In this document: one piece after another, positions 1 through 64,000 of the stretch
Layout: each line of letters begins with the position of its first letter
Position numbering within the stretch: the stretch's first letter is position 1
From: Promethearchaeota archaeon
Lineage (GTDB): Archaea; Asgardarchaeota; Lokiarchaeia; Sigyniarchaeales; SOKP01
Assembly: GCA_048937405.1 (NCBI GenBank)
Contig: JBHLNF010000004.1
Span: 32,001-96,000 of the forward strand
Reading direction: 5' to 3'
Length of the DNA stretch: 64,000 bases
Notes under the pieces: generated by a model
What the model was told of the DNA's origin: nothing
What the model saw: the letters and a program-made list of their open reading frames with translations, nothing else
The model's database searches: none
Position numbers and translations under genes: made by a program

Positions 1-542
1 AAGAATTTGATTCATATCAAGAATTTTTTAATGAATTATTTGACAATATTAAAACCGAAGTTAATAGTCAATTTATTTTATTGATAGAAAAAAAAATTGA
101 AAAAAGTTTTGATATAATTTTAGCACAACTAAACAAACAAATAGAAGAACTTGTTAATATCAATAAAAGGGCAATTCAAGCTTCTGAAACTTTAAATCAA
201 CAGAATTCCATGTTAGAAAGCATATTTAATAATATCAATTCAATTGAGGTATTAGTTGCAGATAAATTAAATAAGAATTTTGGAGATTTATCCGAAAATT
301 TCACAAAAAATGCAAATAAAATTATTGGTAATTTTATAAATTCAAATAAAGAGACTAAAAGTTTTCTATCAAATTTAAAAGCAGCTATTATTTTACTAGA
401 GAGCTCAAAAACTCCTATTCAAAATAAATTGGAAACACAGGAAATTGAAATGAAAACTCTTCAAAAAAGTATAATAGAATTAAAAAAGGAGAATAAGGAT
501 CTACTTATAAAAATAGAAAAATTGCAGAAAAAAGAGGATTAA
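1..542 (+). CDS. coiled-coil protein, 5'-truncated by window edge
   Basis: Frame is open from position 3 through the ORF-track start at 81; heptad-rich K/E/L/N sequence; stop lies 6 nt before the next gene. Confidence 0.75.
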   Translation, partial: EFDSYQEFFNELFDNIKTEVNSQFILLIEKKIEKSFDIILAQLNKQIEELVNINKRAIQASETLNQQNSMLESIFNNINSIEVLVADKLNKNFGDLSENFTKNANKIIGNFINSNKETKSFLSNLKAAIILLESSKTPIQNKLETQEIEMKTLQKSIIELKKENKDLLIKIEKLQKKED

Positions 543-548
543 ATAAAA

Positions 549-1916
549 ATGGAGTATACAGAACAAAAAGAAAGTAATATTAATGGAAAGATATTCATTA
601 AAAAAGAAGCTTTTAGAAATATGGTAACTCATGTATTACGATTTGGTAATGAAGCTTTAGAGCAAAGCGTAGAGGTAATGGGAGTTTGTCTGGGAGAATA
701 TGATTCTAAAGAAGATAAAGTTATTGTGGAAAATGCAGTTCCATTATCCCATGGTGATAAAGTAGAGATTGGCTTTGATAAAGATGTTTATGATTTATTT
801 ATCGAGATTGGAAATAAATATTCATCAGATTTAATAGGATATTATCACTCTCACCCTTCATGGGGTTTATATCTATCAGAAAGTGACTTAAATAATTTGA
901 AATATTTTCAGGGAGAGAAATTTCCCCATGGATTTGCTATTGTATTTGATCATACACTTATGGGGAAAGAGGAAAAACTTGGATTTGATATTTATAGATT
1001 GGATGATTATTCTAAAGCTGAAAATTATCATAGTGTACCATTTGAAATTGAAAAACCCACCTCATTAGAGTATTTTAAATGGGTTCAAAAATTTTCAGAA
1101 GATATCGAGAAAATGAATCCTATTCTTATTAAAGAAGTAAATGAATTTGTTGAGACTCCTCCGGGAGATTTACAAGAAATCCCTGTAACTGAAGAACCAT
1201 TAGTTATTAGTGAAGAATTAAGAGATTCTACGCAAGTTGAGGCAATTATTTCAGGTATTCAACAAGGAGCTGAAAGTTTCTCTCAAGAGATTACAGATAT
1301 GATGAAAAATCAAATCGAAGGTTGGATTGATGACATGAATCAAGGAACATCTAAAGGGACTGATTATATAGCTAAAGCACTGAGTAAAATGAAAGAAGCG
1401 TTATCTTCTGGACTTCAAAAAGTAGATAATTGGTTTAAGAGGACTCTAGATGAGAGAGTATATCAATTTAAAAAAAGTGTTTCTAAATATGTTGATACTC
1501 GGATTGAAGCTAATAAAGAACTAACTCAAAACACTAATAAATTAAAAGATAGCCTAATTGAAGATCTAAAAACATCAGTTGAAAATAATTTAGGAAATAT
1601 TAATAAGGAGTTGGAAACCTTAGGAAATTCCATATCTGAAAAAGCGGAGGAAAACAAGAAAATAATATCACAAATTGAAGAACTAATAAATAATTATAAA
1701 ATAGCAATAGAAAATTCAGATAAACAGATTAATATATTGACTGAAAATATTGATAAAAAGATAGAAACTCCACTTAACTCCTTTAAAAAAAACCTTGATG
1801 AGAAGATCGAAAAATTAAATGCGGAACTAACTCCTTTTAAAGATAATAATTCAGAGATAAAAGTATTACTTGAAAAACTCCAAAAAATAATTACTGGCTT
1901 TCGAAGTTTAAGTTAA
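549..1916 (+). CDS. JAMM/MPN+ (Rpn11/CSN5-like) metalloprotease with long C-terminal coiled coil
   Basis: EVMGVCLG and IGYYHSHPSWGLYLSESD match the JAMM E...HxH-x7-S-x2-D motif; C-terminal ~230 aa helical/heptad. Confidence 0.85.
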   Translation: MEYTEQKESNINGKIFIKKEAFRNMVTHVLRFGNEALEQSVEVMGVCLGEYDSKEDKVIVENAVPLSHGDKVEIGFDKDVYDLFIEIGNKYSSDLIGYYHSHPSWGLYLSESDLNNLKYFQGEKFPHGFAIVFDHTLMGKEEKLGFDIYRLDDYSKAENYHSVPFEIEKPTSLEYFKWVQKFSEDIEKMNPILIKEVNEFVETPPGDLQEIPVTEEPLVISEELRDSTQVEAIISGIQQGAESFSQEITDMMKNQIEGWIDDMNQGTSKGTDYIAKALSKMKEALSSGLQKVDNWFKRTLDERVYQFKKSVSKYVDTRIEANKELTQNTNKLKDSLIEDLKTSVENNLGNINKELETLGNSISEKAEENKKIISQIEELINNYKIAIENSDKQINILTENIDKKIETPLNSFKKNLDEKIEKLNAELTPFKDNNSEIKVLLEKLQKIITGFRSLS

Positions 1917-1923
1917 AGAAAAT

Positions 1924-2202
1924 TTAAAAGAATCGTAAAGTTGAAACCTTTGTTATCTGTAATTTATACTTCGGAATATTAGTATTAAGCCTCTTTAATT
2001 CATTCAACGTCGCTATCTTACTTAAAACTCTACCAATTTTATCAACTTTTATGTTTATTCCAAAATTTTCCCGAAGAACAGAATTTATTTTATAGGAGGA
2101 TAAAATTACTGTTTGAGATATATTTCTATCAGCAAGTAACTCTATAGCCTTTTTTACTAAATTAATCAGGCGTTCTTTGCTTTCGGGTTGTTTTACTTCC
2201 AT
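1924..2202 (-). CDS. small basic hypothetical protein, possible winged helix
   Basis: 92-aa ATG ORF; helix pattern followed by a beta-wing-like PKYKL. Confidence 0.55.
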   Translation of the reverse strand: MEVKQPESKERLINLVKKAIELLADRNISQTVILSSYKINSVLRENFGINIKVDKIGRVLSKIATLNELKRLNTNIPKYKLQITKVSTLRFF

Positions 2203-2624
2203 TTTTAAATTTTTAAAATAAAATATTTATATTTAATGTTATATCAGAAGATTTTTAAAATTTACATTTAGATTATATATTCTATTTAATATGTTTCCAT
2301 TGGTATTCAACGTTGTGATTTCATTATAAATGTAAATAAATATAATTACACGAAATTATCAGCCGACTTTGATTTGTTTTAAACCATTTTTTAATATATA
2401 ATTAAATTGAGCGTTAAATTATAGCATTCATAAGACAATAACAATAGGTTAATTATTTAATCGGAAAATAATATTATATCTAAAAGTTAAGTATTTTTTA
2501 AATCTCTAATATGAGATAAATAATACTGGTCAAATTATAGTAATTATTTTAAATTATTGTTTTATCAAATTTTAAAAGTTCTCATTTACAACTAATAATA
2601 ATAACAACATTTTTTAAATAAAAA

Positions 2625-5036
2625 ATGTCTGGTCAACAATCTGATTCTTCAAAAAGGTCAAATAGTTCTAAAGCGAGAAGTAGGAGTAAAAGTGAAAGCT
2701 TAATCTCTAGGCAAAAACTAAAATTTTTTGCTTTAAAATCAAACCTTAAGAGTCATATTTACGATAAAATAATTCATCAAGAGGTTTATATAGATGGTAA
2801 AGAACCTAAATCATATTCTTTTGGGAAAAAGTTTTATGGACTATATATAATATTTCTTTTTTATTCTCTACTTTTGATTTTAAAAGTAAACTTTCCAAAA
2901 ATAGAGGAACTTAACATCTTTATGCTTGGATTACCCTTCGAATTTTCAAATACTATTTTAGCTTTTTTTCTGGTTTTATCATTTTTACTTAGTGTTGATA
3001 GAGTAAGAATCTTTATTTTCGAAAAGCATACGATTGTTAAACAATTTGTAATATTTAGTGTTTTATTTACAATTCTATTTCTCCTTTTTTTGTATATAGG
3101 AACAAGTGTAAACTTTATAACATATTTATTAGTATTATCGATGATTTGGTTGATTCTATTAAGTTCTAGATTCTATATTTATTCCAGAAAATTTTCAACA
3201 AAAATTGAAGCAAGATTCATTAAACGATATTCCATACCAAGGTATATCTTTGCCGTTCTAACTCCTTTTGTAATCTTAACTGTGCTTATTTTAATTTCAT
3301 TATTTTATCGAAGTTTTTTAGTAGTATTATCCCTAGATTTCTTCGCACATGGGGATCCAAGCAATGCTGCCGATGTTTACGAATTGGAAATGACAAGTCT
3401 TATGCCATTGATTTACTTTAGTCTAGTTATGACATTAGTTTTTATAATCTTTGAGTATGTGTCGACTAGACGAAAAGCTGAAACTAAAAGAGTAGGGACT
3501 TTTGATAATTTTACATTTTCATTAATTGTTTTCTTCATCTTTTTCTTTCAAATCCTACAAATAACTATCTTTTTATTTCTGCGAGATGAAACCATAACTG
3601 CATTCAAATCAACGTTAGGTCAAGCAGGCTCTTTTGCTTCTTATATTTTTATATTCGAGTTTATGATATCAATGTTTTTTTTATATCGTATTGTTAAAAA
3701 ACTCGGTGCATCACTTGGATGGCGTATTTTTGTATTCAAAAAGGATGGCTTAATTCTTCTATGTTTAGCTTGCGTTTTTGCTCAAACATTAACACGCTTC
3801 GCACTTGCAACCAATATACCGAATCAAAAAGTTATCGATATAGGGATAATTTTTATGTGGGATAAATTAATTGTTTCTGTACTTATGATATTTTTTTTAG
3901 GTACTACCCTTTTAATCTATTATATAAGACCTCATGAAACATCTATGTTTATGAGATTACAAAAAGAAACTGTTAGTGAAGAAGAAAGAAGCCTGGATAA
4001 AGTATATAAAATTATAAGGAGTGAATACATAAGAAGGGGTGAAGCCTATCCTATTGAAATAATTGAACGTGAATTAATTAAAGCTACTCAGCATTCTAGG
4101 GCCAAAGTTTATGAGCATATTGAACAATTAGCAAAGAAAGATATGGACATTATAATAAAAGTGAAGAAAGAAAAATCAGGAAGAACACTAAAGATGATTG
4201 ATTTCACGTCAGTTACAGAAGTATTTGAGAAAAAGGAGGTTGCTCAACAGAAAGCTAGACAATATCTAAGTGAAAGAATATACCAAAGAGCATTGGAAGG
4301 GGAGAGTAAGACTAGTAGGTTAGTTAAAAGAGAAGAAGAAGGTGAAGCCGCAAACGGTTTTATATCCTCTCTTTCTGCTGGATATAATAAAAAACAACGT
4401 GCTAAAGCATTACATAAAAAAAAATTAGAGGAGACTCAGTTAACTTTTACAACTGAAGAATTGGCTGTCGATTTAGAAACTCAAATCATCAATATAATAA
4501 AAGAGGAATATATATATAGAATTGAAAATCCTGAAAAATTTCCAGAATTCTACATTCCAATTTCTGAAATTTCAACCCAGATTGAGCGTAAAACTAAAAT
4601 TTCACCTGGAGAATTATATCCTCTTTTAGAAGATCTTAGCCAAAGTGATATGGAGTATTCACTACTCGATAATCCTAAAGATCCTGAAGATAAATTAATA
4701 AAAATCCTTCCTTTCTCTGATGAGAATATGTGCTTTACATTAGCTAATTTTAGACCTGAAGAATACTCCGAACTTAAAAAAATTATGGTCAAGAACTTTT
4801 TAAAATTTATCAAAGCTAAAAAAGAGAAAAAAGTTATTTTCAAATTGAAAAAGGGAATACTAAATCAAACAGAAACTCAAAAATCTTGGTTAGAAATACT
4901 CAATAATTTATATAAATATTATCCTATATATAAAGAACAAATTACTCGAGTTCCAGACACTAAGAAGTTAATAATGCAATTAGAAAAGTGGTATATAGCT
5001 ATTAAACAGAGGCAAAGTATAACCCAAAAGGAATAA
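2625..5036 (+). CDS. polytopic membrane protein (~10-11 TM) with cytoplasmic C-terminal tandem wHTH-like repeats
   Basis: Hydrophobic aa ~70-435; two similar segments IIRSEYIRR...IEQLAKKDM and IIKEEYIYR...LEDLSQSDM. Confidence 0.75.
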   Translation: MSGQQSDSSKRSNSSKARSRSKSESLISRQKLKFFALKSNLKSHIYDKIIHQEVYIDGKEPKSYSFGKKFYGLYIIFLFYSLLLILKVNFPKIEELNIFMLGLPFEFSNTILAFFLVLSFLLSVDRVRIFIFEKHTIVKQFVIFSVLFTILFLLFLYIGTSVNFITYLLVLSMIWLILLSSRFYIYSRKFSTKIEARFIKRYSIPRYIFAVLTPFVILTVLILISLFYRSFLVVLSLDFFAHGDPSNAADVYELEMTSLMPLIYFSLVMTLVFIIFEYVSTRRKAETKRVGTFDNFTFSLIVFFIFFFQILQITIFLFLRDETITAFKSTLGQAGSFASYIFIFEFMISMFFLYRIVKKLGASLGWRIFVFKKDGLILLCLACVFAQTLTRFALATNIPNQKVIDIGIIFMWDKLIVSVLMIFFLGTTLLIYYIRPHETSMFMRLQKETVSEEERSLDKVYKIIRSEYIRRGEAYPIEIIERELIKATQHSRAKVYEHIEQLAKKDMDIIIKVKKEKSGRTLKMIDFTSVTEVFEKKEVAQQKARQYLSERIYQRALEGESKTSRLVKREEEGEAANGFISSLSAGYNKKQRAKALHKKKLEETQLTFTTEELAVDLETQIINIIKEEYIYRIENPEKFPEFYIPISEISTQIERKTKISPGELYPLLEDLSQSDMEYSLLDNPKDPEDKLIKILPFSDENMCFTLANFRPEEYSELKKIMVKNFLKFIKAKKEKKVIFKLKKGILNQTETQKSWLEILNNLYKYYPIYKEQITRVPDTKKLIMQLEKWYIAIKQRQSITQKE

Positions 5037-5242
5037 TTATTAGTCCTTTTAATTTGATTATCTATTTATTTAATAGATTTGTTCATTAAAAAAGATATAA
5101 TAAATTTTTAAAATTATATTATGAATATAAATTATAAATATTACAAAATCCTCCAGTATCAATATACAACAGTAAAAATCATAAAATACTGAAAAGAACT
5201 TATTTTATTATGATGGTATAAAGAAAAAAAAATAAAAGATAA

Positions 5243-5413
5243 TTATTTACAACAATCTTCGCATCTTAAATCATTTAAAGGAAGATATCCACAATTTGGT
5301 CCCATATAGCACTCAAATCTATTTTTTTCTTCATTGAATATCATATCTTCTGAACAATGCTTAGGAATTGTGTCAATAGATTTTCCACATCTAGCACACT
5401 TATATAGGGTCAT
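5243..5413 (-). CDS. small Cys-rich metal-binding protein, 56 aa (not in ORF track)
   Basis: Manual translation MTLYKCARCGKSIDTIPKHCSEDMIFNEEKNRFECYMGPNCGYLPLNDLRCEDCCK; AGGAGG RBS at ~5422-5427; directly downstream of copA. Confidence 0.8.
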   Translation of the reverse strand: MTLYKCARCGKSIDTIPKHCSEDMIFNEEKNRFECYMGPNCGYLPLNDLRCEDCCK

Positions 5414-5439
5414 TTTTTAATTCCTCCTTTTTAATAATT

Positions 5440-8334
5440 TTATTCAATTACTTCCATAGGTTTATCATGGTGTTTAGGGATATCTTGTGCTCCACATGAA
5501 GCACCCATCCAACAAACTAATTGATCATCTTCTTTATGCATTGGTTTTCCACAATGCATTGGAAGATCTTGTTCTAATCCACATTCAACACATTTTAATT
5601 TTCCCATTTTTTTATCATCCTCTTTTTTTTGTTTATTTTTTTTTAATAATTCTTTATTTTTATTAAGCTCAGGACTTTTCATTTGCATTAATTTTGGATC
5701 CATTGCATCATAATTTTTATATCTTTCAGGATCTAATTTAAAGTGTGCTTCGCAATTTGGATTACAAAAGTAATAGATTTTGTTTTTATATTCATATTCA
5801 ATTGCCTTTCTAGAGTCAAGTTTCATTCCACATACTGGATCCATAACTTCTTTTCCTTGAGATATTAATAATTTTTCTTCTTCAATTTGTTGAGGTGTTT
5901 TAGGTTCATATCTTTTTAAAAACAAAGCATTTGTTACAACTGAAACTGAACTAGAAGCCATAAAAATTGCTGCTAGATAGGGGGGTATAAAGAAACCTGT
6001 AATATAATATAATATACCTGCAGCAAGAGGTATTCCAATTAGGTTGTATATTAATGCCCAAAATAGATTTGTAATCATTTTTTTATATGTTTTCTTTGAC
6101 AATTTGATTGCAGAAACAACATTTCTTAGATCTCCTCTCATTAACACTATGTCTGCAGTTTCAATAGCAACATCCGTTCCGGATCCCACAGCAATTCCCA
6201 CATCCGCTTGTGCTAATGCAGGAGCATCATTGATTCCATCTCCAACCATCCCTACTATTCTATCTTTTGAGGATTCTTGAAGTTTCTTAATTGTTAAAGC
6301 TTTCTCATTAGGTAAAACCTCCGCTAAAATATGCTTTTCATCAATATTTAACTCGTTACCTATGATTAATGCTGTTTGTTTATTATCTCCTGTGAGCATA
6401 TAAATTTCTAATCCAATACTCCTTAAAAGTTCAAGAGCATATGGTGCTTGGTCTTTAATTTTATCCGATATGCCAATTATTCCTTTTACTTGGTTATCAA
6501 CACTTACAAATATAGTTGTTCTTCCTAACAGTTGAAATTTTTTAAATTCCTCAATATAATCATCTGTTTTAATATTATTTTCAACAAATAGTTTAGGACT
6601 TCCTAGTATGACTTTCTGGTTCTTAATAGTAGCAATGAGACCTTTACCGGGGATAGCATCGAACTCATTTGGTGTTTCAAGAGATAAGCCCCTTTGATTT
6701 GCTTCTTCAATTATTGCTAGACCAAGAGGGTGTTCAGAACCCATTTCTGCACTTGCAGCATAAAATAAGAGATCATTCTCAGAAAATCCAGAATCTTTTA
6801 AAGTTTTTTCTGCAAAAATCCCAGAAACTTTAGGTTTCCCAATTGTTAAAGTCCCCGTTTTATCAAAAACTATGCTATTTATAGTATTGATTGTCTCTAA
6901 AGAATCTCCTCCTTTAATTAATAACCCATTTTCAGCACCCTTTCCTGTACCCACCATTATTGCTGTAGGGATTGCTAAACCAAGGGCACAAGGACATGAG
7001 ATTACAACTACTGATGTGAAGACAAGTAAAGCTACTTCAATCCCACTTCTTGCTATGAAATACCAATAAACAAAGGCAATTGAAGCGATGATTACAACTA
7101 TAGGAACAAAATAATTGCTTACTCTATCTGCTAAACGTTGTTTTGAACCTTTTCGTGATTGAGCTTCCTTTACAAACCCAATTATTTGGAATAACATGGT
7201 TTCTTTCCCTACCTTCTCTGTTATAATTTGAAGTAAACCCGTTTGATTAACAGTTGCTCCGATTACTGAGTCGTCTACTTCTTTTTTAACATATTTACTC
7301 TCACCTGTAATCATTGATTCATCAACTTTTGATTTACCTTTTAATACTTTTCCGTCAACGGGTATTTTTTCACCAGGGCGTACAATTAAGATATCACCTT
7401 TTTCAATTTCTTCAATTGGGATTTCTATTTCTTTACCATCTTTTAATAACGTTGCAGTTTTTGGTTGTAGCCCAATTAATTTTTTGATTGCTTCGGATGC
7501 TTGTCCTTTTGTTTTATGTTCAAGATATTTTCCAATTAGAATAAAAGAAAAAATTAAGCTCATAGCTTCATAAAACACTTCTCCAGAAATGAAAAAGGTT
7601 GTTAAGAATGAATATACATATGCTGTAGTTGTGCCAAGAACAATTAAAACATCCATATTTGCAGATTTGTTTCTTAATGATTTATAGGCCCCTCCTAAGA
7701 AGAATGAACCTGCTACACCATAATTCCCAGTAGCTAAAATCGTTAAAATGAGGTTACGAGTAAAAGAAGCGGGAATTATCCAATTTATAGGAGCTATAAA
7801 AGCCGAAAAAATTAATGAAATCGTTAAAATAATCAAACGGTAACGCATTTCCTTTTTATGCTGTTCTATGTCCTTATCTATTACACCAGCAGATTTCTCT
7901 ATATTATAACCTAACTTCTTTATATTAGAATATACTTTAGTTTCTCCTATTTCTGCTTCATTAAATTCAACAAAAATTTTTGATGCTGTAAAATTTCCTC
8001 GTACTTCATAAATTCCTTTAATATCTTTTACTTTTTCAACTAAATCGCTAAATTCTTTTTCACTTAGCACATCTTTGACAATTAAATCTATCTTTGATAA
8101 AGACGCTTTATATCCTAAATCTCTGATAGCTTTATTAAAATCATAGTAGTTTAAAGTTTTAGGACTATATTCTACATTTGCTTCCTCGTTAGCAAAATTC
8201 ACAGTTGAACTAATCACCCCTGAAAGGCTTCCTAACTTATTTTCTATTTTAAGTGCACAAGAAGCACACGTCATTCCTCCAAGTTTTATTTTAATCTTCT
8301 GCATTTCTTCTGTTTGCATACTTAATCGACTCAT
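5440..8334 (-). CDS. copA: Cu(I)-translocating P1B-type ATPase with HMA, YHS and extra C-terminal Cys/His domain
   Basis: GMTCASC, TGES, CPC, DKTGT, SEHP, GDGIND, YN and MxxSS motifs; YHS domain DPVCGM...YYFCNPNC. Confidence 0.95.
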
Positions 8335-8506
8335 TTTTTTTCTTTATTGTTATAAAAATACACTAAATTTACTAGTTATATGTTTTGATTATAATTTGTA
8401 AATGTTTTATATCTTCTTTTATCCTAATATTTGAGAGATTCAAAAAATATTAACTTTTTAAAGATTTTTAAAAAAAAATAGAATAGTCTATGAATTATCG
8501 ATATTT

Positions 8507-8818
8507 TCATTTCAATTCCCATCCACAATTCGTACAATATTTTATATTAGAATTATCTACTTTTACTCCACAATTTGGACAAAAATTTAGCATGTCATGA
8601 TTAATACTATCAATTTTGCTAAAACGCTTCGTATTTTGATCTATCGTAGCTCTTGATTGAAGATCTTCGGAAATTTGATGTTTTCCTCTATCTAAAGTAT
8701 AAAAAAGTATTATTATCAATATGAATAGAATAATTATTCCACCTATTATAAATAACCAAGTAAAATCGCCCCAAAACTGCCAATCCCTCATGTGATGATC
8801 ATATCCATTCGACAACAT
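8507..8818 (-). CDS. single-TM protein with C-terminal double zinc ribbon
   Basis: One TM helix; CPNCG...CTNCG; N-terminal HHM. Confidence 0.75.
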   Translation of the reverse strand: MLSNGYDHHMRDWQFWGDFTWLFIIGGIIILFILIIILFYTLDRGKHQISEDLQSRATIDQNTKRFSKIDSINHDMLNFCPNCGVKVDNSNIKYCTNCGWELK

Positions 8819-8940
8819 AAAATCACTTTTATATTATAAACTAAAACATATTACTTTTGAGTATATATACAAAGAAATATATATTTAAATATAATGATTA
8901 TTTTTTATAAAATTATAGTAAAATTCTTTTTGAAATAATC

Positions 8941-9375
8941 ATGGGTATCAATAATAATCTGAAAGTCCAAAATTTAACTAAATTATATACACTGGTATTA
9001 CTTAAGTCAAATGATTCTGTTACAGGTTATTATATTTTAAAAAGATTAGGTTCTGACTTAGGAAAAACCTCAAGCCCGACATATATTTATAATTTTTTAA
9101 AAAAGCTAAAAGAAAAAGGATATATTGAGGAAATAACCACAAAAAATAACGAGCGGTCAAAAGGTTATAGATTAACTTCCTTAGGTTCCGAATTTACTAA
9201 TAAGATTTTTTCTAGATTTGATAATCTAATTGATGTAGCTATTCAATCGAGATTAGAGATTTGCTCAAGTTGTGGTGTAAGGCTTTATAAAGATTATTAT
9301 ACAGAAATGATTAATGGAAAGAAACTAAATTTTTGCTGTAAGCATTGTGCAAACGCTTATAAAACTTCTCTATAA
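8941..9375 (+). CDS. PadR-like wHTH regulator with C-terminal TRASH metal-sensing domain
   Basis: TGYYILKRL...IYNFLKKLKEKGYI...YRLTSLG (PadR-like); CSSCG...FCCKHC (TRASH); divergent from copA. Confidence 0.85.
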   Translation: MGINNNLKVQNLTKLYTLVLLKSNDSVTGYYILKRLGSDLGKTSSPTYIYNFLKKLKEKGYIEEITTKNNERSKGYRLTSLGSEFTNKIFSRFDNLIDVAIQSRLEICSSCGVRLYKDYYTEMINGKKLNFCCKHCANAYKTSL

Positions 9376-9405
9376 GAAGAAGAAATTTAATTATCCTACA
9401 TTAAT

Positions 9406-10254
9406 TTACATAAACCAAGAAATAACATAATTATAATTCTCAGTTCTTGATATTTGAGGTTCTTTAAAAACCCAATTTCCATTAATACCTAAATGTTTTG
9501 CTACTAAATCAAAGTGACAAACTGCAATTCCAATATCGAGAGGAGGGAATTGGTTATATGGTCCTTTACCTTTAACAATATAAAAATTAAAATTATTTCT
9601 TTCCGTATCCCTGATAATTCTCCAGGGTTGCTTATTTCCAGCAGATGGTCCGATTCTAATCATTTCGAGTAATTCTCGATAATCTCCTGTTTCTTCTGGA
9701 AGAAGTGGAGTCTTAAAATCATGTTTAAAGAAGAGCTTGTCCCATAATAATCGATTGTCTGCTTTTATAAATTTTCTAATTGTTTTCTCTTTAATTGTCC
9801 TTTTGACTGAAAAACCAATAGGAGTAATTGCGGGAACAATTTCATCTTCCTTTTTATGAATTTTCGTTGAAAATAGACTTCTGTTAAAAGTTCCACCTAA
9901 CCAACACGTACCTAATCCCATATCGGTGGCATATAATATAATTTTTTCCATGAGATATCCAAAATGTTCACGATTAAAGTCAAATTTCTTTACTGCCCCA
10001 ACTATAAAATTTTGGGCTCCTTTAATTATTCCATATGTTCCTAGCTTTTTTTTCTCATTGGGATCAAATTCTGGAACATTAATAAGCTCAAATCGAATAT
10101 TTCCTTCTTGTTTGTTAAAGGGACTTTTTAATTCAAGACTTTCTAGCGCTTCAATTACATTTTTCTTTACCTTTTCATCAAGGGGAATTCCAGAATAGGT
10201 CCTACTAGAAGTTCGCTCTCGAATTATCTCTGGAATTGGTTTTGTAAAATTCAT
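9406..10254 (-). CDS. nitroreductase family protein
   Basis: RTSSRTY, LGTCWLGGTF and PSAGNKQPW motifs. Confidence 0.85.
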   Translation of the reverse strand: MNFTKPIPEIIRERTSSRTYSGIPLDEKVKKNVIEALESLELKSPFNKQEGNIRFELINVPEFDPNEKKKLGTYGIIKGAQNFIVGAVKKFDFNREHFGYLMEKIILYATDMGLGTCWLGGTFNRSLFSTKIHKKEDEIVPAITPIGFSVKRTIKEKTIRKFIKADNRLLWDKLFFKHDFKTPLLPEETGDYRELLEMIRIGPSAGNKQPWRIIRDTERNNFNFYIVKGKGPYNQFPPLDIGIAVCHFDLVAKHLGINGNWVFKEPQISRTENYNYVISWFM

Positions 10255-10498
10255 GATGATATTTGAATGTAGACTTAAAAATATGAATATATAAAATAAA
10301 TGTTTTTTACATAAATATCTTAGATATTATTATTGTGAAAATTAAAATAATCATCTCTACTAAATATCTTTTTCCTGATATAAAGCAATTGCACAATTAA
10401 TTTATTCACATCTAAACTATAAAAACAAGAAAATATGGTCCCCTAGACAAATTACACAATTTTTTTTAATTTGATAATATAATAATAATAAGGCGATT

Positions 10499-13153
10499 AT
10501 GATATCAGACTCGTTTGAAAAATTAAGACCTTCGAGAATTAAGCAAGAATTAATTCCTTTAATTATTATTTCAGTTATTACAATTTCATCCTTTTCCTAT
10601 TTTGCATATCAAGATAATATAGGCTCAATAAGTTATTCTCCAGAAGTACCAATAATTAATATTGAAATAGCAAGTGAAATAACCAATTTTTCTCAACAAT
10701 GTTTTTTAAAAATTTCTCCCATTTCAAGAGAATATGTAGGAGCTCCTTGGGCAAATCATTTTCTAGCTGCCAATATTAGAAAAAGAAATTCTGATGGTGG
10801 ATTTTCTTTTGAGTTATCTCAAAATGAAAATCTCTTTCAAATTCGTAATGATGATGATTGGATTCTTTTACCACCTGGAAAAAATCTTGATGCTCTTAGA
10901 ACAAAGATGGCATTTGATGTTTATAATATGATAATAGATGACAATTCAAATTTTAGACTCCCGCATTCTAAATTAGTTGAGGTATATATGAATGATGATT
11001 ATCAAGGTTTATATTTGCTTTCTGAAAGAATCGATCGAAAAATGATGAATTTAGAACAAGAAAATATTCAAAATCCTGAAGAAAATGATTTAATTTTTCA
11101 TTCGACTAATTGGGAAGGAGATTTTTACACGTATCCAAATAATATTGATTCACCATGGGAACAACTGTATCCAAATTTAATCGATTGCTCTAATATACTC
11201 AAAAGTCTTACAGAATTCATTCTTAATGCTTCAGAAATAGACTTTTTCGATGAGAAGAAGGGCATCTTTACCATCTTGAATAAGGATTCATTAATAGATA
11301 ATCTTTTATTTGGCTTACTTGTAGGACATGAAATTATTGAGGGTTCTTCATATTATTTAGTTTTAAACCAAGAATCTGAATCAGGCTTTTTTTTTCTACC
11401 TTGGAATTTTGCACAAAGTTGGGGGTATAGTGAATATGGTACGATTCCTATTGAACTGTGGTTAAATAAAGATGAAAATATTATCGATTTTGTTGTATGG
11501 AGTAAATTATATTATCGGTTGCTTTTTCCTGAAAATTCTTCTAAAAATAATGAGTTTATAAAAGAGATTATTAATAGATGGACTTATATTAGTACTAATT
11601 TTTGGAATAATAATAACTTAGCGTCATATTTTAATGAACTTTATATCCCTATTAAAAACACACTTATACGAAACACGAAGAATGAAGATTTCTTTGATAG
11701 ACTGGTTGAAACCATTGAAAATTGGATAAGAACTCGATGTGATTTACTTAATAATATTATAATCGCGCAAAAAAACGTTTTCTATAATAATTTTATTTCC
11801 CCTTATCAAGAGGATGACGCAATATTTGGATTCTCTAGTCCTACTGCAAGAAGATACTATTACAAATCATCATCACTATTTTCGACCCAAAAAATTCATG
11901 AAGTTAGTATAGTAATTCAGAGAGATTACTTTTATGATATGATGGAACGAAAACATGATAATAATAAATGGTCAGACCAATTATATATGCCTTCTGATGT
12001 TTCAATTGATAATTATTCAATGGATAATACAGGATTTCGAATTCGTGGTAATTTTAATAGGAGATTTCCTAAAGATTCTTTTAAATTAAAATTTAGTGAA
12101 ACAGAATTGTATATAGGAGATGGTTTATATAAATATGTTCCTGAAAATGAAAATCGACGATTTCTTGGATTAAAACGTTTAAATTTAAGAGCAGCTCCAT
12201 TAGATTTCTCACTAATGAATGAAGTTGCTGGTTATGAAGTTTTTACAATTCTTGGAATTCCTTGTACAAGATTAAGTTGGGCTAAACTTTATATTACTGA
12301 AACAAATGAAGAAGGAAAAATTATTAATCAAAAGGAATATAAAGGATTATATTTACTTACAGAAGACATTGATAAAACATTTCTTCGCTATAATTTTAAA
12401 AATCCAGAAGCAAATCTCTATAAGATTAATGCTGGTGTAGCTACTCTTGAATACATCTCAAATTTAAAAAATTATTTAACTGAAGACGGCCATAGAATTT
12501 ACGAACTTAGGACTAACCAAGATATAGATGATTATTCTGATTTGGAAAAATTTATACAATATATTAATTATAACTGGAGCAATATTCATGAAGTTGTAAA
12601 TTTAACCCTGCTTGCAAAATATTTTGCCGTAAGTGTATTTATAGGTAATTGGGATGATTATATTTTTATCCCTCATAACTATTGGATGTATTCTGATCCT
12701 AATTTTGGTTTTGTGCTTTTACCATGGGATATTGAACATAGCTTTAATAGTGGTAGTAATCAATCAATAATTGAGTGGGGAGCTCCTGATTATCGGAATG
12801 CTCCCTTGCTTTCAGGATATAAAGGATGGTATGATGAGGCTAGTTTACAATTTGGAATTAACCCTGTTACAAGGCCTCTTTGGGACAATTTAATTAATGA
12901 TACTGATTTTGTAGAAGAATATCTAAATGAACATGAGAAAATTGTAAACAATTCGGCTTCATTAATAGTACAACTTGAACAATTGTTTGATCTTATCCAG
13001 TCAACAGTTATCACTTCATTTAATTTTACGGATCCATATCCTACTATGGAGTATCTGCATCAAATCACCTATAACATATTTTTCAATGAAAAGTACCGAG
13101 TTCTAACCTTTATAGAGGAGCGAGCGCAATATGTTAGAGAGCAATTACTTTAA
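10499..13153 (+). CDS. membrane-anchored/secreted protein with two CotH kinase-family domains
   Basis: N-terminal TM/signal; domain 1 GLYLLSERID...LPWNFAQSWG; domain 2 IRGN...KDSFKLKF, GLYLLTEDID, GNWDDY...HNY, LPWDIEHSF. Confidence 0.85.
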   Translation: MISDSFEKLRPSRIKQELIPLIIISVITISSFSYFAYQDNIGSISYSPEVPIINIEIASEITNFSQQCFLKISPISREYVGAPWANHFLAANIRKRNSDGGFSFELSQNENLFQIRNDDDWILLPPGKNLDALRTKMAFDVYNMIIDDNSNFRLPHSKLVEVYMNDDYQGLYLLSERIDRKMMNLEQENIQNPEENDLIFHSTNWEGDFYTYPNNIDSPWEQLYPNLIDCSNILKSLTEFILNASEIDFFDEKKGIFTILNKDSLIDNLLFGLLVGHEIIEGSSYYLVLNQESESGFFFLPWNFAQSWGYSEYGTIPIELWLNKDENIIDFVVWSKLYYRLLFPENSSKNNEFIKEIINRWTYISTNFWNNNNLASYFNELYIPIKNTLIRNTKNEDFFDRLVETIENWIRTRCDLLNNIIIAQKNVFYNNFISPYQEDDAIFGFSSPTARRYYYKSSSLFSTQKIHEVSIVIQRDYFYDMMERKHDNNKWSDQLYMPSDVSIDNYSMDNTGFRIRGNFNRRFPKDSFKLKFSETELYIGDGLYKYVPENENRRFLGLKRLNLRAAPLDFSLMNEVAGYEVFTILGIPCTRLSWAKLYITETNEEGKIINQKEYKGLYLLTEDIDKTFLRYNFKNPEANLYKINAGVATLEYISNLKNYLTEDGHRIYELRTNQDIDDYSDLEKFIQYINYNWSNIHEVVNLTLLAKYFAVSVFIGNWDDYIFIPHNYWMYSDPNFGFVLLPWDIEHSFNSGSNQSIIEWGAPDYRNAPLLSGYKGWYDEASLQFGINPVTRPLWDNLINDTDFVEEYLNEHEKIVNNSASLIVQLEQLFDLIQSTVITSFNFTDPYPTMEYLHQITYNIFFNEKYRVLTFIEERAQYVREQLL

Positions 13154-13188
13154 GATATATATGAAACAAATAAAAGTGGTGTAATAAA

Positions 13189-13944
13189 ATCATTAGTTAT
13201 CAGAAATATCAGAAGTATTTCAACCGATTTGAGATAAAATATCAAATCTCATTAAAAGAAAGAGATAATTTACTTAGGTATATTCAACCATTTATAAGAT
13301 TGGATCCTTATGTTCAAAATAGTTATGATTATGAGGTAAGGAGCTTATATTTTGATTCTAATTTCCAACACTCATTTCTCGAGAAAGAAAATGGAATTGG
13401 TATTCGGAAAAAATTAAGGATAAGATTTTATCCAAATTTTACTAGAGATCATCAAGACTTTGCTTTTATTGAAATCAAGAAAAAATTTAATGAGAATGTT
13501 GCAAAGAGGAGGATTTATGTACCTCTTGAAAATGCCTTAAATATTTTAAATAGTAATCATAAAGTAGCCAAAAGTTTCTATGAAAACGCATCAACACAAG
13601 ATAAAGGCACTTTGAAAGAAATCTGGTTTCTTTATAAAAAATACAACTTAAAACCAGTTTGTATTGTTTCTTATAAAAGACAGGCTTATCAATCAAGGTT
13701 TGAAAAAACTTTTAGGATTACACTTGATACAAATGTAAAGGTGCGGAATCATAATCTTAATCTTAAGATTGGTGGTGGTTCGAAATTTATTGTTCCACAA
13801 AGGATTTGTATAATGGAAGTTAAATTTAATAATTTCATTCCAAATTGGGCTATAAAAATTATCCAAAAAAACGATTGTATACAATATAAAATCTCGAAAT
13901 TTGCAACTGGAATAGAAAAAACCAAAAATTTTGCTTTAGTCTAA
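13189..13944 (+). CDS. VTC-domain (polyphosphate polymerase-like, CYTH/TTM tunnel) protein; start extended upstream of the track's 13300
   Basis: In-frame upstream RFEIKY (13225-13242), then VRSLYFD, RKKLRIRFY, FIEIKKK, YKRQAY, RITLD, MEVKF, ISKF. Confidence 0.85.
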   Translation: MISYQKYQKYFNRFEIKYQISLKERDNLLRYIQPFIRLDPYVQNSYDYEVRSLYFDSNFQHSFLEKENGIGIRKKLRIRFYPNFTRDHQDFAFIEIKKKFNENVAKRRIYVPLENALNILNSNHKVAKSFYENASTQDKGTLKEIWFLYKKYNLKPVCIVSYKRQAYQSRFEKTFRITLDTNVKVRNHNLNLKIGGGSKFIVPQRICIMEVKFNNFIPNWAIKIIQKNDCIQYKISKFATGIEKTKNFALV

Positions 13945-14027
13945 TATTTCTATTCTGTTTTATGATATGTTTATGCTAATTAGATTTATTCTATTATATA
14001 AAATTTATTTTATGAAGTAAATTATTT

Positions 14028-14795
14028 ATGCATATGTGGTTAGATGATTTTATCATAAAATTTATTGAAGATTCATTTTTCACTTTAGGTACCAATATTT
14101 CACCAATAGAAGTATCCGATGTAATTATTGTTTTCTTTTGGAGTATTGTTCTATCAATCCTAATTGGAATTACCTATCGGGGAACACATCGAAGTATTTC
14201 CTATTCACAAAATTTTACTCAAACTTTGATATTATTAGGGATGATTGTGGGGATGATTATGATAATTATTGGAACAGATATTGCTCGGGCTTTTACATTA
14301 GTAGGTGCCCTTTCAATTGTTAGATTTAGAAATGCTCTAAAAGAAACCAGAGATGTTGGTTTTATCTTTTTTGTAATGGCTGTAGGAATGGCTTGTGGTA
14401 CACGATTTTATTTAGTAGGAATTATGCTTACTACTGTGGGTTGTAGCCTTATGTATTTCATGACATATACTAAATTTGGGCAAAAAAGCTTAGCGCAAGA
14501 CATTCTAGAACTTGATTTTCCTGTTTCTAAAGATTATGCTCAAATTTTGAGTCCAATTTTTGTAAGATATTTGAAATATTTTACGATCCTTGGAATCGAT
14601 TCGATAGATAAGGAGACAAATCGCATTAGTTTTATTGTTACTTTTAAACAAAAGTCAAAAATGTTCTCTTTCACAAAGAAGAGTGAATTTTCAAAAGGAC
14701 TAGACTCAAAAGCGGGTTTATTATCAGAAGTTCAGAAAATATCTTATATTACAAATATAAAAGTGATTGATGGAAGCAATTCAGTTGAGATTTAG
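14028..14795 (+). CDS. DUF4956 membrane protein (MgtC-like TM region plus ACT-like C-terminus)
   Basis: ARAFTLVGALSIVRFRNALKETRDVGFIF...GMACG signature; usual neighbour of VTC genes. Confidence 0.85.
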   Translation: MHMWLDDFIIKFIEDSFFTLGTNISPIEVSDVIIVFFWSIVLSILIGITYRGTHRSISYSQNFTQTLILLGMIVGMIMIIIGTDIARAFTLVGALSIVRFRNALKETRDVGFIFFVMAVGMACGTRFYLVGIMLTTVGCSLMYFMTYTKFGQKSLAQDILELDFPVSKDYAQILSPIFVRYLKYFTILGIDSIDKETNRISFIVTFKQKSKMFSFTKKSEFSKGLDSKAGLLSEVQKISYITNIKVIDGSNSVEI

Positions 14796-14829
14796 AAAAC
14801 AATTTTAATGATTTATCAGTTAAAAAAAA

Positions 14830-15207
14830 TTATTCATTTTCCCTATATTTTTTTATAGCAACGTGCAAAGCATCTGCTGCAAGATTAGAACAATGCAATT
14901 TAATAGGGGGAAGACCATCCAGTGCATCAGCAACATCATCTCGAGTAATTTTAATAGCATCATCTAAAGTTTTTCCTTTGGCTATCTCAGTAATCATTGA
15001 TGATGAGGCAATGGCTGCAGCGCACCCAAATGTCTGAAAAGATATATCATCAATTATTTCTTGTCCATTTATCTCTTTTACTTTTATGTATATATACATT
15101 AAATCACCACATGTAGGATTACCATATTCGCCTACTGCATCAGCATCTTTCATTTCACCCATATTTCGGGGATTTCTGAAGTGATCCATTACTTTTTCAG
15201 AGTATAT
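14830..15207 (-). CDS. iscU: Fe-S scaffold IscU/NifU (MisU-type); probable ATA start
   Basis: GNPTCGD, FGCAAA and LHCSNLA Cys motifs; upstream in-frame YSEKV before MDHF; AGGTGA RBS at 15214-15219. Confidence 0.92.
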   Translation of the reverse strand: MYSEKVMDHFRNPRNMGEMKDADAVGEYGNPTCGDLMYIYIKVKEINGQEIIDDISFQTFGCAAAIASSSMITEIAKGKTLDDAIKITRDDVADALDGLPPIKLHCSNLAADALHVAIKKYRENE

Positions 15208-15298
15208 GTCTAATCACCTTATTATATTTGTAATTCGATGAAGAATAAGAATTTATTATGTTAAAGATTTTTGGTTAGTTTTCTATAAATGATCATAT

Positions 15299-17593
15299 TT
15301 AATTTAATATTATGAGTTTCCTCTTTATAGGTAATGTAACTTTCTCCACACCTAATTCTTTCACATATTCTACAACTTCTGTTAATTTTTTAGCAGATTG
15401 ATGGAAAAAACAGACTTCTTTTGGCTCCAAATTTTTTATCATTTCTCTCAGTTGATTTTTATCCGCATGCAATTTTATTTTAATATGTGGAGCAAAAGTA
15501 TTAAGTAAAAATGCTCGAAATGGCATTTTCCATGTTTCAGAGAACTCTATTTCATCTACTCCTTCAATTAATTCTGCACCAGGAGATTCATGAATTGACC
15601 CTGCTAAAAATACAAAATTATGCGGATTTCGTCCTACAACATTAATAATTTTTCTTATTAATCCATAAGAAAGATCAGGAGGATGTGAAATTATTATGTT
15701 ATTTTTCTTGCGTAAAAAATCTAAATTAGTATGATCAAACCATCGAAATTTTATGCTATTGAAAGGATTTGCCTTATCTCGAATTAGTCTTGAAATTGGT
15801 CCATAAATATACTCATAGCGATGGTTGATAACTTGAATGTTTTTTCTCACCATCATATCTACATAGATATTTGGACGTTTCTTGTAATCACGCCGTAATT
15901 GAAGCTTTCTAAAATATCTCCAAAAAATTAACATGAAACTAATAGCTAAACTTGATGGATCTGCCCCAATTAACGAGTTGTCTCCGTATTCTGCTTTTTG
16001 TTCTAAAAATAAAACTAAACTATGAAATTGATCAGATAGATTTCCATAATCATCTTGAGCAGCAGTACCATCAATTAGTAAATAGTCTATAGGACGAGAT
16101 ATTTGTTCTAGAAAACGTTTTGTGCCAGCGAATGGAGTAATATCAATATATGTATAATCTCCTGTATACAAAAATCTAAAATCATTTACTTTTGCCAACA
16201 TCATCAAAGCACCTGGCATATGACCTGCATGAAAAAAGGAAAGAAAACAATTTGAATCTTTAAATTCGATTTTAGTACCATTTTCAACATAAATTACATT
16301 TCTGACTATATTTCGGTAATCTTCTTCCTCAATTTCGTCATAAGTATCTTGTTTTAAGAAGTTAGAATCCCTAAGGAGATATAAGTCTAATGTTATTCTA
16401 GAAGTTAAGATAGGAACTTCTGGATATAATTTAATTAATTCCTTCAACCCAGAAACATGATCATAATGACTATGTGATATAAAAATGGCATCAATTTTAG
16501 GATCTTGTGAAATGCTTTTTAATAGAATCTCTTTTTGATTATTTGTTGCAATATCCCTCCTAATTTTTTCTTGTTCTAAGAGATTTCTGGGTAAATTCTG
16601 AAGATAATCTTCAATATACCTAATATCACCTTCAATTTCATTTTCTTCATCTTTTTCTGAAAGACCACAATCCAGCAAAAAATTGAGGTTTCCCAATCCC
16701 AAAATATGGCAATTATGGTTTGGCTTTAGGACTATGGGGTAAATTGTTACTCTAATTTCTTTAATGTTTTTAGAATCATTTGTAAGAGAAATATTAGAAA
16801 AGTAGTTAGTATTAAACCTCTTTTCGATTTTATCAATCGCGATACATAATTCACTTTTTCCAACTGGAACTCCAGTAATATAAAAATACCATCCATAAAT
16901 TTTAACCAAATTCTCCAAATTTTCATACATCTCATCACCTACTAAAGATTTAATGACAATGACTTTTTCTTTATGATAGAAAATTATTTTTCTAATACTT
17001 TTTTTTTCCTCAATTGGAACTAGTTCATCTTTAAAAAAGAAACTATTGAGAACCTCTTTAATAGGCATTTGAGGCAATTCTTTTGATTTAATTATTTTTA
17101 GATATTGATTATACTCTTTTGTTCTATATAGGGCCCTCATATTTTCCTTTTGTTTCAATGGAATAACCATATCTTCAAAATGAAAGTTTTCTACATTTAT
17201 TGTGATTTCTTCTTTTCTTTCCTCTTTTTTCTTTGCTTTTGTCTTTTTTGGTCCTTTTCTTGGTTTTTCTAAGAAAAAGAACCATCCATAATCTCTTATT
17301 AGCTTGTCTCGATTTATGATAACCTCTTTACCATGGGTAGTAATTAAAATTATGATTCTATCCTTTTGACAATAAATAATTTTAAAAATTGAATTCTTAG
17401 TTTTATCTGAAATATTATTATTTTTATAAAAAAAATGATATATAGCTTCTTTAAAATCCTTTTGAGGAATTTTCCTTTCTTCTAATAATTTTAAATTACT
17501 TTGATAAGATTTAATTTTATACGAAGAATCTAATTCTTCTTTTCTTTCAATAGTTATATTTTTATCTGAAAATTTAAATTCCTCAATTATCAT
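15299..17593 (-). CDS. metallo-beta-lactamase/beta-CASP ribonuclease with two N-terminal KH-like repeats
   Basis: LLDCG, HSHYDH, AGHMPG, YTGD, LHAD and FFH motifs. Confidence 0.85.
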   Translation of the reverse strand: MIIEEFKFSDKNITIERKEELDSSYKIKSYQSNLKLLEERKIPQKDFKEAIYHFFYKNNNISDKTKNSIFKIIYCQKDRIIILITTHGKEVIINRDKLIRDYGWFFFLEKPRKGPKKTKAKKKEERKEEITINVENFHFEDMVIPLKQKENMRALYRTKEYNQYLKIIKSKELPQMPIKEVLNSFFFKDELVPIEEKKSIRKIIFYHKEKVIVIKSLVGDEMYENLENLVKIYGWYFYITGVPVGKSELCIAIDKIEKRFNTNYFSNISLTNDSKNIKEIRVTIYPIVLKPNHNCHILGLGNLNFLLDCGLSEKDEENEIEGDIRYIEDYLQNLPRNLLEQEKIRRDIATNNQKEILLKSISQDPKIDAIFISHSHYDHVSGLKELIKLYPEVPILTSRITLDLYLLRDSNFLKQDTYDEIEEEDYRNIVRNVIYVENGTKIEFKDSNCFLSFFHAGHMPGALMMLAKVNDFRFLYTGDYTYIDITPFAGTKRFLEQISRPIDYLLIDGTAAQDDYGNLSDQFHSLVLFLEQKAEYGDNSLIGADPSSLAISFMLIFWRYFRKLQLRRDYKKRPNIYVDMMVRKNIQVINHRYEYIYGPISRLIRDKANPFNSIKFRWFDHTNLDFLRKKNNIIISHPPDLSYGLIRKIINVVGRNPHNFVFLAGSIHESPGAELIEGVDEIEFSETWKMPFRAFLLNTFAPHIKIKLHADKNQLREMIKNLEPKEVCFFHQSAKKLTEVVEYVKELGVEKVTLPIKRKLIILN

Positions 17594-17857
17594 TTATTTA
17601 ATGATATTCATCAAGTAAAAAAATCATTTCGCTTTTTTTTTTTAATCAGAAAGATTCTAATTCATAAAGAAAATGAAGTAGAGCTTTAATTATTCTCTTA
17701 AATGGTTCAAAAAATATTTTAGAAAGAATTACATAATTTTTTCTTAAATTTCTCTTCAAATTTATATAAAAACCTTTTTTCTTGTATAACAAAATTATAA
17801 AAACATCTTCCTTCTAATAGAATAAACACTACGTTAAACTAATATTAATTAAATTTT

Positions 17858-18445
17858 CTAACTTTTTTTTCTAAATAGTAATTCCCATCTCGTTTTTGAA
17901 CGTGTTGGAAAATTACCACCACGCACAGATTTTACCTGTTCTACTGAAATAAATGCTTTAGGATTATTAGATCTTATTATTTCTAGAATTTTTGGTAAAT
18001 CTTTACGCTTTATTATCAATATAACCAATCTTACTATTCCTTGATGTCCTTCAGCGGATAGAGTGGTAAGACTATATCCATTATCTTTTAATAAATTAAT
18101 TAATTTTTCAGGATTCTCACGAATGATTAATTGCAAACTTAATAATCCTAAAGATATTTTATTTTCAACTAATAATCCTATATAATTGCCTGTTGCGAAT
18201 CCTCCAGCATATGCAAAATAATAAATTATATTAGTTAAATTACTAAAAATTTGTCCAACAGCTAATAACCAAATAAAAATTTCAAAAAAACCTACAATTG
18301 GTGCTAATTTTTGCCTGCCTTGAGAAATAAAAACAATTCTCAATGTTCCAAGTGTTACATCTAAAACTCGGGCAATAAATATTAATAATGGTAAAAGAAT
18401 GAGAGAAAAGAATGGGTTTTGCAATAATGCATTAAATAAAGTCAT
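17858..18445 (-). CDS. UPF0316 / DUF2179 membrane protein
   Basis: IFIARVLDVTLGTLR, GFFE and YAGGFATGNYIG motifs. Confidence 0.85.
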   Translation of the reverse strand: MTLFNALLQNPFFSLILLPLLIFIARVLDVTLGTLRIVFISQGRQKLAPIVGFFEIFIWLLAVGQIFSNLTNIIYYFAYAGGFATGNYIGLLVENKISLGLLSLQLIIRENPEKLINLLKDNGYSLTTLSAEGHQGIVRLVILIIKRKDLPKILEIIRSNNPKAFISVEQVKSVRGGNFPTRSKTRWELLFRKKS

Positions 18446-18557
18446 TTTTATCTTAAAAGCCCTAAATTATTTTTAATTTTTATACAACTAAAAAATACTT
18501 TTCATTTTTATCAAAAAAAGCTGATATTTTTTATCATATAAATTATTTTGTCTAAAT

Positions 18558-19475
18558 TTAAATCACTAAAGTTATCTTTTTTTTCATTTCTTTTACTCGA
18601 GTTCTTAAAGTAACTTCTGTTATTTTTGCAGTTTTGGCAATTTGACTTTGAGTCTTCTTTTGATTTGACTCTTTTGTAGCCAAGTAAAGTGCAGAAGCAG
18701 CAAATCCTTTTGGATCTTTACCTATTAGTGAAAGTCCTTTCTTTGTGGATATTGCTACCATATTTAGAGCAAGTTTTTGAACGTCCATAGATAGATTTAG
18801 ATCAGATCCAAATTTAAAAATTAGCTGTTTAACATTAATTGGCTTATAACTTAAATTTAATTCAGGCAAAACTTCCCTAAGTAGTAATGCTAAAGAATGT
18901 ATAATTAATCTCCGAGAGATCATAGCCGTATCGCTAATTTCTTCAAGTAATTTTGGAAATTCATGTATTCTAATAGCAACATATAAAGAAGCAGTTATAA
19001 ATCCCTCTATTGATCGTCCCATTGTTAACTTTTTTTTTGCTGCTAAAGCATAGACCTTCCATGCTGTTTCCTGTATGTGATCTGGAAGATTTAATTTCAA
19101 AGAAAGTTGTTTTATTTTTGGTTTAGCTTCCCAGAAATTTCTTTCTATACCTGAAATTAAAGAATTTTGAATTTTTGATAATCTTGAAAATAAAGTTTTC
19201 TTTTCTGCTGACAAATAATGCCCTTTATAATCAATTTTACTATCAGAAAGCATGGTTCTTGAGCCGAATTCTCTCCATCTCGGTTCTGTTTGTTTTCTTT
19301 CCTTAACTTCCTCACTACTATATGCTCTTCTTTCTTGATCTACTAAATAAACATCTAACACCATTCCACAATTTATGCAAACTTTATTACCTGCCTTAAA
19401 ATCAATACAAGGTTTTTCACAACAGTTTTCTTCAATTTGTTCTTCTTTTTTCAAATATTTATCATTATTATTCAA
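18558..19475 (-). CDS. tfb: transcription initiation factor IIB paralog
   Basis: N-terminal Zn ribbon (CC...VCINCG); two cyclin repeats with GRSIE and GKDPKG; TEVTLRTR. Confidence 0.92.
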   Translation of the reverse strand: MNNNDKYLKKEEQIEENCCEKPCIDFKAGNKVCINCGMVLDVYLVDQERRAYSSEEVKERKQTEPRWREFGSRTMLSDSKIDYKGHYLSAEKKTLFSRLSKIQNSLISGIERNFWEAKPKIKQLSLKLNLPDHIQETAWKVYALAAKKKLTMGRSIEGFITASLYVAIRIHEFPKLLEEISDTAMISRRLIIHSLALLLREVLPELNLSYKPINVKQLIFKFGSDLNLSMDVQKLALNMVAISTKKGLSLIGKDPKGFAASALYLATKESNQKKTQSQIAKTAKITEVTLRTRVKEMKKKITLVI

Positions 19476-19849
19476 TTAAATAATCACTTTCTAAGGAATT
19501 TAATTACAAAAAAATAAATTCTTATCTTGAGTTCTGTATATAGAAAGTCCTCTTAATAAACTTATCTATTATGAACATTTCAAAGAAATAGTAAAACAAA
19601 TATTAAAACCATTTAATTTATCCTCTTTCAAATATATCTAATAACCTAAGTTTTTACTATAGTTTTTCGTATTAAGTCAAATTAATTAATCAAAGACTAT
19701 ATTTTGAGAATATATCAATAATTTCTGTTAAAAAATTCTACTCCTTTAGTAATTTCAATAGAGTTATTTATATTAATTAAAAAATATAAATTATCATAAA
19801 AAAAATCATAAACAAACTTAAGATTCCTCAAGAATCTTTCAAACATATA

Positions 19850-21043
19850 TTAAATATCCTTTTTTACTGGAGATATCTTTCTCAATCTTTCAATTATACC
19901 GGGTAATTTCTTCAAGAAATAATCTATATCTTCTTCTTTAGTGAAGCGTCCCAAGGAAACTCTCAAGGATCCATGCGCATCTTGATGGTTCACTCCTATT
20001 GCTAATAATACATGTGAAGGTTCGAGTGACTCTGAAGAACAAGCTGAGCCCGTAGAGGTGGCGATCCCTTCTGTATCGAGATCCAATACAATCGATTCTC
20101 CTTCAATAAATTTAAATCCAAGGTTCACGTTATTTGGGAGTCTTTGAGTAGGGTGTCCATTCAAATATGTATCTTCAATATTTTCTGTAACCCATTTAAT
20201 GATTTTATCTCTTAGTTTTATCTGTCTTTTAGATTCCATTTCCATTTCCTCTTTAGCAATTTCAACAGCTTTAGCAAAACCTGCAATACCAGGAACATTT
20301 ATAGTACTTGGTCGCATATTCCTCTCATGACCTCCACCATACATGATAGGATCAATAAATTTCCCCCATCCTTCTCTTATTCCCTTATTACGTATGTATA
20401 ACATACCAACACCCTTAGGTCCATAAATCTTATGAGCGGAAGCAGATAATAGGTCTATATTCATGTCATTTACATCAATTGGAACTTTTCCAAACGCTTG
20501 AACAGCATCAGTATGAAAAATGACATCATGTTTCTTCGCTATCATACCAATTTCTTTAATTGGTTCAATAGTACCAATTTCATTATTTGCAAACATAATA
20601 CTTATAAGTAAAGTTCTGTTTGTGATTGTATTCTCTAAATCTGCTAAATCAATAATACCATATTTATCTACAGGTAGAAAAGTAAGTTCAAATCCCTTTT
20701 TCTTTAATTCTTTATAGGGATTTTCTACTGCATGATGTTCGATTGAGGATGTAATAATATGATTACCTCTTTCCTTATTCTTAGAAGCAACACCAAAAAT
20801 AGCAAGATTATCTGCTTCTGTTCCTGAAGATGTAAAGAAAATATCATCTCTATTTGCATTAATAAATGATGCGATTATTTCACGTGATTTTAATAATACT
20901 TGCCCTGCCTTTTGTCCAAGAGAATGTAAACTTGAAGAATTTCCATAGGTTTCTAAAAAATGTTTATGAATTTCATCAATAACCCTTGGATCCATTGGCG
21001 TCGTAGCAGCATTATCCAGATAAATATATTTAGATTTACTCAT
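19850..21043 (-). CDS. iscS: cysteine desulfurase IscS/NifS (MisS-type)
   Basis: YLDNAATTP, HTDAVQ, SAHKIYGPKG (PLP Lys), STGSACSS. Confidence 0.95.
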   Translation of the reverse strand: MSKSKYIYLDNAATTPMDPRVIDEIHKHFLETYGNSSSLHSLGQKAGQVLLKSREIIASFINANRDDIFFTSSGTEADNLAIFGVASKNKERGNHIITSSIEHHAVENPYKELKKKGFELTFLPVDKYGIIDLADLENTITNRTLLISIMFANNEIGTIEPIKEIGMIAKKHDVIFHTDAVQAFGKVPIDVNDMNIDLLSASAHKIYGPKGVGMLYIRNKGIREGWGKFIDPIMYGGGHERNMRPSTINVPGIAGFAKAVEIAKEEMEMESKRQIKLRDKIIKWVTENIEDTYLNGHPTQRLPNNVNLGFKFIEGESIVLDLDTEGIATSTGSACSSESLEPSHVLLAIGVNHQDAHGSLRVSLGRFTKEEDIDYFLKKLPGIIERLRKISPVKKDI

Positions 21044-21179
21044 TTATAATCAATTTAAGATAAATTCATAATCTAGTATAAATTTAAAGCAAAAAGATTT
21101 TTAATTGTTTATATTGGAAAATATAAAACTTAAAATATTATATGTTAAAATTGCACCTATATTTAATAAGTTGGTTAAG

Positions 21180-21233
21180 ATGACATACAAATTAATCTGG
21201 GGTATAACTGGCACAGGATATGTTTTAAATTAA
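21180..21233 (+). pseudogene. 5' stub of a second afpA allele (17 codons)
   Basis: Translates MTYKLIWGITGTGYVLN*; 13 aa identical to the AfpA N-terminus at 21853. Confidence 0.75.
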
Positions 21234-21329
21234 AGTATTAATTATTTTCATTAGGTTTTATATATAAAGCTAATTTTTTATAAATTAAGAATTTTTTAAG
21301 CCATTAAAACTATTAATTGAAATATAAGA

Positions 21330-21842
21330 ATGAATAATAAAAAAACAAATAAGGAAACTGTTGATCTTATCATAGAACAAGAACTCTCTGGAGTTTCCCC
21401 TGAAATGATTGATTGGTGGTGGGATCATATTGATAATTCAGAACGCTACAAATTATGGCATCCTAAAGACCATAAATCATTTGAATGGGAAATCTCTCCT
21501 GAAAATATAAAGGGACATGTGGGAGCAATACAACGCGTTGTTGAAACAATTGAAGGTAGACCTACAACATTAAGAATTCGATGGGAAAATCCTGACTCAA
21601 TACCTATAAAGGCGGAGTTTAAGCATAAAAATGCCGCAAGCGTTATAAATAATAAAGATGAACCCATTACTTGGGTTTTACATGAATATCATTCAATTCC
21701 AAAGGGAACTATCTTACGATCAACCTTTCGTTTACCTGCTCAAGTCCCAAATTCATTCATTGAACATTTGAGAAAACATAATATCGAAGAAATAGGATTT
21801 TTTACTGAATTTTTACCAAAATTATATGAAGAAGAGCAATAA
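21330..21842 (+). CDS. PhlG/DAPG-hydrolase-like (Bet v1/START fold) protein
   Basis: GVSPEMIDWW, RYKLWHPKDH and HNIEE...FLPKLY motifs. Confidence 0.75.
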   Translation: MNNKKTNKETVDLIIEQELSGVSPEMIDWWWDHIDNSERYKLWHPKDHKSFEWEISPENIKGHVGAIQRVVETIEGRPTTLRIRWENPDSIPIKAEFKHKNAASVINNKDEPITWVLHEYHSIPKGTILRSTFRLPAQVPNSFIEHLRKHNIEEIGFFTEFLPKLYEEEQ

Positions 21843-21852
21843 GTAGAAGAAA

Positions 21853-22413
21853 ATGAAGCTTATATGGGGTATAACTGGAACTGGCTATGTCCTTCAAGAA
21901 TCAATTGATTTAATGAAAGAATTGCAAATAAAACATAATATCAATTTAACTGTAATTCTTTCTAAAGAAGGTGCTGCTGTTATTAAATGGTATAAAAAAT
22001 GGTTAGCACTAACCGAAGTGGTTGAAAAAATAAAAATAGAAAAAACTCCAAATATCCCATTTTATGCTGGACCATTACAATTAGGAAAATTCGATTTTTT
22101 TTTAGTTTGCCCTGTTTCCGCTAATTCAATCGCCAAAATTGTTAACGGGATAGCAGATACACTAATAACTAATTGTGTAGCTCAAGCTATTAAGGGAGGG
22201 CAGACTGTTTATATTTTTCCATCAGATCAGGATACTGAACCTATAGTAACTTCCCGACCAGATGGGTCTCCTTTAATTTTAAAGATAAGAGATATTGAAC
22301 TTGAAAATATTAAAAAGTTAAAAGAAATGGAAGGGATTGTAGTAATTTCAGACTTTTCTGAAATCAAATCTCTTATTCTTGAAAAGTTAAAAATAAATCC
22401 TAATAATAAATAA
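21853..22413 (+). CDS. afpA: archaeoflavoprotein AfpA (HFCD flavoprotein family)
   Basis: WGITG, LSKEG...KWY, AGPLQLG, ANSIAKIVNGIADTLITN. Confidence 0.85.
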   Translation: MKLIWGITGTGYVLQESIDLMKELQIKHNINLTVILSKEGAAVIKWYKKWLALTEVVEKIKIEKTPNIPFYAGPLQLGKFDFFLVCPVSANSIAKIVNGIADTLITNCVAQAIKGGQTVYIFPSDQDTEPIVTSRPDGSPLILKIRDIELENIKKLKEMEGIVVISDFSEIKSLILEKLKINPNNK

Positions 22414-22416
22414 TAT

Positions 22417-22875
22417 CTAAACCGCTTCAAACTTTACGGGTTTAATTGCTCCTTCTGGACATGAAAGTTCACACTTTAAACAACCCTGGCATTTTGCGAT
22501 TTCTTTATACTTATATCTGATTCCTTCTTCCTCTCTTCCAACCTTTTTCACAACATCTTTATAAAAAAGGTTTTTAGGACAGAAAATTCCATTTTCATCA
22601 AGACATATTTCACACATATTACATAGCTCATGATCAATTTTGATACTTACTATTTGATCTGGATTTGTTATAGACGTTACCTCAATAGCATTCCTAGGAC
22701 ATACTTGAACACAATTTAGGCATGCTTTACATTTAGCATAATCAACTTTTCTAACTCCATGCTCAAAATAAATAGCTTTAGATTTACAAGCTTTAAGACA
22801 GCGTTCACATCTTGTACATAATTCTTGATCAATTTGAACAGGAATAAATTTTTCTTTGAATCTTCCCAAATTCAA
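22417..22875 (-). CDS. polyferredoxin (up to four 4Fe-4S)
   Basis: Three CxxCxxCxxxC motifs and one with an insertion (CNMCEIC...CP). Confidence 0.9.
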   Translation of the reverse strand: MNLGRFKEKFIPVQIDQELCTRCERCLKACKSKAIYFEHGVRKVDYAKCKACLNCVQVCPRNAIEVTSITNPDQIVSIKIDHELCNMCEICLDENGIFCPKNLFYKDVVKKVGREEEGIRYKYKEIAKCQGCLKCELSCPEGAIKPVKFEAV

Positions 22876-23001
22876 TCACACATTCATTTTTTTATTCTTA
22901 AAAAAATATAATAGTGTGATTCTTTTAAAATTCATTTCTATTAATTATCAATTAGAATGAAGTCTTTTTTATATTAGAAAAAAGAATTTCCTCTAAGTTG
23001 A

Positions 23002-23520
23002 TTATTCTTTTTTTAATCTAGTTTGGTGTTTCTCAATGAATTCTAATATTTTATTACCATGATTTTTTGTATACTGATTGCTTGGTTGATGTCCACATGA
23101 TCTACATTTAGCATCGTAGGCGGAATTTATGGTTCCACATTTTAAACATGAATAATAATTCTTCATATCTTCCATCCAAATTTCATATCCCCTTTTTACA
23201 ATTTGATCTTGAGCGTTCAATAATTCAAATCGATGAGCTGCTCCAGCTTGAAATTCTTTTAAATTATCACATGGAAAGTCATCACACTCACCGCAAAAAT
23301 CAATTCCTTTTTTCTGAGCACAAGGATAAAGTTTACAAGTGTCACAATAAGGAATACGCTTTTCTGACCGACATCCATAGCATTTCATTTCTTCAACTGA
23401 AATATCAAATTGATTAGCAAGCAATTCAAGACGATTAGGATCTTCCTGAGTACCAATAAATATCGTACAAGCTGGGCAATAAAGACCACAAACTGCCGCG
23501 TGTGTTTTAGAATATTTCAT
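23002..23520 (-). CDS. DUF3795 Cys-rich protein with C-terminal zinc ribbon
   Basis: CGLYCPAC, CYGC, FCGECDDFPC, CLKCG...CRSCG. Confidence 0.8.
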   Translation of the reverse strand: MKYSKTHAAVCGLYCPACTIFIGTQEDPNRLELLANQFDISVEEMKCYGCRSEKRIPYCDTCKLYPCAQKKGIDFCGECDDFPCDNLKEFQAGAAHRFELLNAQDQIVKRGYEIWMEDMKNYYSCLKCGTINSAYDAKCRSCGHQPSNQYTKNHGNKILEFIEKHQTRLKKE

Positions 23521-23594
23521 AATAACAAGTAAATAATTTAGAATTTAATAATTTATATAAAATAATTTTAAAATGAAAAAATAAATAGTATATT

Positions 23595-24389
23595 TTATTG
23601 AAAATACTGAGTATATCCTTCTTTAGTGCCTGGTAATTGTTGTTGCTGTTTCTGATATTGTTGAGCTTTTTCTGCTAATTCTAACATTTTTGCTTTTATT
23701 TCTTTTCCTTGTTCAATAAGAGATGCCGTATCTATTGTTAAATTATACATTTTATTTAATACTTCTAGAATACTAGCGGCACCTTCTGGAGTGGGAATTT
23801 CTAATACAGGGGTAAATAAAGCAAATGCTTGTAATCTATTTGTTAAAGCTTCATTCAAAACGGTTGCTTCTGGTCCTACAATGATTCCTTTCTCAACTTT
23901 ACTTATTCCAAATTTTTCAAGATGATCCATCATTATTTCTTCAGCAGCATAATAAACTGGATATTCATCAATAATACCTCTCTGGGGGATTCCTTGAAAA
24001 ATTACAATTTCCTTTGCTCTAACATCCTCTGAAAGAGCCCAATTACATATCGTTTTACTTAAATCGTTGTAGGCAGTTGGTATCTGAAAAGGAACCTCAC
24101 AAATCCCAATAATCAAATTATTTTGAGGAGAATAAAGAATTCTAAACGGATGCTTTAACACACCTGCATAAAATACTGAAATGGGGGGGAGATATTCAGA
24201 GGTAATAAAACCAATTTCCTTGACATCTGGTAATTGTTCTATTAGAGTATTAGCAACTATAGGTCCTATAAGTCCAATTCCCGCAAATCCTAAAATAAAG
24301 GTAGCTCCTTCTTTAATTTCAACAGTTAAGTCATCTATAACAACTGAACTTTTTTTTCCCTTCTCACAAACATATTCTTTTTTAACCAT
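23595..24389 (-). CDS. proteasome assembly chaperone, PAC2 family
   Basis: GFAGIGLIG, HPFRI, PTPEGA and C-terminal YFQ; ATG follows an AGGTGA RBS. Confidence 0.85.
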   Translation of the reverse strand: MVKKEYVCEKGKKSSVVIDDLTVEIKEGATFILGFAGIGLIGPIVANTLIEQLPDVKEIGFITSEYLPPISVFYAGVLKHPFRILYSPQNNLIIGICEVPFQIPTAYNDLSKTICNWALSEDVRAKEIVIFQGIPQRGIIDEYPVYYAAEEIMMDHLEKFGISKVEKGIIVGPEATVLNEALTNRLQAFALFTPVLEIPTPEGAASILEVLNKMYNLTIDTASLIEQGKEIKAKMLELAEKAQQYQKQQQQLPGTKEGYTQYFQ

Positions 24390-24634
24390 TCTTTTCACCT
24401 ATAAAATAAATAAAAACTGTGTATGGTTGTTGTTAAATTTTATTATAGAAACTAAGAATATAATATTAAAGGTCTTTTTTAATTTATGTGCTATATTCTA
24501 TTCATAAGTTGATCAAAAAGTTTTTCGAATATTAAAAGACTTGAGAAAATTTAAGTTTTTATTAAAAAAAGAATTTTAGATCTTAACCAAGCTTTCTAAA
24601 TAAATATGCAATTCAGATTTATAAGTGAAATAAA

Positions 24635-25432
24635 TTGATTTTGGAAACTCAAGATTTGACAATACCAACAATGGATGAAAAATGTGTTATAATTAATAAG
24701 GTCTCTTTTGGTGTTAAAGAAGGATCTATACATGCTATTATAGGTCCAAATGGCTCTGGAAAATCAACCTTAGCATACACTATAATGGGATTAAATAACT
24801 ATAAACCTTCAAGTGGAAAAATATATTTTGATGGAATTGACATAACAGATATGAGTATAACTGAACGTGCAAAGTTAGGGATAACTTTAGCATGGCAAGA
24901 ACCCGCTAGAATTGATGGATTATCAATTCCGAAATATATTTCACTTGGAATTAAGGATAAAGCTAATAAAAAAGAAATAATAAGTGAAGCTTTAGATATT
25001 GTAAATTTGGAGCCTGAGAGATATATGAAACGAAATATTGATGAATCTTTAAGTGGTGGAGAAAGAAAGAGAGTAGAGTTAGCTGCAGCCATAGCGATGA
25101 GACCTCGATTGATTATGCTAGATGAGCCTGATTCTGGATTAGATTTCATTGTAATTGAAGATTTTCTTAATATTTTTGGAAAAATCAAGGAATTAAATAT
25201 GACTATTTTATTAATCACCCACAGAGAAGATATTGGAATGGTTGCAGATTATGGAACCCTTATCTGGAGAGGAGATTCATTAATAACTGATGTTTTTCCA
25301 AAAGTTATGCTAAAATATTGTGCAAAAGCGGGTTTAAAGGAATTCTGCAAAAGAAAATTATTCAATGGGAAGCAACAATGTTTCGATGAGGATTATATTG
25401 ATAAAATATTTAGAGAGGAACAAGGATTATGA
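24635..25432 (+). CDS. sufC: SufC/SmsC ABC ATPase
   Basis: GPNGSGKST, LSGGERKR, LDEPDSGLD; overlaps the sufB-like gene; three C-terminal Cys. Confidence 0.88.
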   Translation: MILETQDLTIPTMDEKCVIINKVSFGVKEGSIHAIIGPNGSGKSTLAYTIMGLNNYKPSSGKIYFDGIDITDMSITERAKLGITLAWQEPARIDGLSIPKYISLGIKDKANKKEIISEALDIVNLEPERYMKRNIDESLSGGERKRVELAAAIAMRPRLIMLDEPDSGLDFIVIEDFLNIFGKIKELNMTILLITHREDIGMVADYGTLIWRGDSLITDVFPKVMLKYCAKAGLKEFCKRKLFNGKQQCFDEDYIDKIFREEQGL

Positions 25433-26391
25433 GTAATATAGAATATCCAGAAGAAATATTAGAAAGTCTTGAAGATTATAATATTGATATTAGAGACTTT
25501 TTACCAGGACACGGGAAGGGAGCCAAGCTTTTATTAGATTTTAATAAGATTAGTGGTGTTGAACAAGTCGATGGTGTTATTCTAAAGGGTAGAGAGATTG
25601 AAAATGGAATTGTGGCGGATATTATAATAAAAAAGGGTACAAAAATTGAAGAACCTATTCATTTATGTTTTGGTGTTAATAAAGAAACGGGAGTTCAGGA
25701 AATTTTTCCAAGAATTATTGCAGAAGATAATACAGAAGTAACTGTACAAGCACATTGCAGTTTTCCAAAAGCAAATGGACTTATTCATAAAATGTTTGGA
25801 CATTTTTACATTGGAAAAAATTGTAATTTTACCTATAGTGAAACCCATTACCATGGTGAGAATTCAGGTGCATTAGTTGCTCCAGTTGGTTATATGTATG
25901 TTGGTGAAAATAGTATTTTTGAAAATAATTTTAATCTTACAAGAGGAACACCTGGTAAGGTAAAAATATTGATAGATATTTACGCTATGAAAAATAGCGT
26001 AATTAAATCAAATATCAGAGCTTTTGGAAAATGTAAAAAAGATTCAATTAGAATAAGAGATTCTGTTTTTCTTGAAGGTGAAAACGCAAGAAGTATAATT
26101 AAAATGAAAGCTGCTGCCAAAGATGGAGGAGAGGTATTAATGTATGGAATTACTGAAGGAAATGCTCCACGATGTAATGGACATGTTGAATGTAATGAAA
26201 TTGTGTTAGGAAAAGGATCAATATGTAGAGCACGTCCCTTTATCAGAGCTATAGACCCAACATCAAGTGTTTCTCATGAAGCTTCATTAGGAAGATTCCC
26301 CCAAAAATGGTTGGATGAACTGCAGGCTAAAGGCTTAACTGAAGAGGAAGCTACTCAAATTCTTATCGAAGCTATGCTTCAAGAAGAATAA
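25429..26391 (+). CDS. sufB: SufB/SufD-like (SmsB) Fe-S scaffold
   Basis: PIHLCFG, HCSFP, GHVECNE, SHEASLG...GLTEEEA. Confidence 0.85.
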   Translation: MSNIEYPEEILESLEDYNIDIRDFLPGHGKGAKLLLDFNKISGVEQVDGVILKGREIENGIVADIIIKKGTKIEEPIHLCFGVNKETGVQEIFPRIIAEDNTEVTVQAHCSFPKANGLIHKMFGHFYIGKNCNFTYSETHYHGENSGALVAPVGYMYVGENSIFENNFNLTRGTPGKVKILIDIYAMKNSVIKSNIRAFGKCKKDSIRIRDSVFLEGENARSIIKMKAAAKDGGEVLMYGITEGNAPRCNGHVECNEIVLGKGSICRARPFIRAIDPTSSVSHEASLGRFPQKWLDELQAKGLTEEEATQILIEAMLQEE

Positions 26392-26430
26392 AAACAAGAG
26401 GAAAAGACTAGAAATTGAAAAATTGAGAGA

Positions 26431-27078
26431 TTGAATATGAGAGAAAATACGAAATATCATAATTATCGTTTTATAGGGAAAATAAATGTAGATGAGATTG
26501 AACCTTGGTTTGATTTTGCTACAGCAAAACCATGGGATGATTCTGAAATTCCATGGATTTTAGATAATAAAGTAAGACGTGAAATTTTAATAATACTTGC
26601 TAGTGGGCCAAAATCATTTCAAGAAATACATGAAAGAGTTAATTTTTCTCCAGAACCTTTATTAATCTCAAAAGAAGAATATGATTGTCAGATATCATAT
26701 CAATGGACAAAAGAAACTGTTGAAAATCACATAATGACTTTAGAATGGTATAATCTAATTAAATTATTAGATAAAAATTATCAATTAACTATCCCAATAT
26801 TATCAACAGAACATTCAGAGAAGTTAGAAGAATATATTGAGAAATTTTCAGAAAATTGGATAAAAATTATTCTGCAATTTAGAGAGCAGATTGAAAAGAT
26901 AGGTGATTTAACTGAAAAAACTCATTTATATGATATATTAATTGAAAAAGCAACAGAAAATCTTTATAAGCTTCTCAAAAAAGAAGATATACTCCCTGAT
27001 ATACCTAATATAAAAGCCTTATGGGCAGAGCAGCTTAGAAAGATTAAATTTAAAGATTGGATCAAGCAGAATTTTTAA
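26431..27078 (+). CDS. ArsR-like wHTH-containing hypothetical protein
   Basis: DNKVRREILIILASGPKSFQEI...H...LEWYNLI. Confidence 0.65.
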   Translation: MNMRENTKYHNYRFIGKINVDEIEPWFDFATAKPWDDSEIPWILDNKVRREILIILASGPKSFQEIHERVNFSPEPLLISKEEYDCQISYQWTKETVENHIMTLEWYNLIKLLDKNYQLTIPILSTEHSEKLEEYIEKFSENWIKIILQFREQIEKIGDLTEKTHLYDILIEKATENLYKLLKKEDILPDIPNIKALWAEQLRKIKFKDWIKQNF

Positions 27079-27269
27079 AAAAACCTAAACCATTATCAGT
27101 AATTTTCTTTCTTAAAATAAGAATGATAATAATTATAGGTTATTTTATCAATATTGGTAATTTAGAAATAATAATTATTAAATATTCAATTAACTAATTT
27201 AATAAAAAATAAATATTGCTATAATAAAAATCAAAACAAGATAAAACTAGTTTTAATAAATTTGATATA

Positions 27270-27764
27270 ATGCAATTAGCTTTATTATATTTTAATACAG
27301 TTGTTGGTCCAGAGATTATTTTTTCTCATCCAGGTTCAATATTAGAGAAAATCAGCAAAAAAATGTTAGGTTTTTTTGATTTAGATATGTCAGAGGAATT
27401 CTTTGAAGTTATATTAATTGAGGAAGATTTAAAGATAACAAATATGTATTTTGAAATTACTTCCTGTTGGGCTCGTGGTAATAAAGAAATGTTAATGTTT
27501 TCAATAATAACTGATAAAGATTTCAAAGGTGAATTACTTTATGAAACAATGGAAAATTACTCGGTGAAAATAAAATCTGTTGTGAATTTATATAAAGCTT
27601 TCTATACCAAAGGTTATCTAAATAAGAATGATCCCGAAATTGATTTAAAAATAAAAGAATTACATGAAATTCTTCTGGAATTTTATGATGTATTAAAAGA
27701 AAGGTCAAAAGAAAAAATTAAAGATGAGAAAATAATTAAAAAGTTTAAAAAATTTAAATGGTAA
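27270..27764 (+). CDS. hypothetical protein, uDENN/longin-like N-terminus
   Basis: LALLYFNTVVGPEIIFSHP resembles the longin/uDENN beta-hairpin F-x4-GP-x6-P; ARG motif. Confidence 0.6.
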   Translation: MQLALLYFNTVVGPEIIFSHPGSILEKISKKMLGFFDLDMSEEFFEVILIEEDLKITNMYFEITSCWARGNKEMLMFSIITDKDFKGELLYETMENYSVKIKSVVNLYKAFYTKGYLNKNDPEIDLKIKELHEILLEFYDVLKERSKEKIKDEKIIKKFKKFKW

Positions 27765-28546
27765 TTAATTTGGAAAAGACACATTTACTCTATATCTCTG
27801 GACTCATAATTATATCAATTATTTCTGCGTATGTTTTAATCGTATTACCACACGGCGTACCAGTACCCGAATTGGAATCAAATTTTTTTTTATTTGGTCT
27901 TGGATTAAATAGCACAGTATTACTATGGACGATATCTGGTTACTTGTTATTAAGATGGATTAGAACAAATAAAAAAAATAAATCTTTATTCATCTGGAGT
28001 ATTTCGTTCCTTGTCTATAGTATAACTTTTGTTGCACATATCTTCAGAGCTATAGGGGTTCCTATTGCTAATGAAAATTTATCTGTATTTCATTTTTTTG
28101 TTTGGAGATGGGGTATGCCATGTTTCTCTGCAGGAATTTTATATGGTATTTTAGAGATTTTAACCGACAATAAAAAATTACAACAAATTCCTAGTATTTC
28201 TGTGCTTATCCTTGGATTTTTATGGTTAATATTAGGATTATTCATAATACCATCTGAAAATCCTATTGAAATCACAATGTATTTATTCCTTCATACAATT
28301 TGGATTCCTGTCTGCTTTACTATGGCATATATTTTTGCTTTTTATGGATATAAAGCCAACGAAATTGGACCAAAATTAGTAGGTTTAGGTTTTTTTGTTC
28401 TTATGATATCTTATCATGGATGGGCTCCATGGCATTTTCAAGATGTTATATATCTATATTTCATCTGGTATTTTTTATTTTTACTTTCTCTTACTCCAAT
28501 CTTATTGGGATTTGTCTTAATGTCTTTTGAGGAAAGACATGATTAA
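27758..28546 (+). CDS. polytopic membrane protein (~8 TM), function unknown
   Basis: Hydrophobic throughout; overlaps the upstream stop. Confidence 0.75.
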   Translation: MVINLEKTHLLYISGLIIISIISAYVLIVLPHGVPVPELESNFFLFGLGLNSTVLLWTISGYLLLRWIRTNKKNKSLFIWSISFLVYSITFVAHIFRAIGVPIANENLSVFHFFVWRWGMPCFSAGILYGILEILTDNKKLQQIPSISVLILGFLWLILGLFIIPSENPIEITMYLFLHTIWIPVCFTMAYIFAFYGYKANEIGPKLVGLGFFVLMISYHGWAPWHFQDVIYLYFIWYFLFLLSLTPILLGFVLMSFEERHD

Positions 28547-28638
28547 TATATCTAAATAAGTTTATTATAGATATTAAGAATAAATTTTTTATAAAAACTA
28601 TAACTAATGATAATATAAATTATAATACAGGGAAAATT

Positions 28639-29154
28639 ATGGAAGACAACAACCTACAAGAAGGAGATGACGCCCCTCTATTTAAATTAGATTCTTATAA
28701 CTCCGGAACTATTAATTTAGAAGAATTTAGAGGACAAAAAGTTGTTTTAATATTTTCAAGATATTTTGGATGTCCAATTTGTTTATTAGATTTCTCCACA
28801 TTAATGAAACGGAAAAATGAGATTGAAGATAAGGGAGCAAAAATATTATATATTACTCAATCAGGCGAGAAAGTAGCAAAAGAATATATTAAGAAAGAAA
28901 ATATTAATTTTCCTGTTATACCAAGTTCTAAAGATGAATTATATAAGGAATACGGACTTGGATTAATGAATATGGAAGCGGTTAAACAAGTGAAAGAGAA
29001 ATTTAAAGAAGCTATGAAATTAGGTTTTAAACATGGTGAATATGAAGGTTGGGAAAAACAGGGACCCGGTCAATTCGTTGTTGATGAACAAGGAAAAATA
29101 ATACATGCTTTCAAAGGATGGCTAGATATTGATAGTATTCTTTCTATACTTTAA
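28639..29154 (+). CDS. peroxiredoxin-like (AhpC/TSA, redoxin) protein
   Basis: GDDAPLF, RYFGCPIC, FVVDEQGKI. Confidence 0.85.
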   Translation: MEDNNLQEGDDAPLFKLDSYNSGTINLEEFRGQKVVLIFSRYFGCPICLLDFSTLMKRKNEIEDKGAKILYITQSGEKVAKEYIKKENINFPVIPSSKDELYKEYGLGLMNMEAVKQVKEKFKEAMKLGFKHGEYEGWEKQGPGQFVVDEQGKIIHAFKGWLDIDSILSIL

Positions 29155-29384
29155 TTTTTAAATATATTTTTGAATCTATAATTTATTTCTTAATCAATTT
29201 TTTTTATTTATTTACTGTTTTCAATGATATTTCAATTATTTATTAAATTTCTAAAGATATTACCTAGATATTACTTAGTTTCAAAAGATCTGATCATTTG
29301 TTTTTAATATATACGTAGATATCTCTCCACTATTATAGAGATATTCACTATGATTTGAATGAATTTTATAAATTTTAAAAACAA

Positions 29385-29657
29385 ATGAAAGAAATGATAA
29401 TTTCAAAAACTGAGGACTCAGAAGTTGTTCTTAATCTTAGAGATTTATTCTATGATATAAAAATTGCTACTAAGACGATTAATAAGCAAAGAGAAGAAAT
29501 ACCACAAAAAGCAAAATATGATAATTTTAAATTACTTTCTGATATTCAAAATGTTTTGCAGAAATGTAGACATTTAACTGATAAAGATAAACTTCTTTAT
29601 TGTCAGAGTCAACGTTATTTTATGAAGCAGTACCTGCGTGAAATAAATAAAAGATAA
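29385..29657 (+). CDS. hypothetical protein
   Basis: 90-aa ATG ORF in an otherwise empty interval; no motif recognised. Confidence 0.5.
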   Translation: MKEMIISKTEDSEVVLNLRDLFYDIKIATKTINKQREEIPQKAKYDNFKLLSDIQNVLQKCRHLTDKDKLLYCQSQRYFMKQYLREINKR

Positions 29658-29671
29658 TAATCCACTATAAA

Positions 29672-31393
29672 CTATAAGTAATTCTTTTTAACTTCTTGTA
29701 TAACTAAATTAATTAAATCCTTTGGGTTTCCGATTCCATAGAAGGTAACTTTATCAAGTAAATTCTTAAATTTGTCTATTGGAATTTTTTTTGACCCAAT
29801 AAAGAAGCCTACAATTTTATGCCCCTTTTGAGCTAAGTCTATCATAACTTTTTTAGCCTTACTCCAATTATAAATGCCAAAATCCGTAATAATAAAAACA
29901 AGCACATTTCTATCTGCTTTTCCACATTGATTGGCAATTTGTTTTATTGGTAGGAACGTGCCCCCTCCTTGATATCTAAGTAATGTTTGTTCAGCTTTTT
30001 TATAATCAGAAGTCCATTGACAAATATCTGCTCTATTTGAAAAATTTATTATACTAAATTTTGCACCTTTACTTGCAGCAAAATGTAGAGAAGCAAATGC
30101 AGCTATTAAAGCTGTATGATAAGGACCTTTACCACGAGTAGATCTAGATGTATAATTCCAACCCATAGAACCTGAAGAGTCTAAAACAACTAAAAGATCA
30201 GGAATCTGTTTTTCTACTAAGTGCCCAGTTCCTTCTCTAAAAACCCATTTTCTTGTTGTAATATTCGGAATCATTACCGGGCTATTTAATAGACTCTGAA
30301 CTACATCTAATTCTTCGATTCTATCTCCAATTCGCCACATCTCAGGATAAACAGGCAATTGTCCTCCTCGTTTTTCTTCAAATATCTTTATTTCGATTAA
30401 GTTTTTTGCGGATCCCCTATACCATGTCGCTAGGGCATTTCCATCAATTAAGATCCCTGCTTGCCTGGCAGGTCCACCAAATTCTGAGTATTGAATATCT
30501 TTCGCAAATTCTTCTGATTTTTGTCTTAAGTCATCTTCATTACCTTCTTTTAATTTATCAGCATTTTTATTTTCTAAAGGGTTATCCATTACTTCTAAAA
30601 CATCTTTAGGAACTTCTATAAAAACTCCACTAGGACCTTTTCTCCTTTCTTTATTTTTGTTCAATTTTACTCCAGTACCTATTAACGTGAAAGTCTCTTG
30701 AATTAAATTGTTCAAATATTTAGCAATTAGAGATACTTTTTTTTCCCATGTTGACTCATTTTCGAAATCCTTTAGAATCATTTTAGTTACTTTTTCCGCT
30801 AAAGTATCCATTTCTGTTAGAGATTCATCATTTAATACATCTTCCTTCCATAATTTCTCATACGCTCGAAATAGGAATTTTGTCAAATTACTAATTGAAC
30901 CTTTACTTTTAAGATGCTTATAGGTTACCTCCATCTCCCATTTGATGAGACTTGGATATTTTTGATATAACTTTGTGTCTATTATAAGATCAGCAAAAAT
31001 ATTTACGATTATAGGTGCAAAATTCTGGTTTACATGAAGCATCGCAGCTCTAAGTAACTTTGCATTAATTAATCCATCGTACGGTATTATCTGATAATGA
31101 GAGATTTCATGAAGCGATATAATATGAAAATAATCTATATATTCATCATCATCTTTGAATAATGGCGTATTGGCTAAGTTCATTGTAATCTGCCATCTAT
31201 GTTCGGGATCAATATAAAATCCTTCTAAATGTGTATAATCAAATACATAATTAGGGTCATTTAAAGGAGGAAAATAAAATTCAGTAAGAGCTTTATTAAA
31301 TGCGATCTTCGCTAATTCAATGATCTTTAACTCATTTTCTGTAATTTCTTTTTTACTAGTTTTACTTTTTCCTCTTCTACTTGATTGTACCAT
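29672..31393 (-). CDS. VWA (MIDAS) protein with N-terminal HEXXH zincin-like domain
   Basis: LHEISH; MIDAS DSSGS...GGT...ITD. Confidence 0.88.
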   Translation of the reverse strand: MVQSSRRGKSKTSKKEITENELKIIELAKIAFNKALTEFYFPPLNDPNYVFDYTHLEGFYIDPEHRWQITMNLANTPLFKDDDEYIDYFHIISLHEISHYQIIPYDGLINAKLLRAAMLHVNQNFAPIIVNIFADLIIDTKLYQKYPSLIKWEMEVTYKHLKSKGSISNLTKFLFRAYEKLWKEDVLNDESLTEMDTLAEKVTKMILKDFENESTWEKKVSLIAKYLNNLIQETFTLIGTGVKLNKNKERRKGPSGVFIEVPKDVLEVMDNPLENKNADKLKEGNEDDLRQKSEEFAKDIQYSEFGGPARQAGILIDGNALATWYRGSAKNLIEIKIFEEKRGGQLPVYPEMWRIGDRIEELDVVQSLLNSPVMIPNITTRKWVFREGTGHLVEKQIPDLLVVLDSSGSMGWNYTSRSTRGKGPYHTALIAAFASLHFAASKGAKFSIINFSNRADICQWTSDYKKAEQTLLRYQGGGTFLPIKQIANQCGKADRNVLVFIITDFGIYNWSKAKKVMIDLAQKGHKIVGFFIGSKKIPIDKFKNLLDKVTFYGIGNPKDLINLVIQEVKKNYL

Positions 31394-31409
31394 TTTGATC
31401 TAAAACAAT

Positions 31410-33137
31410 TTATTCTTCTTTCTGAATATAACCTAAATTATTCATTATATTTCTCAGTTTTAAAGCTTCAGAACCTCCTGAGACCTGAATATTCACTAAT
31501 GAATCATCATTAGTACCAGTTACATTTATTTCTATTAAAAGATCTTCCTTTCGGATTTGTTTTGTTTGTCTTTGACTGAAAGCCTCCTTTATTGGTTGAT
31601 CTAATTCAGAAAACTCTGCTGCAATATCCGCCCATAATTCCTTCCAATAAGAAAATTTGAATACATAATCAGTAACAGTTTGTTTAAATAATTCACGATT
31701 TATCCATTCTATTAGGTCTCCTCTATTAGGAAAATCAATTTCTTCCATAAGGTTATTTCTGATTTCAGCTAATTTAGTAATATCACCTTTTTTGGACGCC
31801 TCTTGAATTTGTTGAGCTAATGGAGGATATCTTTTATTGTTAATTGAATTTACAAACGGAATTAAATCATATTTTACAATTAAATCATTTTTTTCGAATT
31901 TTTTCAATTCTATTAAGTCATTATCCTTAGGATTTCCCTCCCGAAATCTTTCTGTAATGAAATAACAGGTTTCACGGTTTTTAAATCTTTTTGAAATTTT
32001 ATTCAAAAAAATCTTGGAAAATTCATATTTATTTCCGAAATATGGTGCTTTGTCTAATTCTCTTTTCACATATATCGTTCTATGCGATATTACATAAGGA
32101 GCAATTGTATTAACAATATGAATATCAACTTTATTAAAACCTAATAACCATGTTAAAGCCTTGGAATATCTTAATAGATCCTTGGCAACTCTCACACTTA
32201 AAATCGAATCAATTTTATTACAAACATTTTGAGCCGTATTAAAATGACATCCTGAACATAACCCTGTACTGGGTTTTAAGTCTTCTGTATTCCCTTTATC
32301 AACACGATCACATAAGGTAAATTCTCTCACTATAGCATGTATATAGTTATTAACTTCAGAGGGGAAAGTAATTTTATTAATATAAAAATGAATTTCCATT
32401 AACTCATCTATATTTAAAACTTTAGGTACTTGGATTAATTCATCATAACCACTATATTTTTCATCTTTCCCAGTTAAAATTAGTCGCAAATCATGACTTC
32501 CAGGCATTGAAATAGGCACAGAGATTCCAAATCTGTCTAAAAATGGTTGAGATAATTCAAAAGTACCAATATCATGAGGATTTATTGTGGCAAACAGACA
32601 GTATTTATTTATAGTAGTAATTGTGTCATAATATTTAACAGTACCTTCTGCAAGCAAAGAGAGTAATATATCTTGAGCATATGGAGTTAGACGGTTTACT
32701 TCATCGATTATTTTCCAAAAGTTAGTAACAAATTGACGCCATACAACTTCTTCTTCTCCTTCCTTCATTAGTTTCCCAAGTTTTAAGGTACCTATAAGTT
32801 TCTCTTCAGTTAATTGTGGATGTCCTCTTATAATTGAGTTCTCAATTTCATTAAGGGAATTGGAAGTAAACATCCGACCAAGATATTTACAGATTGAGGT
32901 TTTCCCCCCACCATGACCACCGATCAACAACATCGCAGAATTAGGAACTAGGGCATTTAAAACATTTAAAGTCAAAATTTCGGGCAAATTTTTCGGTTCA
33001 ATCTTCTTATTTTTTTCATTATAGTATTTTATTTCTAAGTTCTTGGAATGGACGAATAACTGATTTGCTTGTATCAAATTAATGATTTTCCAGACCTTTT
33101 TTCTAAGTGAATCTTCTTCTTCTAATTTTGTCGACAT
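31410..33137 (-). CDS. MoxR-family AAA+ ATPase
   Basis: Walker A GGHGGGKT, Walker B IIDEVNR, ATINP, FLDRF. Confidence 0.9.
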   Translation of the reverse strand: MSTKLEEEDSLRKKVWKIINLIQANQLFVHSKNLEIKYYNEKNKKIEPKNLPEILTLNVLNALVPNSAMLLIGGHGGGKTSICKYLGRMFTSNSLNEIENSIIRGHPQLTEEKLIGTLKLGKLMKEGEEEVVWRQFVTNFWKIIDEVNRLTPYAQDILLSLLAEGTVKYYDTITTINKYCLFATINPHDIGTFELSQPFLDRFGISVPISMPGSHDLRLILTGKDEKYSGYDELIQVPKVLNIDELMEIHFYINKITFPSEVNNYIHAIVREFTLCDRVDKGNTEDLKPSTGLCSGCHFNTAQNVCNKIDSILSVRVAKDLLRYSKALTWLLGFNKVDIHIVNTIAPYVISHRTIYVKRELDKAPYFGNKYEFSKIFLNKISKRFKNRETCYFITERFREGNPKDNDLIELKKFEKNDLIVKYDLIPFVNSINNKRYPPLAQQIQEASKKGDITKLAEIRNNLMEEIDFPNRGDLIEWINRELFKQTVTDYVFKFSYWKELWADIAAEFSELDQPIKEAFSQRQTKQIRKEDLLIEINVTGTNDDSLVNIQVSGGSEALKLRNIMNNLGYIQKEE

Positions 33138-33380
33138 ATGGAGGATTCTCTTTAGATTTTCAATATTAAATAAAAGTTAGTTTGGAAATTTATTTTTAAC
33201 TCTTAATACATTAAGATTTATAAAAAATCCTGAATGTATTATTTTTTTATTACTTAAATATTTTCGATGTTTAAACGAGAATTAAACAAATTTTTCACTC
33301 GATAAAAATTAGTTATTCAGATTCTTTATACCCTCTAAAATTTTGATTTTTTTTATCGTAATAATTTTACAAATTTCTAA

Positions 33381-34154
33381 TTAGGTTTTTTGAGCGTAAA
33401 CAATTGAAGAACCCCCAAAAATATCGATTTTTTTCTCATATTCTTTTAAAACCTTATTAATAACACCTGATTTTATATCTTTTCGTAATTTTTCGCATCC
33501 AGCTTCTATTTGATCCTCTGTTAATAGTGCGAACATCGAATCTCCATCGCGGAAATTCTTATCTAAATATTTTTCTGGTCTCTGATTCAAAATTACTGAA
33601 TCTTTATAGCATACTTTTACTCCTATATTTAAAAATCCAATCTTTTTAAGTAGCAGAGTTAATTCATTTGTATCAAGAAATCGTTTTAATTCCCATTTTA
33701 AACCCTCTGGAAAATAATAAGTATACCAATATGTTTTGATTTGATTATGAGAACATGTATGTATTGCTATAAAACCTTTTTTACGAAGAATACGATAGGC
33801 TTCTTTTAAAAAGACAAATTTATCTCTAATATGATGAATAACTTGAATGGCATATAATCCATCAAAAAGATCTGAACAGAAAGGAAGATTTATGATATTA
33901 CCATTAATAAATTCTAAATTAGGAAACTTAGACACAGCTTTCTTAATCATAGCCAAAGAAAGATCTATACCAATAACATTTTTTGTAAACTGTTTTAGAC
34001 CAGCAGTATAATTTCCGGTACCACATCCCATATCTAAAACTAACGAATTAGAATCTATGTAGGTTAATTTTATTAAAGCATCTAACGTCTTATCATTAAT
34101 ACCTCTACTTAAATCGTAAATTTGGCTAAGTTTATCGTATTTTATTTCTCTCAT
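33381..34154 (-). CDS. class I SAM-dependent methyltransferase
   Basis: VLDMGCGTG, GIDLS, LPF...FD, RILRKKG. Confidence 0.88.
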   Translation of the reverse strand: MREIKYDKLSQIYDLSRGINDKTLDALIKLTYIDSNSLVLDMGCGTGNYTAGLKQFTKNVIGIDLSLAMIKKAVSKFPNLEFINGNIINLPFCSDLFDGLYAIQVIHHIRDKFVFLKEAYRILRKKGFIAIHTCSHNQIKTYWYTYYFPEGLKWELKRFLDTNELTLLLKKIGFLNIGVKVCYKDSVILNQRPEKYLDKNFRDGDSMFALLTEDQIEAGCEKLRKDIKSGVINKVLKEYEKKIDIFGGSSIVYAQKT

Positions 34155-34229
34155 TAATATTCTAAATAAAATTTAACTAGTTTACAAATTTTTCGAATAA
34201 AAAACTATAAAAACAGAAATTCTATTTGT

Positions 34230-34916
34230 TTATAAATCTATTAATTCAGTTAAACTCTCTATAACATAATCTGGTTGAAATTCCCACTGGTCATAGGGTT
34301 TTGTTTCAATTTTAAATTGTCTTTTAATTAGGCATGATGAAATATTTGCTTTTTTTGCAGCTATTATATCGACAATTGAATCCCCAATCATTAAGGCTTT
34401 AGAATTCTTAGGATTATAATTGAACTTTCTTAAAATTGAAAAAATACCTTTAGGAGATGGTTTTGCAAAACTTTCATTAATTCCAGGACCCATACTAAAG
34501 ATGTCATGAAAAAAATCGATTATGTTAAATTTTTTTAAGATATAGTCTACAACATAACCGGTTGTATTAGTTAAAATAGCAAGTCTATTAGATTTTTTAT
34601 AAATCTCTTGGAGTATTTCAATAACATCATTAAATAATCCTATTTTGTTTTGTTTAATTAGGACTTTTCGTTGCTCAAAATCAATTTTATCATATATTTT
34701 CCAAAAATTACGTGGTTCAAGAATACCCCACTTATTCAATATCTTTATAAATTCATTTCCTGCTAACCAAAATTTTAGTCTTTCTTCTCTATTTGGTATT
34801 TTAGGAGCATTCAATGTAAGTAAAGTAAGTGTAAAAATTTTTTCTGCATAAGCACGAATATTTCCCAGATCTAATAAAGTTCCATCTAAATCAAAAATAT
34901 AAAATTTAAAGGTCAT
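34230..34916 (-). CDS. HAD-family hydrolase (phosphoglycolate phosphatase-like)
   Basis: FDLDGTL, LTN, KPSP, IGDSIVD. Confidence 0.9.
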   Translation of the reverse strand: MTFKFYIFDLDGTLLDLGNIRAYAEKIFTLTLLTLNAPKIPNREERLKFWLAGNEFIKILNKWGILEPRNFWKIYDKIDFEQRKVLIKQNKIGLFNDVIEILQEIYKKSNRLAILTNTTGYVVDYILKKFNIIDFFHDIFSMGPGINESFAKPSPKGIFSILRKFNYNPKNSKALMIGDSIVDIIAAKKANISSCLIKRQFKIETKPYDQWEFQPDYVIESLTELIDL

Positions 34917-34943
34917 TTTCTTACTAAAAAAATGAAAAATTAT

Positions 34944-35297
34944 TTAAAAATAGCCTATATGCCCTAAATTCTTCTTGTTCTCATCTAAAGCGTATACCAA
35001 TCCCATCGATAAAGGTTCTTCATCTTTATTTTTAGTAGATTTAGCTACTTTTTTTATAGTATCTAATTTTAAAATGAAAATACCATTACATTTTTTGCAT
35101 TTAATGTATATTTCTTTTGTTTGTATCTTATCATCTTCATATTCTTCTTTCTTAAAAGCTTTTAATAATTCACCATTCTCATTATCACAATTTGGCAAAA
35201 AACATTGATCTAAAGAGATCTTTTCCATACCTCGTCTAGCTAAAGCAATATATGCATAACTTGGAATTTCAAGCTTAAAATCTTCCTTATTTTCCAT
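34944..35297 (-). CDS. hypothetical Zn-binding protein
   Basis: CFLPNC and CKKC pairs. Confidence 0.65.
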   Translation of the reverse strand: MENKEDFKLEIPSYAYIALARRGMEKISLDQCFLPNCDNENGELLKAFKKEEYEDDKIQTKEIYIKCKKCNGIFILKLDTIKKVAKSTKNKDEEPLSMGLVYALDENKKNLGHIGYF

Positions 35298-35418
35298 AAT
35301 TAAATAAGAAATAACTATTACTTAATACTTATCATTATTTTTTAAAGCATTTTAGAAATTTTAAGTATGGTAGTTAATCTTAATTATTATTTAGTATTAT
35401 TATTTATTGAACGAAGAT

Positions 35419-35724
35419 ATGTCAGATAAGGAAGAATTCTCAAAGGAGACTATTGATCATATTTCAAAGTTAGCTTTATTAGATTTATCAGAAGATGAAA
35501 AGGAAAAATTATCTCAAGAATTAGGAGATATTTTAAATTATTTTAAAAAACTCGATGATTTAGATACTAGTAATGTCAAACCCACTACACATCCAATAGA
35601 GGGTTTGAAAAATGTTTTTCGTGAAGATATTCCTAGAAAATCATTAACAATTGAAGAAGCTTTGAAAAATGCAAAACATAAAAAAGATGGATATTTTAAA
35701 GCTCCAAGAATACTGAAAGAATAA
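35419..35724 (+). CDS. gatC: Asp/Glu-tRNA amidotransferase subunit C
   Basis: HISKLALL, DTSNVKP, NVFRED, GYFKAPRI. Confidence 0.92.
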   Translation: MSDKEEFSKETIDHISKLALLDLSEDEKEKLSQELGDILNYFKKLDDLDTSNVKPTTHPIEGLKNVFREDIPRKSLTIEEALKNAKHKKDGYFKAPRILKE

Positions 35725-35731
35725 TAACAGT

Positions 35732-36742
35732 CTATTTTTTATATTCTTCAGTTAATTCTCTTATTGCTTGAGCCATGTCTTTGAGTGCCTTTCTTCTTTC
35801 TTTTGAGGTCATATCATAGAAATCGTCTTCTAAGTCAGATCCTACTTTTTGTGTAGTTGCCATGTCTCTATATTTTGTGTATACTAAACTTGTTATATAT
35901 TTATCGTACCTTTCTAAAGCTCTATTTAACTTGGGATCATCTTTAATTTCGTTCCAAAGTTGTAAAGTTTCTAAAGATCTAAGCCCTAAATCTATTCTAA
36001 ACCAACTTATTGGAAACAATAATTCTCGCTGAATTCCCATTTCAATGATAGCTAGATTATCCTCATCAATATATAGTTCTGGAATTTCATCTTCCCTATA
36101 TACTATGTTATCACTCATTATATAAAGATTTGCTGCACCTCGCGATGTGCAAACAATTCCCGTTGCAAAGCCTTTGGCCATCCTTAAAGTATCAGCTAAA
36201 TCTTCCAGTTTATTTCCTCTAATATGGAGCTTATGTTTTTTAGTTCCTTGAATTTCAACATAAATTGTTTTCGTACCTTTTGAATCAGAAAGGATTTTCG
36301 GAAATAAATCTTTATCCCGTGTTCTTTTATGAGCTTCTAAAAGTTTATTTATAATTTCATAATCTAATTTTAATCCAGGTATTACTGTGTTTTGATTAAG
36401 AAACGCATCTACTTCAAAATCAGCAATTCCGTAAAATAATTTTCCATTATTAATAATGTTATAAATTGTTTCTTCAATAGTTTTAATTAAAGCTTTAGGA
36501 TCTTCTCGAATAGAATCATATTCTTTTGTAGTAAATGTATCTATTTGGTCAGTTAGCCCTTCTTCTTGATAAAAAGCACCCCAGCTTAATTCAGTAAAAA
36601 TTATACTCTCTGAATATAAATTGTGGTGCGAATCAAAACTTAAAATGGTTTTAGTGCCACCTAATTCAACACCCAATTTAGATCCCGAGGCTAAAATCGT
36701 TGAAGGAGGATTAAAAAATGTGATTGGCAACGATAAAAACAC
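35732..36742 (-). CDS. hypothetical protein
   Basis: 336-aa ORF with host-like composition; no motif recognised. Confidence 0.7.
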   Translation of the reverse strand: MFLSLPITFFNPPSTILASGSKLGVELGGTKTILSFDSHHNLYSESIIFTELSWGAFYQEEGLTDQIDTFTTKEYDSIREDPKALIKTIEETIYNIINNGKLFYGIADFEVDAFLNQNTVIPGLKLDYEIINKLLEAHKRTRDKDLFPKILSDSKGTKTIYVEIQGTKKHKLHIRGNKLEDLADTLRMAKGFATGIVCTSRGAANLYIMSDNIVYREDEIPELYIDEDNLAIIEMGIQRELLFPISWFRIDLGLRSLETLQLWNEIKDDPKLNRALERYDKYITSLVYTKYRDMATTQKVGSDLEDDFYDMTSKERRKALKDMAQAIRELTEEYKK

Positions 36743-36867
36743 TTAATTCTAATTTAATTTTCTTATATCCAAGTAAACTTTTTGAACTAATTCTAATAAT
36801 TAAAGATAAAAAACATATTTATAATTAGTGAAACAAATAGGGATTATACAATTTCAATTTTAAATTT

Positions 36868-38391
36868 TCAAATTTCAAATTTAGGGTTTGAATTTTTACG
36901 ATATTCTGCATAACGACATAAAATGCTTAAGCATTTAGTTATATTATCCCACATACTAAATATAGGAATGTTGTGTTCTACAAATTTTTGCATCCAGCGA
37001 TATCTATAAGGAAATGGTCCAGCAAAAAATAACGGTTTTGAATATTTTCTCAGAAATCTTTTTACAGATTTTGAAATAATATTTTCAAAGATCTCATCTC
37101 TATTTTTCATGGTTTCATCTAATTCCATACCTGATTTTTCAATTATATCAAGTATATCATCAAAATCATAGACTCCAAAAACTAGAACTGCATCAACTTC
37201 GTTAGATTTCAGTAATAATTTTGGAAATTTTATAAACATGTTCATAAAGTTATTGTGAAAAGTAATATCAATAGGATTCACTGAACTTGCAGTTTTAGGA
37301 ATATCCTTTTTAATTATTGATTGTAATTCTTGTGAAAATTCAGGTACCTCCAATCCATATAGTTCAGAAGATTTAGTCATCATGGCACCAGGACCTCCAG
37401 AATCTGTTATAATTCCGACTCTATTCCCTTTTGGAAAGATGTTGTATGATTGAGCTTGTGACAAAGTTCTAAGATAAAACAAAAAATCCATAATTGAATT
37501 TGTCGAAATAATCCCTGTTTCTTTAAATACAGCTTCATAAATTTTATTGTCAGAACTAATTGATCCTGTATGACTCATTATAGATCTTGCTGCAGCTTTT
37601 GTACCTCCAGCATAAATTGCAACAATCGGCTTTTTGGGAGTAATTTTCCTCGATAATTTAATGAAATCCTTTCCACGTTTGATTTCTTCAATATAAAGCC
37701 CTATAACCTCTGTTTGAGGATCATTTTTAAAATACTGTAAGACATCAACTAAATCTATGTTTCTTTCATTCCCTACTGAAATAGATTTTCCTACTTTAAT
37801 TCCTAGATCATTTGTATAAAAAGCAGTTTGAGCCGCAACTGTACCTGATTGACTTATTAAGGAAATATTTCCTCGTTTATGAGGAAGATAAATCCAGAAA
37901 GTGTTAAAATAATTATCTTTTCTATTAGGATAACCATACCATCCATTATATATACCCAGACAGTTAGGTCCAATGAACCTCATTTTATATTTCTTAGCTA
38001 TTTTGTCAATTTGTTTAGATAATTCTATTCCATCAGCTCCAATTTCTCGAAATCCACCTGATGTAATAATCAAATGTTTTACACCTTTTTGACCACATTC
38101 TTCCATAACTTGGGGTACTATTCTAGTTGGCAATATAATAAATGCTAGGTCTGGTATAATTGGGATATCAAAAATAGTTTTATAAGCTTGAATTCCTTGC
38201 ACTTTTTCTAATCTTGGATGCACAGGGAATATATTTCCATTAAGTCCACCACCAGCAATAATATTTCTTAGTTGCATTGACCCCATTGTTGTCATAAGAT
38301 TATTATTAGCACCAAAAACACAAATACTCTTAGGATTAAGAATTTTTTCAAGAAAATGATCTTTAAGAGATTCTGACTTACTCTCACTCAT
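36868..38391 (-). CDS. ADP-forming acyl/acetyl-CoA synthetase alpha subunit (CoA-binding)
   Basis: GPNCLG, SQSG, SHTG phospho-His, NPID. Confidence 0.88.
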   Translation of the reverse strand: MSESKSESLKDHFLEKILNPKSICVFGANNNLMTTMGSMQLRNIIAGGGLNGNIFPVHPRLEKVQGIQAYKTIFDIPIIPDLAFIILPTRIVPQVMEECGQKGVKHLIITSGGFREIGADGIELSKQIDKIAKKYKMRFIGPNCLGIYNGWYGYPNRKDNYFNTFWIYLPHKRGNISLISQSGTVAAQTAFYTNDLGIKVGKSISVGNERNIDLVDVLQYFKNDPQTEVIGLYIEEIKRGKDFIKLSRKITPKKPIVAIYAGGTKAAARSIMSHTGSISSDNKIYEAVFKETGIISTNSIMDFLFYLRTLSQAQSYNIFPKGNRVGIITDSGGPGAMMTKSSELYGLEVPEFSQELQSIIKKDIPKTASSVNPIDITFHNNFMNMFIKFPKLLLKSNEVDAVLVFGVYDFDDILDIIEKSGMELDETMKNRDEIFENIISKSVKRFLRKYSKPLFFAGPFPYRYRWMQKFVEHNIPIFSMWDNITKCLSILCRYAEYRKNSNPKFEI

Positions 38392-38460
38392 AGGATATTT
38401 TGAACCATATTTTTAACAAAGAAAATTAATAAAAGAACAAAAATATTATGAATGAAAAAT

Positions 38461-38682
38461 TTATGAAAGTTCTTCATCTCTTAGTAATTCAATTTCGGCA
38501 GAAAAACCAGGAATCATACCTTCATAATCAACATATGTTTTTTCCTTCAATTTCTTTAAAACCAGTCTTACACCTTCAAATTTCTCCTCACATAGAGCTT
38601 GTAATTCTTTGTAATTAATTTTACCACCATGTTCTTTTATCTTTTCAATGATAAATATTTCTTCTTGAGATAAATCTGACAT
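38461..38682 (-). CDS. small winged-helix protein
   Basis: LSQEEIFIIEKIKEHGGKINYKEL...LKKLKEKTYV. Confidence 0.7.
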   Translation of the reverse strand: MSDLSQEEIFIIEKIKEHGGKINYKELQALCEEKFEGVRLVLKKLKEKTYVDYEGMIPGFSAEIELLRDEELS

Positions 38683-38705
38683 AATAAAATTTTTCATTTT
38701 TTAAC

Positions 38706-38942
38706 TTATATAAATTTGTATTCAATTTTTCCCTGTACTCCCAAATCCCCCTTGTCCACGTTCTGATCCAGTAAATTATCCGTTTCAACGAATTTATAAT
38801 TATATAATTTAGATAAAATAATTTGACAGATTCTTTCACCTTTTTTCAATGTAACTTCTTTATTTGAAAGGTTTACTACAATTGCCATCCATTCATTTCT
38901 ATAACCTGTATCATTCATATTAGGAGAATTCACAATTGATAT
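38706..38942 (-). pseudogene. dUTPase 3' fragment with frameshift
   Basis: SIVNSPNMNDTGYRNEW...GERICQ; motif V (SERGQGGFGSTGK) lies in another frame near 38730-38765. Confidence 0.85.
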
Positions 38943-39218
38943 ATTATTCTATAAAAAGATGTAGTTTAAATATAATCTTTTGAAGATTGCTTTAATTAAA
39001 TAGAAAATTATTGGTAACACCTCACTTTTTCGCTTTCTTTGATAATCCATCAATTTGTACAGATTTATACATGATCATTACATCTATGAAAAATCAATGT
39101 ACTTTCTTAATTTATATGAGTTATACTCCACTTAGATAGTTATGATCGCCTATTTTTGTGAAAGAGATTTTCTTAGCTTTATCGCATTATTATATAAAAA
39201 AATGATTCCAATTATGAT

Positions 39219-40808
39219 ATGACTAAAAAATATTGTAAAAAAGCCCAACAAGAAGATAAAGTTAAAAATGTTCCATTAAAATTCAGAGAACCGAATAGGA
39301 TAGCTATTAAATTCATTTGGACTGAAATCGATAATTTCATAATCCTGGAAAGAGAAAAATTTGACAAAAAATTGAAATATTTAGAAGAAATTAAAGGATA
39401 TTATCTTCTGAAAAAAATTGTGATAAAATATTTAGATAGTATTAATTTAATTAGTGAAAATTTAAACTCTAGAAGTAAAATATTAATAGAACGTTCAATA
39501 GTGATGATATATTTATTAAGAGCCAAAAATCCTCCTTCAGATCGACAAATTGCACTTAAAGCAGGCTATAGACAAAGAGCATCTATTATTAAAAAGATAA
39601 AAATTCATTTAGGGATTTTAGAAGAAACTATAACTAACCATATTTGGATGGAAATTGATAATTTTATAACTCAAGAAAGAGAGATGCTTTATAGAAAATT
39701 AGGACATTTAGAAGAGAACGAAAAATATCACCTTATAAAGCAGATAATTATGAAATACTTAATTAATAAAACAAATTTAGTAGATAGAAATCTTTCCCTA
39801 ACCAAGAGAACATCCATAGAGCGAGTTATAGTGATAATTTACTTATTAAGATCTAAAAACTCTCTAAGATTTACTGACATAATGATAAAGTCAGGACATA
39901 AAGATGAAAAACTGATAAGAGATATTGCTAATTATTTTGGAATACATACTCAATTAGAAATTGATTATATAAATCAGACGAGAGTGTGTGCTAGATGTAA
40001 AAAGATGCTTAGTTTTGATAATTTTAATATTTATAATGGAAAAATAAGATCTATGTGTATAAAATGTGATAATATACGAGATGGAATAAACCGATTTCAA
40101 AAAAAATTATTAGCAACAATTTTTATCACATTAAAACACGAAAAAGGGATGACCGTCAAAGAATTCCTTCTGAGAGTGAATCGAGGTGAAAAATTCGATA
40201 TTGAAATTAAATGTCCAGAATGTGGACTTGATTTGTATTTCTTGCCTTCCTATGTTTTTCATCATCCTAATCCTGCACTAAAAACTATTTCCTGGAAAAT
40301 GTTAGCAGTTAAAAAAGTTGAAGACATTATCAGTAATTTAGATGAAGAACAATGTGTTTTTATATGTGGTAATTGTCATAGATTAAAAAAGTCAAAATTT
40401 ATTACGGAACATTTAGATGAAATTTTAACTGAGAATATTGATTGGAAGCATTATAATGACAATGAAAAAAAAAATCTTCGACGTTTAATTAGAAAGAAAA
40501 AGATTTTTGAAGATTTGTATAATGGTGTTTGTTTTTATTGTAAGAAACTAATGGTTGATAAACTTGCTATAATTGATTTTCATCATACTATTGAAGAACT
40601 TAAGGAATATAGTTGGAGTAAAGATCTTAGGGATAATGAAGATATCGAGTATGTTAAAAGGATATTATTAAAAGAAAAACAAGTAGGGGTTTGTCATAAT
40701 TGCCATTACATGGAAACTGCTATATATTTCAATAACAATAAGTATGAGATATTTAGTAAATACTTATCAGATAATATAGTAAATAAACTTAGATTAGAGA
40801 ATAAATGA
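39219..40808 (+). CDS. double-HNH endonuclease-like protein with N-terminal tandem helical repeats
   Basis: Two CxxC...FHH...CxNCH units; Zn finger CARC...CIKC; two ~109-aa repeats starting IW[TM]EIDNFI. Confidence 0.8.
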   Translation: MTKKYCKKAQQEDKVKNVPLKFREPNRIAIKFIWTEIDNFIILEREKFDKKLKYLEEIKGYYLLKKIVIKYLDSINLISENLNSRSKILIERSIVMIYLLRAKNPPSDRQIALKAGYRQRASIIKKIKIHLGILEETITNHIWMEIDNFITQEREMLYRKLGHLEENEKYHLIKQIIMKYLINKTNLVDRNLSLTKRTSIERVIVIIYLLRSKNSLRFTDIMIKSGHKDEKLIRDIANYFGIHTQLEIDYINQTRVCARCKKMLSFDNFNIYNGKIRSMCIKCDNIRDGINRFQKKLLATIFITLKHEKGMTVKEFLLRVNRGEKFDIEIKCPECGLDLYFLPSYVFHHPNPALKTISWKMLAVKKVEDIISNLDEEQCVFICGNCHRLKKSKFITEHLDEILTENIDWKHYNDNEKKNLRRLIRKKKIFEDLYNGVCFYCKKLMVDKLAIIDFHHTIEELKEYSWSKDLRDNEDIEYVKRILLKEKQVGVCHNCHYMETAIYFNNNKYEIFSKYLSDNIVNKLRLENK

Positions 40809-40959
40809 GACATTTTTTATTAACCATGAAAAGAATAAATGTTAGGGGAATTATTTAAAACTAGAACTCAGAAATTGATCTATTCCCACCATTTTCTGTA
40901 TCTAATTAAAAAATTATTCTAACGAATCAGATTATTTTTTGAAAGAAGAAAAAGGATTA

Positions 40960-41499
40960 TTATTTTTTACCAGTTGACCCAAATCCCTCTAAACCGCGTT
41001 CTGAATTAGGTAATTCCTCCATTTCAATAAATTCGTATTCATACATTTTAGCGAGTATTATTTGACAAATTCTATCTCTCTTTTTCAAAATAATCTTTTT
41101 ATTAGAAAGATTTATAACAATAGCGATCCATTCGTTTCTATAACCTGAATCAATTGTACCCGGAGAATTAACAATGGATAATCCTTCAAGTGCAAATCCA
41201 CTTCGAGGTACAACCTTAAAATAATAGCCTTCTGGTATGGCTGTTGAAAAACCTAAAGAGCACCCTACAAGTTCTAAAGATTTTAATGTGTAAGAATCTG
41301 AGTGCACATCAATTAGTTCTTTTTTCCCATTTTTAGAGACTATTTTTTTAAATCCTATAATTCTAGCATCTGCCCCAGCATCCCCAGGTCTAGAGTGATT
41401 GGGGGGAGATACACCTACAGCTAATGTTTTGATGGGGATTGATATTTTCCCATTACTATCTTCCATTTCTATCTGATTACGTTTCATAATATATATCAA
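40960..41499 (-). CDS. dut: trimeric dUTPase
   Basis: Motifs AGAD, PRSG, GTIDSGYR, RICQ, RGLEGFGSTG. Confidence 0.92.
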   Translation of the reverse strand: MIYIMKRNQIEMEDSNGKISIPIKTLAVGVSPPNHSRPGDAGADARIIGFKKIVSKNGKKELIDVHSDSYTLKSLELVGCSLGFSTAIPEGYYFKVVPRSGFALEGLSIVNSPGTIDSGYRNEWIAIVINLSNKKIILKKRDRICQIILAKMYEYEFIEMEELPNSERGLEGFGSTGKK

Positions 41500-41891
41500 T
41501 ATTTTGTTGTATATTTATATAAAAAAAAATTTTTATTAACTCCTCATTAAACTTAAAGAAAGCAATATATCTCTTGTGAATTATATTTATTCTCAATATA
41601 CAATCAATTATAAAATAAATAAATAATAATAGGGATATAATTTTGTCATTTAAATTGTATAAGAATTTGTATAATTTTGCATTAATATAATAATTAATTG
41701 AGAGTATTTTCAATTTATCGAATGAATATCTTTTTCATTTTTATAAGGGAGTAAATCATTCTTCATTCTAAAAATCAACTCTTCAAAAATTGAGAATTAT
41801 TCTAAAAAATATAATACCTTCAATGATAATTTGAGCAATAACTAATTATGCTAATTCAATAAGAAAACAAAGTCTAAAATATCTCCATAAA

Positions 41892-42069
41892 TCAATAATG
41901 ATAAATATCAAAAATCCACGCTTTTCCACTTGTATTTTCTATTGCTTTTGCAACTTCTTTTTGCCTTCCTGGAGCAATCGCAAGCATACAACCACCACCA
42001 CCAGCTCCCATTTGTTTTGCTCCAAGTGCACCAGCATTTTTAGCGGCTTCACATAATTTTAAAATTTTT
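41892..42069 (-). pseudogene. GHMP-kinase (mevalonate/galactokinase-like) C-terminal fragment
   Basis: Manual translation KLCEAAKNAGALGAKQMGAGGGGCMLAIAPGRQKEVAKAI...*; in-frame stop upstream; no start or N-terminal domain. Confidence 0.8.
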
Positions 42070-42162
42070 CAAAATAAGAAAAAAAGTCGAGATATCATTT
42101 TAATGGATAACTCTAATAAAAACATTATTCATTTAAACATATTATAAATCATTATATTCCCT

Positions 42163-42290
42163 ATGGTGAAAAAATTGATTAATATCGATAGATACGACCC
42201 TAAAAAAAGATTAAGAAGTATTAAAGGCAATTTTTAAAGATTTTATAGGGATCTTATCTTTTTTCTTTTCTCTTTGGGAAATCTATGGAA
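42163..42290 (+). pseudogene. decayed 5' copy of the GNAT-like gene at 44187
   Basis: GGTGAAAAAA-TTG ATT AAT ATC GAT AGA TAC GAC CCT aligns to 44177 onward; contains a +1 frameshift and a TAA. Confidence 0.8.
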
Positions 42291-42311
42291 AGTAATTAAA
42301 CTATACAAAAA

Positions 42312-43790
42312 TTAATTACAGTAAATTGGAGGTTTTTTGTCGATCCATGGTCTATCTTGTTCTAATTGTGCTGCTAAACGGAAGAGAGTAGCTTCATCAC
42401 CAAAAGGAGCTGCAAATTGAATACCTATTGGGATATTATCAGCAGTCCAATATAAAGGAACTGACATAGCAGGTTGACCACTTATATTATAAATTGTAGC
42501 AAAAGCGTTAAGTTTGGTTAATAATTGAATAATCTTTCCTGCTTTTGATAAATTAACTGAAGAGAAAGAGCCAGATTTTATTGGAGGAATTGTAAGAGAT
42601 GTGTTCAGTAGTAGATCAAAATTTCCTTTATGAAACCAATATGCTAATTTCCGTGAGAAACGTTGACAATGTTCTACTGCTATTAGATAATCAGTCCCCG
42701 TCTGAGTTGCTGCCATCTGATAAATTAACCATGTAAGAGGCTCTAATTCATTCTGGGTTATTTTTTTATTTAGCTTTCTTTCCCAATATCTAATTATCTG
42801 ACCAGTAGAGCTGGAAAATATAATACCAAAATGTAAGAAAAGGTTTTCATAACTTAATTCTTCAGAATTTACTTCTTCAACGTTATGACCTAGTGTTTCA
42901 CAGAGTTGAGCTGTATCTCTTATTGCTTTTTCACATTCTGGATGAACTTTTGTCTTAAAGCTCCAGCCACTAGGAATTGAGGTTAAATATCCAATTTTCA
43001 GACGACCTACATCCTCTTCAACTTCTTCTAAGAAAGCACGTTTCTTTGGGGGTGCATAATATGGATCCCCTATGTCTGGTCCCGATGTTGCATCTAAAAG
43101 AGCAGCAGAATCTCTTACAGTGCGAGAAAGAGCATGATCTACGGCGATTCCATTAGCATAATCTCCAAGATATGGACCAAGAGGATTTCTAGCACGAGTA
43201 GGTTTCAACCCAAAAACCCCACAACAAGAAGCAGGTATACGAATAGATCCTCCTCCATCGTTTCCGTGAGCTATAGGTACGATCCCTGTTGCTACAGCTA
43301 CTGCTGATCCACCACTTGAACCACCAGGGATTATATTCGGATCCCAAGGATTTAAAGTAGGACCAAATAACTTAGGTTCAGTTGTCGGAAGACACCCAAA
43401 TTCAGGGGTATTTGTCTTTCCAACCGTGATTAATCCAGCTGTTTTATGCCGTTTTACTAATTCTGTATCTAAAGGCGCAATATATCCATGAACTACTGCA
43501 GAACCCTCACTTAATGGAGCATTACCATATTCTGCAATAAGATCTTTTAATAAAAATGGAACTCCACCAAAAATCACATCAGTCTTTTTACCTGAACTAA
43601 TATCATTATCCCATTTTTTCGCTTTTTTACGTGCAGTATTATACATCTTATGGATTACAGCATTAATTTTAGGATTAATCTTTTCAATTCGTTCGATAGT
43701 TATCTCTACTAATTCAGATGACTTAATTTCTCCGTCTCGTATCATTTTTGCTAAGCCTAATGCATCATATTCAACCAATTTAGTTTCCAA
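42312..43790 (-). CDS. amidase signature family protein
   Basis: [30 protein letters not shown]. Confidence 0.92.
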
Positions 43791-44186
43791 TAAGTCTCAC
43801 GCTTAATATTTGTTTTTTATTGGATTATTTTTTTAATAGTTATAAATTAAGATAAATAGGCTTTTATAGATATGTGTATATAAATCAGATTATAAATCAG
43901 TTCTCTAATTTATCGATAATTTACATGAATTAGTAGATAAATATTAAAAATTAGTAAAGGAACTTGAAAAAACAGAAAAACCTAAAAAAAGTAAAAATTA
44001 TATAGAATTGGTGGAAAAATTACCTGAATTTTTATGATATTTCCATCATATTATAAGTTTTTTGCATTCTCAAGTTGAATTTTTAATCTATCCTTTTTTG
44101 TTTCTATTTTAAACAAAGATTTTCATAAAAAATTAATAATATTTTTAATTATTTTGATAAATATTAAAATTTCATTGGTGAAAAAA

Positions 44187-44642
44187 ATGATTGTTATCGA
44201 TAGATACGACCCTAGAAAGGATAAAGAAGCATTACAAGAAATTTTTAAAGAATTTATCGCTAATAAAGCTTATTTCTTCTCTCATTGGGAAAAGTTTGAG
44301 GAAGAACTAAATCGGAGAACTCTCGATCTTCAATATAGAAATTCAATGGTTATTGCAAAAGAAGATGGAAAAATTTTAGGTTTTGGAACGTATACCCTTT
44401 TTAGAGATTATTTAGGAAATGATAGAGTACTTATTCATCAAGTTCTTACAAGAAAGATTGATTCTTTTAAATTAGGGATAGAAGAGAAAATAGTGCGGGA
44501 ATTGCAATTATATGTTAAAAGAACCCTAAAAATTGATAAAGTCTATTTTATTTGTCCTGATTCTGATGGGGCTTCAAGAAGTCTTTTCCTAAAACTTGGA
44601 ATAAAGAAATCACGTTATATTTGGTATGAAAATGAAATTTAA
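44187..44642 (+). CDS. GNAT-like protein
   Basis: VIAKEDGKILGF strand pattern, GIEEKIV, LFLKLG; ATG follows a GGTG RBS. Confidence 0.7.
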   Translation: MIVIDRYDPRKDKEALQEIFKEFIANKAYFFSHWEKFEEELNRRTLDLQYRNSMVIAKEDGKILGFGTYTLFRDYLGNDRVLIHQVLTRKIDSFKLGIEEKIVRELQLYVKRTLKIDKVYFICPDSDGASRSLFLKLGIKKSRYIWYENEI

Positions 44643-44683
44643 TTAAGATTCTATTTTTTTCTTAAAGAAAGTGAAAAATCTTC

Positions 44684-45211
44684 ATGACAAATTTAAATAA
44701 TGCTAAAGATCTTATTAAAAAAGTTAAAGAATTAAGAAATCAAGAAAATTTTGAAGAAGCTCTAAAAATAATTGAAGATTTATTTGAAAATTTTCCCAAT
44801 TCTGAAGAAATTAAAGAAGTATTAATTGACACATTATTTGATTATGGAGGATATCTCAATGATTATTATACAATTGGATATGAAAAAGCTCAACAATATT
44901 TTGAGAGAATTACTATTCTAAGCCCACAAAATTATAGAGCACACTATAATTTAGGATTGGCTTATTTTAATTTAGGAAAAATTGAAAACGCTAAGATATC
45001 TTTCGAAAAAGCTTTAATAATCAAACCAGATTATAAGTATTGTCTTTATAATCTAGGAATAGTCTATGAAACTTTAGGACAATATGAAAAAGCGTTAGAT
45101 TATTTTGAACAAGTATTAGAAATCGATTCGGATTTTAAATATGCATTATCAGCAAGATCTCAAATAAGAGAAATATTAGATAAATTAAAATATAAGAAGA
45201 GAAGGGATTAA
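44684..45211 (+). CDS. TPR repeat protein
   Basis: AHYNLGLAY...A...FEKAL...P and YNLGIVY TPR consensus. Confidence 0.9.
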   Translation: MTNLNNAKDLIKKVKELRNQENFEEALKIIEDLFENFPNSEEIKEVLIDTLFDYGGYLNDYYTIGYEKAQQYFERITILSPQNYRAHYNLGLAYFNLGKIENAKISFEKALIIKPDYKYCLYNLGIVYETLGQYEKALDYFEQVLEIDSDFKYALSARSQIREILDKLKYKKRRD

Positions 45212-45232
45212 TCTTAAAAATAGATAAAGAAG

Positions 45233-45367
45233 TTAATCTTCCATTAATTTCCGATGAATTGCACAGCAAACTATAATAATCACTAATACTACTATTCCAC
45301 CTATAAGATATCGAAAAATTATTGGGTCGGATAAGATATCTAAGATATCACCAATTGACTGAAACAT
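45233..45367 (-). CDS. small single-TM protein, 44 aa (not in ORF track)
   Basis: MFQSIGDILDILSDPIIFRYLIGGIVVLVIIIVCCAIHRKLMED; AGGGGT RBS-like sequence upstream. Confidence 0.6.
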   Translation of the reverse strand: MFQSIGDILDILSDPIIFRYLIGGIVVLVIIIVCCAIHRKLMED

Positions 45368-45485
45368 ATTTACCCCTTTCTTATAATTATTTAAATCTAA
45401 ATAGAATTCGTTATATTTAAAATTTAAGCATAATTGGATTAAAAATCTTTATAAAATGAAAAAAAATTAGTAATAGATTAATTTT

Positions 45486-45692
45486 TTATCTTTCTAATTG
45501 GAAATTTACTTGAACGCGAACTCTGTATATCAATTTATCAATATCTTCTTTTACCTTCACATCCGATTCAATAATTTGTATGTTTCGGATACCACGGAGA
45601 GTTTTTTTGGCTTCATTATAACAATTCTTTACGGCGTCAGCCCAATTTTTATCAGAGGTTCCAACTAATTGAATACTTTTATAAACTGTCAT
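45486..45692 (-). CDS. dodecin (flavin-binding)
   Basis: VYKSIQLVGTS..W..A....A..TLR...YRV...F. Confidence 0.9.
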   Translation of the reverse strand: MTVYKSIQLVGTSDKNWADAVKNCYNEAKKTLRGIRNIQIIESDVKVKEDIDKLIYRVRVQVNFQLER

Positions 45693-45861
45693 TTTGATTT
45701 CACTTCTAAATTGTTTTCTTTGTAAGTTTATTTGTTATAGTTTAGTATTTAAATATTTCGCAGAAAACGGATTAAATTAAGAGTTTTAAGATAATAATAA
45801 CAAATTTACTAAATCTTACAGCAGAATATAGAAAAAAAAGAAAATTAGAATTTATATAAAG

Positions 45862-47151
45862 TTAGACATCTAAATTCTCTAATATAGTAGCAACGCCTTG
45901 ACCACCACCGCAACAGGCGTTAGCAATACCATATTTAGCCTTTTTATCCTTTAAAATTCGGGCAAGAGTCCCTGGTAATCTTATCATTGTTGATCCTAAT
46001 GGATGTCCAATTGCAGTTGATCCACCCATAATATTAACCTTTTCTTCAGGAATGTTAAATGCTTTCATACAGTTGAGAGTTACAATTGTAAATGCCTCAT
46101 TTATTTCCCAATAGTCAATATCATCAGCTTTTAATCCAGCAAAATCTAAAGCTTTTTGTGTGGCGGGTACTGGACCTCTCCCCATAACGCTGGGATCTAC
46201 ACCCGCCCAACCAATTGATACAATTCTAGCCATTGGTTCAAGTCCTCTTTTCTTGGCTTCCTCTGCTTCCATTAATAGACATGTGGTAGCTCCCGCATTA
46301 AGAGGTGAAGAATTTCCAGGAGTAATTACTCCCTTATCAGTTCCTTCTCGTTCCATATAACCCTCTTTACCACCATTTTTCTCTAAATAAAAAGGTCTCG
46401 AAAGCCTAGGTAATCCCGCAACTCCTTCCAAAGTAGATTTTCTAGCAGCCATGTCTCGATCAACCATCATTGGTTCTTCTACATTACCTTCGACGTGTCC
46501 CTCAACAGGAATAATTTCACCTTTAAACCAACCATCTTCAGTATTTTTTACTGTCAAATTATGTGCTCTTACTCCAAATTTGTCTAAGTCTTCCTTTGTA
46601 AAATTAGGAACTTCTTGTTCATATAATTTTTGAGCGGTTTGAATCATATTAATTGCATTCATTAAATCGTATTGGGGTCGATACCATTTGCTTTTCTTAT
46701 TAACAATATTTAAATTTGCATTAACATGGTCATTTTGCATTGGAATTCGAGTCATGTGTTCAACACCCCCGGCTAGACAGATTTTACTATTACCTGTCAT
46801 AATTTCCATTATCCCTACATGCATACCAGACCCTGCTGATCCACATTGTCTATCAACAAATAAACCAGGTACATGATCTGGAAAATCAGCTAAAAACAGT
46901 GGAATTCTGCCACCATATGTCCATGCTTCATATACACCCATTGCACTTCCTACAGTAAATTCATCTATATCCTTTTTCTCAACAGGTTTATTTCCTAGAT
47001 AATCAGGAGATTCAAAAAATTCCATTAATAATGTAGCAAGAAGTTCATCACCGCGAATTTCCCCGAAAACATCTCTCTCTGGTTGTCTTGGTCTTGAACG
47101 TGAAAAAGCAGTTCTCGCATAATCAATTAACCATACCTCTTTCATTTCCAT
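45862..47151 (-). CDS. acetyl-CoA C-acyltransferase (thiolase)
   Basis: RQCGS, NEAF, GHPLG, CCGGGQG. Confidence 0.93.
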   Translation of the reverse strand: MEMKEVWLIDYARTAFSRSRPRQPERDVFGEIRGDELLATLLMEFFESPDYLGNKPVEKKDIDEFTVGSAMGVYEAWTYGGRIPLFLADFPDHVPGLFVDRQCGSAGSGMHVGIMEIMTGNSKICLAGGVEHMTRIPMQNDHVNANLNIVNKKSKWYRPQYDLMNAINMIQTAQKLYEQEVPNFTKEDLDKFGVRAHNLTVKNTEDGWFKGEIIPVEGHVEGNVEEPMMVDRDMAARKSTLEGVAGLPRLSRPFYLEKNGGKEGYMEREGTDKGVITPGNSSPLNAGATTCLLMEAEEAKKRGLEPMARIVSIGWAGVDPSVMGRGPVPATQKALDFAGLKADDIDYWEINEAFTIVTLNCMKAFNIPEEKVNIMGGSTAIGHPLGSTMIRLPGTLARILKDKKAKYGIANACCGGGQGVATILENLDV

Positions 47152-47377
47152 TATATATTATCCCTCAATTTTAAGTAATTTTACTAATTTATTTTTAAAA
47201 ATTTTAGATATTAAACTAGGAAGTGTTAAAATAATATTAAACTTTATTATAATGACAATAAGTAGTCATTGTAGACCCATTTGAAATAAATTTAATATAG
47301 GATAAACAGATATTTGGTTTAGTTACTATTAAGAAATTACTAGAATTATTTTTATGCCTAGAAATTTTAGATTATTT

Positions 47378-47797
47378 ATGTCCTATAAAAACAATAGTTC
47401 TACTAATAAACCATTAATCTCTATAATTGCAGGAAGTACCTCAGATAAAGAGGTATATGAAAAAGCAGAAAAAGTCTTAAAAGATAACAATTTAAAATAT
47501 GAACTTAAAATTATATCTGCTCATAGAAATCCAGAACTATTAGATGAATATTTGAAAAATTCTGACTCATTAATATATATTGCTGTTGCTGGTCTTTCTG
47601 CAGCTTTACCAGGAGTGATTGCATCGAAAACTAATAGACCTGTTATAGGAGTACCTGTAAGTGCTAAATTAGGGGGTTTTGACGCTTTATTATCAATCGT
47701 TCAAATGCCCCCTGGAGTTCCTGTTGCGACTGTTGGTATAGATAGGGGCGAAAATGCCGCATATTTGGCGATTAGAATATTAGATCTGTTAAAATAA
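47378..47797 (+). CDS. purE: PurE (AIR carboxylase/N5-CAIR mutase)
   Basis: [31 protein letters not shown]; start uncertain (47354 or 47378). Confidence 0.93.
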
Positions 47798-47807
47798 AAA
47801 ATAGTTT

Positions 47808-48524
47808 GTGATACAATTGACTGAAAATTTAATTGAGATAGGAAAAAAGAATGCTGCAATAAAAGCTGTTGAAGAAAATATTAAAAAAAATATGATAGTT
47901 GGAATTGGTAGTGGTTCTACAGTTGTATATGCTGTGAAAAGATTGGGAAAACTCAACAAAGAAAAGGCACTTAAGATAAAATGTATACCGAGTTCATTTC
48001 AAGCTTATCAGCTAATATTAGAAAATAATTTAGAGTTGGGATCTTTAGAACAATACCCAAAAATTGATGTGGACATTGATGGTGCTGATGAATTTGATAA
48101 GAATCTTAATCTAATTAAAGGAGGGGGAGGCTGCTTAGTACAAGAAAAAATAATCGCTTCAAATTCAAAACAACTTATTATAATTGTGGATTTTAGAAAA
48201 AAATCCGATATTTTAGGTAGTAATTGGAAAAGGGGAATTCCTATTGAGGTAATCCCAATGTCTTATTTTCCAATAATGAAAAAAATAAAAATGGAAGGTG
48301 GGAATCCTGTTCTACGTATGGCTCAATCTAAAAGTGGACCTTTAATTACAGATAATGGAAATTTTATAATAGATGCCGATTTTGGCGAAATAAACAATCC
48401 AAATGAGTTGAATTTGAAATTATTGAATATACCTGGAGTTGTTGATACAGGTTTATTTCTTAATATTACCACCAAAATATATGTCGGATTAGAAGATGGA
48501 AATGTATTGACTCTTACTAAATAA
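47808..48524 (+). CDS. rpiA: ribose-5-phosphate isomerase A
   Basis: GIGSGST, DGADE, KGGG, TDNGN; start may be TTG at 47817. Confidence 0.95.
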   Translation: MIQLTENLIEIGKKNAAIKAVEENIKKNMIVGIGSGSTVVYAVKRLGKLNKEKALKIKCIPSSFQAYQLILENNLELGSLEQYPKIDVDIDGADEFDKNLNLIKGGGGCLVQEKIIASNSKQLIIIVDFRKKSDILGSNWKRGIPIEVIPMSYFPIMKKIKMEGGNPVLRMAQSKSGPLITDNGNFIIDADFGEINNPNELNLKLLNIPGVVDTGLFLNITTKIYVGLEDGNVLTLTK

Positions 48525-48549
48525 AAAATTTATATTAAAATTAAAAAAT

Positions 48550-51500
48550 TTAATCATTCTTCTCAGTAAAGGAAAGAGATTCACCACAACTTGGGCAGAA
48601 TTTTTTTGGTTGTCTTATTAAATGTCCACAGAATGGACAATAAAACTGTTCAAGATTGGATAAAGGTTCGGGAGTTATATAGGTTGTTTCAGATGGTTCA
48701 TAAGATGGTTCATAATAATAATCTTGATATCTTGGTTGGTATTCAGAAACTTTCACCCGTTTTTGTCTTTTTACTAAATAAATTAGAAAACCAATAACTA
48801 CAACAACACCAATCACAACTGGAATAATGTATATAAGAGAAGAAAAGTCAAATAATGGTCCTGAAATTAGTAATACTATGATAAAATCATCATATCCTCC
48901 TTCACTATCATATACCGTAATAATTAGTATCCCTAGATACCCTGAATTTGAGGCAGAATTATAGTTAGTAATAGTTGACACGGATCTTGTTCCTGAAATT
49001 GTGTTATATCTCATAGTCTTTGGTATAGTAAAAGTGCCTTGATATTTATTAGAGCCTGTTTGATAGGTTAACTCAGCAACTTCAAAAACATCTGGAAAAA
49101 TAACCATAATATGTCCATCCTCTTTTGCTACGGTAATAAAGAGATTAATGAAGACTCTCATATTAGATCTACTATCCTCATAATTAACTGTATCTGCTAC
49201 GTCTACAACGAAATTTAAGGTCTCATCTTGTTTTACTCTATAAACATATGATGCACCCTCAGATGCTGTATTGGCAAAACTGTCGTAATCAAAACTAGAA
49301 CTTTCATTCAAGATTTCTGGAGGATTATTTTTAATTCGAAAAGAAATTCTTGGTGAGTTTGAAGTAGAATAGTTAGAATTTGAAGGTTCTAAATAGAATA
49401 TAGCATATCCTGAGGGATCTGTTTCTTCTGGGTAAAATATTTCACTATAATTATTTCCTGGACCTGGAGAAAAACTAAATGTTAATGTTTTATTTATAGA
49501 TTGTTTAGTGTTATAAAATGAGTAAGAATAAATAGAAAGATATCCCTCAAAAGGATCATATGAATTATCATCCAGTTCTGCGATAATTAAATTTTGTTGA
49601 TTGTTAGCTCTAGTAATTGATGACTTATCTAATGATATTTCACTAATTTTAGGCATTTCATTATTGTTATAATACAATATTTTTGTAGTTTTATTAAATT
49701 CTATTGAATCAAATGTTAGATTTACAATTATCGTATAAGGTGTACTACTAGTATCGGGCAAATTAAAGGAATTATTAAAATATATTCCTTCACTTGCTTT
49801 TGAGATATTTAATGAAATCGTACCTTGAAATATTCCATTTTTAAACATCACACTCAAGGAACTATAATCACTATTAGTAATGGGTGTTTCAGAGGTTTGG
49901 TTTTTTATACAAATGGAAATTTTGTTTTCTGAATTTGAACTGCTTTCTTTTCCTAAATCAATGTTTATAGATATTTCATCTGGAGGTAACAAAAAATCAA
50001 TTATATTTGTCAATAAATTATGATGATCTTGAGCAAACGAACTTGCATCATATTGATCATAAAGCCAATACAAATCTCCAAATGCTAAAAATTTTCCTTT
50101 AGCATATTCTGTGCCATCATAAAGTGCCACTACGGTCTTATTGTCAATAGTAGCAATAGAATTAGCATTATCTGATATTGTAAAAGTATTACCATAAAAC
50201 CAATAAAATTGAGAGACATTATTAAAAATCTTCGAATCATTAAAATTATGTACAGTTTGAGAATTTACACTCGCACCTATACCCAACCACTCGTCATCTA
50301 ATATATTTTCTTCATTGACTTGAATATCAACTCCCAGTCTTGAGAAAAGATAATTAATATTTTCCACAATCATATCTTGATATCTGGTTCCTAAAAATAG
50401 TAGATTACCTCCATTATTGAAGTAAGTTTCTAAATTTCTTATTTCACTTGGACTGTAAGGCAAAATTGGATTTTGTAAAATTACTATATCATATTGTGCT
50501 AACCTTTCTTCCGTCAATAACGAATTGTTGATATTCTTATCATAATCAGGAGTCCAATATTCCATACTATAGTCAATAGAGATGTTCAATTCAGTAAGAT
50601 CATTCATAGCTTCATAGAATCCCATCTGGTAAAATGTATATCCAATATCTTCATCAGCAAACCAATCATTTAATCCATGATAAGATTCCATTAGAACTCG
50701 ATATTCTGGTAATCGAATATCTAATGTTATGTTTATAATATCATAGATTTTTATCCCAGATGTAAGATTTATTTGGAACATTTTTATCTCCGGAATAGCA
50801 TTCTGTTCTATTTCAATATCAAGTTCTATAAAACCAACTCCCGCTTTAGAAAAAATTAAAGGAGATTTATCAATGGAAAGAGATATACCTTGAATGTTAG
50901 ATGGGACTTCAATATTAAACGTTTTGGATTCTCCAGAAATAACAGTCAAATTAAATTTTTGGTGATCTCCAGGAAAATGTAATAAATCAAATGGTTTAAT
51001 AGGAAGGTTGTCTGGATAAATTTTTGCGGTGTTATTATAATTAGTAGAAAGACTCTCTAAATAGCTTAAAGAAGCAGTAACATTTATGATTCCTGTTCCT
51101 GATTTAAGAATATCATTATCACTATCATCTGAGAGTGGGCTAGCTCCTTCTAGTAAAGCTATCCTCGCTGTTTCTGGAGTTATATAGGGATAGGCGTCCA
51201 AGAGAATTGCTAATGCTCCTGCAACCATTGGACAAGAAAAACTCGTCCCACTCAATGGGATATAATCAGCATCACCTGAAAAATCGAAATAATCACCCTT
51301 ATAACGTTCCTCTCGAGAGAATGTAGAGCCCTTTGCTTCTGTTGAGATGATATTAACACCAGGTGCTACAACATCAGGATACCCAATATAGCTAAAAGTA
51401 GGTCCCCAACTACTAAAAGAAGCCAAACCATTACTTCTATTAGTGGCACCTACTGATATTACATCTATACCTGCTGCTGGTGTTGATCCTGAAAAATATT

Positions 51501-52545
51501 GTGGCCCAGAATTACCTGCAGATGCGACAAAGATTACACCATAATCATTTTTAGCTTTTGATATTGTATCTGTAATATTATCAGATATATAAGGATAACC
51601 GCCCCCAAAACTCATAGAAATTATATCTGCACCTGCTCCACCTACACTTGTAGGCTTTGAACTCCATTCAATTGCGGCTATAATATCAGATTCAGCTAAT
51701 CCACTTTCATTTCCTGCGCGTGCATTTATTAATAATGCTCCTGGAGCTACACCACGATATTCTCCAGAAGATCCACCACCATCGCCAGCAATAATCCCTG
51801 CAGCATGAGTTCCATGACCTGTGAGATCATTATAATCATCTTTCCCCTCTTCACTAATAAAATTGCGTTCGTTTATAATATTCAAATCAGGATGATGATA
51901 TATTCCTGTATCAATCACCGCTACTTTCACCCCTGTTCCGTTATATGGTAGATTTTCTGCTCCAATCGCTGGAAGCCACCAATTAGAATAGTCTTCACTA
52001 TTTAGAGCACTTAATTGAATAGTATCATCTTTAACATAAGGTAATTGATAAAATTTCGATTCATGAATTTCTTTTATTGAATAAATACCTTCTATTTCAT
52101 TTTTTTTTATTATAAGCTGATCAGGATTAATTTTTACATGAACAGCAGAAATAAGATCGTAATTATTTTTTAGTTCATAGTTATCAAAAACTGAATCTAA
52201 GATTGTGATACGTTCTTCTTTACTTAGAGATTCATCGAATGAGATAATAACGTCAATATCTTTATGGATACTTTGTGGCCTTTTAATTAGATTTGTAAGT
52301 AATTTATTAAGTTCACTATCAAATTTTGGATTCTGATGGCTTGAAAAACTTTCTTGATTAACATTTTTTGAATTGGAAATAGTTTTAATAGAGGATTTTA
52401 ACGAATTTATATCTATTGCCGTATTTTTATTTTGATTATTAGGAATAGAATTAGCTAATTGTATACCAATGAATGGAACAATAAAATAATTGATAATAAT
52501 TATTATTATGATTATTATTTTAGTTTTATTTTTTAAACTAGTCAT
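48550..52545 (-). CDS. membrane-anchored S8 subtilase with GATase-like domain, TM and cytoplasmic zinc ribbon (site-1-protease-like)
   Basis: VIDTG, HGTH, GTSFS catalytic triad; signal peptide; C-terminal TM; CPFCG...CPSCG. Confidence 0.9.
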   Translation of the reverse strand: MTSLKNKTKIIIIIIIIINYFIVPFIGIQLANSIPNNQNKNTAIDINSLKSSIKTISNSKNVNQESFSSHQNPKFDSELNKLLTNLIKRPQSIHKDIDVIISFDESLSKEERITILDSVFDNYELKNNYDLISAVHVKINPDQLIIKKNEIEGIYSIKEIHESKFYQLPYVKDDTIQLSALNSEDYSNWWLPAIGAENLPYNGTGVKVAVIDTGIYHHPDLNIINERNFISEEGKDDYNDLTGHGTHAAGIIAGDGGGSSGEYRGVAPGALLINARAGNESGLAESDIIAAIEWSSKPTSVGGAGADIISMSFGGGYPYISDNITDTISKAKNDYGVIFVASAGNSGPQYFSGSTPAAGIDVISVGATNRSNGLASFSSWGPTFSYIGYPDVVAPGVNIISTEAKGSTFSREERYKGDYFDFSGDADYIPLSGTSFSCPMVAGALAILLDAYPYITPETARIALLEGASPLSDDSDNDILKSGTGIINVTASLSYLESLSTNYNNTAKIYPDNLPIKPFDLLHFPGDHQKFNLTVISGESKTFNIEVPSNIQGISLSIDKSPLIFSKAGVGFIELDIEIEQNAIPEIKMFQINLTSGIKIYDIINITLDIRLPEYRVLMESYHGLNDWFADEDIGYTFYQMGFYEAMNDLTELNISIDYSMEYWTPDYDKNINNSLLTEERLAQYDIVILQNPILPYSPSEIRNLETYFNNGGNLLFLGTRYQDMIVENINYLFSRLGVDIQVNEENILDDEWLGIGASVNSQTVHNFNDSKIFNNVSQFYWFYGNTFTISDNANSIATIDNKTVVALYDGTEYAKGKFLAFGDLYWLYDQYDASSFAQDHHNLLTNIIDFLLPPDEISINIDLGKESSSNSENKISICIKNQTSETPITNSDYSSLSVMFKNGIFQGTISLNISKASEGIYFNNSFNLPDTSSTPYTIIVNLTFDSIEFNKTTKILYYNNNEMPKISEISLDKSSITRANNQQNLIIAELDDNSYDPFEGYLSIYSYSFYNTKQSINKTLTFSFSPGPGNNYSEIFYPEETDPSGYAIFYLEPSNSNYSTSNSPRISFRIKNNPPEILNESSSFDYDSFANTASEGASYVYRVKQDETLNFVVDVADTVNYEDSRSNMRVFINLFITVAKEDGHIMVIFPDVFEVAELTYQTGSNKYQGTFTIPKTMRYNTISGTRSVSTITNYNSASNSGYLGILIITVYDSEGGYDDFIIVLLISGPLFDFSSLIYIIPVVIGVVVVIGFLIYLVKRQKRVKVSEYQPRYQDYYYEPSYEPSETTYITPEPLSNLEQFYCPFCGHLIRQPKKFCPSCGESLSFTEKND

Positions 52546-52747
52546 AGATTATATCAAATAAAACACGTATTTAAACCTAAAGATTTTGAGTTAAAATATT
52601 TTTAAAAATTATGAAATTTTTAATAAAATGAAAATATTACATGAATTAGCCCTATACAAAAAGAGTATTTATTTTTTGATTTAAAATAAATAAATAATTG
52701 TACTGCTTTATGTATTAAAAATTATAATCTAGCCTATCATACATCTT

Positions 52748-53272
52748 ATGAAAAAATATAATTTTAAAATCCTTCTTTTAGGTGGTCCTGCAGTAGGAAA
52801 AACTAGCATTTTATATCGATTTGTAAAAAATCAATTCTCTTATGATTATATAACTACTATAGGTCTTAATTATTTAACAAAAGAAGTCCATTTAGATGAT
52901 AAAAATTACGCTAAACTTGTTATATGGGATGTCGCTGGACAAGAGAAGTTTAAATTTCTTCGTAAAAAATATTATGAAGGAACTAATGGTGCTTTGCTAA
53001 TTTTTGATCTTACGAGACTTAACTCATATGAAGAGTTAAAAGATTGGCTTTCAGAAATGTTTGAAATAATACAGATAAAGATTCCTTTTGTAATAATAGG
53101 TAATAAATTAGACCTATTAAAAGAAGTTAATCGATCAATTGATATTGATATTGTTAAAGATTATGCTAAAAATCAAGACAGTATATATATAGAAACGTCT
53201 GCTAAAACTGGAGAAAATATCGAAGAAGCCTTTGAAGAATTAACAAAGCGCATGATTGCGCATATTTCCTAA
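52748..53272 (+). CDS. Rab-like small GTPase
   Basis: GGPAVGKT, TTIG, WDVAGQE, NKLD, ETSAK; no prenylation motif. Confidence 0.93.
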   Translation: MKKYNFKILLLGGPAVGKTSILYRFVKNQFSYDYITTIGLNYLTKEVHLDDKNYAKLVIWDVAGQEKFKFLRKKYYEGTNGALLIFDLTRLNSYEELKDWLSEMFEIIQIKIPFVIIGNKLDLLKEVNRSIDIDIVKDYAKNQDSIYIETSAKTGENIEEAFEELTKRMIAHIS

Positions 53273-53343
53273 AAAAAATCAGAACAGATCAATACAATGC
53301 ATCTAGATAAATATTACTTTTCTTATCTTTTCCTTTTTTTCTT

Positions 53344-53385
53344 AATGGTGGAAGTTTGATGATGGAAGTTTAATGGAGGAAGTTT
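53344..53385. repeat. 3 x 14-bp imperfect tandem repeat
   Basis: aatggtggaagttt / gatgatggaagttt / aatggaggaagttt. Confidence 0.8.
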
Positions 53386-53548
53386 GGTATCGAACAAGAT
53401 AAGAAGTAATACTAAGTTTTTCTCTTTTTTTCTTTTTACCTTAATACAGGTTTAATAATAAAACTGTTTAAAATTTTTTAAACATAAATTAAAATTCACG
53501 ATTCATTGGTTTACTTAAAATGTATCTGCCAATTTAAAGATTCGAAAA

Positions 53549-53620
53549 TGGACCTAGCGGGAATTGAACCCGCGGCCTTTCGCATGCCAAGCGAACGATC
53601 TTCCACTAATCCATAGGCCC
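53549..53620 (-). tRNA. tRNA-Ala(GGC)
   Basis: GGGCCTA...TAGGTCC-A acceptor stem with G3:U70; anticodon arm TTCGC-TTGGCAT-GCGAA; GGTTCAATTCC T-arm; no intron, no encoded CCA. Confidence 0.95.
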
Positions 53621-53776
53621 AATATTATATATTAAAAAGCACTCCCAAATAATTAAATTTTATTATTTGAGGATTTATTTTATATTAAAATACATTTGAT
53701 TGAAGTTGTTTTATAGATTTTGATTATATTTGGAAAACCAGAATAATCGATAATGGAATGAAAAATTAAAAATAAA

Positions 53777-56402
53777 TTATCTCTTGAGGACTTTATGATT
53801 TTTTATGTTTTTTAACAGAATTAATGTAATTCCTATAAATGCGATTACCAGAAAGCTTATATCAAAACTAGGAATAAAGCTAGTTTCCCAATATTTTATT
53901 TCAAACTTGCTACTATAATCATAAATGTTAGCATCAGAGGAATCAATAATATTTATTTGATATTGTGTGGAATCAGACAGGTCGGAGGGTATTTTCCAAT
54001 AGTACACCCCATCATTTAAGATATTGGATTCTATTGTCTGAATAAAATATCCATTCCTATATAATGTAATGTCAACCATGGAAATATTACCTGTTGATTT
54101 CCATTCAATATAATAAAACTTGTTAGTTTCCCAAAAACTACTGCTGTTTGGACTATTTACATTTATATTCTTAAGGTTATAGATTTCGAAATATTCACTA
54201 TAATCATACTCAGTTGGATCCGTAGAATCTGTGATTTTTATTTGATATTGAGTAGAATTTTTCAAAGCAGTAGAAATTGACCAATTGAATTCACCTTCGT
54301 TTGATATCTCGGATACTATTGTCTGAACTAACGTTCCCTCTTTATACAGCGTGATATTAACATCTGAGATGTTGCCTGCTGAATTCCAATAGATGTAATG
54401 AGACGTGCCTGTTTCCCAAACTGATGAATTATTGGGAGAATTAATGGATATTTCATGTTCTATTTCAGTTATATTTAAAATCTCCAATCCATCCTCACCA
54501 TTAGCTACATAAGCATAAGAACCAGAAATATATACTCCCTCTGAAAATCCTCCATCAAAATAATCTCCTAATTTCGATGGAGCAGAAACATTAGAAATAT
54601 CAATAATCTCTAAACCCTCATTTTCATTAGCTACGTATGCATAAGAACCATTAACATACACTCCACGGGCAGATCCTGTACCGTAGTACTGTCCTAGTTC
54701 TGATGGCATAGAAGGATTGGAAATGTCAATAATCTCTAAACCCTCATATGCATCAGCTATATAAGCATAAGAGCCAGAAATATATACTCCATAGGCAAAT
54801 CCTCCATCATAGTAATGTCCTATTTCTGTTGGTGTGGATGGATCAGAAATATTAATAATCTCTAATCCATCTAAACCATCAGCTACGTAAGCATAAGAGC
54901 CATTAACATACACTCCATTGGCAGATCCTCCATCTGAATATTGCCCCACTTCTGAGGGTGTGGTCGAATTGGAAATGTCAATAATCTCTAATCCATCTGA
55001 TCCATCAGCTACGTAAGCGTAAGAACCATTAACATACACTCCATTGGCAGATCCTCCATCTGAATATTGCCCTACTTCTGAGGGTGTGGTCGGATTGGAA
55101 ATGTTAATAATCTTTAATCCAAAAATATTATCCACAACATAAGCATAAGAACCATTAACATACACTCCACGGGCAGATCCTGTACCATTATAATGTCCTA
55201 CTTCTGATGGTATAGAGGGATTGGAAATGTTAATAATCTCTAAACCATTATCTCCATCAGCCACATAAGCGTAAGAACCATTAACATATACTCCATAGGC
55301 ATATCCTCCATCAGAATATTGCCCCACTTCTGATGGTGCGGACGGATTGGAAATGTTAATAAATACTAATCCATCAAAAGCATCAGTAACATAAGCATAA
55401 GAGCCTGAAACACAAACTTCATACGCATCCCAATTATCATACTGTCCTACTTCTGATGGTGCAGACGGATTGGAAATATTAATAATCTCTAATCCATCAT
55501 ACCCATAAGCCAAATAAGCATAAGAACCATTAACATATACTCCATGGGCATATCCTCCATCTGAGTATTGTCCCACTTCTGATGGTGTGGACGGATTGGA
55601 AATGTTAATAATCTCTAATCCATCATACCGATCCGAAACATAAGCATAAGAATCAGAAACAAACACATCAACAACAGTTCCCCCATCATTGAATTGTGAT
55701 ATTTCTGAAGGTGCGGATGGATTGGAAATATCAATAATCTCTAATCCATCAGAGTAGTCTGTAACATAAGCGTAAGAACCATTAACATATATTCCATTGG
55801 CATATCCTCCATCTGAATATTGCCCCACTTCTGATGGTGTGAATGGATTAGAAATGTCAATAATCTCTAATCCATTATTCCAATCCGCAACGAAGGCATA
55901 TGAGCCTGAAACATATACTCCTTCAGCAGTTCCTCCATCATAGTACTTTCCTACTTCTGATGGTGCGAATGGATTGGAAATATTAAGAATCACTAAACCA
56001 TTATTTCCATAAGCCAAATAAGCATAAGGGCCAGAAATATATACTCCTAGGGCAAATCCTCCATTGTCATATTCTCCGACTTTATTTGGTGCAGAAGGAC
56101 TTGATATATTTATTATCTTTAATCCTCCATAACCATCTGCTACATAAGCTAATGACTTATTAACAACTACATCATGCGCGCCTTGATCTAAAATATCAGC
56201 TATTTTTGATATTTCTATAGAAACGGTAGACTTATTTAGGTCATCTTGAGTAATTTCTTTAATGATTTCGTTTCCATGATAATGTTCTCTACTAAATGAA
56301 TTTAAAACAAAAAAAGTAGAAAAAAGAAATAAGGAAATACCTAAAGTAAGACTTATCATCCTTTTCATTGATTTCAATTTGATATTAAAAAAATTTTTCA
56401 TG
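53777..56402 (-). CDS. cell-surface LVIVD-repeat protein with two Ig-like (Kre9/KNH-type) domains and C-terminal anchor
   Basis: 14 repeats of ~43 aa (YAYVAD..GLEII.IS.P..P); two INSPN..S.WET domains; IPSF+TM+basic tail; start uncertain. Confidence 0.88.
54480..56190 (-). repeat. ~129-bp intragenic tandem repeat array (LVIVD units); boundaries approximate
   Basis: Near-identical DNA units, e.g. ccattaacatacactccattggcagatcctccatctgaatattgcc at ~54901 and ~55030. Confidence 0.85.
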
Positions 56403-56566
56403 ATATATTTTCCTTTAAATTTGATTTTAAAAGAATAATTGGAAATACTGAATGAATTATATTTCAATTTTTGGGATATTTATATGCTTTATTTAAAAAT
56501 TATACTATTTAAATTATTTAGATAGATAGCAAAAATATTTACATCTCAACTTCAGTTTTATATATC

Positions 56567-57883
56567 TCAATTTTTTTTGTAATTTTCTGCTATCTTTTCA
56601 GCCATATGAGGTCTTAATATCCTTATTGCGGTAATATATAAAGGAATTAGAGACAATTCTATAAATATAGAGATGATAAAGGGAGATTGTGGTCCTAAAT
56701 GATCCCATGCTAATCCACCGACAATAGGTCCTATTATTGCTCCTAAAAAACTCATCCATTGAGTCATTCCAAATATTTTTCCACGATGTCCTTTCGAAAT
56801 TCGACTGAGGAGGTTTTGGAGGACTAAAGAACTTGCCCATGCTAAAGTGCTATCAAAGGTCAAAATAATACCAAATACTACACCAGAGGTGCTATTTACT
56901 ATTAACCAAGTTACGAGAGAACCAAATCCGCTTATTAAAATGATAGAAATTTCTGGATTAATTTTATCAGCAAGTTTACCCATTCTTGGAGACAGTAATA
57001 AGGAAATGATTTGGCTGGGAAAGTAGATGATCATAACTAATACAGGGTCGGTTACATCTAATTCATCTATTAAATATCGTTGAAAGAAGGGAGGAGCAAT
57101 AGTTTGATTAGCACTACTAGCCATAAAAGCAATTACTAAAAGAAGAAAACCGAGAATAAACCCTATTGATAATGTTAAATAAGTTTGGGTTGTTTCTACT
57201 TTGGTTTCTATTAGAATTTCATTATTGAGGTTAAGTTGACTCATATGGTTCTCATGAGTCAAATTTATATCGACATTTTTATTAAACACAATTCCAGCAT
57301 AAATATTAGCGACAGCGAATAAAATTAAAGGACTATAAACAATAATTAGATTTTCAGGTATATAGTAATTTGCAAAACCGAATATTAAGAAACTTATGAT
57401 TGACCCAACCAAATTTCCTTTACCTAACATTCCACCCTGTTTTCCAAATGCAGAAGAACGGAATGTTTTATGGGATTTTTCAGCGATAAGAGCATTTAAA
57501 GGACTCCAGAAAAAGCCAACAAAGAAACCCAATACAAATAAGCCTATTGCAAAAGTTAAAAGAGAAGAAAAAAGTATACCAAAAAATAATAATATATAAC
57601 AAGCTGCTCTCCCAAAACTCCCTATTAATACCAATAATTTTTTGGAAACTTTATCAGTAAGATATCCTACTATTGGTGTACTAATTAGACCACCTATAGT
57701 TTGACTCGCAAATGTTAAACCCATCTCGGTACCTGAAGCTTCCAACAATTGAGCTGTTACATATGGAATTAAAAATTGAAAGAAAAAGAATCCTAAGCTG
57801 TTCCAGAAGACAATTCGAATCATTGGAACAAAATCGGGAGTAATTTTAGAATTAGTATCTTCAGAGTTTTTTGTTCTTAACAT
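56567..57883 (-). CDS. MFS transporter
   Basis: GYLTDKVSKK and GKLADK motif A; ~12 TM. Confidence 0.9.
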   Translation of the reverse strand: MLRTKNSEDTNSKITPDFVPMIRIVFWNSLGFFFFQFLIPYVTAQLLEASGTEMGLTFASQTIGGLISTPIVGYLTDKVSKKLLVLIGSFGRAACYILLFFGILFSSLLTFAIGLFVLGFFVGFFWSPLNALIAEKSHKTFRSSAFGKQGGMLGKGNLVGSIISFLIFGFANYYIPENLIIVYSPLILFAVANIYAGIVFNKNVDINLTHENHMSQLNLNNEILIETKVETTQTYLTLSIGFILGFLLLVIAFMASSANQTIAPPFFQRYLIDELDVTDPVLVMIIYFPSQIISLLLSPRMGKLADKINPEISIILISGFGSLVTWLIVNSTSGVVFGIILTFDSTLAWASSLVLQNLLSRISKGHRGKIFGMTQWMSFLGAIIGPIVGGLAWDHLGPQSPFIISIFIELSLIPLYITAIRILRPHMAEKIAENYKKN

Positions 57884-58296
57884 ATTAGTTAATGTAAATT
57901 TGAAAGGTTTCGTGTGATTATTTAAGTTTAATTGTGTATTTACCTATATTTTCATTTGAATAAGTTTCTTTAAATGTAATAAAGCAAATTTATTAAATCC
58001 TTTAAAGTTGACTATGAAATTAGTACATTTTGATATCATTTTAAAGCAGTAAACAAACAAGTGGAAAATCAATTAATATCTCTTATTTTCTCTGACTTAT
58101 TGAATTGTTTATTATTATCGATTATTTTAAATATGGATCTTATCTTTTAATGAATTAATTTTACTGTAATGATAGTAATTATCAATTATTTAATAAAAAT
58201 TGATTAAATACTACATAAAGATTATATTATTTTGATTCTAGGATAATGTTACAATATTGTATATAGAATTCTATAAAAAAATAGGAGTTGATCTAT

Positions 58297-59094
58297 TTGG
58301 CAGAAGAATGTAAGGTTTTGGAGAAAAAAGCTAAAGAATTAGAAATGAATAGTGTAGATGAAGCAATTAAAGTTTATAAACAAGCTGCTGAATGTTATAT
58401 TAATGTTGATAAACCAAAAAACAGAATTAGTTGTATGGAAAAAGTAGCAAAATTAATTAGAGAAAAAGCAAAATTAACCGAAGATCCTGTTAAAGCATTA
58501 GAAATCTTCAAATCTGCGTCAGAGGTTTATAATCAAATTAGTAAACAATCTGAGTCTGAAAAAGTAATGAATGAAGCTAATAAAAAGTTAATAGATTCTG
58601 CAAAAAATATAAGAGCAGAAGCAAAAAAAGCTGAAGATCCTGATTTTGCTGAATTACAATTAGCAAAAGCTTCTGATTATGCTTCTCAAGGGAAGGACGA
58701 TGATTTATTTAAAGCATGTTGGGTTGATTCTGGTGATTATTTTAGAAAAAAAGCAATAGAAATTGAAGATCCAAGAGAAGCTTTAGAAGTCTTCAAACAT
58801 GCTGTACAAAATTACACAAAAGGTGGAAATGAAGAATTAAAAAATAAAACCTTAGCAGAAGCAGCAGATAAATTTAATACAAAAGGTAATAATATTCAAA
58901 AATCGAAGAAAAATTTAATACTTGCAATTGACAGCTATCTTCAAGCAGCTACTATATATAAAGCCGCGAATTTAGATGAAAAAGCCAACAATTTAACAAA
59001 TATAATAAATGATTTATGCGAATTTATTGGTATGCCATTAGAAGAGATAACAAAATACTTAAATTCGCAGAATATAACAGCGATTTCGTTATAA
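58297..59094 (+). CDS. alpha-SNAP/TPR-like helical repeat protein
   Basis: Repeats AIKVYKQAAECY, ALEIFKSASEVY, ALEVFKHAVQNY, AIDSYLQAATIY; start TTG at 58297 or 58288. Confidence 0.65.
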   Translation: MAEECKVLEKKAKELEMNSVDEAIKVYKQAAECYINVDKPKNRISCMEKVAKLIREKAKLTEDPVKALEIFKSASEVYNQISKQSESEKVMNEANKKLIDSAKNIRAEAKKAEDPDFAELQLAKASDYASQGKDDDLFKACWVDSGDYFRKKAIEIEDPREALEVFKHAVQNYTKGGNEELKNKTLAEAADKFNTKGNNIQKSKKNLILAIDSYLQAATIYKAANLDEKANNLTNIINDLCEFIGMPLEEITKYLNSQNITAISL

Positions 59095-59192
59095 TTTTCA
59101 AAAATTCTAATGTCTAAATTCTTTTTCTCAGAAAAAAATATTTACCAAGAATTTTTTTTTTAGCCTTATATGAATAGGAATAGTTTATTTTT

Positions 59193-59214
59193 TCGTGAAA
59201 CAAGAATTTCACGA
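59193..59214. promoter_or_regulatory. perfect inverted repeat TCGTGAAA-N6-TTTCACGA, candidate operator
   Basis: Palindrome ~120 bp upstream of the crotonase gene. Confidence 0.4.
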
Positions 59215-59333
59215 TCAAAAATTAGCAACACTATTATCATTGTATTTTTAAAAAGCATAAATAATATATTTAGTTCAAATTAAGGTTTATTCATTAGGAT
59301 TTAAATAAAATAAAAAAAATGAGGGAGTAAAAT

Positions 59334-60131
59334 ATGGAATATGAAGAAATTATTTTTGAAAAAAAGGATAGAATTGCCTATATAACCATTAATCGACCTC
59401 AAAGATATAATGCTTGTAATCTCCGCACTGTTTATGAGTTAATCGATGCATTCGACCAATGCTGGGATAATGAAATTGGTGTTGTCATTTTTACTGGAAT
59501 AGGAGAAAAAGCCTTTTGTACTGGTGGAGATCAAACAACACGCGAGAAGGGGGGATATGAAGGGGAATTATTATTACCACTCGAAGTTGGTTGGCAACGT
59601 GTGACACATTTAATCCGTACCTTACCTAAACCTGTTATTGCTCGAGTTAATGGTTATGTAATTGGGGGTGGTCATGTTTGGCATGTTAATTGTGATCTCA
59701 GTATAGCAGCTGAGCATGCTCAATTTGGACAAGCGGGACCACGTGTGGGGTCATTTGATCCGGGATATGGAACAGGAGATTTAATGCGTGCTGTAGGAAT
59801 AAAACGTGCAAAAGAGATTTGGTATTTATGTCGCCGCTACACGGCACAACAAGCTTTACAAATGGGACTTGTGAATGCTGTTGTCCCTTATGAGAAATTA
59901 GATGAAGAAGTAAATCAATGGTGTCAAGAATTATTGGAAAAAAGCCCTATAGCCTTAAAAATGTTAAAATATGCCTTTCTAGCTGAAACTGATGGAGTAA
60001 CAGGTATTACTCAACTGGGTATTGGTGGTCTTTCTCTATATTATGGCACTGATGAAGCTGTAGAAGGAAAAAATGCATTTATAGAAAAAAGAAAAGCCGA
60101 TTTTAATCAATTTAGAAAGAAACAGTCATAA
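59334..60131 (+). CDS. crotonase of the MenB/BadI subfamily
   Basis: FCTGGDQ, IGGGHV, GPRVGSFDPGYG, EIWYLCRRY, LYYGTDE. Confidence 0.88.
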   Translation: MEYEEIIFEKKDRIAYITINRPQRYNACNLRTVYELIDAFDQCWDNEIGVVIFTGIGEKAFCTGGDQTTREKGGYEGELLLPLEVGWQRVTHLIRTLPKPVIARVNGYVIGGGHVWHVNCDLSIAAEHAQFGQAGPRVGSFDPGYGTGDLMRAVGIKRAKEIWYLCRRYTAQQALQMGLVNAVVPYEKLDEEVNQWCQELLEKSPIALKMLKYAFLAETDGVTGITQLGIGGLSLYYGTDEAVEGKNAFIEKRKADFNQFRKKQS

Positions 60132-60138
60132 TGGAGAA

Positions 60139-61887
60139 TTATTTCTTTATTAGGATAAGCTTATTTTCATCTATTATAATTTTATTCTTATTTAAAGGAC
60201 TAAGGTTATAAGTGTTCTTCATTGCATTTACAATGAGATTTCCAATAAACTTAAGCTTAAGTGTGTTGAATAAGTCATTAATCATTTGTAGATCTTCGGG
60301 AATTGATACACCCAAAAATGGATTTAAAAATAAGTAAATACTTGCACAAATTATTATCCCTATGATTAAACTTATCGTTCCATCAAAAGGAAAGATTAAT
60401 AGAATGAAGAACAAAATCAATAAATTGGGAATTAATCTATATAATTTAAAATTATATTTGATATCCAATTTTATTTTGAGTTGAATTAAAATGTAGGGCA
60501 ATAGAAAAACTGAAGAAATAATCATAACAATTCCTATCCCTAAGATTTTAAAAAGGAAAATAAAAAAAGGAGTAGTTACAATTATTATTATTAGAGTTAT
60601 TCCAAAGCCTTTAGCTGCCAAGTCAGCATTTCCTGACCCAATTAGAGCATTACCAAATAATGTTGCATATCCATAAATAAATTGCCCTGAAATAATAAGA
60701 ATGAATAATAATTGAGCCATATTGAATAAATCTCTATTAAAAACACCATTTTCTATAAAAAAGTTTCTATGTAAGTAAAATAATAATTCTCCAGAAAGAG
60801 CTATCATTGCTGTCATAAAACCTAATGCTAAAATACTCGAGATTCGTGTAGATGCATTTATTGACTCCTCTACAGTCTCATGATTCTCTTTTACACATGC
60901 TTCAGCTATTTCAATATTCAATGGAGCAGAATAATAAAGAATTACAGATTTTACAGCACCATAAGTTAACAAAACAGTTAATAAACTCAAACCAAATCCT
61001 TGGGTTGAAGGATCGGTAAAAATTGCAAGGTAAATTGCAGCAAAAAAGAATAAAATATCTTCAAAAAATCTAGAGTTTTGAATATTCGTTATCATAGAAT
61101 ACACAGAATTTTTCATATAATACCAAATCTGATGTTTTTTAATCAAATTTCTGTATTTTGGGGGTGCTCTCTCTCTCATAGCTTGAGATTTTAGATTAGA
61201 CTTCAAAATCTCAAAAATAGAATAAGGTGCTAATCGTATAAAGAAATAAATTAAGAGAATTAAGGTAATTATATTGAAAAATGGATAAAATGCAAATAAA
61301 AAAGGATTCAGATTAAATGATATGAAAATATAGGCAAATATTAATAAAAAGATTCCATTAAATATTGATGTAAAAGCAATTATATCGTATCTATTTCTAA
61401 TTTCAATTCCAATTTGAAACATTAATGTACCATAAATTAAAAAAGTAGAGAACCCTGAAGCGAAAATGCATTCTCTTAATAATGAATTCGTTAAAAAAAA
61501 CCAAAAGATAAAAGGAATAGTTATCATGATTAATCCCAATCCCAATCCAATTAATAATAATAGTTTGGAGTAAGTTGTAGCTTTCAATCGTCCAATTTCC
61601 TTATCAATAACAAATGCAGCTTTAATTTCTGCGATAAAGGATCTAGAAATCCCAATTCCAATTAAACTAATAATCCCATTAATTGCTGTTGTTAATCCAA
61701 AATATTGTAACCCATCCCAACCTGTACCTAATATCACAAAAATCCAGATACATCCCGCATTAATTAAGGAGAAGAATATATTAAGAGATCCAGAAGTGAT
61801 TACTCGCGAACTACCTTCTTTTTCAAAAAAATTATGTTCTCTTATGAATTCAATTTGAAGTTTTTCTCTATCTGGTTTTTTTTCCAT
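60139..61887 (-). CDS. MOP-superfamily flippase-like membrane protein
   Basis: ~14 TM; LG...YFGL..AI N-terminus; ALIGSG near the C-terminus. Confidence 0.65.
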   Translation of the reverse strand: MEKKPDREKLQIEFIREHNFFEKEGSSRVITSGSLNIFFSLINAGCIWIFVILGTGWDGLQYFGLTTAINGIISLIGIGISRSFIAEIKAAFVIDKEIGRLKATTYSKLLLLIGLGLGLIMITIPFIFWFFLTNSLLRECIFASGFSTFLIYGTLMFQIGIEIRNRYDIIAFTSIFNGIFLLIFAYIFISFNLNPFLFAFYPFFNIITLILLIYFFIRLAPYSIFEILKSNLKSQAMRERAPPKYRNLIKKHQIWYYMKNSVYSMITNIQNSRFFEDILFFFAAIYLAIFTDPSTQGFGLSLLTVLLTYGAVKSVILYYSAPLNIEIAEACVKENHETVEESINASTRISSILALGFMTAMIALSGELLFYLHRNFFIENGVFNRDLFNMAQLLFILIISGQFIYGYATLFGNALIGSGNADLAAKGFGITLIIIIVTTPFFIFLFKILGIGIVMIISSVFLLPYILIQLKIKLDIKYNFKLYRLIPNLLILFFILLIFPFDGTISLIIGIIICASIYLFLNPFLGVSIPEDLQMINDLFNTLKLKFIGNLIVNAMKNTYNLSPLNKNKIIIDENKLILIKK

Positions 61888-62071
61888 TTATGGAGCGTTC
61901 TCAAAACTCTTTATTGATATGGAATTAAAGAGAGATAAAAAAGTTTTAGAAATTAAAAAATCGAAGAGAAAACAATATATTAAAAATGTTTGTTCATCGT
62001 CTAATAAAACATATTTTTATGAAAGCTGCTTTCATTAGCATATTTATTATTCAAATAAAAGAATTATCAAT

Positions 62072-62245
62072 ATGAACGAAGAAGAAATTATATGCGAGAA
62101 TTGTGGAGAAAATACATCTAATGAAATTTATGAATGTGCAGACTGTTTTAATCAAATTTGTGAAGAATGCGGTAATATCTGCAAGAAGTGTGGAAAATAT
62201 CTGTGTGATGGATGTTATCATGATCATAAAAAGAATTGCAGATAG
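62072..62245 (+). CDS. small Cys-rich zinc-finger protein, 57 aa (not in ORF track)
   Basis: MNEEEIICENCGENTSNEIYECADCFNQICEECGNICKKCGKYLCDGCYHDHKKNCR; five CxxC; stop abuts the next ATG. Confidence 0.8.
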   Translation: MNEEEIICENCGENTSNEIYECADCFNQICEECGNICKKCGKYLCDGCYHDHKKNCR

Positions 62246-62650
62246 ATGAAGGGCACTTATATTTTAGTTATATATTATGGAAAAGCAAATGAAATCAAGA
62301 TTGGAGCACTCGGTAACATATTCTTTTCAAAGGGTTATTATTTTTATGTTGGATCCGGAATGGGGGCTATTGGTTCTTCTACATTATTAAACCGAGTAAA
62401 AAGACATCTACTAAATCATAAAGAAAAGAGTATTCATTGGCATATAGATTATTTATTAGCAGACAAAATGTCCTTCATAACAAGAATCTACTTAATTCCT
62501 TCTATTGCTCCATTGGAATGTAAGATTGCTCAAGACTTAGCTAGTAACTCTGATAATATCATAGATAATTTTGGATCATCCGATTGCAGTTGCAAAAGTC
62601 ATTTAATATATTTTGCAAATTTTACAGAATTAAGTAAAATATTCCAATAA
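62246..62650 (+). CDS. DUF123 GIY-YIG nuclease family protein
   Basis: KGTYIL, YVGSG, RVKRH, HWHIDYL, FGSSDCSCKSHL. Confidence 0.9.
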   Translation: MKGTYILVIYYGKANEIKIGALGNIFFSKGYYFYVGSGMGAIGSSTLLNRVKRHLLNHKEKSIHWHIDYLLADKMSFITRIYLIPSIAPLECKIAQDLASNSDNIIDNFGSSDCSCKSHLIYFANFTELSKIFQ

Positions 62651-62793
62651 TTAAGAATACGATGATTAATTCCACATAAAAAACAATAATTATAAAAATT
62701 CTTAAGTTTAGAAATAATTTTTTATTAGTACATATTATTTAGAAAAGAGGAATTATACTCAAATAATTAAAATTTAGAAGAGTGAAAATTATT

Positions 62794-63729
62794 ATGGGAA
62801 TGTTAGATGGGAAGGTAGCCATTATAACTGGGGCTGGAAGGGGTTTAGGTCGTGAAGAAGCATTACTTTTTGCTAAAGAAGGATGTAATTTAGTAATTAA
62901 CGATTTAGGCGCAGGTTTTGATGGGAGTGGTGCCGAAACAAAGGTTGCGGATCAAATAGTTGAAGAATGTAAAAATCTGGGGATTAAAGCTGTTGCCAAT
63001 TATGATTCAGTTACAGATTTTAATAAAGCTAAAGCCATGATTGATCAAGCAGTTTCTGAATTTGGAAAATTGAACATACTTGTCAATAATGCTGGTATTC
63101 TTAGAGACCGAATGCTTTTTAATATGACAGAGCAAGAATTTGATGATGTTTTAGCAGTGCATTTAAAAGGTACGTTTAATATGACACGTCACGCTGCTGC
63201 ATATTTTAGAACTACTGTAAAAGCAAATGAATCACTTGGCAATTTCGGGAGAATAATTAATACAGCATCAGATGCAGGTTTAACCGGAAATTTGGGACAA
63301 ACTAATTATGGAGCAGCCAAAGCTGGTATTGCTGCATTTACTATGAATGCTTCGATGGAATTAAAAAAGTATGCTACAGTTAATTGTATCGTTCCATTAG
63401 CAAGAACTCGTTTAACAGTTGATGCTACTCCACAAACTGCTGAATTTATGAAAAAACTCGATAAATCAGGATATGATATTTTTAATCCTGTTAATGTGGC
63501 ACCAATGGTTGCATTTCTTGCATCAGATAAAGCTTCAAAAATTAATGGTGAAGTATATAGAGTCGTAGGTGATCGTATTATGCTATTCCAAGGATGGCAT
63601 ACTGTTAATCAAATTGATAACAATCATAAACCATTTACTCCACAATTAATAGCTGAAAGAATCGACGAATTAATGAAAGGAGCACCTAAGAGGGAAAGTT
63701 TATTTGGTCTTTTAGGAGATTTGGTATAG
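62794..63729 (+). CDS. SDR oxidoreductase (3-hydroxyacyl-CoA dehydrogenase, MFE-2-like)
   Basis: TGAGRGLG, VINDLG, NNAGILRD, YGAAK. Confidence 0.92.
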   Translation: MGMLDGKVAIITGAGRGLGREEALLFAKEGCNLVINDLGAGFDGSGAETKVADQIVEECKNLGIKAVANYDSVTDFNKAKAMIDQAVSEFGKLNILVNNAGILRDRMLFNMTEQEFDDVLAVHLKGTFNMTRHAAAYFRTTVKANESLGNFGRIINTASDAGLTGNLGQTNYGAAKAGIAAFTMNASMELKKYATVNCIVPLARTRLTVDATPQTAEFMKKLDKSGYDIFNPVNVAPMVAFLASDKASKINGEVYRVVGDRIMLFQGWHTVNQIDNNHKPFTPQLIAERIDELMKGAPKRESLFGLLGDLV

Positions 63730-63797
63730 AGATAATTTAAATTTCTTTTTTTCATTATTTTTTTTTTTCTGTTCTACATATAATTTATCTGAAATAT

Positions 63798-64000
63798 TTA
63801 TTGTAAATTATTGATTATTTCTCTGAAAATATTATAAACAAGCAAAATTATTCTATCAAAATCCATTTCGGATATATTAGAGTAATTATTTTTTAATCTA
63901 TTTAACAAAAAATCCAATTTATCTAATCCCTTTTTTAGATAAGATATTTCTTCCTTCATTTTTGTTCCTTCTAATCGAGCTTTTAAAAAGATTATCTCAC
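63798..64000 (-). CDS. C-terminal part of a hypothetical protein running off the window
   Basis: Open frame of 66 codons from the edge (EIIFLKARLEG...IINNLQ*). Confidence 0.55.
   Translation of the reverse strand, partial: EIIFLKARLEGTKMKEEISYLKKGLDKLDFLLNRLKNNYSNISEMDFDRIILLVYNIFREIINNLQ

Follow-up and report, generated by a model that had tools for sequence, protein, structure and literature searches.

Three genes that lie in one direction on the + strand form a cassette within the window, which is the whole stretch of 64,000 nucleotides of Lokiarchaeia DNA that was analysed. They encode a tandem CotH protein of 884 amino acids (10499..13153; Pfam CotH, E 2e-57 in two stretches), a stand-alone VTC protein of the Vtc4 triphosphate-tunnel type with 251 amino acids when read from an ATC codon (13189..13944; Pfam VTC, E 4e-44), and a DUF4956 membrane protein of 255 amino acids (14028..14795; Pfam DUF4956, E 2e-16), for which a second ATG at 14034 is a possible alternative start. 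Open reading frames and Pfam matches agree with the original prediction as to the three families, their coordinates and their co-orientation. The neighbours in the window are genes for CopA, a zinc-ribbon protein, PadR, a nitroreductase, IscU, a beta-CASP protein, a DUF5698/DUF2179 protein and TFB (TFIIB). No surface-glycan locus (Pel or glycosyltransferase) is found among these neighbours. They give no substrate or glycan context, and this counts against the envelope reading of the cassette proposed below. The attribution of the DNA to an Asgard-type archaeon, made from the letters of the sequence, is borne out by the closest homologues, which carry the names Promethearchaeota or Lokiarchaeota (for example Promethearchaeum syntrophicum and Lokiarchaeum ossiferum), and by the TFIIB and beta-CASP genes nearby.

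Features of the three proteins

The CotH protein has a single hydrophobic segment near its N-terminus (residues 18-36, after K8, R10, R13 and K15) and no further transmembrane segment is predicted in its 884 residues, so that with this sole anchor preceded by Lys and Arg most of the chain is predicted to be extracellular. No transmembrane segment is predicted in the VTC protein, and 4-5 hydrophobic helices are predicted in the DUF4956 protein. These topologies fit the exported CotH, soluble cytoplasmic VTC and membrane-bound DUF4956 proteins that had been proposed, and the proposed doubling of CotH stands insofar as there are two Pfam matches, but only the C-terminal domain is intact. The profile of the C-terminal domain (12038..13132, + strand; E 6e-41) matches Bacillus cereus CotH (5jd9) with an E value of 1.4e-37; D719 aligns to the catalytic Asp and D744 to the metal-binding Asp, their spacing follows the 23-residue register of B. 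subtilis D228/D251, and K525, H726 and N727 are conserved in the alignment to 5jd9. With its catalytic residues kept, this domain looks active and is a predicted kinase. The N-terminal domain (10829..11740, + strand; E 3e-18) is degenerate, with E278, S284 and N303 in place of the catalytic Asp, the Asn of the HN pair and the metal-binding Asp, and it lacks the conserved Lys; its stand-alone relatives (in L019 and L020, 31-33% identical) retain D, N and D. It is a CotH member by descent but probably not a kinase. CotH orthologues with 64-66% identity occur at the same chromosomal site in two related genomes (G002, G013). The Bacillus spore-coat kinase CotH (PDB 5JD9/5JDA) shares the register of catalytic and metal-binding Asp residues with the C-terminal domain, but it works inside the mother cell, in an ATP-containing cytoplasm, whereas the Loki protein is anchored, is predicted to face outward and carries the additional degenerate domain.

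The reading frame of VTC opens at 13174, after a stop at 13171. Its first canonical start codon, TTG at 13300, lies inside the VTC domain, whose match already begins at 13222; there is no ATG, GTG or TTG between the stop and the essential RFEIKY motif. The codon ATC at 13189 stands 7 nucleotides after a ribosome-binding-like GGTG (13178-13181) and is most likely the true start, in place of the listed TTG, as judged from the following comparison of homologous loci. All four loci of the subclade that lack a canonical start (the window, L015, L040, L041) have ATC or ATT after a GGTG-type site, and two other members of the subclade start with ATG or GTG. Between species, the part of the VTC frame that precedes TTG 13300 varies only synonymously, which indicates that the cassette is under selection. 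Approximately 50 clusters of VTC homologues have been called at 216 amino acids, a length that would result if gene callers had overlooked this non-canonical start in them too. Direct reading of the sequence also gives an out-of-frame mini-ORF (MKQIKVV*; 13163..13186, + strand) that overlaps the GGTG ahead of VTC.

The VTC protein scores 151 bits against Pfam VTC (PF09359; cut-off 23) over profile positions 1-233 of 235. Its AF2 model (pLDDT 92.6) has as its top Foldseek matches 3g3r, 3g3q and 8i6v_E, the catalytic domain of yeast Vtc4 (E ~1e-14, TM 0.69-0.73), with other tunnel enzymes at 1e-8 or weaker; compared to Vtc4 itself, E values were 7e-22 for the profile and 9e-15 for the model, whose best matches to the yeast Vtc4 catalytic domain have TM 0.71-0.73. 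The nine residues listed as catalytic in Vtc4 (bioRxiv 10.1101/2023.01.27.525886), namely K200, R264, R266, K281, Y359, R361, E426, S457 and K458, correspond to K17, R77, R79, K97, Y162, R164, E210, S236 and K237 of the Loki protein, and in the profile-search alignment to Vtc4 all nine are invariant among 42 VTC homologues. Loss of the Vtc4 catalytic basic residues, for which the original prediction had asked the protein to be checked, was thus not observed, and the Lys equivalent to K458, which is absent from the inactive Vtc2/3, is retained. Where Vtc4 has Thr (T198), the prokaryotic family has Glu (E15, in RxExK, at least 90% conserved), a resemblance to hydrolytic tunnel enzymes that counts against a polymerase.

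The DUF4956 protein scores 60.7 bits against its Pfam family (PF16316; cut-off 30.6), and its AF2 model (pLDDT 74.7) consists of helices at residues 29-148 and a beta-alpha-beta-beta-alpha-beta domain at residues 158-247. This C-terminal part resembles ACT/ferredoxin-like folds, the C-terminal domains of MgtC among them (7qa5, Z 8.7; 2lqj, Z 8.4), with scores in the range of generic ferredoxin-like matches. The MgtC family of Pfam (PF02308) is matched weakly by 28 of the 29 DUF4956 family members (best E 7e-4), the protein in the window reaching 13.8 bits where the cut-off is 31.4, and DUF202, the Vtc1-type family, is matched by only one of the 29 (E 1.6). The likeness to MgtC/SapB proteins, which have approximately five transmembrane helices and then a cytoplasmic ACT-like domain, is below the Pfam cut-off and the fold in common is a generic one, but the weak signals from sequence and model are consistent with an MgtC-like architecture (about five transmembrane helices plus an ACT-like C-terminal domain) and not a Vtc1/DUF202-like one. 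The most conserved basic loops, YRGTHR and RFRNAxKExRD, are specific to DUF4956 in comparison to MgtC/SapB and, like the ACT-like domain, are predicted to lie on the cytoplasmic side. In published text, MgtC figures as regulating ATP synthase and PhoR rather than as forming a channel. No relation of DUF4956 to any known polyanion channel was detectable, which counts against an explanation by export.

Distribution of the cassette

Full-length VTC was found in 12 of 301 sampled Asgard genomes (~4%), limited to a few families; seven of the 301 have VTC, DUF4956 and CotH, and three (G302, G147, G156) have VTC and DUF4956 without CotH. The three genes lie together in eight related Lokiarchaeia genomes, in two of them (G002, G013) at the same chromosomal site. 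Among the control genomes, VTC and DUF4956 share an identical set of three, to which CotH adds B. subtilis. VTC and DUF4956 nearly always occur together, usually with CotH as a frequent third member, in bacteria of several phyla, and the pair nearly always has neighbours that encode exported surface proteins (CotH, LTD, beta-helix and Cthe_2159 proteins). The co-occurrence that the original prediction had asked to be surveyed is seen as a linkage of families in Asgard archaea and bacteria alike, with a patchy distribution among Asgard genomes. A Pseudobutyrivibrio plasmid carries the genes in the order CotH-VTC-DUF4956, identical to that of the window, with glycosyltransferase genes on the flanks; a Planococcus plasmid has the order VTC-DUF4956-CotH; and four metagenome contigs have other orders, with genes for beta-helix proteins alongside. 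Since the three genes are together in eight related genomes and recur in remote loci of bacteria and metagenomes, the arrangement is not due to chance.

Bacterial neighbourhoods of this kind, anticipated by the original prediction, were also found in print. Gram-positive pel loci include cotH, VTC (as a polyphosphate-polymerase-domain gene) and DUF4956 as accessory genes (bioRxiv 10.1101/768473 = PMC7112168), the same three families are carried by NELoc-2 of Clostridium perfringens (PMC2879425), and the cassette of Streptococcus intermedius is SIR_1592-1594 (PMC12345266). Mutants of S. intermedius in DUF4956 and CotH have reduced Pel-dependent aggregation, and deletion of VTC has no reported phenotype; these are the only published genetics of the cassette (PMC12345266), and the latter result counts against the explanation proposed below. 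No assay of any stand-alone prokaryotic VTC, DUF4956 or cassette-type CotH protein was found in the searched literature. The pel-type and NELoc-2 loci resemble the window in the adjacency of the same three Pfam families, in a CotH protein that is predicted to be secreted or exported, and in a DUF4956 protein made of a transmembrane domain and an ACT-like tail. The Loki cassette differs from them in its archaeal host, in having no Pel or glycosyltransferase context in the window, in its tandem of degenerate and active-looking CotH domains, and in the ATC start of VTC. On sequence grounds, the Loki cassette is a copy of a widespread prokaryotic VTC-DUF4956-CotH module and matches the bacterial examples in its stand-alone type.

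The genome that contains the window is 100% complete by marker genes, and PPK1, PPK2 and PPX were not found in it, which leaves VTC as the sole candidate for a polyphosphate synthase there. Across the order, none of 41 genomes has PPK1 and one has PPK2; most relatives have no polyphosphate synthase at all.

Relation to the eukaryotic VTC complex

The eukaryotic VTC complex (Vtc4/Vtc3 or Vtc2/Vtc1; PDB 3G3Q, 7YTJ, 8I6V) has the tunnel fold and the nine catalytic residues in common with the Loki protein, and both systems pair a cytoplasmic polymerase-type domain with a membrane protein, as predicted in the Loki case. In contrast to the eukaryotic complex, the Loki protein is a 251-residue domain alone, with no SPX domain, no fused membrane domain, and E15 in the position of T198 of Vtc4; its membrane partner is the MgtC-like DUF4956 protein, not a DUF202 protein. 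The proposal that VTC and DUF4956 are a split version of the VTC complex was not supported, given that DUF4956 is unrelated to the membrane domain of Vtc1/Vtc4 by the comparison of family matches given above and that the profile search matched no DUF202 gene in the genome. At most, the two proteins are an analogue of that complex in function.

Likewise, the idea that the cassette sheds light on how the eukaryotic complex arose gained no positive support. A relation by descent between the Asgard cassette and the ancestor of that complex would account for the fold and catalytic residues in common with Vtc4, and a tree with the Loki clade and fungal Vtc4 as one group was not rejected (AU test, p 0.43, log-likelihood difference 2.6), but the trees took in only one eukaryotic sequence, and in free trees fungal Vtc4 stands apart on a long branch, whereas the Loki clade sits among stand-alone prokaryotic proteins of metagenome origin. 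Asgard VTC proteins are of at least two unrelated types, one of which groups with Firmicutes plasmid genes with 95% support and is present in the window's own genus. With the family confined to so few Asgard genomes, no SPX partner in the genome, and a membrane partner from another family, such a relation is very improbable, and as far as present data go, nothing in the sequences ties the Loki cassette to the origin of eukaryotic VTC.

Proposed role of the cassette

The preferred reading, given a probability of roughly 55%, is that the cassette is an accessory module of the prokaryotic envelope, intact and under selection, with a predicted phosphate-related role at the surface. The steps of this proposal are of decreasing confidence. 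CotH, VTC and DUF4956 would act in one phosphate-related process at the cell surface; VTC, associated with DUF4956 at the membrane, would polymerise phosphate taken from nucleoside triphosphate; the product or its phosphoryl groups might, speculatively, reach the outer face by way of DUF4956; and, as the least confident and equally speculative step, the anchored CotH kinase might use the delivered phosphoryl donor on a surface protein or glycan. To our knowledge, no CotH-fold kinase uses polyphosphate, which counts against the last step. The most far-reaching version, in which VTC and DUF4956 are a polyphosphate polymerase-translocase, non-homologous to the eukaryotic VTC complex, that feeds an outward-facing CotH kinase without ATP and is the sole, surface-dedicated source of polyphosphate in Lokiarchaeia that lack PPK1 and PPK2, is decidedly doubtful.

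The alternatives differ in where the product of VTC resides, in what VTC does, and in whether the gene is alive. VTC and DUF4956 may form a polyphosphate synthase or regulator that is tethered to the membrane and whose product remains cytoplasmic, DUF4956 having a role in homeostasis of phosphate, Mg2+ or ATP, and CotH being only co-regulated and served by another phosphoryl donor. The resemblance of DUF4956 to MgtC in both membrane part and ACT-like tail, the description of MgtC as a regulator, the cytoplasm-facing prediction for the conserved loops, and the three Asgard genomes with the pair alone all favour such an arrangement, but the pair nearly always adjoins genes for exported surface proteins, and the absence of any polyphosphate synthase from most relatives is contrary to a housekeeping storage role; the intracellular arrangement is possible, though the less likely one. 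If VTC is instead a triphosphate-tunnel hydrolase or another nucleotide-processing enzyme, the cassette would be unrelated to polyphosphate. The Glu of the CYTH RxExK motif and the fact that other tunnel enzymes are triphosphatases or cyclases are in keeping with this, but invariance of the nine residues for polyphosphate synthesis, including the Lys missing from Vtc2/3, and a far better match to Vtc4 than to other tunnel enzymes make a hydrolase improbable. Finally, the missing canonical start before RFEIKY could mark a decaying pseudogene in a dying horizontal import, and decayed copies do occur in relatives (in G032 VTC is truncated and CotH contains stops; G299 has VTC fragments with a stop). 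The open frame with every catalytic residue intact, the purely synonymous variation of the upstream codons, the homologous ATC or ATT in four loci and the 216-residue calls expected from a missed start make decay in the window highly unlikely.

The proposed envelope module belongs to a widespread and unsolved class of cassettes, which raises the questions of how phosphoryl donors reach a kinase outside the cytoplasm and whether export of polyphosphate occurs in prokaryotes. Because of the conserved non-AUG start, gene callers cut the essential first strand from the VTC enzyme. To this class the window adds an archaeal, single-membrane example, which the cultivated Asgard species P. syntrophicum and L. 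ossiferum have as well; a predicted tandem pseudokinase-kinase form of CotH; and, in a lineage without PPK1, PPK2 and PPX, VTC as the sole candidate for polyphosphate synthesis.

Composition and linkage of the cassette

Three genes on the forward strand encode a tandem CotH protein (10499-13153), a VTC protein (listed as 13300-13944) and a DUF4956 membrane protein (14028-14795), and this co-oriented arrangement, recognized in the original prediction, is borne out by the open reading frames and their Pfam matches to CotH (E 2e-57, in two stretches), VTC (E 4e-44) and DUF4956 (E 2e-16). The assignment to an Asgard-type archaeon is likewise supported by the closest homologs of the VTC and DUF4956 proteins, which carry Promethearchaeota/Lokiarchaeota names, including Promethearchaeum syntrophicum and Lokiarchaeum ossiferum. 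In a whole-genome search (4.47 Mb; marker-gene completeness 100%), each family was located at a single locus. Because the neighboring genes (CopA, a zinc-ribbon protein, PadR, a nitroreductase, IscU, a beta-CASP nuclease, a DUF5698/DUF2179 protein and TFB) are unrelated to it, the cassette is a self-contained three-gene unit.

All three genes occur together in eight genomes of the order, and in two of these relatives (G002, G013) the cassette occupies the same chromosomal site as in the window. On four metagenome contigs, genes for VTC proteins 31-38% identical to that of the window have DUF4956 and CotH as neighbors in different arrangements, and beta-helix proteins are often present too. On a Pseudobutyrivibrio plasmid the order is CotH-VTC-DUF4956 with glycosyltransferases on either side, and on a Planococcus plasmid it is VTC-DUF4956-CotH followed by a hypothetical protein and a HEAT-repeat protein, as is also the case in NELoc-2 of Clostridium perfringens (PMC2879425). 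Of 14 control genomes, three (B. thetaiotaomicron, C. glutamicum and M. acetivorans) have VTC matches and precisely these have DUF4956 matches; CotH was found in them and in B. subtilis. The survey of 301 Asgard genomes found all three families in seven, VTC and DUF4956 without CotH in three (G302, G147, G156) and decayed copies of the cassette in two (G032, G299). In G302, of the same genus as the window, the VTC and DUF4956 genes lie between genes for a lamin-tail-domain protein and a Cthe_2159 beta-helix protein (L038:4949-8892), with no CotH. The existence of the pair without CotH, and its different flanking proteins in G302, argue that VTC plus DUF4956 is the core of the cassette and exported surface proteins are its variable partners. 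Links to HlyD/TolC were absent from the sampled gene contexts. As for the decayed copies, in G032 (L023) VTC breaks off at profile position 142, in-frame stops interrupt CotH and DUF4956 was not found, and in G299 (C44:25080-26839) a fragmented VTC with a stop adjoins an intact CotH.

The VTC protein and its start codon

The VTC family is large, with 4470 clusters of relatives at 50% identity (E <= 0.001 in a full HMMER scan), and nearly all of the 150 matches listed are about 250 amino acids long, as expected of stand-alone VTC proteins. A search for longer homologs fused to DUF4956 or CotH returned one fungal Vtc4 and no such fusions, weakly suggesting that they are rare. Single-sequence searches of the PDB were too weak (E 0.045-0.55 for VTC, no match for CotH) and were replaced by profile searches, in which the VTC profile matched the catalytic domain of Vtc4, the catalytic subunit of the eukaryotic complex, with E 7e-22, compared with 1e-12 and 1e-10 for the inactive Vtc2 and Vtc3. 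An AF2 model (pLDDT 92.6) matches Vtc4 structures first (E approximately 1e-14, TM 0.69-0.73), with other tunnel enzymes far behind. Invariant in an alignment of 42 sequences are R13, K17, K75, R77, R79, E95, K97, K106, Y162, R164, D180, E210, K212, S236 and K237. Counted through the profile alignment, K17, R77, R79, K97, Y162, R164, E210, S236 and K237 correspond to Vtc4 K200, R264, R266, K281, Y359, R361, E426, S457 and K458, the same nine residues that mutation has shown to be needed for polyphosphate synthesis, of which only K458 is absent from Vtc2 and Vtc3 (bioRxiv 10.1101/2023.01.27.525886). Loss of the Vtc4 catalytic residues would count against a polymerase; all nine are kept. The prokaryotic family differs from Vtc4 in keeping Glu15 (RxExK), where Vtc4 has Thr198. 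No transmembrane segment is predicted in the VTC protein.

At 13222, the start of the Pfam match lies ahead of the first ATG, GTG or TTG codon (13300), in a frame that opens at 13174 after a TAA. Most relatives have ATG-ATC-CAA (MIQ) a few codons ahead of an invariant FNRFEIKY, but the four loci of the window's Loki subclade that lack a canonical start at the homologous position (window 13171-13300; L015 of G002; L040:3887-4001; L041:3911-4001) all have ATC or ATT there instead, preceded by GGTG (GTAGTG in L041) at a short spacing, 7 nt in the window. Differences between species in the codons preceding the listed TTG are all synonymous, and about 50 public clusters of VTC homologs are recorded at 216 amino acids, 35 residues shorter, the length expected if gene callers drop to the downstream start. 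On this evidence the VTC gene is read here as 13189-13944, with probable initiation at AUC. The choice of start matters because the truncated version would lose R13 and K17, the equivalent of Vtc4 K200; the 216-residue calls strip an essential first strand from the protein. An out-of-frame mini-ORF (MKQIKVV*, 13163-13186, forward strand) overlaps the ribosome-binding-like GGTG; it may be an upstream ORF with a regulatory role or a chance occurrence. The corresponding mini-ORF of L040 (MV*) is shorter still.

Membrane and exported partners

In the model of the DUF4956 protein (pLDDT 74.7), an N-terminal helix precedes five helices within residues 29-148, and residues 158-247 form a beta-alpha-beta-beta-alpha-beta domain. 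This C-terminal domain matches ACT/ferredoxin-like folds in VIA-align (Z up to 9.9), among them the C-domains of MgtC (7qa5, Z 8.7; 2lqj, Z 8.4). Foldseek returned nothing at E <= 0.001 and VIA-align matched the C-terminal domain only, so that neither found a solved relative of the membrane part. With lenient thresholds, 28 of 29 family members matched the MgtC profile over the whole length (best E 7e-4), and one of 29 matched the profile of DUF202, the membrane domain of Vtc1 and Vtc4 (E 1.6). No DUF202 gene was found in the genome of the window; the cassette thus differs from the eukaryotic VTC complex in its membrane partner, DUF4956 rather than DUF202. The positive-inside rule predicts an N-out, C-in topology, which would place the ACT-like domain in the cytoplasm, on the same side as VTC, together with the two best-conserved basic loops (YRGTHR and RFRNAxKExRD). 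Prediction of a VTC-DUF4956 complex scored 0.00 and gave no verdict, weighing neither way on their interaction. The gene has two in-frame ATG codons (14028 and 14034), and because close relatives mostly start MW, the second may be the true start.

The CotH protein has a single hydrophobic segment (residues 18-36) preceded by K8, R10, R13 and K15, with no transmembrane segment elsewhere; related CotH proteins whose starts were read also have a basic-plus-hydrophobic N-terminus. The protein had been described as a double CotH, and by profile it does contain two CotH matches (10829-11740, E 3e-18, and 12038-13132, E 6e-41, both forward strand, in the whole-genome search), but only the C-terminal domain keeps the catalytic residues. 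The profile of this domain matches Bacillus cereus CotH (5jd9) with E 1.4e-37; D719 and D744 align with the two aspartates 23 positions apart, the spacing also of D228 (catalytic) and D251 in B. subtilis, and K525 and H726-N727 are also conserved. The N-terminal domain matches the CotH profile, but E278, S284 and N303 occupy its active-site positions and it lacks the lysine; its nearest relatives are stand-alone CotH proteins of 420-445 amino acids (L019, L020) that keep D, N and D. The equally long (about 880 aa) CotH proteins of the more distant Lokiarchaeia P. syntrophicum, G035 and G025 (L014:8958-11615, L013:4714-7398, L017:2228-4843) are not tandem: a single CotH domain and two lamin-tail-like repeats lie between an N-terminal anchor and a hydrophobic C-terminal anchor with basic residues after it. 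The tandem form is limited to the subclade of the window (G002, G013, L040, L041).

Descent and function

Full-length VTC was found in 12 of the 301 Asgard genomes sampled (any VTC match in 17), concentrated in the family of the window (8/68) and its sister family (4/7), with scattered cases in two others. In a tree of 83 rows, the Loki sequences come out together (support 85), inside starred clades whose representatives are from metagenomes. Family f16 and G302, whose VTC is 28% identical to that of the window, make up a second, unrelated Asgard type. Their clade has 100% support and joins the Firmicutes plasmid genes of Pseudobutyrivibrio and Planococcus (95%), suggesting that this type arose separately, possibly through horizontal transfer. 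Eukaryotes are represented by one sequence, a Fennellomyces Vtc4 with SPX and DUF202, which lies away from the Loki group on a long branch; in a 38-row set it falls inside a starred 12-row group that includes bacterial rows. The proposed link to the origin of eukaryotic VTC finds no support in the tree, but neither is it rejected: on the 38-row set, forcing the fungal sequence together with the Loki clade was only 2.6 log-likelihood units worse (AU p 0.43). Against such a link stand the different membrane partner and a distribution that is patchy and polyphyletic.

Searches of the genome of the window found no PPK1, PPK2 or PPX/GppA. Among 41 genomes of the order (this one and 40 relatives), PPK1 was found in none, PPK2 in one and VTC in 12 (E <= 0.001). 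Judged by gene content, Lokiarchaeia seem to be without the usual polyphosphate enzymes and the lineage overall seems to manage without making polyphosphate, with VTC the only candidate polyphosphate synthase where the cassette is present. A dedicated accessory role fits this pattern better than general phosphate storage.

The cassette is read, at a probability of about 0.55, as an envelope module that is intact and under selection, where a Vtc4-type enzyme would work together with DUF4956 at the membrane and a CotH kinase, itself anchored, would act outside. The full chain, in which VTC would polymerize in the cytoplasm, the product would pass through DUF4956 and CotH would use it outside, would explain the continued linkage of a cytoplasmic polymerase, a membrane protein and exported proteins, and is considered improbable. 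No kinase of the CotH fold is known to use polyphosphate. In the only genetic study, in S. intermedius, DUF4956 and CotH mutants lose more than 50% of aggregation, and no effect of a VTC mutant was reported (PMC12345266). Both points count against the chain. As for the module, the gene set is already in print at the level of neighborhoods (bioRxiv 10.1101/768473 = PMC7112168; PMC2879425), and all three families are annotated by NCBI, VTC and DUF4956 also in cultured Lokiarchaeia. Thus, the cassette of the window is an archaeal addition to a gene set that is already described but uncharacterized.
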